Under the pieces are notes generated by a model. The model searched no databases. It was not told the origin of the DNA and was given only the letters and a program-made list of their open reading frames with translations. A DNA stretch of 64,000 nt from Anthoceros angustus (lineage: Eukaryota > Plantae > Anthocerotophyta): contig MU008197.1 in assembly GCA_010909165.1 (NCBI GenBank), forward strand, positions 434,001 through 498,000. Reading direction: 5' to 3'. Every line of letters starts with the position of its first letter. The first letter of the stretch is position 1. Positions 1-64,000 of this stretch are shown here, piece by piece. A program made the position numbers and the translations under genes.

Positions 1-1574
1 ACATGGCCACGTGTAAGGCTTGTGACCAACTTGCTCACCGCCAATCGGTCATTTTGGCGAATCTGGTTAAAGATGACATTGTCTTCAGGTTTCACGTTCA
101 GTTAAGGGAACGTAAATTCGTCACCATGTGGCATTACCTGGTGAAGCAGAGCAAGGGCATGAAACTGCACAAGCGAGTGTTTAGACTGCACAGCCTCCTG
201 AACCTCGTTACTCCAGCGCTTCACAATGTCAGGGTTGGTCTGCAACAAACCACAAACGATGGCTGTCAAGCACAAGGTACCTCAAGCATATAACAATATC
301 AAACAACCCGATGAAAACCAACCTGTAGAAGATGAATCCCGCTCACGAGCGCCGCACTCGATACAACGGGATTCTTGTCTACGACTGCCTGCTTGAGGTA
401 GCGTTCAATCTGACTCAACAACTGCCCATCAGTTATCCTGCACAGAACTCGGATGGCATTGGCGCGATAAAGGTCTGTCTTGCTGTTCATGTCCTTCATC
501 AAAGAACTCGTGACAATAATAACCTGCAAAAGAAAAATGCATAAGCCTGGGGATACCATTCTGGTCAATGACAAAAATCAAAACTGGGCGGACGTAACAA
601 ATCAAACCTCATCTGCAGACGGTGAGATCTCCTTTATCATGAGATACACCATCCGCCTCAAACCAATGTCTTTCGACTGAAAGAGCTTGGTCACGGCAAA
701 AAACACCTCCGTTGCTTCAGTCTGCCACATTTTGTAGTCAGTCAAGAGGTCCACATCAACCAAGGCTACACCCGTGCAAAGCTCATCTCTGATCCACCAG
801 CACACACCTTCGTAAATGTCTCGCCTTGATTGAGAAGATAAAGCAACTTGGTGATCACCTGCGTCCACCAAGGATTCCATCAGCTGAGCTTTCCCAAAAG
901 GCCTCCTCCGAGCAAGTGCCACCACCCGCGACTCACCTGAGCACACCTCCTTGCATCTAACTGAGGATCATTAAAAACCCGAGCTTCCTGGAGCACCGCC
1001 CCTTTCTCAATGCCGTAAAAGGGAGAATACTCAGCTGCACAAGGCATGAAAACGAGCAGGCAGTCACTTCCCTGATAGCATCCACAATTGCACAATCTAA
1101 ACTTCGCCACTCTGCGACCTTCCCCTGCCCTAACGACTGGTGCAGCTAGCAAACGCCGAATAACACCCCACTGACAGCGCGGAATACGTTAGCTCCCAGC
1201 TTCACTCGCAATCGGCCCAGGCCAGACAAAGCTGAAGAATGGGCCCCTCAGCGGCACAACCACGCCAGCATTCTCCATTCTACATCAAATCTGGCAGCCT
1301 CAAATCCTGTGCCCCGATGCGCTTGCAAATTCCACCCCGACTGCCTCCATCCACCCTAAGCAGTCCGACACCAGATCTGCTGATCCGGGACCCCGAACGC
1401 AGTCCCAGGCCAAGCTAAAATCAAGTGCAGACATATTCCCAGCCCACACCAGCTGCATTGCTGCACGGCCTATGTGTCCAAGATCTGCGGGTGAAGGAAC
1501 CAGGATAGGGAAGAGATCTCACAGTCGTCCTCCCGATCGTCATCCTTCTTGGCAGCGGGCTGGATGAGCGCCAT
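1..1574 (-). CDS. COPG: Coatomer subunit gamma (gamma-COP), 5' part; the gene runs off the left edge
   Basis: Spliced by hand with GT-AG introns. Exons 1574-1523, 1034-937, 858-808, 721-608, 523-323, 239-138, 62-<1 give [44 protein letters not shown]...[17 protein letters not shown]...[23 protein letters not shown]...[13 protein letters not shown], matching the plant gamma-COP N-terminus. Confidence 0.96.
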
Positions 1575-2022
1575 GATCGACGACTCCTCCCGATCCCGCT
1601 CCAGCGTTCCCAGCGGACTCTCCCCCGACTGCCGCGACTGCTGGCGCTCACTTGCCCAGCCCGACGAAGCTCATTGGAGTCTCACGTCAGGAGACTCGAG
1701 AGAGCCTGCCAAACCGGGCCCCCCCCTCTGTTCTGGGTTCCATTGGCAGACCCGTCTTCTTGAACCTCGCTTTATGCTTATTATTAAATTTTTTTCTTAC
1801 TATTACCCCTTGTTACAACTACAACCAGAGCCAGAGTGCCCTATATACATATATGTAGCAGGTACGAAGGCCACGTTGTGCGCCAGTGCAGGTCTCATTC
1901 CTCATTCTGGATGGCGGCGCGAACGTCTGGGAGGAATGTGTTTCCGAGGAGGATGCCGAACGCCGGCATTTTGTGGGCTCTTGATTGGGATGGCTGGCTG
2001 AGGAATCAGCATCAGCAGCAGG

Positions 2023-4788
2023 ATGCAGAAGTTTGTGGGAGGTCTTGGAACCAGGCATCCTGGTTGGGAATGGAGTTTGAGTGGGAATCCGGCTGCAAGG
2101 GAGGAGAAGGGATTGGATGAAGCTCGTAGCTTGGGGCTGAGCAGACCTGGAGTTGCTACCAGACTCCGTTGGGCAGTGTGCGATGGCGAGGAGGCTCAGG
2201 AGTTGAGGAGTATGTGCGAGCAGGGACGGGTGGAGAAGGCACTGGATGCTCTGTCCCGGATGGAGCTGCAGGGACGTGTGCCCGGGGTGCAGACTTATGG
2301 TTTTCTGTTGCAGGCTTGCAGTAGGAAGAAAAGTCTGGCTGAGGGGAGGCGGCTGCATGCCCACATCGATCGAAGTGGTGTGGAGCTGGACAGCTTTCTT
2401 GGTGAATTGGTTGTGAGCATGCTTGTGGAGTGCGGGGGTCTCCAGGAGGCTGTCTGTGTGTTCAGGAGGTTGTGGAGACGAACTGAGGTGTCGTGGACCG
2501 CTGTTATTTCGGGGTACAGTAAGGGTGGACGCGGTCTTCAGGCGCTTAGATTGTATGAGGAGATGCGAGAGGACGGTGTGGAGCCCAGCAAGTACACCTT
2601 GCTTAGCTTGCTTAAGGCCTGTGGCGGGTTAGCAGACCTCGGGCAAGGGAAGCGAATTCACGCTGAGGTTGTGAGATTCGGTTGTGGTGGCAGCTTGTTT
2701 GTGAGCACGGCTCTGGTCGACATGTATGCAAGATGTGGGAGCATGGTGGATGCGCGGCAAGTGTTTGACAAGTTGGTGCAGCGTGATGTGGTGTTGTGGA
2801 ATGTGATGATTGCCGGGTATGTCCAGCAAGACGATGGTGAAATGGCTTTGAAACTTTTCGAGCAGATGCAAGGTGAAGGTATGCAGCCAGACGAGAGGAC
2901 TATCGTTAGTGTCCTTCAAGCATGCGGATGTCTGGCAGCCTTGGAGAGACAGACACTGTGTGATGGACGACTGGTCAAGGCTTGCTCCCTTCGAAGGGTG
3001 AGGAGTATACATTCTCACAAGCTTGGAAGCAGCTACAAACGGAATGCCTTTTTGGCAAGTACTCTAATTCATGTGTATGCAGCATGTGGAAGCATGGAGG
3101 AGGCACAAAATGTTTTTGAATCCTTGTCCCACAGGGAAGTGGTCTCTTGGACAGCACTGATTTCAGGTTTTGTGCAGCACCAACAGGGGGAGAAGGCATT
3201 GCAGCTTTATGCCCAAATGGAAAAGGAAGGAGTTATGCCAAACAACCGCACCTTTGTCAGTCTTCTCAGTGCATGTGCAAACCTTGCAGGCTCTGACAAT
3301 GGCCTACTCATAGATGGGCATTCTGTCAAGGCCGAAACTCTGCAGAAGGGGAAGCTCTTGCACTCGGAAGCTGTTAGAAGGAGTTTTGAACAGGATACGT
3401 TTGTTGCCAACACCCTGATTGACATGTATTGTAAATGTGGGAGCCTTGTTGATGCTCGCAAGGTTTTTGACTCACTGGCTCTACGCACAGTCGTCTCTTG
3501 GAATGTCATGATGGCTGGGTATGCGGAGCAAAATAATGCTGAGGAGGTTCTGCAACTTTATGACCAAATGCAGGCTGGGTCTGGTGTGAAACCAAATGAC
3601 AGGACCTACGTCAGTGTGCTGAAGTCCTGTGACGCCTTGGCAGCTGAGGAGACGGGAATAGCTCTGAATGGGCAAATCGTTAAAGTGCTTTCCCTCCAGA
3701 AGGTCAGGGCCGTACATGTGGATGTTATCCGAAATCAATTTGCATCCAATAGTTTTGTAGCTAATACTCTCATTCAGGTGTACTCCATGTGTGGGAGCAT
3801 TGAGGATGCTCGTCTTGTGTTTGACACTTTGTCCGAGCCCGAGGTGGTGTCGTGGAGTGCAATGATCACAGCTTATGCTCATCAAGAACAGGGTGGCATG
3901 GCTTTGGAGCTGTATCACAAAATGCAGGACTCCGGCATACCACCTAATGAACCTACGTTTCTCTCAGTTTTAAAGGCGTGCAGCAATTCTGGAGCCCTGG
4001 ATATGTGCAAGCAGATCCATGAGCACATCACAATGCATGGGTTTGATTGGAGTATCAGAGTAGCCAACAGTCTTCTTCATGCATACGGCAAATGCGGGAG
4101 CATGGTGGATGCAAGGCGTTTGTTCAACTCTTTGCCCGAGCCTGATGTGGTGTCATGGAGCACGTTAGTCGCTGGATATGCTCGACAAGGAAACTGTGAC
4201 ATGAGCTTCAACTGTTTCGAAGAGATGCAGCAGGCAGGCGTACAGCCCAATGCAGTGACATTTCTGTCGCTGCTCTCAGCCTGTAGTCATGCTGGCTTGG
4301 TGGACCAAGGCCTGAAGTACTTCGAGTCCATGAGAAAGGACTATGACATTCCTGTAGGAACCGAGCACTACGTTAGCATGGTCGACCTCCTTGGGCGTGC
4401 AGGTTTCGTCAGGGAGGCATATGACCTGATTTGCAATATGCCAGTGCCACCCGACCACAGAGTGTGGCTGTCGTTGCTTGGGGCCTGCCGGAAACATGTG
4501 AATGTACAAATTGGAAGGCGTGCCTTTGAGTGTGCAGTTCGTCTGGACCCCAGGCATGGTGCAGCGTATGTTCTAATGGCCAACATTTATGCTCATCTTC
4601 ACATGTTAGACGAGGAACAGGAGGTCGAAAGCGTTAGAGTCAGGGCCGGGGCCTGGAAGAAGGCAGCCCAATGCTGGATAGAACATGGAAAACAAGTGCA
4701 CACGTTTGTCGTGAATACCAGCGCCCATCAACAGAGCATAGAGGTATACACCAAATTACGACAACTGAATGCACAATTGCAGTGGTAG
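2023..4788 (+). CDS. PLS-class pentatricopeptide repeat protein with E/E+ extension and no DYW domain (organellar RNA-editing factor type)
   Basis: Intronless 921-aa ORF. Repeated P-L-S motifs (VSWTAVISGY, LVDMYARCGSMVDARQVFD), E1 (EHYVSMVDLLGRAG), E2 (AAYVLMANIYA) and a PG-box-like WKKAAQCWIEHGKQVHTFVV. It stops before any HxE/CxxC deaminase motif. The start Met is uncertain. Confidence 0.95.
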   Translation: MQKFVGGLGTRHPGWEWSLSGNPAAREEKGLDEARSLGLSRPGVATRLRWAVCDGEEAQELRSMCEQGRVEKALDALSRMELQGRVPGVQTYGFLLQACSRKKSLAEGRRLHAHIDRSGVELDSFLGELVVSMLVECGGLQEAVCVFRRLWRRTEVSWTAVISGYSKGGRGLQALRLYEEMREDGVEPSKYTLLSLLKACGGLADLGQGKRIHAEVVRFGCGGSLFVSTALVDMYARCGSMVDARQVFDKLVQRDVVLWNVMIAGYVQQDDGEMALKLFEQMQGEGMQPDERTIVSVLQACGCLAALERQTLCDGRLVKACSLRRVRSIHSHKLGSSYKRNAFLASTLIHVYAACGSMEEAQNVFESLSHREVVSWTALISGFVQHQQGEKALQLYAQMEKEGVMPNNRTFVSLLSACANLAGSDNGLLIDGHSVKAETLQKGKLLHSEAVRRSFEQDTFVANTLIDMYCKCGSLVDARKVFDSLALRTVVSWNVMMAGYAEQNNAEEVLQLYDQMQAGSGVKPNDRTYVSVLKSCDALAAEETGIALNGQIVKVLSLQKVRAVHVDVIRNQFASNSFVANTLIQVYSMCGSIEDARLVFDTLSEPEVVSWSAMITAYAHQEQGGMALELYHKMQDSGIPPNEPTFLSVLKACSNSGALDMCKQIHEHITMHGFDWSIRVANSLLHAYGKCGSMVDARRLFNSLPEPDVVSWSTLVAGYARQGNCDMSFNCFEEMQQAGVQPNAVTFLSLLSACSHAGLVDQGLKYFESMRKDYDIPVGTEHYVSMVDLLGRAGFVREAYDLICNMPVPPDHRVWLSLLGACRKHVNVQIGRRAFECAVRLDPRHGAAYVLMANIYAHLHMLDEEQEVESVRVRAGAWKKAAQCWIEHGKQVHTFVVNTSAHQQSIEVYTKLRQLNAQLQW

Positions 4789-5662
4789 ATTTCTCAACTC
4801 GCTTATACACGATACTTTGTGCAACGGAAGGTGAGACAAGAGACTTTATCGTCTCGACAGCATAAATAAATGAATGTGGTGAAGACGGATTGAAAATTAA
4901 TTCAAGTACATGTTACGTATCATCAGATGACCTAAGCCTCGGCTAAGCCTCGGTAGCCTCCGAAGTTTGAATGAACCAATCGCCTCAAATCTCTGAAAAA
5001 GCTGCCATTTCGCTTCTGACGAGAAAGGAGGAGAACCCAGGCAGCTGCACATGTGCTACCAAGATGTGAGTTCCTCATTTGGTTGGTTCTGACAGTTTAC
5101 AGACATGATTTACTCTCTTTGCCAAAATTCATCAACTCAAACAACTCCAGAACATGAATCCTGTACTTCTGAAAGGGGAAGGAAGCCACCACTTTCACCA
5201 ACGAGACACAGCCATTGTCCTCCAGTTTTGAGTTTCCGATGCTTCCCAATAGCTCACTAAATTCTAAGATGGGCAGACCAGAATGCAAGTTCAGTCTCCC
5301 CTGGATGAACAGCAATGTACAAAAGTGCAAGGGATCACTTTGACCAAAGCCTATCCCCAGAGAAGCTGGACGTCAAACACAGGTCACATACATAGCTGAC
5401 AGCAAAACCAACAGCTAACCTGATTATAAAGTTGCATGAATGAAAAGCAGTACCAGTAAGCATTACCAGGGAGCACTAAAAGGATTGAGACAGCCGCACA
5501 CCCCGAAACCTGTTGACAAGAACCAAGAGAACCATATACAGGCCACCAGTTGTAATGATCTCCCCACCATTTTCTCCAATGGCTCAAATACAGCAAGCTA
5601 TCTGCTCAGAAACTGGTCAAACTGTCGGTATGTTAGATCAGCCCCCTTTCACAGGGCTGCTC

Positions 5663-8600
5663 TCACGAGACAGCCCGTTTAGCTTTCAAGGATTCCAGAG
5701 CCTTGTTTCTCAGATCAGCTTCTAGACGCAACCTCTTTTGCTCTGAATCCTCCTCATCACGTTCACTTGTCTCACCCCCTTCCAGGCCACTATTTCTATC
5801 TCTTCCAGATGGCCGCCCACCTGCTGAAACTTCTTCACTTTTAGAACCCCCAGCTTTGGCTGCAGCTCTTGCAGCCCGCTTCTCTTCTTTCCTCTTGTGC
5901 TTCTCTTCCCGCTTCTTCCTCTTTTCCTCTTTGCGTAAGCGTTTTTCCTCCTTCTTCCTACGCTTTGCATCTCTCCTGTCCACACTAGAACCAGGCGAGG
6001 CACTACCATCTTCACCCTCATTTGCACTGTCACGGGGCCCAGCATTCTTTGGCAGATTCTTCACCTCCGGGGATGCCAACTTGTTCATCGGTAGGTCATC
6101 ACTGTCAGATTCCACAACTGGTTCGGCAGCCTCAGCTTTTCTCTTTCCCTTCCCCTTTCCTTCTTCAACAGCAGGAAGACTGGAGGATTTGGCTGGATGA
6201 CCCTCAGCTGAGCTTTTACCCTGCAGCCAACCACCCTGATCCTGTTCAATCCGTCCCAGAGGAGCCTGTGGGAGAAGACCCCGCTCCTGTTCAGTGCGAC
6301 CCCGTTCCAGATCTCGTCTCTCAAGCCCTTGTCTCTCAAGCCCTTGACCACGGGAGTCTCGGCTTTCAGGGCGACCAGACCTGCAACTCAAAATTGAACA
6401 GCCAAGAAGGTTAGCCAGAATCAACCTAATCCTCTGCAATTCCTGAAGCTAGGCATTCAACCTCCATAGTAACAAGTTGAGGCTTCGCCCACCTCTCCTC
6501 GGTTGTCCGCTCACGCCTAACATTGAGACCATTGGGCCGGGCCATCTGTTCCCTGCTGAGGCTCCTCCTTTTTCCACGGGCAATGGGAGGGCTACTACTC
6601 AGACTCCTCCGTCTAATACGAGGAGGCAAGCCAGGAGGACTACCACTTGGACTCCGTCCAACACGGGGAGGAGAAGGAGGAGGAGGGGGAGGGGGAGGAG
6701 GAGCAAGGGGAGGAGGAGGGGGAGGGCTCCTACTTGGACTCCTTCGTCCAGCATGAGGAAGAGGGGGATGTGGAGGACTCCCACTCGGACTGCGGCGCTT
6801 TGCAGCACGAGGAGGTGGGCTCCTGCTGAGGCTCCTCCTCCTTCCAGCACGAGGGGGAGGGCTCAAACTCCTTCGTTGCCCACCACGAGGAGGGTGGGGA
6901 GGGCTCCTGCTCAGACTCCTCTGTCTCACAACACGAGGACGTCGTGGAGGGGGGCTTTTGCTTGGACTCCTCCGCCTTCCAGCCCGAGAAGGGGGTGGAG
7001 GAGGGCTTCTGCTTGTACGACCTCGTCTTGCACCAGGAGGAGGAGGGCTCCTGCTTGGACTCCTCCGTCTTGCAAAGACAGGAACGCGAGCAGGACTCTT
7101 GCTTGGACTTCTCTTCCTTCCAGGAGGGGGAGGAGGGCTCCTGCTTGGACTCCTCCGCCTTGCACGAGGAAGGGGAGGTGGACTCCTGCTTGGTCGACTA
7201 TGTCTTCCTCGGGCAGGAGGCAGCGGAGGAGGTGGGCTCTTGCTTACACTCCTGCGCCTCAATCTAGAAGGAGGAGGAGGGGGGCTCCTGCTCCACACAC
7301 GCATGACTCCCGTCAGAACTCTATGCAGAATAAGGATAGAAGCTTTCCACACCGATATATGGAACAACAGTAGCAAGTACAGCTTTTGAAAATTACCTTT
7401 GCTGATCCCTTGCAGGCGAGGCTGATGAACTTGGAGACCGTCGCTTCCAAGGAGAGCGGGAACCAACTGGCCGTTGGCGTCGTGGGGACCGTGATCGCAT
7501 AGGAGACCGTCTCCGAGAACGAGGAGGAGAACGTGGAGGAGGTGGAGAGCGGTTAGAGGGAAGTTTCCTGCGGCGCGGAGGTGAGTAAGAATGCATGGGA
7601 GACTTCCTTCGCCTCGGAGGAGACCGTACAACACGAGGTGATCTTGGACGCCTAAAAAGGGATCCCGAACGCCTCCACCTTGGTGGCGATCTGGAAATGC
7701 TTCGACGACGCCGAGTCAGTGGAGACCTAAAAGCAGTTGCATACAAGCTCAAGGTCAGAAGCCATGAAGAACTACAACAAACAACCACACCAGCAGCAGT
7801 CAAGCTCTAAGAAGACATGATTTCCTAGCAAAGAATAAAAAATACCGATGAGGGCTTGACGATGGAGAACAAGATCTAGCAGGTGACCTTGAGCGAGAGC
7901 CCCTACGTGTCCCAAACCTGACAACCAGAAAAAAATAAATAACGAGCGATCCAGCTCCTCCACACAAAAACACAGGAAAAGCTGGTCACATCGATACAGA
8001 CATACCTATTCCCCCTCCCTGCGTTTCGCCGCAGAGGTGGTGACCGATCACTACCTCCCGCAGCTCCAAGACCACTGCAGAGCCATAAGCCGATCATGTA
8101 GGTCATAAATCATGTCAGCTCAGCACACAGATGCCAGAAGACACGAGAAGACCAGAAGACAGAGCTGCCAGCAACAGGAGACATTTCTTCCTCGCACCAT
8201 TCCACACCTAAGCGGAAAAAGCACAATGAACTAGAAAGTAGCAACGGAGTAGAATTGACAAGCAGCTACAGTGAGCTTCCACCCATAGTATTCCTTGGTT
8301 AACAGCAACCAAGCACAGCGTGATCAGCAGTATCGTCTAATTACTTGTTGTGTAATCATGGTCATCCAGTTGGAATCATGGTTTTCATCAAGAAAGTAAG
8401 TTGTGTGGAAATTCAAGAGAGAACAAACCTACAAAATGATCAAAACCAAAGACAGCTTTGAGCTCCAGAGCAGAGGAAGGAAACACAAGGCAGAATCCCA
8501 AACATCAGAGTGGGACGTCAGGGCATTGCAGGCAGAGAGCAAACTTTCATCAGCTGTACATTGAAGCAACAGACAAAGGCTTCTGGTGCCCTGCACCCAG

Positions 8601-9902
8601 TGATAAACCCAGCTCAGCATCCTTCAGACGGCTACTAGAAACCAGACCAGGTTGGGCATAACCCATTGGACATACCAGTCTCTGCCACCATTATGTGGTT
8701 CATTGCCTGCTTCAGGCAATTCCTTGTCACCATCCTGCCTTGGCGATGACAGCCCGAACTTGGAGCCTGTTGTTCCCCCTTTAGCTGACTCAGAAGTAGC
8801 ATTCTGAGTTTGCCAGTGCCAAAGTAAGATTGTTAGCTACGGTACAGAAAGAAAAACGCCAACACATAATGCAAGAAAGCCAGATCATGAGAAGGGTTGA
8901 GCACAACCTTGGACGGGCGATTCTGGTCAGCTTCTTTCTCTTGTTCCTCTCGTTTGCGCACTTCAGACAGGATTCGCTGCTCTTCATCCTGCCAAGAAGG
9001 AACACATCAACTCAATGTCCGGCGGCTTTGCTGCGCTCACAAAAACAAGACCCCCGGAAGAAGAGCAAACTAGAAAATATGCATTCTTCATCACCCTGCA
9101 AAAGCATATCATGGTTCCCACCATAGTACACGAAGTTAGTAGTCAACACACAGGCTTCCATCGCGTCAAGCGCAGGCAACAACAGATAGAAGTTGTGATC
9201 CTCAGTAACCTTTTTCTTTTTGGTCTCCTCCGCTTTGGCGTCCAAAAATTGTTGAGGTATTCCACTCTGATTGCTCTGCGCACTGGCCAAAAGGCCCCAA
9301 AGCTCCTTCATGAACCGTCCAGCGTTTTTCTCCATAAAACCAGTGATTTGAATTTGAATATGCTTTCCATCCACCTCCTGTTATCGGACATACCCAGTCA
9401 ATTCCGCGCACCACGCAGGAAATCACACAGCCAGTGGAGGTGGGTTTAGAAGTCCAACCTTGCCATCAAGTAATCCGTAAATGAAGTTGATGAGCACCTC
9501 GTCCTCAAACCCCAGCAGTTCAGTAACTCGAGTGGCAATCCACGGGCGGATAACGTCCATCTTCACCTTACTGACGTCCACCTGCCCCGCCCGCCCACAA
9601 GGCAAACGAATGCCAGGCCCGGTCAGACCGCCTCCCGGCGAAGTCCAAACCTCAGACACAGGACGAGCACAGGGACAGGGTCAGACGAAGCTCACCATTT
9701 GATCCAGCTCAGGCGCAAATTTCTGAGTTTTAAGCAGCTTGGCCATCTTGTTGGAGAACCGGGTATCCTGGTCCGCGGACGTGCCCTGCATTCAGAACCG
9801 AGAAAACCTGAGAAATGCATGCCCGGCGACGCAGGACAAGGCAGAAAGAAAGCAGCAGCCTCCAGTCGCGAGGGGACTCACGCGGAAGAAGCCGCCCGAC
9901 AT
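5663..9902 (-). CDS. SRRM1: SRRM1/SRm160-like PWI-domain, RS/P-rich splicing coactivator
   Basis: Exons 9902-9882 (MSGGFFR), 9785-9696 (GTSADQDTRFSNK), 9581-9459 (VIRPWIATRVTELLGFEDEVLINF), 9377-9210 (QITGFMEKNAGRFMKELWGLL) and 8988-8908. Further exons lie near 8800-8676, 8076-8008, 7925-7850, 7725-7397 and 7300-6494, with long RSPSRSPPP repeats. The last exon ends LEADLRNKALESLKAKRAVS-stop at 5663. The exon near 8750 probably needs one extra base. Confidence 0.92.
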
Positions 9903-10069
9903 GGCAGCTGAAGGCACAGAGAGAGGGTTAGAGCGCAGCAGCCAGTGCCTAGCCTAGGCTGGCGGTATGCAACACCACCGGATGCGCATAGCTGTGTCTA
10001 AGCAGCGGCAGTCCGACTCCGACGCCATCAGCTCTCACTGCCACCTCTTACTAGGGTAACGCTTTGCAT

Positions 10070-13000
10070 CAAAGTTCTACCGTTTTGGACTGAAGGAAAG
10101 GTGTGACCTCTAACATTATGCCTAAGGAGAAGCTTCTTGTGACAAGATTTATACGGCTCTGTGGGTAGGTAACGAATATAAGGTATTGAATTAGGTAAAA
10201 TAAAAATAAATAGAGGATTATATACACTCGTGGCAAAAGGACACCGTAGAGGCCACCAGGGTTCGGCACGGGGCCGAACCCTTTGATTTTTCTCCTAACC
10301 ACGGTTCGGTTGTCATATGGAATTCGCTTTGAATTTCGGCGTGACGTGGGCGTTTCATTTTCCGTATTAGTCCTCCAAGAGCTTTTTCTGCGCACAAGAG
10401 CTCCATTCAAGCGTTGCAATTTCGACACCCCGTCTTCAAATTCCTGAGTCGCTGTTTCGCGCTCCTCCTTCAACGTCCCTATTCTTGCCTCGCAATCCCG
10501 CTTGAGCATGTCAATTTGAGCATCGAATTCGTGTGAGTCCTCCTTTGGGTTTCTGAGGCCCGGAATGCAGCCGCATGTGTTTGAAACGCCTCCTATTCAT
10601 CTCGTTATCACTCTCCACCGCGAACGAAAATTCAGCAAGCGTCAAAGGATGCAACGAGCCTGAGAGAGGCATTCACGCAATGGTCACTGGAATGCATGCT
10701 TGGCCAAGCAATTAAACATGTTGGCAATTCACGTTTGAGCAAGGGATGAGCAGGAGGAGTTTGCCTCCCATAGTTTGCTAGGTGTTTCACCTTTAATAAG
10801 ATCCCTCTCTTACCGAGCAGACATCAAAAGGAGAAGATTGAGAAATTGTGAAATATTGTTGGCCCTCTGTACTAGGCCCGAATGACTGCAGGCAACCAAA
10901 AGGCATGTGTTTGAAAGACGTGGCACCTGGCTGGACACCTTGATCACTCTCACTTTCTTGTTGCCAAGAACAAGGAAGTGTTGAACATTAGCCAGTTCCC
11001 CTCTTGTCCCAAAATCGTGGAGCACTTATGCATTTGTATGGTACTCAACTTCATCCGAAACATAACATAAAAGTAGACCGTAAGTTTAGGCTCAAACATA
11101 TACAGAGTTATTTAGGCTTAATTTAAGGCATTAGCATAAAACATAATCAGGCGTGATCACAGCACACGATCAGGCCTGAACTTAACACAAAATGTGGCCT
11201 GAAATTCATGGGTTGAATTTTAAGCTAGAACAAAACATCATCAGTGGCTAAACATACTCCACACACGAATATTTAATCATGATCAAATCAACCTGAATCA
11301 CAGGACTACAATTTAGGCATATAAATCCAGGCACCCAAAAGACATGACATAACGAAACCACCTGCATCAGAGATTGCTAACCAATGAGGGAGACATGCAC
11401 CTATCATAGGACATATGTCCTCTTGTGGAACATCAAATGAGACGTCAAACCTACACTACCTACATGGCTCTGGTTCTTCCTCTTGTGGTGCATTATGCCA
11501 CTCCTGTGCATGTGTCCTCACTCACTCGCTTGTTGTTTGGATCTCGAACCATAGAAGGAGGTGGAATTCTCCCAGCTTTGGGAGGAGCACTCTCCACCTC
11601 ATTACCCCCTTCCGGAATTAAGGGACTTTCCTACGTGTTGAACATGGACTCAAGACCTGATGTTTGACTGTCGGGAATTTTCAAACCCTCATTATGCAAC
11701 AACACATCTGTATCAGAAAGCCCGTGCACCTCATTGATCCTCATAGATTCCACAGGGCTTGTTGAACTAAGCGAAGGAGCATTGGCCATCAGGATGCGCT
11801 CTTCAAACTGGTTGGGCACACCACTCGGTGAGGCTAGGTCATCAAGAATTGATCACGACACACCTCGTGCCTTCTCAAAAACACATGCCTACTTAGAGGT
11901 CGTCACTTTGCGCTGCTACAAGGCCTTCAATCGCGAATTGTCAACAAAACCGGCTGGAATTGCAGAGCCTCGAGCACATGTACAAACCTGGAGCAAGAGT
12001 CAAGAAACAAGGTGCACGGCCACATATCACTCACAGTCCCTAAGTGTGAGACAAAAATGGCAGCAACATGGTCATTTCTGATGGCGTCCACTTGCTCCTG
12101 CACATTCACCCGCACCCTCACATCCCTTCTCTCCCTCTACTCCCCATCCCTTCTCTCCCCTACCCCCCCTTCATTGACATTGGGGCTCCGTGAGCAATTT
12201 CAGCGACCCATGTTGGCATCTCCCAAAAGCCTCCCTCGTCGAATTTTTGTCGAGAAATAGGGTACACTACCACATCTTGCTCACACTTCTTTGTGGGTGG
12301 AACAAAGTTGGCAGCAACATGGTTAGGCCTGCTAGCGTCTGTTAACTCCCACCCTCCGTCAATGCCTACATGGAACCTCGGGGAGGTTGTAAGCACCTCC
12401 CATACCTCCTTGCTGGCTTATTGCATGGGGGCACTTCGTCGCTGCCTTGCCCTTGCCGTCTACTACAACTACTCCTCCATCGTCCACGAGCCTGACACCT
12501 CTCGCCAGCCCATCTGTTGTCGTTTGAAGAGCTAGGTCTCTTCACTCTTCGTTTCACTCTAGATCTCAACCCATGTCGTCTTGCAATCAATCTTAGCCTT
12601 ATGTACTGCCCCAGCCTTCGCCGCTCCTTTGGCTTTGCCCCTGCCCCTCCCTCTGCGCTTCAAACGTGTTGTTCCCTTGCCAGTCCCCCCTCTCGCAGCC
12701 TCATCTTCCACAACCTTCAAGCACTCGCTTGAAACTCTCGTCCTTTGCCTCCCTCGTCCTCTAAAATTGGTTTGGTACGAGTTGTTGCTTGTGGGTTATT
12801 TGATTCCTCATTAGACAAGCCCCACTCTTCTTCAGCCAAGTTGTCTGTTGTAGATGCGTGGGCTCTCGATCGCTTTGACTCTTTTCCATGTCTCTATCAA
12901 GTTTGATGGCTTCTCACCCAGTAGCTCTTCAGCCACTTACAAGATTCTGCTAGTAGTCACTAGCAGCGGTGCATCCTCCCCCACTATCGCATCAACAGCA

Positions 13001-13350
13001 GCCTCACGAACGAGGAGGGCTGCCAATACACAGCATATGGTCCCGGGTCCATTTTCGCATGGAATTCCATATTAATATGACTAACTGGAGAAGGGAAAGT
13101 GCATATGTGTGGAATGGTTTTTTTTGCATCCGAAGACGCAAAGAGGCCACATTTACCCTCTATGTCGTTATAGTCCTAGGATTCGATCCCAAGGGAATGG
13201 TTTTGTGTCAAGGTGTTCTAAAACTATGGATTCTAGACTTACCCCGTCGTTCACTACCCCCTCCTCTCCCAGCTACCATACCCAAGCCCGCCACCGTGGA
13301 AGACTCGGCCACCGCAGTGGCTGGTTCAACCACTGTGGCGGGTCCCACCG
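10070..13350 (-). mobile_element. Decayed transposable-element-like sequence (broken coiled-coil and low-complexity ORF pieces)
   Basis: No spliceable host gene. There are stop-interrupted ORF remnants on the minus strand (10069-10509 coiled-coil piece DMLKRDCEARIGTLKEERE; 12160-12900 basic/Gly-rich piece) of similar character to the 16.3-18.2 kb ORF remnants. Family not identified. Confidence 0.4.
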
Positions 13351-13514
13351 CAGCGCGCCTTCTGTCGCGGGTGACTATTTGTCACCGACTTCTCCGGCGC
13401 AGACCTTGGGGGTTATGGGCATACACACGCCTACATGCCCCCTCACCTCGCTTCCCGGAATTTCCGCGTTCGGATCCTTCCCGGGAGCTATGCACCACGA
13501 CCTCGAGTGCCGCG

Positions 13515-16030
13515 GCGCCTCACTCCGCCGCTCATTTCCTCGATCACCACTTCCACTCTCCCCTAACCATTTCCCGATTTTCCACACGCACACACAATCC
13601 CTTACAGCGCGCACTCATCCCCCCTTTCGGGGACCTTCCCCTTCCTAAATAAATCTTCTCTCCCTCACCTCACAGACCACACAGACCCCATCTTGGGCCA
13701 CACAGACCCTCCCTTGGGCCACACAGACCCTCTCTTGGGCCACACAAACCCCACCTTGGGCCACACAGACCCTCTCTTGGGCCACACAGACCCCATCTTG
13801 GGCCACAGACCCCTCTTGGAATGAAACACTGGGTGGGGTTGGGAAAGAAGATCAGGAGGGAAAACACCGGTCAGTTCTTGGCGATTTGCCTTCCGGCAGT
13901 TCCGCCTCAACCTTTCGCGGCAACCCCTACCTCTTCGGGACCTTCCGTCACTCCCAGCGTGGAGCTTGGCCACTCGCTCTCGACCATCCGAGGATCTTCC
14001 GGCCTTCTTGTGACGAGGCGGTGCATCGAGCAGTTTGATCTTGATCGACGTCTCTAACCAACCTCGCGCATAGCTTCAACACGGAAGTTCACACTGAATT
14101 ATGCATTAGAGAGACTCTCAAGGGTCTCTTATACATTCACCGTGGATTTCCACTCACTCCTACCGATGTCTAGAAAATATGGCCCACTACCACGAGCGCC
14201 CTACCAATTCGTAACTTCTGACTCCACGGGTCCTCAAAACATCCTATCCCCTACCCCAAAAGCCTCGGCCTATGATGTCGCTCCCCTAAAATCAGTAGCG
14301 TCATGATTCTTTGCCTAGCCCTGCGTAGGTGGGGTTCCGTCGCTCTCGCTCTCTGCGCCTCACTCCGCCTCGACCATCCGAGGATCTTCCGGCGATTCCG
14401 CCTCACTCACTTCCACTCTCCCTAACCATTTTCGATTTTCCACACGCACACACAATCCCTTACGGTAGCGCACTCATCCCCCTTTGGGGACCTTCCCTTC
14501 CTAAATAAATCTTCTCTCCCTCCTCACGGCCACAGACCCCATCTTGGGCCACAGACCCTCCTTGGGCCACAGACCCCTCTCTTGGGCCACACAAACCCCA
14601 CCTTGGGCCAGACCCCTCTTGGGCCACAGACCCCTCTTGGGCCAGACCCCTCTTGGAATGCGGTGGCAGTTGGGAAAGAAGATCGGGAAAACACGGTCGA
14701 TTCTTGGCGATTTGCCTTGGCGATTCCGCCTCAACCTTCGCGGCAACCCCTACCTCTTCCGGCGTCGGACCTTCTCACCCAGTGGAGCTTGGCCACTCCG
14801 CTCTCGACCATCCGAGGATCTTCCGGCCTTCTTGTGACGAGGCGGTGCATCGAGCAGTTTGATCTTGATCGACGTCTCTAACCAACCTCGCGCATAGCTT
14901 CAACACGGAAGTTCACACCGAATTATGCATTAGAGAGACTCTCAAGGGTCTCTTATACATTCACCGTGGATTTCCACTCACTCCTACCGATGTCTAGAAA
15001 ATATGGCCCACTACCACGAGCGCCCTACCAATTCGTAACTACGACTCCACGGGTCCTCAAAACATCCTATCCCCTACCCCAAAAAGCCTCGGCCTATGAT
15101 GTCGCTCCCCTAAAATCAGTAGCGTCATGATTCTTTGCCTAGCCCTGCGGCGGTGGGGTTCCGTCGCTCTCGCTCTCTGCGCCTCACTCCGCCTCCCGCC
15201 ACGCCCGATTCATTCCCACTCACTTCCACTCTCCCTAACCATTTCGATTTTCCACACGCACACACAATCCCTTACGGTAGCGCACTCATCCCCCTTTGGG
15301 GACCTTCCCTTCCTAAATAAATCTTCTCTCCTCCTCACGGGCCACAGACCCCATCTTGGGCCACAGACCCTCCTTGGGCCACAGACCCCTCTCTTGGGCC
15401 ACACAAACCCCACCTTGGGCCAGACCCCTCTTGGGCCACAGACCCCTCTTGGGCCAGACCCCTCTTGGAATGAAACACGGTGGCGGTTGGGAAAGAAGAT
15501 CGGGAGGAAAACACGGTCGATTCTTGGCGATTTGCCTTGGCGATTCCGCCTCAACCTTCGCGGCAACCCCTACCTCTTCTTCTAGGGGTTGGTTTGCCAC
15601 TACTTCCTCATCCAGGCCGTAACTGTCGCTCTCGCTCTCGCTCTCGACCATCCGAGGATCTTCCGGCCTTCTTGTGACGAGGCGGTGCATCGAGCAGTTT
15701 GATCTTGATCGACGTCTCTAACCAACCTCGCGCATAGCTTCAACACGGAAGTTCACACCGAATTGTCTGTTAGAGACTCTCAAGGGTCTCTTATACATTC
15801 GGTGTGGATTTCCACCACTCACTCCTACCGATGTCTAGAAAATATGGCCCACTACGGCGCTCCTACCAATTCAGTAACTACCATGGTCCTCAAAACATCC
15901 TATCCCCTACCCCAAAAGAAGCCTCGGCCTATGATGTCGCTCCCCTAAAATCAGCGGCGTCATGATTCTTTGCCTAGCCTGCGGCGGTGGGGTTCCGTCG
16001 CTCTCGCTCTCTGCGCCTCACTCCGCCTCG
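13515..16030. repeat. Tandem array of about 3 copies of an ~825-840 bp unit, each with an internal 18-22 bp minisatellite (cttgggccacacagacccct)
   Basis: Marker strings recur: cctaaataaatc at ~13643/14500/15312, gaccatccgaggatcttccggc at ~13983/14806/15646, gatgtcgctcccctaaaatcag at ~14274/15098/15933. The minisatellite blocks lie at ~13690-13820, 14530-14650 and 15345-15470. Confidence 0.95.
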
Positions 16031-16329
16031 ATCCGATTCTCCCCAAAACCTCCACCTCGGCATCACTGCGGTTTCTTGGCGTCTTCCATGGGCGTCGTGC
16101 GTCTATAGGCCCTATACTGTTATTCCGCTCCTCATCATTTGGACAGCCACCGTGTGCTCCTCCCTCCACGCCTGCCTCCGCCGCTCATTTCCTCGATCAC
16201 CACTTGGGGGTAGGCCCCGCTCCCGTTCGGAAGAACCAGTAGCCGTGGCGGTCAAGATGTCGACCAATAGTTTACGCCCCTCTGTCCCAACAACCACATA
16301 CACATTTAGAGTGAGCACGCTCACCATGC

Positions 16330-18626
16330 GGCGAAGCCGAGGACATGAGCATCCTCATCCAGGCCGTAACTGTCGCTCTTGACTCTGAGGTTCTTACCCT
16401 CTCCTCCGTGGACAATCACAGGCGGCGCCTTGGAATCCGAGGATCGTATCCCCACCTGCAGCGCTCCTGTCGGTGACTTCCCCCACCTCGGTTCCTCCTT
16501 CCGCGACGGTGGCCGGTTTAGCCACCGTGGTGGTAGTTTCCCCCACGGTGGTGGCTTCGGCTACTGCGGTTGCTGTGGCTCTGCCCTTCTTCGGTTTGGC
16601 CACCTCTCTCTTGACTCTGGCCCTAGCTTCATCTCTCTCTCGCTTGTATCTCTCCGCCAGCTTCTTGAATTTCTCCAGAGGCGCCATTGTTTCCATTTGT
16701 TCCTGGGCTCGCGAGACCTCATCTTGAAGCTCCTCAATTGTGGCATGCGCCCCTTGACCTGATTCACTAAGGCCTCTGTTGGGTGGACATGGCCTTAGCC
16801 GCCTCCCGTGCCTTGCATAGGGCCGCCTCGCATTCCGTCTGCGCTCCTCGCCACCTTGTTCTCGCCTTCAGGCTCTCCAACTTCTCCTTGAGCAACTTTT
16901 CTGTTGGCTGCACACTCGGCCGGTGAGAGCCATGGCTGCTGGTCGAGGAGATCGCTGTCGAGCCATGGCGAGTCGGGGCTGCAGATTCAATTGGGCTGCC
17001 CGTGCCCATTCCCTCCACAACAATTCTACGTGACGGTGTCACTGTCTCCACTTGATGGACGGGTCGGTGAAATGTCGCCAAAATGTTCGGAGCTCCGTCG
17101 CGGACTTGGCTATCGAAACTAACCCCTCTTCTTCTAGGGGTTGGTTTGCCACTACTTCCTCATCCGCTCCAATCTCTCCTAGCGGCAGCGACTCCTCCCC
17201 TGCACACAGAGGGAACAACTTGTCGTTTCCCTTTTATTTTCTCCTCCTTCACTCGCGTTCCTGCTGCCGATTTCGACCTGGTGACCCTAGGTGTGGCTGT
17301 GGGTTCCTCTTCTGCCGCGGCTGTCCTTCCCTTCTTCGCCGACCCCCGTTCAGCCGTCGCCGCCCTCCGCTTCTTGCCCTTGGAAACCTCCCCACCTTCA
17401 TCCGAATCTTCTAGGGAGGCGCATTCCCAACTGCTGGAATCCTTCCCGGAATCTTCCTTACACTCCTCCTCCTCTACCTTGAGTTCCCTGACCGGTTTCC
17501 AGCTATGAAGGCGGAACCGACTTCAACTCCGTTAGACACCCGGAATCGCGAATACATGAATTAGAAAAGGTGAAATCAAGGAGGGCCGAGGGGAAGGGGA
17601 GAGCAAATTCGCCCTCTCCTCACAGGCTCTTTCAAAGATCATCCGCCCCAATCGATTTGTGTACCTTTAACCACCTCATGAAGAAAGACCGAGTAGTGCG
17701 CCATATGATCCAACTTCCGGTTACTGCGAAACACAAAATCCACTTGGCTAATCCCACAGTGCCGAACACGAGTTGGCGAGTCACCCATCCATTGTTCACT
17801 CTCACTTCTCCGGGCTTCATGGCGCGGCTGCGGCTCTCGGGGTCTTCTTTCTCAGGGTCAATTACCAAGCTTCCATCCTCGATGCTTCTCGCCCATACTT
17901 TGCTCGAAAGAGTCCCAAATCCAGTTTGCGGCCTCTTCCTCGCGTCTCCCTCTTGCAACTTGGTTCTCAATTGCGGGCGCACTCTTGCACCAATCTTTGG
18001 TATCGTAACACCATTTCTTCTCCATAAATTCCAGACCCAGCTCACCGATGCCGCTCTCACCTTCCGATGGTCCATGTTGGGCCTTGCATGAGTGAAATTT
18101 CGGCCCTTGGGCGCCATCTCCCTTTCTCCTTGTTTCTCCAGGAAAAGAACCCGACCCTCCTGCAGACGCTGGTCAGAAAAGGGACACCACCCTCGCACGT
18201 CTCCTCCACTCCCCTTTTTGCTGGCGCTCTTGCCTCAGCGCCTCTTTTCCTCCTTCGCTATTTCGCCAGCGCCTGGTTTCCTTCCTCCGCCACCCGTTAG
18301 GTTGTCGTCCTACACTGCAAGCAGAGACTCGGCCGGGCGCGGTTGCATCGTGCGCCCGGCTGCTGCGGCTCGCTCGGCCGGCACGGAATTCGCGACCTCG
18401 CGGTCTTGGGTGTGCCGTCTCGATTGCGCTCGCATGCGGCGGCTCGCTCGGCATACAGCACGGAATTCGCGACCTCGCGGTCTTGGGTGTGTCGTCTCTC
18501 GGTTGCATGGCAGCTCCGCCACTAGGGTTGTAAACTCCCACAGTGCATCGTCCGTTCTTGACCACCGTGGTGGGCGGCTACCTCCGCTTGATCACAAGAA
18601 TCGTGGCAAGATGTAGGCACCTAACA
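16330..18626 (-). mobile_element. Degenerate retrotransposon-associated ORF (MAPKGRNF... / acidic-basic linker / coiled coil) with a possible LTR-like boundary
   Basis: Frame-broken ORF pieces at 17632-18198, 17100-17510, 16767-17081 and 16394-16760. Segments are shared with the adjacent tandem array. The right boundary reads ...ggcacctaaca|tatat, i.e. TGTTAGG on the minus strand. No RT, integrase or transposase motif seen. Confidence 0.5.
18365..18491. repeat. Two-copy ~77-bp direct repeat in the TE terminal region
   Basis: gcacggaattcgcgacctcgcggtcttgggtgtg at 18381 and 18458, each preceded by gcggctcgctcggc. Confidence 0.9.
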
Positions 18627-18918
18627 TATATAGACACTTTCTTATTTCTAAAATCACCAAAACCCAAGGACTCTATCTCAGACCTACCTATCCAAAATTC
18701 GAAAAACCTAAGGTCCAAAAAAGAAATTTATTATCCCAAGGGCCAAGGACCATTCTCGTATAAAAGACCTTACCCAGGCGATTCTCAAAGCACTTTGCTA
18801 TACAAACACTCCCAAAACAAAAAAAATCCTTCACCCCGACACTTCAGAGAGGGGTTAGTGTATATGTGGTCTCCCACAATATGCAACAACATATCACTAG
18901 CTTATCAAACCTGTAAGT

Positions 18919-19480
18919 GTGCACAAGAACAGGTCACATATGTGGAGAAGGAAGTTAAAACATTGCCATGCATTCAACCAAAAGGCACAATTTTTTGCTA
19001 AGAGACATGTAGGATGTCCGAAGAAACAATTGAATGATAGCTTTATGCAGTCATCTACAACAACCCTTGATCTAGCTCACAAAAGGACAAATGCGGACCG
19101 AACTTACCGATCGAAGAAAAAGGTTAGAGGTAGTTACATCAATTGGTTTGCAAATGGGTTGTTCCCGCCAATTCTTGCTGCTATCAAAGCTCACAAGAAT
19201 CTAAATTCGGCACTAAACTTCTTAAAGAAAGTCCATAAAGCACCTACACAGATCAACGACACATATCACAAGTTAAGCTCGAGCTCCTTATATGATCGGT
19301 TCACACTAGCTGGACAGCTCAAGGAGAAATACAAGACTGCAATTTAGAGAGGTACAACACAAACACGAGCTCTTATGTACATGGAAAGTTTATCTTGAAG
19401 GCCTAATGTAGTCAAAGACATAGTGGATGAGGTCGAAGCTACAAGTAAAGAAGGAGCATTGATTACAGGGATGATAGCTC
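18919..19480 (+). mobile_element. DNA-transposase-like remnant (tentatively pogo/DDE_1-type N-terminal region of bryophyte and fern elements)
   Basis: The ORF segment KKVRGSYINWFANGLFPPILAAIKAHKNLNSALNFLK...LSSSSLYDRFTLAGQLKEKYK resembles, from memory, seed-free-plant transposase fragments. It is followed by stops. Confidence 0.35.
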
Positions 19481-21070
19481 TAAGAATCATAAGGGTCCTG
19501 TAGAAGAGAAGGCACCTGAATTGTTGGAGGAAAGGTGCGAAAGAATATATATGATGTGGATATTGATGATGGAGGGTAGGAGGTGCCCCATCCCAACAAC
19601 CATATCACTCTTGAAGGGTGGACTTGGTAGAGAGGACTTGGCATCACTATGTGAGTATGTACAACAACAAAGAACATATATGATGTCGAACATTCAGCAG
19701 CCTTTTTTTGCGGGTGAGACAATACAGATTACATATCGGCAGCCCCACAGGGCCTTAAAACCTTACAACAACAACCCTTTTTTGTAGGTGAGACAGCAGA
19801 GAACATATATGAGGTGGAACATATATCAGTTGGCCCCACATGGCTTCAAAACAGAGGTAGGCCACCAAGGGCTAGAGGTGGGAGCTACCTCATCCTAGTA
19901 GTGATCGGGGGCGGGAGATGCCCCATCTCATCGTTGATCCGTTTGGAGGGTTGCTTACCTACGGAGTTCTAATGAACTCTTGGCTACGTGTTCCTTCTCA
20001 AGGGAGGACTTGGCGTCACTAAATGAGTATATGCATCTGTTGGCATTTGTAGGAAGACTATGATCTGTAGTGCCTTCGAAGATTACTTGAAGGGGAAGCA
20101 AAGTCCCATCAGCTAAAGAAGCCACCCATGCAGTAATCTATCGCTTGTCTTCCATGCCTAGTGCTTTCACATGCTTTGTCCCTCTTTTTATCCCATGTAC
20201 ACTAACCTCCTAGAGGTACTCGGTGGACACTAGTTTCACCTGTATTTACAACCTAGCTTAGTACATTGCCATATAACTTCAAGAGGTAATCTACTCTCAT
20301 AGCCATATTTTTTCCTTATTGTTCCCAATCTTCTCGGACTTTCCCAACCGCTATTGTAGGTTTTCTTCTACTCCATCCCATTTCTTTCTTCATGAACTTT
20401 CTTGCATATTTTGTTGTTATCTTGAATAAATACTCCATCAAACTCATAAAAAAAAACAGTTGTGCCAATAATTTATGTCAGAACTACACTGGTAAAGCGC
20501 ATTTATAAAACAACTATCTCCAAGTGAGAACAAATCTAAGTTGAGGTCATGGTGGAAAAAGAACAATGTCTTCGTTACATGAATGCCCATGGAGATATTT
20601 GTAGTGACTTTTATCCTCAGTTAGGATACTCGAGCGACCCGGGTCCTAGTCCTGGCACGGAATATGAAGGTGGTCTGACCGAGAAGAGGTTTTTTGGTTC
20701 TCTTCCAGCGGCACATACATAAGCTGTACCAACTCCGATTGAGAGAACGCAAGCGAACTATGAACTATGGTGAGTCTATGAAGGAGTTGCCAGCGAAATA
20801 TGAAGCGAAAATATCCACGGCGCTCCGTGAAATACACAAGGACTGATGATCCACGAACATACTGATATTTCAAGGAGCTCAGCGAAATATCCATGGGCTA
20901 GTGTACGAACTGATCATCGACGGAGCTAAAAGCGAAGGAACTGTGAAGCTATTGGAGCTGTTTCTCGCCCATTCATTTGTCGCAAGTGCTCGCATCAGTT
21001 CAACTCATTGTTGGGATTCCTGGCCTATAGATCGCCAAATCATCTCATCTCTCTGCTGACACAACTGTTA

Positions 21071-23566
21071 CTAGCTTCTGCAACCCCAACCATCAGAGGT
21101 ATCCTGGGACGGGTCCAGATGCGGGACATAGGATCCTGCTTTGTTCATTGAGGAAAGAAGTTGTCGAAGCCTGATATATATGTCGCCACTCTCTGGGTGC
21201 TTCTTATCTCCAACCAAAAAACTATGCACCACACCATCCGTGTCTGTCCACCAGCTCTGGCCTGGTTGCTTCCATGCTCGGGTTCCTGTTCTCCTCACCT
21301 GCATCTCGTGTGCCTGCTTCCACATCTGGGCACCAGTGTATATATTCGACATCAACACATATGCAGCAGCATCTTTCGTGTCTAGCTTCATTGCTTCATC
21401 AAAGGCATGGCATCCCAACTCCACATTGTTCCACTTTTGACAAGCACCCAACAGAGTGTGCCAAACTGCAGCATTAGGCAGTACAGGCATTGCCCTTACC
21501 AGAGCTAGTGATTCATCTAGTCTGCCTGCCCGACCCAGGAGATCCACCATGCATGCATAGTGCTCCACAGTTGGGGTGATGCCATATTGTCTGCTCATAG
21601 CCTCAAAGTACTCTTGCCCCTTGTGCACTAGACCCGCATGGCTGCAGACTGTTAATACGCTAAGCAGCGTGGTGGCGGCCGGCTGAATGCCAGCCTGTAT
21701 CATTCGGTGATACAAATCAAAGACCACTTCACTGGCTCCCTGACGGGTGTAGCCTGCAATCAGAGCACTCCAGGTGACAACATCTCTTTCAGGCATGGCA
21801 TCAAACACATGTTGTGCATCAGCCATGCTCCCTGACTTTGCATACATGTTTATCAAACTGTTGCCTATAGTCCCATCGAGTTGAAGGCCTGCATCTTCAA
21901 TCTGCGCATGAAGCTGCCTGCCCACGTGCAAGGCTGCCACACTTGCACAGGCCTGCAGGAGGCACCCAAATGTCACAGCATCAAGTGGAACCATGCCTTC
22001 TCCTCCCATTGCCTTGTAGAGATTCAGGGCTTCCTGACCCATGCCCTGCTGGGAATAGCCTGCTATCAGAGCAGTCCATGTCACAACATCTTTCTGAGGA
22101 AGTCTGTTAAACACTGCCCGAGCATCCTTGACGCTGCCGCACTTTGCATACATGTTTACCAGAGCGCCACCTGCAAACACGTCAGCTTGAAGTCCTTGTT
22201 CTCTGATTTGTGCATGAAGCTGCTTGCCCGTCTCCAAAGCTGGGGTGCCCACAGTTGCACAAGACTGCAGGAGGCACACAAATGTGACTGCATTGGGTAC
22301 AATCATGCCGCCTTTTTGCATGGCCGTGTAAAGATGAAGGGCTTCCAGCCCCATGCCCTGCTGCGAATATCCTGCTATCATTGCACTCCATGTCACCACA
22401 TTTTTCTGACCGAGTTCGTCAAATACACCCCGAGCATCCTCCAAGCTGCCGCACTTCGCATACATGTTCACCAAGCTGCTGGCTACAAACACATCAGCTA
22501 AAAGATGTCCTTGTTCTCTGATCTGTGCATGAAGCTGCCTCCCCTTCTCCAGAGCTGCAGTGCCCACACTTGCACATGCCTGCAGGAGGCACGTAAATGT
22601 CACGGCATCAAGTGCAACAATGCCTTCTTCTTGCATAGCCTCGTGAAGACGAAGAGCTTCCTTCCCCCTGCCCTGCTGGGAATATCCTGCTATCATAGCA
22701 TTCCAAGTCACCACATCCTTTCGAGGAAGGCCGTGAAACACTCTCTGAGCGTCTTCCAAGCTGCCACACTTTGCATACATGTCCACCAAGCAGCTGGAGA
22801 CAAACAAACTAGGCTCCACCCCACTGGCCAACACATCAGCATGGACCTGTTGCCCAGTATCCAAGTCTGCTCCCCTAGCACAAGCCTGAAGGGCTGCCAC
22901 AAACACATGGCCATCCGGCTTCACACCTGACCTGCGCATCCGATGGTACAGTTGTATGGCCTGCTTATCTTGCCCCTGCTTAACATTAGCAGAAATTATG
23001 GCAGACCACGAGAAGGCGTCAGGTGTGGCAACCATCTCGAACACATCCATGGCGTCTTGCAACCTGCCATGGCCAGCATATAGTCTCATGATGTGGTTGC
23101 ACAAGAACGTGTCCGACTCACAACCCACTTTCACAGCGAGAGCATGCACACGACGACCAAGAATCAAATCCCTCTGAACCACACATTTCTTCAGCACTGT
23201 GTAAAAGAGAGACTGAGAGGTTGGACAGTCCGTCTCCACCAAAAGTCCCAGAGCCTCAACAACAGCCTCCCTCACCTGCCCCTGCTGACATAGCCTGCTC
23301 ACGGTTTCAGCCGTCACGCCCCTTGACCACGCTGCCGACCTGCCAGGATCATCCGGCACGCCCCAGTGGGATGCGGTAGGGGCACCAGCCTGACCCATCA
23401 TCTGCACCTCCACCTTCTGGGACGAACGGGAGCTCTTTTCCTGTCGCGCATCCGGACAATCTCTTGGAGAGCCTGAGATGCCTCCCTTGTTGGCTAACGG
23501 TCCGAGACCAGCGCCAATGGTGTCCACACCCATCTGCGTTGCCACAGGAAACATCAAGCTCAGCAC
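21071..23566 (-). CDS. PLS-class PPR protein with E/E+ extension (WW-type PG box) and no complete DYW domain
   Basis: Intronless 831-aa ORF with P-L-S repeats (DVVTWNAMIAGYSQQG; SLVNMYAKCGSLEDAR), E1 EHYACMVDLLGRAG, E2 AAYVLMSNIY, then WKQPGQSWWTDTDGVVHSFLVGDKKHPES...YVPH and a stop. The start could be 23566, ~23530 or 23401. Confidence 0.95.
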   Translation of the reverse strand: MLSLMFPVATQMGVDTIGAGLGPLANKGGISGSPRDCPDARQEKSSRSSQKVEVQMMGQAGAPTASHWGVPDDPGRSAAWSRGVTAETVSRLCQQGQVREAVVEALGLLVETDCPTSQSLFYTVLKKCVVQRDLILGRRVHALAVKVGCESDTFLCNHIMRLYAGHGRLQDAMDVFEMVATPDAFSWSAIISANVKQGQDKQAIQLYHRMRRSGVKPDGHVFVAALQACARGADLDTGQQVHADVLASGVEPSLFVSSCLVDMYAKCGSLEDAQRVFHGLPRKDVVTWNAMIAGYSQQGRGKEALRLHEAMQEEGIVALDAVTFTCLLQACASVGTAALEKGRQLHAQIREQGHLLADVFVASSLVNMYAKCGSLEDARGVFDELGQKNVVTWSAMIAGYSQQGMGLEALHLYTAMQKGGMIVPNAVTFVCLLQSCATVGTPALETGKQLHAQIREQGLQADVFAGGALVNMYAKCGSVKDARAVFNRLPQKDVVTWTALIAGYSQQGMGQEALNLYKAMGGEGMVPLDAVTFGCLLQACASVAALHVGRQLHAQIEDAGLQLDGTIGNSLINMYAKSGSMADAQHVFDAMPERDVVTWSALIAGYTRQGASEVVFDLYHRMIQAGIQPAATTLLSVLTVCSHAGLVHKGQEYFEAMSRQYGITPTVEHYACMVDLLGRAGRLDESLALVRAMPVLPNAAVWHTLLGACQKWNNVELGCHAFDEAMKLDTKDAAAYVLMSNIYTGAQMWKQAHEMQVRRTGTRAWKQPGQSWWTDTDGVVHSFLVGDKKHPESGDIYIRLRQLLSSMNKAGSYVPHLDPSQDTSDGWGCRS

Positions 23567-23848
23567 CAGGCGTTAAGCACGCATCTCTAGTCAGCGGACA
23601 GGCCATTGGGGAGACGGACGTTCCAGGACTGTTTCATCGGCAGTTCTCAATGCCCATTGTAGGAGAAGTTATGGGGACTGCAACCTCCGCGGTACACTTC
23701 GAGAAATCCTGTGAGAGAGGCCATGAGACGTGTGCTGCTGGACACAGTCCATGCATTTCAGCGGTAGAAAAAAATGAGGAATGCACATGTGGCGCGTGGA
23801 AGCGCTGAATGGTCCCAAAGCTTTTCTTGCCACCATCCGTGAGCTCAT

Positions 23849-25308
23849 CTACTCTTCTGATGGGGGGGCATCATCTTCTACTTCTACTTCTGCGTCTACT
23901 CCTACAGCCCACCAAAAGCTGACTGAAAAGCTGACGCTGAGCGACCTTACGTAGTGCCACCACTTGGGGGGCACGTACAACAAATCACCAGGCTCCAAAA
24001 TGCAGTCCACGAAGGGCAGATCCTTGGCAGCGCTGAACTTGTCGTAGTCCGGGTTATCAAGGTCCACCTGGAGACAAGGCACGGCAGTCACCCCGAATGT
24101 TACATTCCCATCACGGGCAGGGCCAGGGCAGGGTAGGGCAGGCAGATCGACCGACAACTACCTGACTTGAATTCTGAAGCATCGGCTCTTCGTACGGGTA
24201 GAGCTCGCCGGATATCTTGGACGGATACAGCCTCACGTACTTCCTCCCCACAACCTGCCAACCCCTAATCCGTCCTTCACATTTCTCCCAAGACACACGC
24301 AGACACACAGTGAGGCGTGAAGCTGGGTTACCTGGGCAAGGAGATTGTGCACAGGGTCATGGTGCAAGGGGGTGACGGTGCCGCTGGGGCCGAACCACGC
24401 ATTGATAGACTGCAGGCTGCCACCGCCCAGGCTGCAGTAGTCCGGAATTATGATATCCTTGCGGAGCTCCGGGATCTGCCAAACCCCAAACACACGACAC
24501 CATCACCATCCGGCCAGCATCTGCAGGCAGAGATGAGGCAGTGTTGCACCAACCTGGTCGAAAAGAGGATGCTGTGCAAGATAGGCACGTTCCAGGCAAC
24601 CAGACGGTGCCCGCTCCCAGTAGGCAACGAGGTCGGACACGGTCATGAGCTGCTGCTTCCATCCCTGGGCCAGGTAATGCTGGCCCACCTCGACGGGCAC
24701 CGTCCGGCTGCCCGCAACCTGGCGGATGTAGTCCAGGTGGTGCCACTTGGCCATGGCCGGCCAGTGGGCGATGGCATCCCGGATGACGAGCGGCTCCCCG
24801 GGCACGAGATGGCGGCACAGGAATCCCTCCAAGGACGGCAGCCGCTCCACCGGGACGCCATGTCCCGGCCCCTGCATCGACCCATGCGGGAGGGGGAGGC
24901 CTGCCGACGGCGCCTGCAAGGGCCAGCGGGCAGCTTCCGACGATCCTGGTGCTGGCGGGTCTCGAGCGTGGGAAGAAGCGATGGCGGCGTGGAGGTGGCG
25001 GCGGAGGCGGGGCCCGCCCATGATGAGGCCGAGGTCCAGGCACCGGAGCGCATCGGCATCGGCATCGGCATCGGCATCGGCCGCATCGCGGAGGCAGGCG
25101 GCCAGGAGGAGGCAGGAAAGCGAGAACGCGTCTCGCCAGAGCGGGCCACCGACGTCCACGCCCCGCGTGCAGCTGCTCCCAGGCCATGTCGTAGGCCTGG
25201 TGGCGGCGGCCACGTCGCCCGCCGCCGCCGCCAGGGCGGCTTCCGCGAAGGCGCCGCCCCGGCCTTGCGCGCCTCCTCCAGCACCTCGGCCCGCTCCTCC
25301 TGCTCCAT
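23849..25308 (-). CDS. JMJ30: JmjC-domain protein JMJ30/JMJD5 (exon 1 needs about 4 single-base corrections)
   Basis: Exons 25308-24554, 24476-24332, 24254-24162, 24067-23849. Motifs: [10 protein letters not shown]...[63 protein letters not shown]. The N-terminal motifs are spread over three frames, with shifts at G/C runs. Confidence 0.93.
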
Positions 25309-25321
25309 TCGCTTTGAGAGA

Positions 25322-26533
25322 ATGGGGACGGCAGACTCATCCGGCGCGGCGCGGTGGGTCGAGCTGCCCCGGCGCCCGCCGCCAGCGCCGCCAGGCAGGC
25401 CACCACGGCGCTGCGGTGGGTGGCCTGGTGCTGCCCCGGCCTGCCGCGGCCCCGCCTGCACCGCCTCTTCCGCCGCCGGGAAGTGCGCATGCGGGCTTCG
25501 CAGCAGGAGCAGGGCGGCCGCGGAGGGTGGGAGAGGCGGCGCTGTTGCCGCCAGGCGCCGTGCTGTGCGTGCCCGCCTCCTGGCCCTGGCCTGGCGGCGC
25601 CGCCTTCCTCATCCCGGCACCCGGCGGCGGGGAGCGGCGGCGGCGCGCGATATGGCGGCGCGCGAGATGGCGGCGCGGGTGCTGTACAGGGACGCGGCCG
25701 TGGTGGTCGTGGACAAGCCGCGGGGCGTGGCGGTGCAGGGCAGGACGGGCGTGGCGCGGAGCCTGGACGACGGCGTCATGGCCAGGCGATGGCGTCGCTC
25801 GGGGATCCAGACGGAGACGGAGACGCCCAGCCTCCGCGCCTGGTGCACCGGCTCGACAAGGACACCACGGGCGTGCTGCTTCTGGGAAGGACGCGGGACG
25901 GCGCCGCCTTGCTGCACTCGCTGTTCCGGGACAAGGGCGGGGAGCGTGGAGCGGCGGTACTGGGCGCTGGTGCTGGGCGAGCCGAGGGAGCGGGAGGGCA
26001 GGATCTCGGCGCCTCTGGCCAGGCTGGTGCTAGACGGCGGCGCTTCCGATCGGATCGTGGTGCGGGAAGTGGAGTCGGATGGGCCGGTCGTGGCCAAGAG
26101 CGCGGTCACGGAGTACAGGGTTCTGGGGCCTTCCTTGCTGGGCTGCACCTGGCTGGAGCTGCGGCCTCTCACGGGCAGGAAGCACCAGCTGCGGGTGCAC
26201 TGCGCGCAGGTGCTGGGCGCGCCCGTCGTCGGGGACTACCGATACGGCTGGAGGGCGCACAGGGAGTGGCCGTGGGAGCGGCTGCGGGAGGCCCAGGACA
26301 TGTCCAGGGAGCACGGGGACCTCCTCTCGGCCCAGCCCTGGCTGCACTTGCATTGCCGCGAGACCGCCATTCCCGACGTCGCTGCCCTGCTCCGTGGAGT
26401 GGACATGTCTCAGGCGGAGGTGTTGAGGTTTGTGGCGCCCTTGCCTCCGCACATGCAGGCAACCTGGAATTTCACTCTGCCAAATGGATTGTCCCGGATC
26501 AAGAGTACTCGTCGTGCTCAGGAGGCAGCCTAG
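25322..26533 (+). CDS. RluA-family RNA pseudouridine synthase (organellar RPUSD type; intronless; about 4 single-base corrections needed)
   Basis: Motifs ARWVELP, TTALRWVAWCCPGLPRPRLHRLFRRREVR, VLYRDAAVVVVDKPRGVAVQG, LVHRLDKDTTG (catalytic Asp), RRYWALVLG, LTGRKHQLRVHCA, LHLHC, APLPPHM. They are distributed over the ORF-track frames 24317-26533 and 25354-26601. Confidence 0.92.
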   Translation: MGTADSSGAARWVELPRRPPPAPPGRPPRRCGGWPGAAPACRGPACTASSAAGKCACGLRSRSRAAAEGGRGGAVAARRRAVRARLLALAWRRRLPHPGTRRRGAAAARDMAAREMAARVLYRDAAVVVVDKPRGVAVQGRTGVARSLDDGVMARRWRRSGIQTETETPSLRAWCTGSTRTPRACCFWEGRGTAPPCCTRCSGTRAGSVERRYWALVLGEPREREGRISAPLARLVLDGGASDRIVVREVESDGPVVAKSAVTEYRVLGPSLLGCTWLELRPLTGRKHQLRVHCAQVLGAPVVGDYRYGWRAHREWPWERLREAQDMSREHGDLLSAQPWLHLHCRETAIPDVAALLRGVDMSQAEVLRFVAPLPPHMQATWNFTLPNGLSRIKSTRRAQEAA

Positions 26534-26626
26534 GCCGGCTCATGAAAAGTACAATAAGGTGTATGGAAGGACGAACAAGTTTCAGATCCAAGTCCAGGTA
26601 GCCGTCACATAAGTCTGAGGAGGAAC

Positions 26627-29530
26627 TCAGCCACACTGCTTCTTGAACGTTAGACATTCCTCCGCCACGAAGTCACTGTGCAGGGCAGACAGTTACCCCA
26701 AGTCAAAAGGCAACCCAGGGGACAACGTCGGCGAAGTTCCACCCAAAGACAAGCTGCTGCTGCTTACTAGATGCGCTGTGCCATTTGATTCACATCCCAT
26801 CGTGGACTCCAGGGGTAATCAGTGTAAAGCCTGGAACTAAGAGGCTTGCCTCCTCTGGGATCAAAATGCTGCAAAAGACAGCACCGGTACCGCATCACGT
26901 GAGCTCAGGACTTCTGTTCCTATTGCCAGCTACAGAGTCCACGACACAACAGTACCTGAGAGCTCTGGAAAGTGAGAGCCGGCTGCTGCTTCGGAAAGTT
27001 GATTGGCAACGCCAGGTGAACCTGCATCAGTGGGACACTTGGGTCAGAGCACGCATTTTCCTCCAGATGCATGCTCTGTCGAAAAAAGGAAAAGCGTGAG
27101 GTTTCGAGAGCGGGGCACGACACGCACCAGGAATGAGAAGTTGCCTGATGACGCCAGCACTGTCACCCTCCGAAAGAGTGCCTGCGTAACAGTTGGAAAA
27201 ACAACAGTCAGATAACAACCCACTGACGTCAGACGAGCAACAATTAACAGGATTATTGGGTGTTCAAGAAGCGAGCAACGACCGTTTCTGCTTCAAGAGG
27301 TCGGCCGAAGTATAGAGCCAAAGCTTCTATGAAGTGTCTCCGCAGATTGACTGAATCGAAAGCCTCTTGTACCTGAAGAAAGAGGCCACAAACATCATCT
27401 ATCTACCTGCAAAGCATGTAACTTGTTCGCAGCAGCAAACAAAATATGACACACACCTGTAGCTTCAACAACTCTTGTACGTGAGGAAAATACTCCATCA
27501 AACAGCTGCCAGAGGAAGAAGGGTAAGAGGTGAAGTGCACTGTTTTACTGGTTTGAATGTCGGGCACAGATAGCCAACTTACGTGCGGTCAGGCCAGCCC
27601 GGAAGTTTCACATCGTCCACGTCGAATACCTCTTTCAACTCAATGGGCGCAATAAGTCTTAGTTGCGGGGGAGCAGCTCCTCCGTGGAGTGCATACCTGG
27701 CCTGTCACCAAAACATACACCCTATTCCGTTACCCGCATTGGTAGAGAAAGTTGGGCGACAGTTAGGGTTACAAGCAATACTGCAGGTTACAGTTCCTAA
27801 AGCCAAGGAACCGAAAGGCCGTCTTTAAATCCACCCGACGGACCGGGTTAGCAAGATACGGTGCCGCATATGGCTCCAGGGTGGAGATGGCATTGAGGAG
27901 AACCAATTCCTCCTTGCACAATCCGGACACTACTAGGCGTTGAAAGCAAGATATCCAAGAAAACCGACTTTCGCTCAGACAGTGGCACTGAAGAATCACG
28001 ACTCACTTACTTGCAACGATATCATAAGATCAGGGATTGTCCCAAACAGGCGAGGAAATCGCCGCATGTCAACGTTCAGCACTGGAAAGGAAATCAGAAC
28101 TTCGTCGGCCTGCGATCAAATCCAGAGCAAAATAACGTCCCTACGCATTGTTTGGAAAGTGTAATGAAAAGACTGGAGACAGAGCCTAGTGGCGTCAAAC
28201 TACCTTGTCAGATCCAGATACCAACCGCATCTCCAGGCCCTGTGGAGATATACAGCCATCGCACCAACAAGACACACATCATCCAACTCGGCTGCAACAG
28301 GCTTTGAGTGGCAGAACATGGAAGAGTAACTGTGAAGTCAGAAAAAATAAGAGTACAACTGTGAATGTGCTACGCCAATGCAATCTCTGTCTGCAAGCTG
28401 TGACAAATTCTCCAGAGGACCCAAGAGGCACGGGGGAGGGAGGTGGGGGCAAGTTGAGGCACACACACGCAGCTGACTCACCTCTGTGAAAGCCATTGTG
28501 CTGATCTCAAAACGGACTTGAGGATCCTCCACAGCCTCCACTCGTGACCGTTGATACTTCAGATATAAGCTTCTGCATGATTGGGACCACAATGCATAAG
28601 ATACGGGCTTCACAAGCTACATCACCACAAGCTCTGCAATTCACACACACCTGAGCTCCAAGATAAGGCGCAGCAGACGTGAGGGATCCGACACATTCCA
28701 ATCGCGTAGGATGGACCATGCACCCTTGGGAATACCAGACTCATCATCAGTCGGAGCTAGGGGCTGAAATTCTTCATCATCTGGCCCAAAAATGAAATCT
28801 GGGGGAAGCGACGGGTACTCCAGGTTGTACAAAACCTCCCCTGGAGAGGCAGGCCACTAGGGTTACACAATAGCGGAAATGCCTAACAGCTTCAGCAGGC
28901 TATCGGTCTCATCCAGCCAACTTACACCTCAGCAGCTCTAGGCAACAGGGTACAAAGACAGCCAGACGGTCTGTAGCTCGAGATTTTGCAGAGCCATCCC
29001 GAGTTTGCTCGATCTGCCATTTTCAGAGCCATAATAATACATGAGCTGTGAGGAAGACGACTGCCAACGGACCATGCCCGCATTGCACAAACCAGTCGGA
29101 CAGAAAGTGCTTCCTAATTAGCAGAAGAAACCAGCCCTAGCCAAGGGCGGGAGCCACAAACGACAGAACGGAGCAATTGCATCCACTCCAACATGCCACA
29201 ATTGAGCTAAGGCATCAAGCTGCAGCATGCCACCCTACAGGGAAGGATTAACGCGAAAACCAAGGCGAAGGATCCACATCTCAAGATTTGCACACGTAAC
29301 TCCACCCCCGCGGCCGAGAAGGCCACCGAGGCTTGCCTACGCGTACACATCCCGGCAACGGCAACACGCGGCATTCCTGACCAGGAACAGGGGAAAGAAG
29401 AGAAAGCGGAAGCGGCGGAGGAGGAGGAGGCTCCGGGGCCGGAGGATACCTTTATCGGAAGAGGAGATCTTGTCAGGGCATAGTCTAGTTGAGCAAGGAT
29501 CGGGTGGCGCTGCGCGGCGGCAGCGGCCAT
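26627..29530 (-). CDS. BRE: BRISC and BRCA1-A complex member 2 (BRE/BRCC45), about 12 exons
   Basis: Exons include 29530-29450, 29013-28926, 28840-28651 (WEVLYNLEYPSLPPDFIFGPDDEEFQP) and 28572-28482. Later exons encode LRRHFIEALALYFGRPLEAET, VHLALPINFPKQQPALTFQSSQ, YTDYPWSPRWD and YDFVAEECLTFKKQCG-stop (TGA at 26629-26627). Confidence 0.92.
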
Positions 29531-29562
29531 GGTTCAGGTTCCGGGACGATGCCGCCTCGTTT

Positions 29563-30085
29563 ATGACGCGCCAGTGGCTCCGAGTGAAGGAGCACAGGCC
29601 TCCCGCTTCTCTGGCGCTGGTGGTGGTCTTCCTGGGGTTTTTCTTCCTGGTGATGGTATGGAGCTGGTGGACGGGTCCTCCTATCCCGGCCGGCCTCTTC
29701 CTGCGTCGACACCGCAAGCGCCTCGACAAGCTCCGCAAGAGGATCCGCGACACGCTCTTGCAAGGGATGATCAACCGCATCCGCGGCTTCCGTCGCTCCA
29801 GGTGCTTCAATTTTTCCACCACCATAATTCAGCGCCCTTTCCGATTTTTTTTCACCCCTGCAGCATGCTGCATTCCAATTTCTTCTGCAAATTCCAATCC
29901 GATATTTTGCACTATCTCTTATGCCTTGTTGGGTGTGTGGCATAGTTATGCGTTTTCACTCAAAAAGACCCGTTTTTTATTTCAGGGATCTTGGTGGCTC
30001 CCGAGATCCGCCCTTGGATTTAGACATGGGTTACGACGAAGACGAGGACCTTGATATGGAGATAGACGAACATGGGCTGAGCTGA
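29563..30085 (+). CDS. Candidate orphan 112-aa single-pass membrane protein (2 exons)
   Basis: Exon 29563-29801, GT..AG intron 29802-29985 with a T-rich acceptor, exon 29986-30085. The phases join correctly: MTRQWLRVKEHRPPASLALVVVFLGFFFLVMVWSWWTGPPIPAGLFLRRHRKRLDKLRKRIRDTLLQGMINRIRGFRRSRDLGGSRDPPLDLDMGYDEDEDLDMEIDEHGLS. Codons are GC3-rich. No family recognised. Confidence 0.5.
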
Positions 30086-31247
30086 GCTCAACGTTACACC
30101 TTTTTTTGAGCCTTATATCACCCCACAGGGAAGAGAGGTTTTGAAGTAATGATCTTATCATTTGCAAGTTTAGCATAAGTTACGAGGAGCTGATAAATAC
30201 ATACTCTCTAATATATTAATTTATTAGCTTTTATTATTATTAAATTAGATGAGATGGATAATTATGAGAACTGATCAGCTTCAGCTGTTACCTAACTCTT
30301 GCATCACTTGTGAACTGAAATAGATTTGACACCATCTTCTCCATATATCAAATTCTAGTATTGTTTGTATTTGTCTTCCTAGTCTCATCCTTTCCTTTAT
30401 TGAGGTTAATCCATATTTTACGCTACAAAAAAGACCTGAAATTTATCATATATTTATCATATATTTAAAATTTATATTTATCATATATTTAAAATATATA
30501 TTTATCATATATTTAAAATTTATCATATATTTATTTGTAGAAAAAACAGTTAAAATTTATCATATATTTATTTTTAGAAAAAAACAGTTAAATTTTATTA
30601 AATAGATTTTTTTAGAAAAAACTAGGTACATATTGCATTCTTTTATTTGTATAGTAAACATCCGCTCACACAAGTCATACGTTTTATTGCATAGTATTTT
30701 TGTACTGAAGAAATAAAAATATGATAGTAAAAATATAATTTATGATTACCAATAGTTTTTTTATATCTCTGAACATGCATTAATTTCAATCACAATTCTT
30801 GAATAAGACTAATCAAAAAATCATCTTTTTAATATTTACACTTATAGTTAATTTTTAATGAACTAGGTTTCCTATTCTTTAGAACTATTTGATCAAGAGT
30901 CTTTAGGTTTGATAATTCATGGGATAAGGGATAAGTTAAGCATCATGTTAAAAGATGAGGTATATTAAATATTATTTATTTTAGGAAAGAAAAAAACTAG
31001 AAGAAAAATATATATCCACTGTCATTCACATTATTATACTTCATTACTTCAAATGATGGTCATACAATCTAGTGTAGAGGCCCTAGCCTTCGTGCCAAGT
31101 CACTCTTAATACATTTTTACATTTCATTTAAATATGTGTTGATAATATTATCATGATGACTTTCTCATAAGGTGTAACAAAGACAAGTATCAAAGGACAC
31201 ATGCTCAAGTTATTTCTTAAGTTTGTTCAAATTTAGAAACCTCTCTA

Positions 31248-33425
31248 ATGGATATTAAAGGATTCCAAGAGAAAAGAATGAGGAAAAGTAGCATATCTAA
31301 AGTGCGTTTCTCAGACAACATTGAATATAGATCTTTTTTTAGTCCTCCAAAAACACCAGAAACATCATCATCCATTTCAAGTCAGAATGGTGGAGACTAC
31401 TTGGAATTTGTTCCCCCAATCAAAGAACCGGAATGGTTTTACCTATGGAATGTCATAAAAGTTCAAGCTTGGTGGAAAGGAAGAATAGCTTTTTCTTGCT
31501 TCCAAGTCAAGGTACTCTTTTTTGGATATTTTTTATCATTGCCTTCCAGAAAATGAGATTTAATCATTCTAAATGAGGTTATGATTTGGCTTGGTGTAAT
31601 GAACAGCTTGAAGTCACCAGCTGAAAGTGCACATGTTGTAGAACAATATAACTTGATATATTGCAGAGGCGGGCTGCTCAAGTTATACAAAGATACTGGT
31701 ATAGTTATATTGCAAATCCAAGAAGGAAGAGATCGAAAAGAACTCAAAACACAGCTGCTCAAAGAATACAACGTTGTTGGCATTCATTTCAAGTAAGCTT
31801 TTGTTCATCTTCTTGAAGCATTTCTTGATTATTAATCCATTAATATTTATCCATCCATGCAAAACAGGATAAAAAGGTATATCGCTACTATCGAGATATG
31901 ATACTACATCGAGAAAATGTTGCACCAAGCTTTCTTTTACAATTTGGGCTAAATCCTACTGAGGTGCATATCCATTGGAACAGAATTTGTGTCACAAAGA
32001 ATTCTTTGTGATTATTTATTATGATTGGATTGTCTTTTTGATGTATGGAGTTAATGGATATGACTGTTAAATACATGTAGGCAAGTCTAGCAGACAAGGC
32101 CGCAGGATTACATGTTCGTTTCCGACTTAGTGGAATTTCATTTCCGCCTCTGGTGAGGATTAATTTCAATCATTGTTTTTTTCAATACAAATTGGATTAA
32201 TTTGAAGCTAATCAAACTCTTATCAGATGTAGTACAAAATATACATAGATTAACTTGAAGCTAATTAAACTCTTATCAGATGTTGTACAAAATATATACA
32301 CATAGACCTGTTGTGGATATGGGAGCTTTTAGTCCACGACAATATGCTCTCTGCAAAAATGAAAATGCAGGTTTATTATTTGGGTATCATATATTTGATA
32401 TTTCATAATTAGTCAAACTACTCAGGCGAAAATATTGAAATATTATCATCAAGTATCAACACATTGTCCTTACATCTAAAATCTATGTATTTCATACGGC
32501 AGAGATGTATAAGCGTTGGGAGAATAATGGGTGGAGATTGGTAACCTCTACATATTGGATGCAGATCTGCCCCTCTGCACTTGTAGATTCTGCTACAAAA
32601 CAAGTGTAGGTTCGCAATTGTATTTTAACCATATGTATTTGTTCATATTTGATATTATTGATTGGAAAGAATTTATCTGGGACGTATTTGTAAATATTTT
32701 TATACGTAAAATATCAGAGATACATTTCCGCACATGCTGGTAATGAGAAGAGAATGTAGAGCAAAAAAAGTACGACAAAAAAAGAGAGCATGGCTAATGA
32801 AATTGTAAGAAGATTTCAAATTGTAAGAAGGTTTTAATTTAGACGAAAACAATAGAAGTGATCATGATCCACTAATAAAATAAAAACTGGCAGATACACA
32901 GAGGGGCGTCTTGCCGAAGTGGGAGAAGGTATATAAATATTATATAAATATTTTAAAATTAAAGATATGTGGATGTGATTATTCTTCGAATTCTTACTCA
33001 ATATATATGGTAAACTCTATCTAGGTGGACCTGATAAACCAGTAAAAACCAACAGTACCATCTTGAAAGATTTAGAATCTTCAGATGATTTTGAGCTTCT
33101 AAAATGGACTTTAGGTTCATATTCTCACACCTTGTATCCATGAAGTACTTAAATTTTAATTAACATTAATTCAATAAAAAATTTGCTTGTATTATTTCAA
33201 ACTAATGCAAATGCATTGTATATGTTCATAGCTTTGGATTTTGAAGCTTATGATAAAGATTGGCTAAAGCTAGCAACGTCCTGGGATATGGAAAGTGACT
33301 TTCAAACAACCGCTGGAAGATGTATGTTTGATGAAAAATTAAGCTTTGCAGCCTTGTCAAATCGTTCCTTGGTAACTGGATGGGCACCTGTAGACCCACA
33401 AAACAATATTGAGGCAAAGAGATAG
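31248..33425 (+). CDS. MFI: C11orf65/MFI-like IQ-motif protein, 10 exons, 385 aa
   Basis: Exons 31248-31511, 31667-31792, 31868-31963, 32081-32152, 32280-32370, 32503-32605, 32718-32804, 32894-32928, 33025-33114, 33232-33425. All GT-AG and phase-consistent with no stops. Motifs AAQRIQRCW, LNPTEASLADKAAGLHVRFRLSGISFPPLMLYKIYTHRPVVD, WENNGWR and LLKWTLALDFEAYDKDWLKLATS match recalled human C11orf65 (INPKEAELLDAAAGIHVRFRLGGVKFPPDIYYKIFTHRPIED; IENNGWR; LLKWTNALDFDEY). Confidence 0.88.
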
Positions 33426-34236
33426 CATCTAGAAGCAGACAATGGTGTAGGACATATATTTTACAACCCTACCCCCCCTTGTCACCCTCCACTTGAGTTA
33501 GTAGCCCATCCCACTTGCAGCTGCAGGTTTGGCATATGCGGCTAGGAAAGTAGTCTTTACTCTCAACAAGCACACTGTACATATTTGGCTTTTCTGAGAT
33601 AAATTTTCAAGAGTGTCGGAGCTTCCGAGTCCGCAACTTCTGGCGGGCACCGAAGTTTGTGGCCAGCGAACATGATGTTCGTAAGCTGCGCATGCAATGC
33701 ATTTGGAGGCTTGCAGCCGAAGCGTTACAGTTACAAGGCTCAGAACTGGAAATAAATATGCCCCACCTCGCCCAGCGTTGGAGATTGCAAATTACATATA
33801 AGTTGCAAACTGCGGGCAAGCAATGGCATTCCTGTAGCGAAACACGTGGATGTAGATTTCTAAGTCTCCAAGCCAGCGTACGTGAACTGGTCCGACCCCA
33901 CCCTGCCGGAGACTGTCCTCTCCGGAAGGGTTCGTCACGGATAAAACCCTATGAGGGAGGAGCAAAGCGCACCAGATGAGGTTGGCTTGCCAATTGGGGA
34001 AGAATGGACCGCGCAAGGGAAATGCCACCCTGCCATCGCTTTTGTCGCATCATATGGAAAGTGACTTACAAAAAACCGCTGGAAGACGAATGGTTGATGA
34101 GAAATTGAGCTTTGCAGCCTTGTCAGATCGTTCCTCGGTAACTGGATGGGCACATTCCGGAGACTCACAAAAGAATGTTGAGGCAAGGACGTCGCATCTA
34201 GAACCAAAGAATGGTGTGGGACATGTACTATTTTGC
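33286..34236 (+). repeat. Diverged ~185-bp direct duplication (33286-33465 and 34052-34236)
   Basis: Both copies start atatggaaagtgact and share agctttgcagccttgtca, ggtaactggatgggcac, ttgaggcaa, gcatctagaa and aatggtgt. Confidence 0.93.
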
Positions 34237-35199
34237 AGCTTGCTGACTTCCTTAAGAGAGCCCAGATTCTGGACCACTCTCCTGTTACAGTTGCTGGCAT
34301 GCAATGTCCGGGATGCTGCCGCATGGACGCCTCTTGCTATTTGGAGGCCAGGCTGCCCGGTGATGGGCGCGGGAGCATCCCTCTGGCTCGTGCTTGCCGA
34401 CGCAATCTGAGCGCTCGTAAACAGGGGACATTCACGAGCTCAGCGGATCCAAGGGCGTGGTGTTTCTGAGCGGGCCGACCCATGAATCGGAAGGCTCGCC
34501 AAAGTTTAAACTAGGGATTCGGACATGTGTCATGAGCTAGCGGATGCTCTTCTCCAAGCAATGCAGTCTTCCAAGGAAATGGTGTTTGATGTGGGAGCAG
34601 GATGGTCTGCCGACCTGCATCGCGAGGGAAAAGAACAAGAAGAGCAAACTTCAAGATCTCTGGAGCCTCCGAGCTTTGAAAACATTAAACAGGCTTTCCA
34701 AACCGGTGGCCAGACCAGACATGACTGAAGCTCAACATCCTTTTATCTATACTTGCAACTGAAAATCTCTGACAACTATGTCAGGCCGTGCGGCTTTGCA
34801 GCTCCATGGCTCTAAAATGTACAGTGCTGAAACGCGACCCAATCGGAGTGTCGCTCGCCGGCTGCTTTGCATGTTCATCCTTCACGCTCGGAACGCAATG
34901 TGGACATAGTTTAGGGCTTGAGGGGTTAGGGTTCTAGAACAAATGAATTAATGTCATCCGGGACAGCAATCTTGGCAGTCCTTGCACTGTGCTGAAAACC
35001 TTGTGTTTTGCACTGTGCTGAAACGGTGAGTGTACAGCTAAGAAGGCTGAAAGCTGTGTGTTCAGCACTACACGATTGCTTTCTGGCATCGAGTGGCATT
35101 TGTGATGAACCTGGCCTAAGCCAAGATTAAGATGACACACTGAAGCAAACGCATACAGTACAGGTTGAAAGCCATTGAAGTGTTCCGTGAGCACAAATG

Positions 35200-35720
35200 A
35201 TAATTACGCCATTGAAGTGCTCTGTGAGCACAGCTGGTAGTCTGTCTGAATCTGGTGGAGACAAGAGAGCCCATTGCAACATTTGGATGTGGACTGGGGG
35301 AGTGATGGGCTTTTGGCTTCACAGTTGCTCTACCCAATCATGACGACCAAAAGTGAGGAAGCGTGAATGGGAGAAGTGAACTTCATGGTGGAGGCTGTCA
35401 GGCAGCACATTTTCAAGAGCAAACCCAACAAACCGGTACCTGTGGATCTGGGTCTCTTGTTCCGGATCCTCACCCTGAACAACATCATGCTGATTGGCAT
35501 CAAGCAGGTTGTGGTTACATACGACAACATCATTGGAGAGTCCAGTACCATAGATGGTGTGCTGAACTCCTAGACTGAATGCTGCTCCGCTGTACCCGTC
35601 TTGCAGCAAAAGCTCAGCAATGCTTTATTGATGGAAGCAGAGGGATTCTACAGCATGATGACACGACACAGCACCGTGGAGTATATGACTGATCCACTTC
35701 TGGACACCTTCGTAATAGGG
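35200..35720 (+). pseudogene. Possible cytochrome P450 gene fragment (decayed)
   Basis: AIEVLCEH and GEVNFMVEAVRQHIFKSKPNKPVPVDLGLLFRILTLNNIMLIGIKQ resemble the N-terminal half of CYP71-clan P450s (AREVLKTHD; EEV..MV..I......PVNL..LL..LSMNNITRM). Stops are present and no heme motif was found. Confidence 0.3.
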
Positions 35721-36789
35721 GCCTCACGAGCAGTGGGTAAAACATTGTCCGTCTCATACGTGGATGCAAGGATAGGGAAACCAGACTGCTGGATTGAGCC
35801 ATACGCATGCTGGGTAATCACAGAATGGACGAGTTCTCATCGCGCCTCCGCAAGCAAACCAAACGGAGAGTCGGCCCAACCAAAGCCAATCCTGCGAATG
35901 CACACAGGACCAGTTTTGCTACGATACCCTTTTGGTGCATACCATTTTTTATTCAGCATACAATTCTGTGAAGTGGCCAAATACCAGATGCTGTTCTCTC
36001 GAAACTTCTCTTTTCCTTCTTCCTATCTGCTGAAGGGCTGGGGCTGAACGGCTGAACTTCACCTATGTTACATGTGCCACTTGGCACCAGGTGCTAAAGG
36101 ACGAGCGACCTTCACTTTAATGCTCTGAGGAATCTTCCCCCTGCTTGCCACCGAGCAGGAATCGTAGAGTGTCGTGAGGAGAGTCGATGATTATGGGGAT
36201 GCTATAGAACTTTTGGAAAAATCATAAGTCTCTTATAACTTTTCATATTCTTATTCTATTCGATTGATCGAGTGGAGGGTGAGCATTGATACACCGAAGC
36301 TATAGTAATTTATATGAATATGGATACAAATTCAGAAGAGGTATAGACAAATACAAACAAGGATAACGAATACAAACAAAGTATATAATCAAGAGGGGGC
36401 TGCCAAGATTAGGTTATTGGAAGTGAAGACAACGAAGCCTCCAAACTAAGTGATCAATGGTAATTATTTTGGAAAGCATAAGGATTGGATACAATAGAGA
36501 TAACCGGTGTTTTGTGGGAGACAACAAAGCACAAGGAGGAAACCAAGAGGGGGAGAAAGAGAAGGAGAAAAGGTTGGAGACACGGAGGAAGGATGCTGAG
36601 AGAGAAGCAAGAAAGGAGGGAGGAAATGATGCAGAGAGAGGGAATAATAAGAGCAGCAAAATCCAAAAGTTTATTGAGAGGAAAAAATGATAGGAAGGGC
36701 CCATCTAACAAAAGACAACGAAGGGAGATCTAGACCCTGAGGGTTATGGTAAAAAGAAGCAGCTAAGCTCTAAATTACCTACTAATTGA

Positions 36790-37020
36790 ATTAACAATGT
36801 CAGATCATGGAGCCATGGGCAAGGATTTCTCTAGGTTCGTCAAGGCCTGCGCCAAGGCTTATCACAGCCGTAAGAATGGGGTTGGGCTCCCCCTTTCTTG
36901 TATTGTTGCTTTTTTCCGGCAGAGGATTTCCATCGCTCTACATAGGGCGTTGGCCAACGCAGTGTACAGAACGACAGCGAGCGCGGGAGATGCAACTTCC
37001 TCGACATCAGTGGTAAGCCT
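36790..37020 (+). mobile_element. 3' fragment of a CRE/R2-type non-LTR retrotransposon (restriction-like endonuclease C-terminus)
   Basis: MSDHGAMGKDFSRFVKACA...IVAFFRQRISIALHRALANAVYR matches the characteristic (E/D)xxGxxGxxxxxF...F.QRLSIALQRxxA end of RLE-class LINEs. T/A-rich sequence follows. Confidence 0.6.
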
Positions 37021-37530
37021 TTTCACATTCCGGACCACGAAGTTCTTTGGGCGGTTGGTAGTTTTGAAATGCGTGATCGCGGGGGCAGGCATGGTGCCCT
37101 TCATTGGGTTTTTCCCCCTTTGCTTTTTGGCTGGATGGGTTTTTCCCATCTCTTTTTTTATAATAAAGTCTTCTTTTTCCCCGATTGAGAAAAAATAAAC
37201 GGATTGAATTCTACAAAGGAAGAGGAGAATGCGTCACTTAGTGTCACTGTTGTTCCAAGGATCGCCACTGCGAATGTCCGTTGGAGGACGATGGGTACAC
37301 GCTTTCGGAAGAATGTTGTAATAATAAGAATAGCAAATCTCATTCATAATTATTAAAACTAGTATCTAGGGTGATATTTGTATTTCATGGGTGCTCTCTC
37401 ATACGAACACTTGACACTAGAGAGGTCGGTGCACCTACAAAGCCGATCCATATCAAAGAACACACATATGCCCATCAAGGGACATAAAGGATGACACTCC
37501 CTTCCCGAAGTAATCGTCCGCAGGCTGCCC

Positions 37531-37870
37531 TTGTATGTCCCGCATATCGAAAGTGATCACCGCAGGCTGCTTAATTGTAGAGTTCATATCTCATCTCATA
37601 GGTTAGAGGTCGATATGGTCGTTCCTCGAGCCTTGTGGGTTGGAAAGGATCGTGGTAGAGAGCGCATATTGATTATGACTTTTCCCTCTATGGATGATCG
37701 CCACCGGGTTATGAAGGCTAGGTCTATGTTGTAGACAACTGAGTTATATATCAATGAGGATCTTACACCATTGCAATGGAAGACTAAGAAGGAGAAGTTA
37801 CCGCCTTTCAGAGCTGCTCGTGCTACGGGTCAAGTGGCTTTCTTTCGTGGGGATGAATTAGTGGTGTTTA
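37531..37870 (+). mobile_element. LINE ORF1-like fragment (degenerate)
   Basis: ERILIMTFPSMDDRHRVMKARSML*TTELYINEDLTPLQWKTKKEKLPPFRAARATGQVAFFRGDELVV resembles the ORF1 C-terminal motif (RPILVKF...IYINEDLT...A.FRGDKL). One internal stop. Confidence 0.6.
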
Positions 37871-38765
37871 GCCTTTGTTCACGCATTTTCACTGACATTG
37901 TTGACTGATTGATTGAAGATTATCTGTCTAATTTAAATTTTACCTTTGTATTCATCCAGAATATTTTACCGTAATCTATGTAATTATCATATTTCAATCC
38001 ATGACGGAAATCCGTCCTTAGTGCACCGGCTAAAATAAAATTCTTCTTCTTTCTGATGTATGTGCAGTGTATGTGCATCCCAGTTGTGCCACCAATTACG
38101 CCACCAGTACTAGCCACCAGTTGTACCACGGCTAGTAGCCACCAGTTGTGATGTGTGGGTGTTAGAAAGATGAAACACTAGTAGAGGTGTACATGTGGTT
38201 ATGGGGTGGAGCAGTTAGGAGAGGGATCAGGTTTACATGAGGTTATGGAGGTTGCAAACGGTCGTTAAAAGTGGTGGCAGGGGAGGAGAGACACTTGGCC
38301 GTGTGGCAGGTACCTGGCAGGCCATGAGCGATGGGATGAGCGTCGCCATTGGCTGGGTACAGCATGGCAGATCGCGAAGAAAGATGGGAGGGATAGGAGT
38401 GCGATGCCATGCTCCCCTAGCCATACGATTTCCGAGCAAATGGCATTGGCAGCCCGTTGCAAATTTGCCAATTGCCGGATAATGTGGGCCCAAACAAGCC
38501 AGCCTTCCCCCCTACCCGCTCCCGCTGGTGACCACGGCTCGAGGTCGGAGGGAGGCCATGAACCGGGGGTCAGTGCCCACCACAGCACGGTGTCCGCCAT
38601 AGCCGGTTGGACCCAACAAGCTGCAGCCTGCAGGAGGTGAGGGTGCGCTACTGCGCTGCAGTAGAGCACAGCACAGCGCAACGCGTGCGGGATGCGGCGC
38701 CGGCGCCGCTGCCACTCCCTTGCATTGTGATAGCCGGTGACAGGGAATTGAATTGCGTGTCTTCC

Positions 38766-41119
38766 ATGGCGGCGGCGCTGCAGGGGAGCAGCAGGTTGCG
38801 GGATGGGGCTGCCTCCTCCTGCTCTCTCTGCAGCAACCGCAGCCCGGTGTTGGGTTCCAGCGGATTCCTGTCCCCGGTGCAGGTGCAGGTCCCCGGGAGG
38901 GGCAGGGCGCGGGAGCTGGGGCATGCTGGCCAGCTGCAGGTGAGGGCGGCGGGGGACCGGGAGGAGAAGGACCTGCCGTTCCTGAAGCGCCTGGGGACTC
39001 AGATTATCAAGCAGAAGGAGTCGGGGGACGCGCGCGGCAAGGCCCAGGAGGCCGCTTCCCGGCGCCGGGGCCGGAAGAAGCGGCAGGCGGCGCGGGAGGA
39101 GGTGGAGGGGAAGGGGAAGGGTAAGGGTAAGGCGGCGCTGGCGGCCAGGCGGACGAGGATGTTGTTCCGCTCGGAATCGACAAGCTTCTCCAGCGCCTCA
39201 TCAAAGCCTCGCCCACCAACGTCGTGGCAGCTCCCGGCGGCACCGAGGACGGGAAGACGGGCGGCGGTGGCGGCGGCAGCCTGGCTCTCCGCAGGACGCG
39301 CTGCCGTCCATCGACGCCTTCAGCTTCGGGCGCGGCCGGCGGGTCGACCCCGCACGGTCTTCGTCGCCGGCGGGCTCAGCCAGATCGGGGCCAGGATCTC
39401 GCAGAGGCTGCTGCAGGCCGGGTTCTTTGTGCGGGCCGGCGTGCCCGACCTTTCTCAGGCTCAGCAGATCGCCGAATTCGCTACCCAATATGGGGTAAAT
39501 GTTTCTTGTCCACAGTGGAGGTGGCAATGCGGGTTTGTCTTTGGCCTTCATCCCGTCCTGGTTGTGACATTTGCGCGTGCAGATCCTGTCGTCCGAGGAG
39601 GTGAAGCGGCTGAATGCGGTGGAGTTCGATTTCAAGAACGTGGATTCGATTGGCAAGGCTGTTGGGAACGCGGGCAAGGCTGTGGTGACGGTCGGCCCGG
39701 CGGAGGACGGTGCCTCGTCCAAGGTCTCCACGGAGGATGCTCTCCGCGTGCTCGAGGCTGCGTCTGTGGCCGGTGTTGGACATTTCATCCTCGTGGCTGA
39801 GCCCGGGGACGGGAAGGCCAAGTCTAAGGCCAAGGAGTCCGGTTTCGGCTTCTTTGCGAACCTCTTCAGCCTGCTCTCGCCTAAGAAGGATAAGATCTCC
39901 GTGGAGGAACTTATTGAAAAGATCTCGGAGTCGGAGTTGAAGTATACTGTCCTCAAGACTGCTCCTACTGCTGGAGTGGACGACTTTGCTGGTGATCTTG
40001 GCAATGTTGGCCTCCTTCCCGAGGGCGCCACTGTCCCATTTGCTGCACAGGTATGGTTTCTTCTGCTCTCTCCAAATTGCGGGATGAGTGTGTGAAATCT
40101 TGCGTGCTTCATGTGGTTGTAAGGTTGTGGTTTCTTCCATTCGAATGACAGAATGTTAGAACGGACGAATCTGGGCTTCATGTGGTTGTAAGGTTGTGGT
40201 TTCTTGCATTCTGTGACTGGACGTTGGAACGGATTAATCCGTGCGTCATGTGGTTGTAAGGTTGTGGTTTGTTGCTTGCCATGTGTAACAGGTCGGAAGG
40301 CTTCAGATCGCCGCAGTGGTGGAGGCTGCCTTCTCCAACTCAACTGTATCTGAAAATAAGGTGATCTTCGGATTCATATCCTTCATTTCTTGAAGATGAG
40401 GCTGGTGCCTCTGGTGCATAGAAAAGGCCTGACAAGGAATACTCGTGGACGTGGTTCAGGTTGTAGAAGTGCTGTCCAGCCCCTCGTACAGCGCCAAGCC
40501 CATCGAGGAGCTCTTCAGGTTGGCTCTCGCATTCACATACATGCTGTTGGGAGGAAAATGGATGAACGAGTTAGGTCTTGCGGTTAACTGACATGACTGC
40601 ATGTCCGAAGCCAGTGCTCTGCGAGAGGACGCAAGAAGGCCGCTGAGGGCAGCCGCTCTGGCGAAGGCGGAGGCGGAGGAGCGGGAGAGGCAGGCGCGGC
40701 TACAGGCTGAGGAGGAAGCTCGAGCCGCAGCGGCGAACGCAAGGGAAGCCGCAGAAGCAGCGGCTCAGCTGGAAGCTGAGGCCAAGAAGCTCGCCTTGGA
40801 AGAGGCCAAGGCGTCTGCTGCAGCTGCCAAGGCCCAAGCCATAGCGGCTGCAGCTGCTGCTTCGCTTGAGGTAGTGTCCAATAAAGCCAAGGAGCTGGGA
40901 AGCACTGGCATCGACATCGCCAAGGACGGCCTGCCTTCGTTCTTGAGCCGGGCTAAGGACGGGGTGGCGGGCCCTGCGAGGAAATCGGTGCCTCCCCCCG
41001 CTGCGAGGAAAACAGCGGTGCCACCGCCACCGCCATCTCCTCCTCCTGCTCAACCCAACGGGGTTAAGCAGTTGTTCAGTAACCTATTCCAGCAGGAGAC
41101 CCTGTATGTGGATGATTAG
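38766..41119 (+). CDS. PTAC16: Plastid transcriptionally active 16 (PTAC16; NAD(P)-binding Rossmann fold plus coiled-coil tail)
   Basis: Exons 38766-39494, 39583-40050, ~40291-40359, ~40460-40518, ~40614-41119. Motifs TVFVAGG...LLQAGFFVRAGVPDL, ILSSEEVKRLNAVE, VSENKVVEV and C-terminal LFQQETLYVDD. Exon 1 appears to contain three compensating single-base deletions. Confidence 0.92.
40107..40275. repeat. Intronic 69-bp-period minisatellite, 3 copies
   Basis: tcatgtggttgtaaggttgtggttt at ~40109, 40178 and 40246. The intervening segments are similar to each other. Confidence 0.9.
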
Positions 41120-41438
41120 CTTGAACATTCAACTTGTGGAAACGATTTCTCTCCGATCTCTCTGTCCGCGCTCTTGCCCTCCCTCCGCTTCTCTTTGCGT
41201 ACGCACAAACCTAATGCATAATTCGGATTTCGTTCCTGTCTTCCATTATTCGTTTATCAGAAGGAGACGTCTCAGCAGTTTCTTGTCGACTGGTTGCGGC
41301 AAAGGAGGCCTGAGAGGAAGCTGGAAGGGAGAAAATGGCTTTGGGAGTGGGCTGGCGGGGGTGAAGATGATTGTTCCAGAAAACCCTAGCTCAGTGGTGA
41401 ATCCGGGAAGAAGAGGGCAAAGGTAGCTGGGATCGGTC

Positions 41439-42779
41439 ATGCCGAGGTTCAAGGCGGCGTTCAATGGCTATGCCGTCAAGTTCAGTCCGTTCGTGGAGTC
41501 GAGGCTGGCTGTGGCCACGGCGCAGAACTTCGGGATCATAGGCAACGGGCGGCTGTATGTGTTGGAGGTGACGCCGCAAGGGATTGTGGAGACGGTTTCC
41601 TACGACACTGCCGACGGGCTGTACGATTGCACATGGTCTGAGGACAACGAGAATTTGCTGGTCTCGGCCAGCGGAGATGGCAGCGTCAAGGTGTGGGACA
41701 TTGCTCTGCCTCCGGGGGCCAATCCGATCCGATCTTTCGAGGAGCACACGCATGAGGTGAGCTCTGTGGATTGGAACTGCATGCGGCGGGACTGTTTCAT
41801 CAGCGGCTCCTGGGATGATACCATCCGGCTGTGGAGTCTGGACTTGCCCCGATCTCTGCACACCTTTTCTGGTCACACTTACTGCATCTACACCGCCGTG
41901 TGGAGCCCGAGGCACGCCGATCTGTTTGCTTCTGCTTCCGGCGACTGCACTCTGAGGCTGTGGGACGTGAGGGAGCCTCGTGCCACTTTGGTTATCCCTG
42001 GTCACGAGTTCGAAATTCTGAGTTGTGACTGGAACAAGTACAACGATAACATGATTGTCTCAGGATCCGTGGACAAGTCCATCAAGGTTAGTTCCTTCCA
42101 TCTCAGATGACCTTTTTCTGATTTCGGCCGCATTAGGCTGCACTGAGGTTGTGAGATAGCTTCTGCAGCTGCTGCCCTGACTCTGAGGGGTGGAAAGCAA
42201 AAGCTTAAAGCTTGCAGCTGCGCTTCACAGTAGTGTCATGTGGGAGTGTTTGTCAGTTACCTTTTTCGTTTTCCCTTTTGTGTCAGTATGCTGGTGAACT
42301 TTCATTTTCAGCTCTCTAAGATACCCTGCAACCAAAGTGCTGCAGAAGGTTCACCAGATTTTAGGGTGTGTCCTCCTCTGCTGGTAAACCAACACTCTCA
42401 GCTCTAAGGCGATTCAGCAAAGTGCTGTAGAAGTCGTAGTTGCGTTAAGGCACTAACTAACAGGTTTCTCTTGCAGGTTTGGGATATAAGGAGCCCAGGT
42501 GTGGAGCTAACTTCCCTGCTCGGCCACACTTATGCTGTGAGGAGGGTGAAGTGCTCACCCCACCAAGAGAACATCATAGCCTCCTGCTCCTACGACATGA
42601 CAATGTGCGTCTGGGATTACCGTGCCCCGGAGGATGCTTTACTGGCGAGGTACGACCACCACACAGAATTCGCAGTGGGCATGGATATGAGCACTCTCGT
42701 GGAGGGCCTTCTGGCGAGCACAGCTTGGGACGAAACGGTGTATGTGTGGCCGCATGGCCAGGATCCTCGTTCAAGCTGA
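41439..42779 (+). CDS. PEX7: Peroxisomal targeting signal 2 receptor PEX7 (WD40)
   Basis: Exons 41439-42086 and 42477-42779. MPRFKAAFNGYAVKFSPFVESRLAVATAQNFGIIGNGR, DGLYDCTWSE, LLGHTYAVRRVKCSPH, YDHHTEFAVGMDMS. Confidence 0.97.
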
Positions 42780-44159
42780 TGGCGCCACCCGCTGCTGTAT
42801 GTTACAGAGTAGGTTGCTGTCTGAGTTTGCGTCTAAGTCACATCTTAACCCATTTGTACAGTCGTTAGTCGGCGTCTAATGTTTCCTGTCAACACCGCGG
42901 GGAGTGTTGCGCGGGGCGTTTGCTGAACGCAAGAAAAGTCACCTAGCTGTAACATTCGTGCTGGCTCCGCAAGGGAGACTCCACGTCCTCATGCCATGAC
43001 AGTTGGTGGCGCTCCACATAGGGAATGGCAGGCCTTCCGATGACTGCCATATCTAACGGCGCAGGCCAGGTCCAGGCACCTCCTTCGATCGGCCCTCCTT
43101 ATTCACCGCTTTGCATTATTGGTGGGGTCGGGCGCCACTTGATCACGCGCGCGTCACGCCCTAGGGTAATTTCTGTACGCTCCGCTATTATTAGAGTATA
43201 CTGTCTTTCACGCCGGTACGCAGAGGAAAGAGGAAGGTCGGCCATATGATTGGTGCTGGCTGAGCTAAACCGGCATGGAACGGTAGGCCCGACGCAGGAC
43301 GTCAGCCCTGCCCGGTTTACATGAAATCGGTAAAAAAACCCGGTCAGTAATCAGAGTCCGTTTCTCTGGTCGCTGCCAGCTGCTGGGGTCAGGGGTGCCT
43401 TCCTCGCAAGGGAGATGATGAAATTCACTTTAATTGTAGGCGCATTCTCGGAACCAGCTTAGCCTGACTCAGTTTGCCTCCGCGTCGGCGGCCATTCTTC
43501 CGGCTCCATGGTTGTCGTCTTTCCCAGTCTCTCCATCATTGGAGCGGTCTCCATCTCCCTTTCCCAGGACTCCTTAAATTGTGCTTCCCTTCCGATCTCC
43601 GACAGCTTCGCTGTGGAGGAGGCTTCGTTTTTTGGCAGCCTCAAGGCCTTGCGGTAGAGAGCTTCCACAGGACTTTGAGGTGAGCTCTCATGTGGTTGCT
43701 GCGCTGATCGAAGTACCAAGAATGCCTGCCTTTGCTTTGGAGCGATTTGTCGTCCTCTTTGGGCGGCATTTGGTCTTTTAGGGGTGTGGATGCGCGCTGC
43801 GGTTGTCTCTCCTCCCTGGATCGTTTCTTCTGGAAGTCGGGAACTGTGCCTTCGATGTGCTCTTGCTTTCTCCGACTGGCTGTTTGTGGTGAAGTCCATG
43901 GCAGTAAAGGGGGTCAGCTGTGCCGTACGTTTCTGTCTGAGTTCTCTACTTACTTGTCACGGACGTTTAAGGTGCACGTCCCGTCCACTGTCCAGGAAGT
44001 GGAACCACGGGTGCCTTGGGTGCTGGCGGTGGGGGTCGGTGAATGGGCGAGTTTCGCGAAATGCCCGCGGCCGCTGAAAGGCCGCTTGCCTTGTGCAGGG
44101 ACTGTGCCACCCAGCTTCTGTGTGTGTGACGTCGCATTTCGGTAGCCTCCGATTCCACG

Positions 44160-45760
44160 ATGAGGATTGACGTCACGCAGACGACGACTGTTCGGCCGGA
44201 GACTCCGACAGAGCCTCAGATCTTGTCCTGCTCGGCCTGTGATCTCTTCGCGCGCCCCGTTCACGTGCGGACTGTGTATTTCTTTGGGGAGCAATCTCCA
44301 GGAGCAAATGATGATGTTGTTCCCAAGCTGAAGGAATCCCTTGCCAAGCTCCTGGTCACATTTTTCCCAGTAGCGGGAAGAGTGAAGCGGAAAGTCCCCG
44401 GGGGACATGAGCTTGTTATTGACTGCAACGACGCAGGTAACATTGCGGATGTTGCAGGCTGATATTGTGCCTCCAACGCGAAAATGCCGTAGCTCAGTCG
44501 CAGGGTTACGGGTCTGGTTTTTTGTATAACGTTTCCTGCCTTCATGTTTGGGTTGTTTCCAGGTGCGGAGTTCATAGAAGCGGTTGCCGACGGACCGTTG
44601 TCTGAGCTTGGAGGCTTCCGCCCTAATCCCATTTTCGATTTGTTGGCTCCCAAGCCTGACAGTTCCCTCCCTCTTGAGGACAATGCCATCCTATATGTGC
44701 AGGTAGGTTCACGAGACTTCCACTGTGGTTGTATGCCTTGACGGTTTGCTTTTATTTTTATGGGGTCTGACGCTTGTGTTTTGATGCCCAGGTCACCAAG
44801 TTCACATGCGGTGGATTCTGTTTCGGTTTTGTTAATCATCATACTCTGTCCGATGGGATTTCGGCTCACAATTTTATAATTTCTTGGACTGAGGTTGCAA
44901 GAGGACTGGAGATCTCGGTCCTTCCCAACTTCGACCATTCGTTGCTAACAGGTGCCGGGACTCCTGTTCCTGAGAAGCAGCCAGAGATGCTTAAGCTGAG
45001 GCCCACAGGTCCTCCGCCTCCTATGTCGACGAGGAAAACAAAGGAAGGTTTGTTTACCTTCACTCCAGAAATGTTGAAGAAAGTGAAATCGAGAGCTATC
45101 GGCGATGGTGCACTAGGAACCTTTACCACCTTCGAGAGCCTGTCTGCCCACACATGGAGAGCAGTTGTTCGAGCGAAGAATTTGAGCCCATCAGAAGGCG
45201 AGACTGCTTTCCTCTTCCTTCGTAGATGCTCGCAGTACCTAACATTCTAGTTATGTGACTTCTAACTGTTTCTTAACTTTGTTGCAGAGGCAAGATTCTT
45301 CACTACATTGGACAGCAGGAAGAGGTTAAAGCCGAATCTGCCAGACGGTTATTATGGGAACGGTATAATGTTCACTTACAAAGAAGCGACTGTGGGAGAT
45401 GTCCTGACCAAACCGTTGTCGTTCTCTGCTACCCTGGTTCGTGAAGCTGTGGCAAAAATGACCAGTGAGCGCATCAAGGAGGCTATTGCATGGGCAGAAG
45501 CGCAATCTTCTGGAGTGATGGTCGCCATCAACACCATGGGGAACGATGTTTCCTCTGCTGCATGGTTCCGGATGCCTTTCTACGATACGGATTTTGGTTA
45601 TGGCAAGCCGTTGTTTGCTGGTCCGGCAGACAACCCCTACAATGGTTGTATTTTGATGTTGCCGGCACCGCAGCCCATGGCTATCAATGTCTTTATTTGT
45701 CTGTGGGAGGATGATATGGAAAGGTTGGAAAATGACGAGGAATTTCTCCTCGTTAACTGA
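44160..45760 (+). CDS. BAHD-family acyltransferase
   Basis: Exons 44160-44436, 44563-44702, 44792-45197, 45288-45760. LKESLAKLLVTFFPVAGR, IDCNDAGAEFIEA, QVTKFTCGG, HXXXD = HTLSD, DFGYG (DFGWG motif). Confidence 0.95.
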
Positions 45761-46609
45761 TTAGTCCTCAACCTATCGTCGGTCTTCTTAGCGCAGCTGA
45801 AAGCGAAATAGAGAAAGACCAATATTGTACCTTTGGCCAAAAACACGGTTAGGAAAATTGCATCTGACCATAACAGAAAGAAAAAGAGCCTACTATTTTA
45901 TACTTGTACACAATTTGAAAAACAGAAAAATACAAAATATATATACAAAGGCACAAATGTGCATAGATAAAAAAAAAGAGCGGGGAAAAATTCTGCCAAT
46001 CCACTATAAAATCCTAAATACCTTATATATTCTTTTACATATCAAAATAAGTAAAAATAAAAAAAAGGATATGCCATAATGGAGGAAAAGCCAATTTCTA
46101 CCCGCAATTGCAATGTCGATGTATATTCCATACACTTAAGCGAACAAATGAAAAGTGACAGCATCCGCATAACTAGCAGACTACCCATCGCGCTGTCACA
46201 ACAACGTGAGTTAGGTGATAACTTTCTCAAATACTATCTTCCTCCTCAAGTGCTTCATTAACCCACCTACATGGGCAGAAAAACCATGTACTCGCCCCTC
46301 ATCATGTACATAACCAAAACCTATCGCTGAAGGGCGCTTCCCCTACCCGACCCGACCGGATGATATCTACTATTGCATAACAAGACTCCATCCAGTCGGC
46401 AGGACAGCTTGGCTCCCATTAAGCATCACCGAGCCTTGACAAACACACACCCCGTCTCGCGAAGCTTTTACTAAAAGACAAGGGGCCGGATGCAGGTGAG
46501 ATATCTCAAAAAGTTGCCCGAAAGACTCTGTCCCGTTACCTACAGTAGACTTAATTCTATCATAAGAGGGAAGACCGAGTGCCCACCCACGTGCGTCATT
46601 CCCGATAGC

Positions 46610-49600
46610 TCACTCAGCCATCGCCTCACCCTCAACTCCGTGGTCTGTCTCCATTGGTTCAGATGTGTGCGAGTCCCCGCCATTTGCAGCACCTTGCGAA
46701 TCCTTGGGTTCTGAAGGCTTCTGCTCCGCTGCTGGCGCAGGAGCAGGTTTCGGAGGGGGAGGCCGAGATTTTGTCATTATTGGCTTACAAAACCTGTCAA
46801 CAAAAAAGGTGTCATTAGCATCAACCTGCTCTCCAGCCAGCAGTCTTATCATTCTGTAGTGTGGGGGAGAATCTGAGGGCTCACGGATGCGGATCATTGC
46901 CCGTACAGAAAGCCAACTCAGCCCTGGACGCCCTAGATTCAAGAACAGCCCCTTACCTGTCCAACACTTCTGTTTTCTTCTTTATCTCAGACGTCAGTAG
47001 CACAGGGTTGGCAGCCCTGGGAAGACTTTCCTGCTGAATTCTCTTGTCCCTCAGCCATTCTTCGGCCTTAATGGACTCAGCCACCACCTTCAACACACAG
47101 CCGGATTAATTAGCTCACTGTGCATCAACTCCGCTATTAGTTACCCTAGTCTGAGGATCAATTAAGAGAATAAAGAACAGGTGCCCACCTTCTCCTTTTC
47201 GGCTGCATCAATGTGATCATACTTGGGATCTTTAGACAAGGCAGCTTCCCTGAAGCTATTGATGCAGTATTGAAGCTCAAGAAGGGCTGGACCCCGGAGT
47301 TCTTCCTCTCTTTGCCTCTCCTCAATTGGATCCCCAAGCTGTGCGGAAGCTTTCAGTCAGAACGCAGCCAAAAACAAAGTTAGGTTCCACTACTGGACCC
47401 TCGGGCAAGTCCTTTACACATACCTTCTTCAATTCAGCCAACTTTGCAGTGTAGACACTCTTTGTCTCATCCTCCCCTTCTTCATATAACCAGTCCTCAG
47501 TATGCTGCAACTTGTTGGATAACTCCTCTCTCTCAGAGTCAGTAACATATGGTGCAAGCTTTGCATAGAGCTGCAATGGCCAAGGCCAGCAGGTTAGCCG
47601 CACTTTAGTTGCACCAATACTGGCCACGCATTCAGCATAGTGCATATGGTACAGCAAGACCAGCGTTCAGAGAACCACAAAGGCAACCATCAGCTATGTG
47701 AGGGACTCATTACAGAGAAAAAGGACAAACCTTGTTTCGCATGTCATACACATACGCTTCAACTGCGTTTTTCCTATCCTTCGTCTCTTCCATCACCCGG
47801 TCTTGGAGAGCCATTTCATACTCCTTCTCAACCGCCTTCGTCAGCTCAGTCTGGGGTAACCCTCCAGGGATGACTTCGTGCACAGGAACTTCTGTGCGCT
47901 TTACTTTCTTCTTCTTCACAAGCTCTGGCTGCTCAGAGCACAAAGCAACATGCCACGATTATCAGATTGATGTCGAGCACACTACAATCGAAATTCAAGC
48001 AACAGGTTGCATCCAGTACCTTCACACTGTCTGTATCCATCTTCACAGGCTTCTCAGTCACTGGGACCCCATTTGCAGCCGTATCTGGAGTGGCCTGTGT
48101 AGGATTCTCAGCATCATCCATTTTCGATTCAGGAAACTCGGGCTTCCCAGCATCTTTATCAGTCTCCATGGGGGAAGAATCTTTGGCATCTTGTGCATTC
48201 TCCTTCTTAACAGGGACCTCAACCTCCTCTTCTTCCACCATCTGAGCACATTCAACAAACCATCATTGGCTACGTGACAGTCCCCTCCTCTGGATTTTGC
48301 ATGACCATCACTTGCTTTTGAGATACTTACGGTTGCTGATTCCACATTGAGGATTCCATGGAGATTGAGACGAATCTTGACTTTGATCTTGGCTTTCTCT
48401 GCCTTTGTTGATGTGAATGGACCAATCTGAAAGTCACACATTCCAAAGCCATTAACAAATACTACCAATGAGCTTCGCTTCTCACACTTCCTGGCAGACC
48501 CTTCAATGGCAGTTCCTTCATAATTGCAAACACAAGCAGGGAGCAACCAAATTGTAGGGAGGCGTACAAACTACAAGCAACTGTTCTAAGTAACATACAA
48601 GCTACAGACAACTGTTTTGTGTTAATAAAGGGACAATCCGAGCTATGCACCAGTACGCATACAGTATCCATCCGACAAAATCAGTCCATCAAAAAACACA
48701 AATTATGGCAGACGAAGCTGAACTTACTGTGAAAGTTGCAATCTTGGGAGATGTGCCAGCAGGCAATTCCGTAGAGTCAGCATAAAAAGAATCTACCGAA
48801 AAAGTCCCAGCTCTGTAAAATGTCAGCATTTTCGTGCTGGGAACGGGGTTGCCCTTCACAAACACGATGCTATTTGGATGCGCTTCTTCCCCTCCTTCGG
48901 AATCTGGAGCTGGTCCTTTCCAAGACAGTGCAATAGGGAAGGGGAAGGAGTCTTGAACCTAAGACATAAGACAACAAAAATGGAGTCAGGACAGGAGGAC
49001 CGGGAGGCGGCAAGTCCCAAATAGCGGCAAATCAGGCGGCGGGAAGTACCTCAAATTCTCGGACTCTGAAAGTCGGACTAAGCATGGCACACTGCAGAGT
49101 ACATCCCCGGGCAATGCACTCACTAGCATTCAACGTTCTGCCACCCTCCCTACCGAAAACTGCCGTCAAAATTTTCAAAATGGCCGGCACTCGGGAGCCC
49201 GACCCTACAACTTCCACAGCGCTGATCTTGTCAGCGGTTAGGTTGGCATCTTCCAGAGCTTTCTCACAGGGACCACGGACACGCTCCAGAATGGGAGCGG
49301 CCAAAATCTCAAACTCCTCTCTCTTGATGGAAGACCTGACGTCCTTCTCATCCATCAAGCACTCGATATTGAGAGGCGCCTCCGAATTGGCACTGAGGAC
49401 TTTCTTGAGCTTCTCACAGCCAGCTCTCAACCTGAGACTAGCTCTGGCGTTAGACACCACATCAATCTTGTACTCATCTTTAAACTTCTCAGCGAAGTGG
49501 GCAAAGAGGACCTCGTCGAAGTCCCTCCCACCCAAGTTCCGGTCAAAAGTGTGGGACAGAATTTTGAGCTGGCCCTTCTTAAACGCCGCAATGCAAACCT

Positions 49601-50219
49601 GCATGCTGGCATGCCCAACATCCACAAACGCAACATTGATGGGCTCGGAGTCGGACAGGTCCGTCTTGTAGATCCCATAGGCCAGTGCGGTCGCAGTGGT
49701 CTCATGCATGAGCCGCAGCGGATGCAAACCCGCAATCTGAGCCGCATCCAGATACGCACGCCGCTGCAGCTCGGTGAAGTAAACCGGAATACCAATAACG
49801 CAATCCAGCACGGCCGTCCCCAGGTTCTTCTCCGCGATGGACTTCAGATTGGACAGCACCATCCCGAGCAGCTGCGTGGGAGTGAAGCTCTTGTGCTCCC
49901 CCAGGTACTGCACGTTGATGGAGATACCGCCATCAGGACCCTCCGTGACATTAAACGGGAACAGCTTCAGATCCCGCTGCACATCCGGATCCTGGAATTT
50001 CTTGCCGATGAAGCGCTTGATCTGCGAGATGGTGTTCTTCGGGTTCATGGTGATGGAAGCCGAGGCGGCCGTGCCAAGAAAGCGCTGTTTGTCCCCGAAC
50101 GACACCATGGCCGGGGTCTCCCGCTTGGACTCGTCATTGAGCACCACGTCGATGCCCCGCTGCCTGGCGACTCCCACAATGGCGTTCTCATTGCCAACAT
50201 CCAAGCCTACCACACTCAT
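46610..50219 (-). CDS. HSP70-14: Cytosolic Hsp110-type chaperone (HSP70-14/15), 9 exons
   Basis: Exon 1 is 50219-49050 (MSVVGLDVGNENAIVGVARQRGIDVVLNDESKRETPA). Later exons encode VQDSFPFPIALSW, KVKIRLNLHG, EYEMALQDRVMEETKDRKNAVEAYVYDMRNK, EDWLYEEGEDETK and FCKPIMTK...EPMETD; stop at 46610. Confidence 0.97.
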
Positions 50220-50688
50220 GTTGGCAGCTCCCTAAGTCCTAAGCCTCGGATCCTGGTCCCCAGGGGCAGCCTGGGGCGGCAATTGACGGCCCCGGTGCGC
50301 TACCTCCTAACAGCAGCACCTGGAGAGCGAGTCCCCGAGCCCGATCTTGCCCTGCCTTGCTGCCTTGCTGCCTTGCTGCTCTCCGTTCTGCGACCTGACG
50401 CCACTACCGGAGACGCAGCTGACCCAGGGCTGCGGCAGAGAAGACGTGGGAGAAGAATACCGCCGCTGCGATCGCGATTACGCCTCCTCACAACGTGGGT
50501 TCCTCAAAGGGCAGCGCAGCGCGCTGTGGAGCGAGCGAGTGCGATGGCGCAAACGGCTGCTGCAGCCACTTCGCCTTGCCTTGTCTTGTGTCGCCTTTGC
50601 CCTATTTGCATTCTCCCTCCTCTCTCCTCTCTCTGGGATGCCAATGTAAGTAGCATGAGCATGTCATGGGTCATGGTATGGCGCGCCT

Positions 50689-50703
50689 GGAACGCTCTAG
50701 AAG
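50689..50703. promoter_or_regulatory. Imperfect heat-shock element upstream of the Hsp110 gene
   Basis: gGAAcgCTCtaGAAg fits nGAAnnTTCnnGAAn with one mismatch. It lies ~470 nt upstream of the ATG, just beyond the CT-rich probable leader. Confidence 0.3.
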
Positions 50704-51462
50704 GAACCCCCAAGGTGGCGCGCGTTGGACCCAGCGACCCAGCGACCTGGACCCTGGATTAAGTTAACGGCTAGTTTGTGGGCGCTTGAGGCTGTGCCAC
50801 TTGGGGACACGTACTGCAGCTTGCTTCCCCTAAACTTTGTTCGTTTTAGGGCCTGGTTTAGCTATTGAATAAAATCGATGGACGAAATTGGATCTCGTCC
50901 ATCAATCACCATTCGAGACCAGAAGGGCAGGAACAAGCTTCCACCGTCGAAATAAAGTTTCTGTTGGTATTCACGTTAATCTAGCTCTGCACGCCTAATG
51001 TCGTCGATGTGGGAATATGTAGACGTGGCTTCAGGAGGGCTACCTACGAAACGGAATATGCTTAGATCTGGATAGTTCCATACCCCTGTCCATTCTAGAC
51101 CACCAATGAAATATGCAGGGACCTCCAAACATATGAGGCGTGCGGCCCTCACCCCACATAAGGATGCCACAGGCCCAACTTCCGAGGCAGATCACCGTGA
51201 GCGACTTCAGCTAGCTGGAGGTAGTCAGTCAAGCAACTTCTCGTCCGCATTCACTTGCGCAGGAGTCCGCACTTAGGACCAGCGGTGAGAACATGCACAA
51301 CGGGAGCAGGCACGGCACGTGACGGACATCGCACACAGCGGGTCTCCCTATGTGATCCGCTCGATGGTTGAAGGTCTGGAGAGTTCCTAGTTCTCTGCTC
51401 CCAGAACAAGAACAGACCAGACCAGGCACCTGGTTGAGTTCTGATTTGCTCGGATGTCACCA

Positions 51463-54120
51463 CTACGTGCTGTCGTCCAGGAGTCCTCTCAAGGTCACTG
51501 GGCTGCCGTGCGGAGCCGCCATCTCAGCGGAGATACCCAGAGTTTGCACCAGCATGTCCACCACCTCCTTCATGCTTGGTCTACTTGACGCTTCCCGCTG
51601 AACGCAGATTCTTGCAATCTCACAAATAGAGTACAACTCAATGGGTGACAAGTTCTTGAGAGTGGGATCCATCAAGTCGACCATACGATCCCTTGAATGA
51701 AGGAACTGGGAAGCCTGCGCAAACATGATCGGGTTACAACTGAAGTTCGAACACGGAAAGAGAATGGCTCCTTGTCTCAGATAGGTGGTCGCAAAGCACA
51801 GAGAGGATAAGACACGCTACAGCAACTGACACCGGCTTCTGCAGAGCAGAGAAACTTACCCATTCCACAAGCATGCCAAAATTTTCGCTGAACGCTACTC
51901 TCCCTGACATCAGCTCGAGCAGCAAAACTCCGAACGAATACACATCTGCCGATCGGCTGTATACACCCTTCTGGACAACCTCGGGATCAACATAGCCGCC
52001 GGTTTTGCGTACCAGTGCAAGCTCTGAGCTCCCCGCTATGGGAATATGGCCCAGACCCGATATCTGAACATGGGCACACATTCAGAAATCACTCCGCTGA
52101 CACTCCTCCAGATCATCCCACCCACACTGTGGATGTAGATGAATGAAACGCAAAGTACACAGCAGATGAAAGCCAACCCCGGCAAGGTTGCAATATAACT
52201 AATTACCTTAGCTGCGAAATCTTCTGTCAAGTATACGTGACGAGACCTGAAATCCCCGTGAATCAGAGGCGGATCTACAAAGTGATGGAGGTAACAAAGC
52301 CCAAGGGCAGCGCCTACAGCTATCCTCATTCGCTGTTTCCATGGGATATGATCGTCCCCTGAGCAAACGATGTCAAATTGAGTACCTAGACTTCAAGAGA
52401 AGTCGACAGCATATTACATATTGCAGATGAAACAGTTCAATACCATGCAGATTCTCGAAGAGAGTGCCATTTGGACAGTACTGAAAGACTAGCATCCTGC
52501 ACCATGGACACAAAACCACGTTCAACATACCACAGGGGTAGGACCATTGAGTGATATCCAACTCAGCGACTGAGGAAAGCGTGAGAAGAAGAATTGCAAC
52601 ATACCGCTCATGCTTTTCATAGCAATAACCAATAAGATTAACCATGTGATGATGGTGAATAGTTGTGAGCAGGTCAACCTGCGTGCGTTCAGACATCGTG
52701 ATTAGGAGCCACACCCCCGTCAAAGACAAGACGACAATCATCCATCATTCATTGCAAACCCTGCAATTCGGTGCCACAAAATCCATTTGGGAAGAATTCA
52801 TATTGCAGACTGACCTGATACTGAAACCTGGCCTCCACATCCGAGCTATTAAACACTTCGTCCTTTACCCGCTTGATAGCAACTTCAGAGCCATCCGACA
52901 GGATACCCTTGTACACATGGTTGGTTGTGCCTTCTCCAATATGGTTGCTAAACCCCTCACTAGCTTCTTCTAAATCCTGATAGCTAAACACCAGACCACG
53001 ATCCTCCAGTCCTACACATTGGAGGAACCGTATGCGCGTCAGCGAAAACGCTCCGACCTCCGCATTGGAAAGCTGCAACAGATTACCAGGCCGCGAAAGA
53101 AGCTCACCATCTAAACCCCTGCTCTTCGCCGTGGAGTCCTTGGCCCGTGTACAAGGAAGCAGCGTAGGCTGTCGGTACCGCCTCCGAGTAAACCTGAGCA
53201 GCTGATACAATACTAGGATGGTAACAGCCAGACACAAGACCGCGCCAGCTCCGATGAACCCGCAAATCCAGGCTTGCATTTTGAGGCAATAGCCGGAGTT
53301 GGTATCTTCCCTGTCGTTGTCCATTTGCGGTGTCCACCTGCAGAAGATCAAAAAACAACAGATGCGCGGCATATCAGAGCGGCTCCCGCCACCAGTTCCA
53401 CACGAGCAAAGCAGATCTAGCTTGTCCATCACAATGTCCGCAGGCTGGACTGAAATTTGTTCATTTTCCTCTAAGGCAAAATTTTCTGTCACGCTACCAC
53501 ATTCCACTCCCTAGCTGAGAACGCAGACAAGCTCCCTGCCTCTCACACTTCACAGTAGCCACAACACCGCAATTGCACACAGGCCTGCACAAACCGAGAA
53601 AACGCACCCGGCTCAATAGCACGGGAGGACCGGATGCAGGCAGGACCTAGCCCGCTCTAAGCTCCATCCCTCCGCAGGCAGCAATGCCGCAGGCGAAGCT
53701 GCAGGCAAACAGACCATCTCCCGAGCTCAAATCCTGTCCCGCAGGTCCTAGGAACCTCCTCTTCGCCGTCTCTCCATCTCGTGCACGAACTCGGCCGATA
53801 TCAAACACAGCAACTCGGGGTCCAGCTCCCCCTTTCCTTTCCTTGAGCTCCTCCGTCGTTTCCCTCGACCTCCTCCTTCCTCCGCGCTCACCTCAAATCC
53901 TCGTAACGAGCACAGCAAGGGGCCAGCGCGGCTCTCCCCGCTCCCTTCGCAAGACGGCTGCGGCAGGAAAAGGCAGGCCGGGCTTCGGGATTTCCCCTGC
54001 GCACCACTGGCATGCCGGGGCGGGCCGGGACGACGAGGGGCGAGGCGATGTGAGGACCGTTCCGGGGCCTAGGTGTGCCCTGCCAGCGCCAGTGGTGGGA
54101 CACAGTTGCAACAACAGCAG

Positions 54121-54155
<35 letters not shown>

Positions 54156-54261
54156 CTGCAGTGCAACAGGAGGCAGCGAGTAAAAATCACAATCCACCAG
54201 TCCGCAAGGCGTTCGGCGTCCTGTCCTCGACGCACGAATCACGTATCAACGTTCGTCTCAT
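51463..54261 (-). CDS. Receptor-like (pseudo)kinase, MDIS/MRH1-like kinase domain, short LRR-less ectodomain
   Basis: Exon 1 (poly-Leu signal, ends ...YEDL AG|GTGAG at ~53892) joins in phase to an exon starting ~53339, which carries the TM segment WICGFIGAGAVLCLAVTILVLY. Kinase exons: FSYQDLEEASEGFSN, VYKGILSDGSEVAIK, MVNLIGYC, LVFQYCPNGTLFENLH, WKQRMRIAVG, HGDFRSRHVYL, ISGLG, DVYSFGVLLLELMSGR, RPSMKEVV. The ATG at 54261 needs one extra base to be in frame. Confidence 0.85.
54118..54152. repeat. (CAG)n/(CTG)n microsatellite encoding the poly-Leu signal segment of the RLK
   Basis: cagccagcagcagcagcagcagcagcagcagcagg. Confidence 0.9.
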
Positions 54262-54960
54262 GCGACGCAGTGTAAAAGCGTGATTAAATGAGCGGGCCTC
54301 GGGAACGGGCTCCGAGGCCCGAGGCGCATCGGGAAGTGGAGCCTACGTCTCGCTTTTGTCTGGCTGTCAGGCCGGCTGCTTCCGGGAAGGAGCTGTTAAT
54401 GCCAACAGACCTGCTGCCATAATGCCGCATTGGCGGGATGCGTGGTGCCGTCTGGTCCCCCGTACGCTCGCACTGCCTAATATTCCATTCAGTCAATTCG
54501 CAAGTCAAATACATCAAGTTGCAGTATAATGACCTCTATCAAAGTCTTGAGTGAACAACAAACACTGACTGTGCCCAATCGCACGTCTCAAGAATCATGT
54601 GCATACATACGTACGTACCGACTAGCTCTGTTTCCAGTGTTTCCCGAAAAGCGTGCGCTACCAAGCCCTCGTTGGACCACAAGGACGGCAGCCGATATGC
54701 CGTCGAGGCCGGTTCCCTACTGCTCTGCTCTCAACCTCTAGAGGTAGTACATAGGTCGCATGTAGCTATGCATCTGTCCTAAGCTAGTAAGTCCGGTCCC
54801 TAAACTACAAGAGGAGCCAAGCATATAGTATGACAGCAGGGGCAAAACAGCCCTCCAGGGTTATCCGGGCAAGTTGCCTCAAGAACGAAACCCCTCATCT
54901 GGACTGGGATGCACAGAAAGGAAAAAAAGGAATGGGAGTGGTAACTACCACAAAAATGAG

Positions 54961-57900
54961 TTAGCTCCCGATCCCTTGTGCGACAGGGCCTTCCGGGGAT
55001 TCTCGCTTTTGATGGGCTTGGAGAGGAGGGGCGGCTGCATCCCGGACGTAGGAGAGAGAGCGAGGGAAGCGGCCAGTCCTCATGGAGACGGGGACGGGGA
55101 CACGGCCTCTTGGCGCAACCGTGCTGGCACCCGCACCTACGGGGGGAACGCTTTTGGCAGCTTCTCCGTTCACTGGGTTCTCACGTTTCCACTGCAGGTG
55201 CGGCATGGGAGGGAAGGCTCTGGGGCCTACAGCTGGCCTCCACAGCATCGGGTTGCCTCTCATGAAGCTCCCTCTCGACATACCTCTGAGAGGCATGATG
55301 AGTGAGCGAGGGGCAGAAGGGCGAGCAGACGGAGGCGCCTCGACGCCTGCTGCTTCTTTCTTGGTGACCTGTGCAAGACAAACTTTAGTAAAACTCATTC
55401 CAGCTGAGAGGTGGAGCACAAAAAGGGCCGCAAAGCTCTCCACCAACCTTCAGAGATCGTGAATGTACAGACGAGTCGTTCAATGCCAAAGCCTTCTCGA
55501 CTGAGTCCTTAGATACAAATTCAACGTAAGCTGACCTGAAAAAACCAAGGAAGACGACCTGCTTAGTTACAACACACAAAACGCCCAAAACAACAAGGTT
55601 CAAGTAACAGCCACCCATGAACGGTCATTATTACCCTGTAGGCTTCCCGGCAGCATCAGAGACTATCTTGACATGAACAATCTCTCCACACGGTTTGAAA
55701 TGAGCGGAGATGGTCTCTTGTGTCGTTGCAAAGTGTACCTGAAATAACAAGTCCACAATTTTGTCAGCGCAAAAAAGCCTTCCAACTACAGTAGCGTACT
55801 TCCAAGCAAAAGATGTCACCTCAAAAAATAGCAAGGAGATATGAATGTCAACTCACATTGCTCACAAGCACCGAGTGTGAATCAACCTCAGATTGGCTCC
55901 GTGGTGTGGGTGGTGGTTGGCCTGTTGAGCAGCAAACAATAAACTCCACTGTTGGTCCAACAGCACATGCTAATGTCTAACTTTTGCAGATAAGAACTTT
56001 GATGAGATCGTACTGCCAAACAATTGCTACAAACAGAAGCCATTACTCACCAGCTCCTGGAGATGTCCCAGCCTTCTGGACCTCTTTTGACACTTCAGCC
56101 TGCCTTGCACGCAATTTTGTCATTTCCAACTCAACTTGACGCATTCTCCTCTTCACATCCAAAACATCCTGCAAATGTTCGGTACCACTATGAGTGAAAT
56201 TATCCCTGATGGCCAGGTGCTTAAACTATGACGTCTCCCTGCCACCAAGAAGGAAAACGAAGGTGGCACTTACTTTGGTATCAACCACACCACCATTAGC
56301 TCTGTCTAAAGCTGTGTCTGACACAAGTGATCTAGCAGGCAGACTACCCATCGACATCAGCTGCGGATGGGTTTGTGATGACATGAATTCTCCAAAGTGA
56401 TCATTACTCGTAGGAAGCTCAGCGTATGCTGTCCATCCCTGAGTGTTGACTGGGTTGAGACAGTTCCTAGAATCAAGGCCAGCTGCATGACCCCATTGCC
56501 ACATGGCCTCAGCCTCTTCATCCTCTTCTGGTCTGTGCAGCGTAATGATTGTTTCATCATTGTCCTCCTCTTGACTATTTTCGTACATGTCATCATAGAA
56601 CTCATATTTTCCAGCACCTTCCTCAACCGCATCAGACATGCTAGCCTCAGGCTCTTGCTTCTCCTCAATCCTCACTCCTCCTGCATTGACAGCCCTGAAA
56701 GTTTGGGAAGGCACTTGACCTTTACTGATCCCATTTCCATTAGCCACCTCTGTTGCCACTACGTAATCCCTATCCACTCTAGCTGCTTCTGCCTCCCTTT
56801 GAGATCTCCGCAGCTCTTTTTGAGCCCTGCGACGGTTGTGGTGCCGCCTTATTCCACTTCGTACTTTTTCAACCACAGAATCTTCATAATCTGGCATTTC
56901 CTGATCCCCTTTTACATCATAATCCCCAGCTCCTGCAACTTCCTCTGTAGCGCCATCTCTGGACATCTGGACTTCGCCCTGTCTGTTTCCCAAACGGTCC
57001 CAAACGCTGGTAGTGCTTGAAGTCCTACCACCTCTACTATGCCTAACATTATTCACATCCTCAGCTGCAGCAGCTGCTGCCTTCAAAGCCACGGCTATGG
57101 CTGGTAACATCTTTGCTCCGCCTTTGTTCATGTCAGACACTGATCTCTGTGGACGTACTCTCCCGTTTGGCTCACCTGACGGATTGAATAAAAATTTTAG
57201 AGATCAGAACCGTAAGAAGCACCACACAACAGTCACCAAGGCGCAGCACAGAAAGCCCATTAAGAAGCAACACAAGAGTAGAAGCTGTGCCACCCATACC
57301 CGCATCAGCTACAACGGAGCGTAGTCTTCTGTCTGAATCCACTCTCCTGAAACTGCCACCGGATGGGGCGACTGCATCTCTAAGTGCAGACTCCAGCAGC
57401 CTGGTAGGAGCCTTAACACGAGGTGGAGATGCGTCACCCTGTTTTGCCAAGAAGCACACGCCATCAGATGCTGCCATCGAGAACAAACCAACAGTCACGT
57501 ACGCAAGATGCTCCTAACCTTCCGCTGTGGATTTCCATCCACACGACTTCGTCTCCTCCTAGCCCATGGCTCTGGCGATCGATCCCGCTTAGAGTTTCCT
57601 TGCCGGCCCCTGCTGTACCGTCCTTCTTTTGCATTCTCATCAACATTTGCACCATCAGCCTGAGCAGCATTGACTTCGAGATCCCTCTTGAGCTTAACCA
57701 TACGATTCTTAGGTTTAGCTGTCAACTCCTCGGTTAGTGAACTCTTTGAGTTCAAAATAGGAGCCTCGCTCACTCCATTGCCAGCCACCTGCAAAAAGAA
57801 GAACGGAATCACATTTTTTTTAATATACAAGTTTTTGCAAACCACAACATAATCAGAATAACACCTCGGACACCGACCTGCTCACTATCCTTCATAACTG

Positions 57901-58522
57901 CATCCCCAACATCATCTTGAACGGCAGCTTGAACATCAGCAGCAGCAGCAGCCTTCTCAACCCCATCCGAAACTGGCAACTGAACATCCGTGTAGCGATG
58001 CTGATTTGCTGCTACATGATCCCACAGCCTGCAAAAAGGAATCGAACGAAATCAGTAAACGTGCCCAAGTGGACAGCCGTTATCGCCCCAAGCAGACCAG
58101 CTTGCCCTAGAAGGAAGCTCCTCCACATTACCACGAAACAAAAGCTTCGCTTTGATCCCCAAGAAAGGCTTCAAGGTCTGCGGACGCCTGCGCTTGGTGC
58201 TTCCCATGTGAAACAAGGACAACAACATACTCCTGCAATCAACCAGACAACCAACATTCGTCATTCACGGCATTGTACAGCCCGATCGTCAACCATATCT
58301 CCAACCGAACCAACTTCTGCACTTCCATGCACTGCCTGCACAAATTAGGTCGGAGGGATCAGAAAGCCGGCAAGAATGAGGAGGATAACCCACCGCAAGC
58401 ACGTCGTCTGCATAACTCTGCATTAACTCAGCCAGCTTCGCCTTCACCACATCCGTGAGCTTCTTCTTTCCATCAGCACCCAGAGTGAGCATAAAGGAGC
58501 GCCCCGCCCCCGCAGAATCCAT
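54961..58522 (-). CDS. PWI-like plus RRM RNA-binding protein (At3g12640-like / PABN-related RRM)
   Basis: Exon 1 is 58522-58394 (MDSAGAGRSF...VKAKLAELMQSYADDVLA). The next exon reads EYVVVLVSHGKHQAQASADLEAFLGDQSEAFVSW. RRM exons: VHFATTQETISAHFKPCGEIVHVKIV and SAYVEFVSKDSVEKALALN. The tail has HLQWKR and PRSLSYVR; stop at 54961. Confidence 0.88.
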
Positions 58523-59091
58523 GACTGCTAGTGAGGCGGTGACGGCACCGGGGAATAGGATCACCGAGGGAATCACAGGTGCAGCGAGGTTGCACTAAAG
58601 GGAACCATGCAGACAGCCAAATGCCTGAGGGCCATACGACGTGGCTGGAATCCACTGGTCACGTCTATATGTATGCGCGGATGACTGTCCCGCAGCAGCA
58701 AACTCCAAAACAGTGCCCGGCCGCCGGGTCGTAGAGAAGACAGGCTTCAGAGCGCGCAGGGAGAGCAGTCATGCACCACTCCACACTCTTGGGGAGTCAC
58801 AACACCTGTCCGAAACCATTCTGACCGGAGACCACCACTCCAGGCTGAGCCACTTGCTAGCAAATAGGGCAAGGGTTTCTGCCTCCTATCTCGGCTCCGC
58901 TTGCTTGCTGATGACCAGAGCCCGCCGATCTCCAACCCAAACTTTACGCACGATCCTGTTGTTGTTGATGCAACCGAGAGAAGGATGAACGCCAGACCAG
59001 CGAACCAACAGCGCCAACAAATGCTTGAAGAAGACGGATCGTTAATACTCCACTGCCCTGTCCTGAATCCTTTAATTTTTTTTTATCTCCG

Positions 59092-62069
59092 CACCACCAC
59101 ACCAATAATCCAAGACGTCATATACATACCTCGGGTACATACACGTACAGACTAGGGCATGGGCTAAATCTCCGCACTAACTAACCAACATAGAACGAAC
59201 CCTTCCCAAGCACGAGGGACCCACCATCAAACCATCGCTTCTCCTATGCCATATGCCACTGCCACCGGGAGTGTAACCGTAGCAGATCTATCGGCTAAGA
59301 AAGAGTGTTGGACTTACATAGCGTTCACGGCTGGTGGGAGGAGTGGTTACATGGGCAGTAAAGAACATGGTGGTTATGCACACTAGCCTTAGATAAGATT
59401 TCACATCACACATGTTGATCATTTTAAGCCTCCATGGATTCTCATTTAGTTATCATTTATCTCCAATAACCCAGCATTTTTCGTGCCTCATTATAAATTG
59501 TTTGGCATTTTTTATGTCCACCGGGTGATATTATAGGGTAGTGTTTGTGTGTCCAAATGGCTTAGGCCAAATGAGCATTTGTAAGAATATGATTGTTAAG
59601 CATCGAATGGTTGTTAAGCATCATGCGCTTGGATCGGTATTTAGATGGGGTGTCAGAGGAATGGAGACTCAGTAAAGGGGTGGCTTGGTTCAGACTTAGA
59701 TGGGGTACTTAGAATGAGTGGAGGTCCCAGGGGCGGAGGCCCCTGGGATTAGGCACACCATGGTACAAGTTGTCGAGTACCAAGTCCCATGATAAGAAAA
59801 TTCCATCCAAGTGGACTATAATAGACTTCTTCTACTTCTTATCTTATACTAAGATTGAAATAGCATACGGGAGTGCGAACTAAGTTAAGACATCGAAATA
59901 GGATAGAAGAGGAAGAATTTTATTTAAGTCCATCGAAATAGGATAGAAGAAGAGGAAGAATTTTATTTAAGTCCACTAAGGACATTTGTCATGGGACTTG
60001 GTACTTAACAACTTGTACCATGGTGTGCCTAAGCTACTTGCACCAAGGGCATCCACTCCTTTAGCCACCCATCTAAGTCTCGATCTAAGCGCGAGGATTC
60101 TTAATAACGACATTCTTATGAATGCGTGTCCATTTGGCCTAAGCCATTTGGACTACGGAGGAGTGCTATGGACTATGATAGACTCCTTCTTCTTCTTCTT
60201 ATCTTATACCAAGATCGAAATAGGGGCAGTGCTAAGTTGGATGATCGAAATAGGATTGGAGTGCTAATTTAGGAGATCGAAATAGGTTAGGAGAGTGCTA
60301 TGAACTATGATAAACTTCTTCATTCTTCATTATGGTACAAGTTGTTAAGTACCAAGTTCCATGAAATCCATCCTTAGTGGACTTAAATAAAATTCTTCTT
60401 CTTCTTCTTCTTCTTGTTATATTATACCAAGATCGAAATAGGGTATGCAATGCCAAGTTAGAATATCAAAATAGGATATGGGTGCTAAGTTTTACGGAGG
60501 CAGAGATGACCGAGATATGCAAGTTGCAAGGTTTTGCCACCCTCTGATGGAATAGGTCGGAGGGTTCTTCACCACCACCAATAATCCAAGACGTCATATA
60601 CATACCTCACACGTACAGACTAGGGCATGGGCTAAATCTCCGCACTAACTAACCAACATAGAACGAACCCTTCCCAAGCACGAGGGACCCACCATCAAAC
60701 CATCGCTTCTCCTATGCCATATGCCACTGCCACCAGTGTAACTAGCAGATCTATCGGCTAAGAAAGAGTGTTGGACTTACATAGCGTTCACGGCTGGTGG
60801 GAGGAGTGGTTACATGGGCAGTAAAGAACATGGTGGTTATGCACACTAGCCTTAGATAAGATTTCACATCACACATGTTGATCATTTTAAGCCTCCATGG
60901 ATTCTCATTTAGTTATCATTTATCTCCAATAACCCAGCATTTTTCGTGCCTCATTATAAATTGTTTGGCATTTTTTATGTCCACCGGGTGATATTATAGG
61001 GTAGTGTTTGTGTGTCCAAATGGCTTAGGCCAAATGAGCATTTGTAAGAATATGATTGTTAAGCATCGAATGGTTGTTAAGCATCATGCGCTTGGATCGG
61101 TATTTAGATGGGGTGTGCAGAGGGAATGGAGACCTGTAAAGGGAGTGGCGCTTGGTTCAGCACTTAGATGGGGTACTTAGAATGAGTGGAGGTCCCGAGA
61201 CGGAGCGGAGGCCCCTGGGATTAGGCACACCATGGTACAAGTTGTCGAGTACCAAGTCCCATGATAAGAAAATTCCATCCAAGTGGACTATAATAGACTT
61301 CTTCTACTTCTTATCTTATACTAAGATTGAAATAGCATACGGGAGTGCGAACTAAGTTAAGACATCGAAATAGGATAGAAGAAGAGGAAGAATTTTATTT
61401 AAGTCCATCGAAATAGGATAGAAGAAGAGGAAGAATTTTATTTAAGTCCACTAAGGACGGATTTCCGTCATGGGACTTGGTACTTAACAACTTGTACCAT
61501 GGTGTGCCTAAGCTACTTGCACCAAGGGCATCCACTCCCTTTAGCCACCCCATCTAAGTCTCGATCTAAGCGCAGGATTCTTAATAACGACATTCTTATG
61601 AATGCGTGTCCATTTGGCCTAAGCCATTTGGACTACGGAGGAGTGCTATGGACTATGATAGACTCCTTCTTCTTCTTCTTATCTTATACCAAGATCGAAA
61701 TAGGGTACGGAGTGCTAAGTTGGATGATCGAAATAGGATTCGGGAGTGCTAATTTAGGAGATCGAAATAGGTTAGGAGAGTGCTATGAACTATGATAAAC
61801 TTCTTCATTCTTCATTATGGTACAAGTTGTTAAGTACCAAGTTCCATGACGGAAATCCATCCTTAGTGGACTTAAATAAAATTCTTCTTCTTCTTCTTCT
61901 TCTTGTTATATTATACCAAGATCGAAATAGGGTATGCAATGCCAAGTTAGAATATCAAAATAGGATATGGGAGTGCTAAGTTTTACGGAGACCGAGAGAT
62001 GACCGAGATATGCAAGTTGCAAGGTTTTTGCCACCGGCCTCTGCGATGGAATAGGTCGGAGGGGTTCTT
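59092..62069. repeat. Near-identical tandem duplication, ~1.48-1.50 kb unit (59092-60569 and 60570-62069)
   Basis: caccaccac(a)ccaataatccaagacgtcatatacatacctc starts both copies. They are colinear to gaataggtcggag(g)ggttctt and differ almost only by small indels. Confidence 0.95.
59551..60405. mobile_element. Fold-back / MITE-like module with nested inverted repeats (second copy ~61014-61890)
   Basis: gtccaaatggcttaggccaaatg (59551) is the reverse complement of catttggcctaagccatttggac (60131-60153). 59749-59792 is inverted against 59989-60032, and 59946-60020 against ~60332-60405. The motif gatcgaaatagg recurs many times. Confidence 0.6.
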
Positions 62070-64000
62070 GCCACCAGCCGCTGCGACAGAATAAGATACG
62101 GGATTGCTAAGTTAGAAGATCGAAATTGGATATGGGAGTGCCAAGTTATACAAAGACCAAAACATGACCGAGACATGCAGGTCGCAAGGGTTTCTGCCAT
62201 TAGCATCCGTGATGGTGACGGTGACGGCCGACAGTGGAGCAAACGAATGACTGCTATGCATATTCACACGGGATTTGGATGAGCTAGATGGTGGGTCCCA
62301 CATCCTTTGGGAGGGGTGCTATATAAATTTGTGTGGAGATTTAGCACCTGCCATACAGTAAGCTTTTCAAGCGTAATCAACATAGTATTATTAACCATAT
62401 ACCTACATAGTCCATATTTTAAAACTTTTTTATGAGTGTCACTGCGTATGTGTCCCATCTCCTGCAGTTTACCAAATATTATGGTATATTGCAGGAGATA
62501 TCACGGTTTGATGTTTTATAGATGAGCAATGAAAACCCAACATTAAGCTGAGGTTTGTCCAACATTAGGTGTAGTTGGGTTTTAATAAAAATTACCTAAT
62601 TCAGCGATAGCATTTTTCTTTATTGTATCAGAGTGAATACAACTTTCGTAGTTGTGCCCCAAAAAGAAAGTAACATGATGGCTAATGTGGCAATGGTATG
62701 GGCACCATAATGGCAACTAGGTATGATTGCAAGTCTTGGGTGCAAAAAGGGGAGCGGGAGGAGCTTGAGAACGAGGAGAATAAAGCTGCTGGACGAGAGG
62801 ATTTAGGCAGTTGTCGGAAGTCTCGAAGAGATGCATACATGTGTACAAAGCACGCTATCTTTGCTGGTGACAATTAATGGAAAGGATGTTGCTGTTTGGA
62901 AAACGGAATTTCAATGTCTAAATTGTGAACTGACTACTTGTACTCAAAGGTGATGCAACCCTGGAAAGAACGGGCAAGCACCATGCTTGACAATGAGTTC
63001 CTCTCTTTCATATAAGCCTGAATGATTTCACAATTGTTAAGAACATGTGGAAAGAATTGTGCTATCATGAACCAGACTTCTTACTGACCCAGCTGATGCA
63101 ATACTCGGTTGTATTGTTTACATTTTATTTTTACTCAATATGTGTGTGGACTGCGGACTCCCCCCCTTAGGAAGGTAATGAGCTTGTTTTTGGTTTTTTG
63201 TTAGTGTGGAGTGGAAAATAAGGCGAATAAGGGGAAATAAGGTCGGGAACAGGTGAAAGAGGAATGGACGACTGAAAGGCATAAGGACGGGTAGCGGGAA
63301 ATCGTGGCGTGAGCAGCCGAACTCAGAGTAGGCAGGGGTGAGTTCGATGGACTCGAAAGAGGGCTGCTACTGGAAAAGTAACCGGAAAGGGGTGGAGCGC
63401 GATTGGTAAGGGGGCCACATGGATGGTGCTGAGAGGAGAACGGGCATGCAGCGGACCAGGACTGCAGGGTTATCAGTGGCCGTTATGGGCAGGTAACCAC
63501 GATCCAAGTACATGCGCCAGAGCGGCGGCGGAGTAAGGCGAGAGTAAGCGATGCAAGACTCTGGCAGTTACGGGTGGCGAAAGGACGTCCTCCCGCGCTT
63601 CAGTTACTTCCGACGTTCTAGCGCTGAGAGAAGGCCATTCTCTCGACCGACTTCTCGACAGTTTTCGCGGTCACTTGCGAGCATGCATCCTGCTCTCTGG
63701 CGCTATCTCTTCTGACGCTCAAGCGCCACTACGAGCGGCCATCTCTCCCGAACTGAGCACTCATCGCGGCGGAGCATAGCGGGAGCATTGTTGCCCACCA
63801 CCTCACAGCAGCACACCAGCCGGCGTGCGATTATAGGACCCAAGAAGGCGGCGGAGGTCTGGGAGCCCTAGCGCCTAGTGGAGAAGAACATTGTCACTAG
63901 GCGCTATCCAGATTTTGGACCTTGGCTGAAGGAGGCGGAGGAGCTGGTGCAGGACTGGCACCTGGACATCTTCCAAGCGGTGTGGACTTTTGACAGCATA

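Follow-up and report, generated by a model that had tools for sequence, protein, structure and literature searches.

Within the window, that is, the whole 64-kb stretch of the Anthoceros angustus assembly analysed here, the coding sequences of two genes on opposite strands, a JMJ30/KDM8-type gene and an RluA-family pseudouridine synthase gene, begin 13 nt apart. The reading that we prefer, and consider probable from the sequence, is that the two form a functional divergent pair whose coding regions abut within a shared, bidirectional, CpG-island-like promoter, with the RluA gene starting at position 25322 and the breaks in both reading frames being omissions of the assembly. Apart from the spacing and the presequence of the synthase, both genes are ordinary.

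Read directly from the assembly, CAT at 25306-25308 represents the start codon of the JMJ30 gene on the minus strand (ATG position 25308), and the plus-strand ATG of the RluA gene occupies 25322-25324, with A at -3 and G at +4. Between these opposite-strand start codons lies only tcgctttgagaga (25309..25321, no strand), 13 nt with a local GC content of ~50% inside an island of 75-90% GC, which confirms the distance given in the earlier note. The two genes face each other with their 5' ends, and their coding starts are too near for separate leaders. The first conserved residues are encountered 8 codons from the JMJ30 ATG and 10 codons from the RluA ATG, and <70 nt separate the conserved coding sequence of one strand from that of the other. 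Both starts therefore cannot lie well downstream, an outcome that the earlier note had raised against its own proposal. As assembled, the sequence leaves no room for a separate promoter and two ordinary leaders, so the transcripts would be either short-leadered or overlapping head-to-head. To this extent the core logic of the earlier argument, from the lack of an intergenic promoter to nearly leaderless or overlapping mRNAs, stands on the assembled sequence, whereas its stronger form, 170 nt of dual coding, does not. The neighbourhood as a whole is very compact, with CDS-to-CDS gaps of ~294, 13 and 233 nt, and hornwort genomes are reported to be unusually gene-dense (PMC8075897). Inspection of the junction for repeats and palindromes yielded only GCC-type low complexity; a CCATTC...GAATGG symmetry about both ATGs was set aside as too short to have meaning.

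Exon 1 of the JMJ30/KDM8-like gene (24554..25308, minus strand; PF24472, PF13621) was delimited by frameshift-aware alignment to 4 homologues, ends at a GT donor after ...FDQ and encodes the N-terminal ARM repeats together with the beginning of the cupin/JmjC domain. Exons 2-4 (24475-24332, 24254-24162 and 24067-23852, with the stop codon at 23851-23849, all minus strand) were placed using tblastn, Pfam Cupin_8/JmjC matches and splice sites, and the introns, of 78, 77 and 94 nt, are all GT-AG. Pfam recognised PF13621 (Cupin_8) on three exon pieces (E 1.5e-6 to 4e-15), as well as PF08007 and PF02373, and the KDM8-type N-terminal ARM repeats matched PF24472 (ARM_KDM8_N, E 4.6e-13) in an alignment that extends to the MEQEE start. 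The HxD...H residues are found in the exon translations as TPLHHDP and WWHYV, which we take, from knowledge of the family, to be the Fe(II) triad. Counted from ATG 25308, AWEQLH falls at residue 43, compared with 41-62 in land-plant homologues, bearing out the earlier view that this start is supported by homology. In domain content, catalytic residues and N-terminal length, the gene is alike to Arabidopsis JMJ30/JMJD5 (KDM8 family). On the same strand, an upstream ATG (25338..25340, minus) precedes the main one by 32 nt in a different frame, which suggests either that the JMJ30 leader is no longer than 31 nt or that scanning is leaky.

The plus-strand gene (25322..26533), apparently a single exon, encodes an RluA-family pseudouridine synthase of the plant RPUS3/4 type, as judged from its PseudoU_synth_2 domain (PF00849, E 7e-14) and its homologues; the best named matches are plant 'RNA pseudouridine synthase 3/4, mitochondrial', with which it shares domain content and catalytic residues. 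The catalytic motif LVHRLDKDTTG is encoded at 25840-25872. Adding one C to the CCCC run at 25367..25370 (plus strand) restores the RluA frame and the conserved RWVELPPAP motif and, just as the earlier note had it, brings the minus-strand ATG at 25490 in frame with JMJ30. With this single fix, the RWxELPP motif and an S4-like TALRWV...LFRxRxVR segment are both present, the Pfam S4 model giving no match on the gene. Once corrected, the RluA frame contains a TAG (25192..25194, plus strand) upstream of ATG 25322 and no ATG between the two, ATG 25322 being the first of the frame after this stop. The TAG is the antisense of Ala-Tyr codons of JMJ30 and, with the JMJ30 frame fixed, lies 43 codons upstream of the start. 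Because single bases are mis-assembled here, the ATG-to-ATG register and this upstream stop depend on the inferred corrections.

What the synthase gene lacks is an organelle presequence of ~30-90 residues before the RW motif. The xWxxLPP motif begins at residue 11 from ATG 25322, compared with residues 33-92 (median 57) in 64 homologues, so that ATG 25322, although the first in frame, is not supported by homology as a full N-terminus, contrary to the earlier note. The 10 residues ahead of RWxELPP are fewer than in any of the 64, all of which have an N-terminal region of 32-91 residues at this place (75 in the closest relative, P0025, of 494 aa), and the usual presequence is thus missing. A comparison of the sequence upstream of ATG 25322 with homologue presequences returned only low-complexity Ala/Pro matches, which we rejected as evidence. 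The synthase may have lost its organelle presequence, or may gain one by unusual means.

The 5' coding regions of both genes are interrupted by frame breaks, at least nine of them between 25145 and 25945, all behaving as missing single bases. JMJ30 exon 1 requires four single-base fixes, near 25269, 25198, 25160 and 25146, and the RluA gene ~5-6 between 25368 and 25945, but none after 25961; the single frame error reported earlier, at the CCCC run, is thus present but far from alone. The breaks lie at or near G/C runs and are confined to sequence with a GC content of ~77% or more, and none was found in 2.5 kb of PPR coding sequence (53% GC), in JMJ30 exons 2-4 or in RluA 25961-26533. Given this confinement of single-base losses to the most GC-rich sequence, they are probably assembly errors, not gene decay. 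The database searches were run with uncorrected, separate pieces, and the corrected readings were made by script with N/X at the breaks; the corrected translations are free of stops and retain HRLDKDTTG, HHD...H and GRKHQLR, and both genes look functional. For annotation, this serves as a warning that GC-rich first exons of the assembly probably lack ~1 base per 50-100 nt.

The junction resides in a CpG-island-like 5' region shared by both genes (24900..26100, no strand), with 75% GC and a CpG o/e of 1.01 over 1.2 kb, compared with 0.42-0.63 in the flanking genes and spacers; a GC-rich region undepleted in CpG thus spans the two divergent 5' ends. Inside the island, GC falls to 50% exactly at the junction, and pyrimidines make up 68% of the 60 nt preceding the RluA ATG, compared with 46% over the island. 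In the mechanism that we propose, two unrelated housekeeping genes stand head-to-head in a compact land-plant nuclear genome, and the island is a TATA-less, probably unmethylated region that would serve both as a bidirectional promoter, each transcript beginning at the edge of, or within, the partner's first exon. The leaders could be very short, at most 31 nt for JMJ30 if the upstream ATG at 25340 is to be avoided and up to 133 nt without an AUG in the case of RluA; alternatively, the mRNAs could overlap in antisense at their 5' ends, and the genes would then be a divergent cis-natural-antisense pair. On the other strand, the GAG codons of the Glu-rich JMJ30 N-terminus read as a pyrimidine-rich tract that immediately precedes the RluA ATG. 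The weakest point of this explanation is that RluA would most likely be translated from ATG 25322 and hence be made without the extended N-terminal presequence found in related proteins.

That shortfall, an N-terminus 22-81 residues short of every homologue, might mean that the assembly dropped a stretch at the junction and with it the true intergenic promoter, the leaders of both genes and the codons of the RluA presequence, in which case the 13-nt spacing would be an artefact. The presence of at least nine single-base omissions in ~800 nt of the island points the same way, but every detectable error is a 1-nt event and none a block deletion; moreover, an in-frame ATG in good context precedes the conserved motif by 10 codons, and the drop in GC at the junction resembles that of a true boundary between genes, so that we regard such a gap as unlikely. 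We assign a similarly low probability to an RluA start further upstream, at a near-cognate codon among the 43 open codons or in a spliced exon, which would place the presequence antisense to JMJ30 exon 1 and create a true coding overlap. Arabidopsis offers known cases of non-AUG starts that supply an organellar presequence, all homologues have 32-91 residues before the motif, and the 43 codons, with abundant Ala, Ser, Arg and Pro and no acidic residue until the final Glu, are presequence-like. However, the antisense of any GC-rich coding sequence has this same composition, the 43 codons contain no ATG and resemble homologue presequences only in their low complexity, and JMJ30 introns of 77-94 nt leave no free space for an upstream exon. 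Very unlikely, in our view, is a non-working partner, in which RluA would either be untranscribed or have arrived next to the JMJ30 promoter as a retrocopy or pseudogene, without introns and truncated at its 5' end. Its single exon among multi-intron neighbours, its missing presequence and its several frame breaks would fit such a copy, but the breaks resemble those of JMJ30 exon 1 in type and density and end where GC falls, no stops remain after correction, catalytic and structural motifs are intact, and the closest relative is a protein of 494 aa. We rejected the pseudogene reading as the main explanation, since in both genes the breaks follow GC content and no stops are left.

The earlier note had also proposed a ~170-nt overlap coding on both strands, in which JMJ30 would be translated from the minus-strand ATG at 25488..25490 (MRTSRRRKRR...) and carry a 61-residue, Arg-rich, NLS-like extension antisense to RluA codons 1-56. 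With the extra C in place, no stop indeed interrupts the frame between ATG 25490 and MEQEE, and AUG 25490 would be the first met by ribosomes on a long JMJ30 leader. Nevertheless, we consider this proposal highly improbable. Third codon positions in this frame coincide with those of RluA, and 94% of codon-order shuffles likewise leave at least 61 codons open, a distant in-frame ATG occurring in 26%; an open minus-strand frame reaching ATG 25490 is thus expected by chance from composition. No JMJ30 homologue compared carries such an extension, land-plant homologues beginning within a few residues of MEQEE, and the claim is not supported. In addition, the other strand of the stretch encodes the conserved S4-like segment of RluA (TALRWV...LFRRREVR), and the out-of-frame AUG at 25340 intervenes.

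The preferred arrangement, a divergent pair abutting in a shared promoter, is an extreme form of a known kind, namely, a divergent cis-NAT with a bidirectional CpG-island-like promoter. It had been put forward as the best candidate for an undescribed system, a description that does not survive comparison with head-to-head overlapping coding pairs already on record: 192 divergent cis-NAT pairs have been identified among TAIR10 genes of Arabidopsis (PMC4463847), and human INO80E-HIRIP3 is a head-to-head overlapping coding pair (PMC11890862). Opposite strands, meeting or overlapping 5' ends, housekeeping-type genes and a GC- and CpG-rich shared region are common to these pairs and ours. In contrast to them, the ATGs here are 13 nt apart, an ordinary leader would enter the partner's coding sequence and not only its 5' UTR, and the transcript overlap is predicted from sequence rather than observed. 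Bidirectional promoters, that is, divergent pairs with TSSs <1 kb apart, have been surveyed in rice, maize and Arabidopsis (PMC4997330, PMC4035068). Those of plants and animals resemble the JMJ30/RluA junction in their divergent orientation, very short distance, TATA-less GC-rich sequence and CpG o/e of ~1 against depleted flanks, but the JMJ30/RluA pair is essentially without non-coding promoter DNA, and promoter function would have to be carried by both first exons. Should accurate reads bear out the spacing and both genes prove to be expressed, the pair would be a natural test case for a plant core promoter located inside coding sequence, and would show how two mRNAs can be transcribed and translated without disturbing each other when their leaders are minimal or mutually antisense.

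A more general proposition, which we advance only tentatively and think rather unlikely, is that abutting or overlapping starts of divergent housekeeping genes recur in the hornwort lineage, with core promoters routinely placed in the partner's first coding exon and with 5' sense-antisense overlap or near-leaderless translation as the normal state. In the window there is one candidate second pair (29528..29801, both strands), 4 kb away, from which the earlier note had suggested a genome-wide architecture; here, CCATGG at 29527-29532 contains a minus-strand ATG at 29530, belonging to a putative BRE/BABAM2 exon 1, and a plus-strand ATG at 29529. BRE is real downstream of the putative exon 1, for which we detected no homology and no Pfam or PDB support; the plus-strand ORF (29563-29799), a predicted small membrane-like protein, has no relatives in a word search or in Atlas, and neither ATG shows start homology. 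Pfam scans of 20 long ORFs in the window recovered only PPR, WD40 and HSP70 genes and no further head-to-head pair. Word searches for homologues of JMJ30 and RluA gave no protein of the species itself and nothing above ~50% overall identity, and a metagenome scan produced no close relative, the best match having 43% identity and most being microbial or angiosperm transcript contigs. The homologues of the two genes in the moss Ceratodon (locus tags M758_2G082700 and M758_9G087700) are on different chromosomes, implying that the JMJ30/RluA adjacency is not ancient.

The antisense register that shares third codon positions accounts not only for the open frame from ATG 25490 but also for a 738-aa plus-strand ORF at 24317-26533. 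The same register, with similarly long open frames, characterises the spurious antisense ORFs of GC-rich genes typified by Pfam PF10712 ('NAD-GH'), the antisense of HSP70. Unlike in those artefacts, the JMJ30 and RluA genes themselves are real, and only their apparent upstream extensions are artefactual. Long antisense ORFs in the GC-rich first exons of this assembly are, as such, meaningless. An antisense-of-HSP70 ORF of the PF10712 type also lies within the window, at 49497-50759.

The minus-strand JMJ30/KDM8-like gene (hereafter JMJ30) and the plus-strand RluA-family pseudouridine synthase gene (RluA) lie head-to-head, and the junction, read directly on the plus strand, is ctgctcCAT tcgctttgagaga ATGgggacg. 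The JMJ30 ATG (25308-25306, minus) and the RluA ATG (25322-25324, plus) are thus separated by a 13-nt spacer (25309-25321), exactly as the earlier note had proposed, and the further claim that an intergenic promoter is absent also holds for the sequence as assembled, which leaves insufficient space for a promoter and two ordinary leaders. Conserved coding sequence begins on the two strands less than 70 nt apart (E8 of JMJ30 at ~25285 and R11 of RluA at 25352), which rules out true starts far downstream in both genes. The observation is largely confirmed, and its interpretation only partly supported.

Both ATGs had been presented as supported by homology, which applies to JMJ30 but not fully to RluA. 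Alignment with homologues using tblastn places JMJ30 in four minus-strand exons (25308-24554, 24475-24332, 24254-24162 and 24067-23852) followed by a stop codon at 23851-23849, with introns of 78, 77 and 94 nt that are all canonical GT-AG. Its exon pieces match the KDM8 N-terminal ARM repeats and the Cupin_8/JmjC domain in Pfam, so that the predicted product is a JMJ30/KDM8-type JmjC protein. The alignment with the homologue P0001 reaches the initial MEQEE, the conserved AWEQLH motif of the corrected protein begins at residue 43 (41-62 in land-plant homologues), and, because conserved residues begin about 8 codons past ATG 25308, the JMJ30 start is either this codon or one upstream. A GCATCG hexanucleotide microsatellite in exon 1 (25050-25085) encodes an Asp-Ala repeat run in the N-terminal ARM region, without counterpart in homologues.

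The RluA coding sequence, apparently a single exon at 25322-26533 (plus) in homologue alignments, matches PF00849 (Pfam), and, among relatives that bear a name, the best are 'RNA pseudouridine synthase 3/4, mitochondrial' proteins of plants. Adding a single C in the CCCC run at 25367-25370 restores the motif RWVELPPAP, which 64 of the examined homologues carry. In the corrected sequence, the RluA frame contains a TAG at 25192-25194, 43 codons upstream of ATG 25322, and no ATG in between, making ATG 25322, which has a good context (A at -3, G at +4), the first possible RluA AUG on contiguous DNA. However, residue 11 is already the first of the motif here, whereas none of the 64 homologues has it before residue 33 (range 33-92, median 57) and the closest relative, P0025, has 75 residues ahead of it; the usual N-terminal presequence feature is absent. 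Thus, ATG 25322 is the first AUG, yet a complete N-terminus is not supported by homology, and the RluA start is still the main weak point of the paired-start reading. This presequence aside, both genes are ordinary members of their families. The RluA coding sequence also contains a tandem 15-nt duplication (25639-25668, GGCGGCGCGCGATAT / GGCGGCGCGCGAGAT) encoding ARDMA-AREMA immediately ahead of the conserved VLYRD segment.

Frameshift-aware protein-to-DNA alignment with four homologues per gene mapped four frame breaks in JMJ30 exon 1 (near 25269, 25198, 25160 and 25146) and five to six in RluA (the CCCC run at 25367-25370, ~25507-25520, 25581-25624, 25780 and 25936-25945). Each acts as one base absent from the assembly, most lie at or beside G/C runs, and all are confined to regions with a GC content of ~77% or more; none was found in the 2.5-kb PPR ORF (53% GC), JMJ30 exons 2-4 (57%) or RluA 25961-26533 (68%). 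Corrected readings were made in script with N/X at each break, and database searches used separate exon and frame pieces. With N at the breaks, both translations are stop-free, and the corrected proteins retain HRLDKDTTG and GRKHQLR (RluA) and HHD...H (JMJ30). Given these open translations, preserved motifs and GC-bound missing bases, the breaks read as probable systematic errors of the assembly where the DNA is very rich in GC, rather than gene decay. A 738-aa open plus-strand ORF (24317-26533), antisense across all of JMJ30 exon 1 and running into RluA, is a product of GC richness and frame errors; after correction of the JMJ30 frame it is ended by the TAG at 25192.

The added C does bring the minus-strand ATG at 25490 into the JMJ30 frame, which is open for 101 codons upstream, but the coding overlap that the earlier note derived from it does not follow. 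The third codon positions of this frame coincide with those of RluA, and an open frame is expected from composition: in 94% of trials with shuffled RluA codon order, the antisense frame had at least 61 open codons, and in 26% it also contained a distant in-frame ATG. No land-plant JMJ30 homologue compared has an N-terminal extension upstream of the JMJ30 start, and the DNA of the putative extension encodes the conserved RluA segment TALRWV...LFRRREVR. Dual coding is thus highly improbable. Elsewhere in the window, an antisense ORF of 421 aa (49497-50759, plus) over an HSP70 gene (49035-50219, minus) matches Pfam PF10712 'NAD-GH', a family suspected to be a spurious antisense artefact, illustrating that long open antisense frames here are misleading.

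A 1.2-kb island (24900-26100) with 75% GC and a CpG o/e of 1.01 covers the pair, compared with a CpG o/e of 0.42-0.63 in flanking genes and spacers (0.42 in the PPR gene body, 0.56-0.63 in neighbouring sequence). By its composition, the island is the signature of a putative unmethylated CpG-island-like region across the shared 5' ends, and the contrast suggests that CpG sites beyond promoter islands are heavily methylated. GC content falls to ~50% precisely at the junction. Back from ATG 25322 as far as 25186, the plus strand has a single ATG, a two-codon uORF at 25186, such that RluA could have a leader of as much as 133 nt without any AUG; the minus strand carries an out-of-frame ATG at 25340, 32 nt ahead of the JMJ30 ATG, which speaks for a leader of at most 31 nt on the JMJ30 mRNA, or for leaky scanning. 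Pyrimidines make up 68% of the 60 nt ahead of the RluA ATG (46% in the island), because the Glu-rich JMJ30 start, with its GAG codons, reads CTC on the opposite strand; the tract is reminiscent of the pyrimidine patches known from TATA-less promoters and leaders in plants. Most likely, a putative bidirectional promoter is embedded in both first exons and would yield mRNAs that have short leaders or overlap in antisense at their 5' ends.

Three other explanations bear on this arrangement, each of them unlikely. The assembly, which lacks single bases at so many sites nearby, might also have dropped a spacer between the genes; the breaks mapped are of one base each. Initiation of RluA upstream or at a non-AUG codon would accommodate the short N-terminus, and the in-frame TAG leaves 43 codons for it. 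RluA could also be a truncated retrocopy, consistent with its apparent single exon and absent presequence; its corrected frame is open and keeps the family motifs. Compared with these, the embedded bidirectional promoter is the preferred reading.

The best matches of both genes come from mosses, Selaginella and Logan assemblies, which, together with the PLS-class PPR genes (E/E+ motifs) in the window, indicates a non-seed land plant. By their locus tags, the Ceratodon homologues are on chromosomes 2 and 9, hence the adjacency is not ancient, and a metagenome scan found no close relative. Head-to-head overlapping pairs (divergent cis-NATs) are known, with 192 among TAIR10 genes of Arabidopsis (PMC4463847); INO80E/HIRIP3 in human has been analysed mechanistically (PMC11890862), and surveys of bidirectional promoters exist for rice and maize (PMC4997330, PMC4035068). 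JMJ30-RluA belongs to the same class, but its start codons nearly touch, making it an extreme case within a known class, in an error-ridden assembly, and no new kind of system.

A second such pair, ~4 kb away, is a candidate. CCATGG at 29527-29532 provides an ATG on each strand, and a BRE/BABAM2-like minus-strand gene is real further downstream (Pfam matches at 28644-28832 and 26923-27123), but its putative first exon has no support from Pfam or PDB. The plus-strand partner, a small membrane-like ORF of two exons and ~111 aa read from the sequence (29563-30085, from ATG 29563), has one hydrophobic segment and is apparently spliced to a short acidic DEDEDLDMEIDE tail; a word search and the Atlas detected no relatives, and the ORF could represent an orphan gene or no gene at all. 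The second pair is therefore unverified, and a recurrent abutting-start architecture in the genome, proposed in the earlier note, is possible, though one window is too little to judge it by.

The Anthoceros genome paper describes hornwort genomes as unusually gene-dense (PMC8075897), and the pair sits in a very compact cluster (21071-30085) of PPR(-), JMJ30(-), RluA(+), BRE-like(-) and the small ORF(+), with successive CDS-to-CDS gaps of ~294, 13, ~233 and ~32 nt, followed by an AT-rich stretch of 3-4 kb (27-34% GC at 30-33 kb). The PPR gene of this cluster (831 aa, 21071-23566, minus) and another at 2023-4788 (921 aa, plus) are intact, intronless PLS-class genes of ~53% GC that carry E (and E+) motifs.
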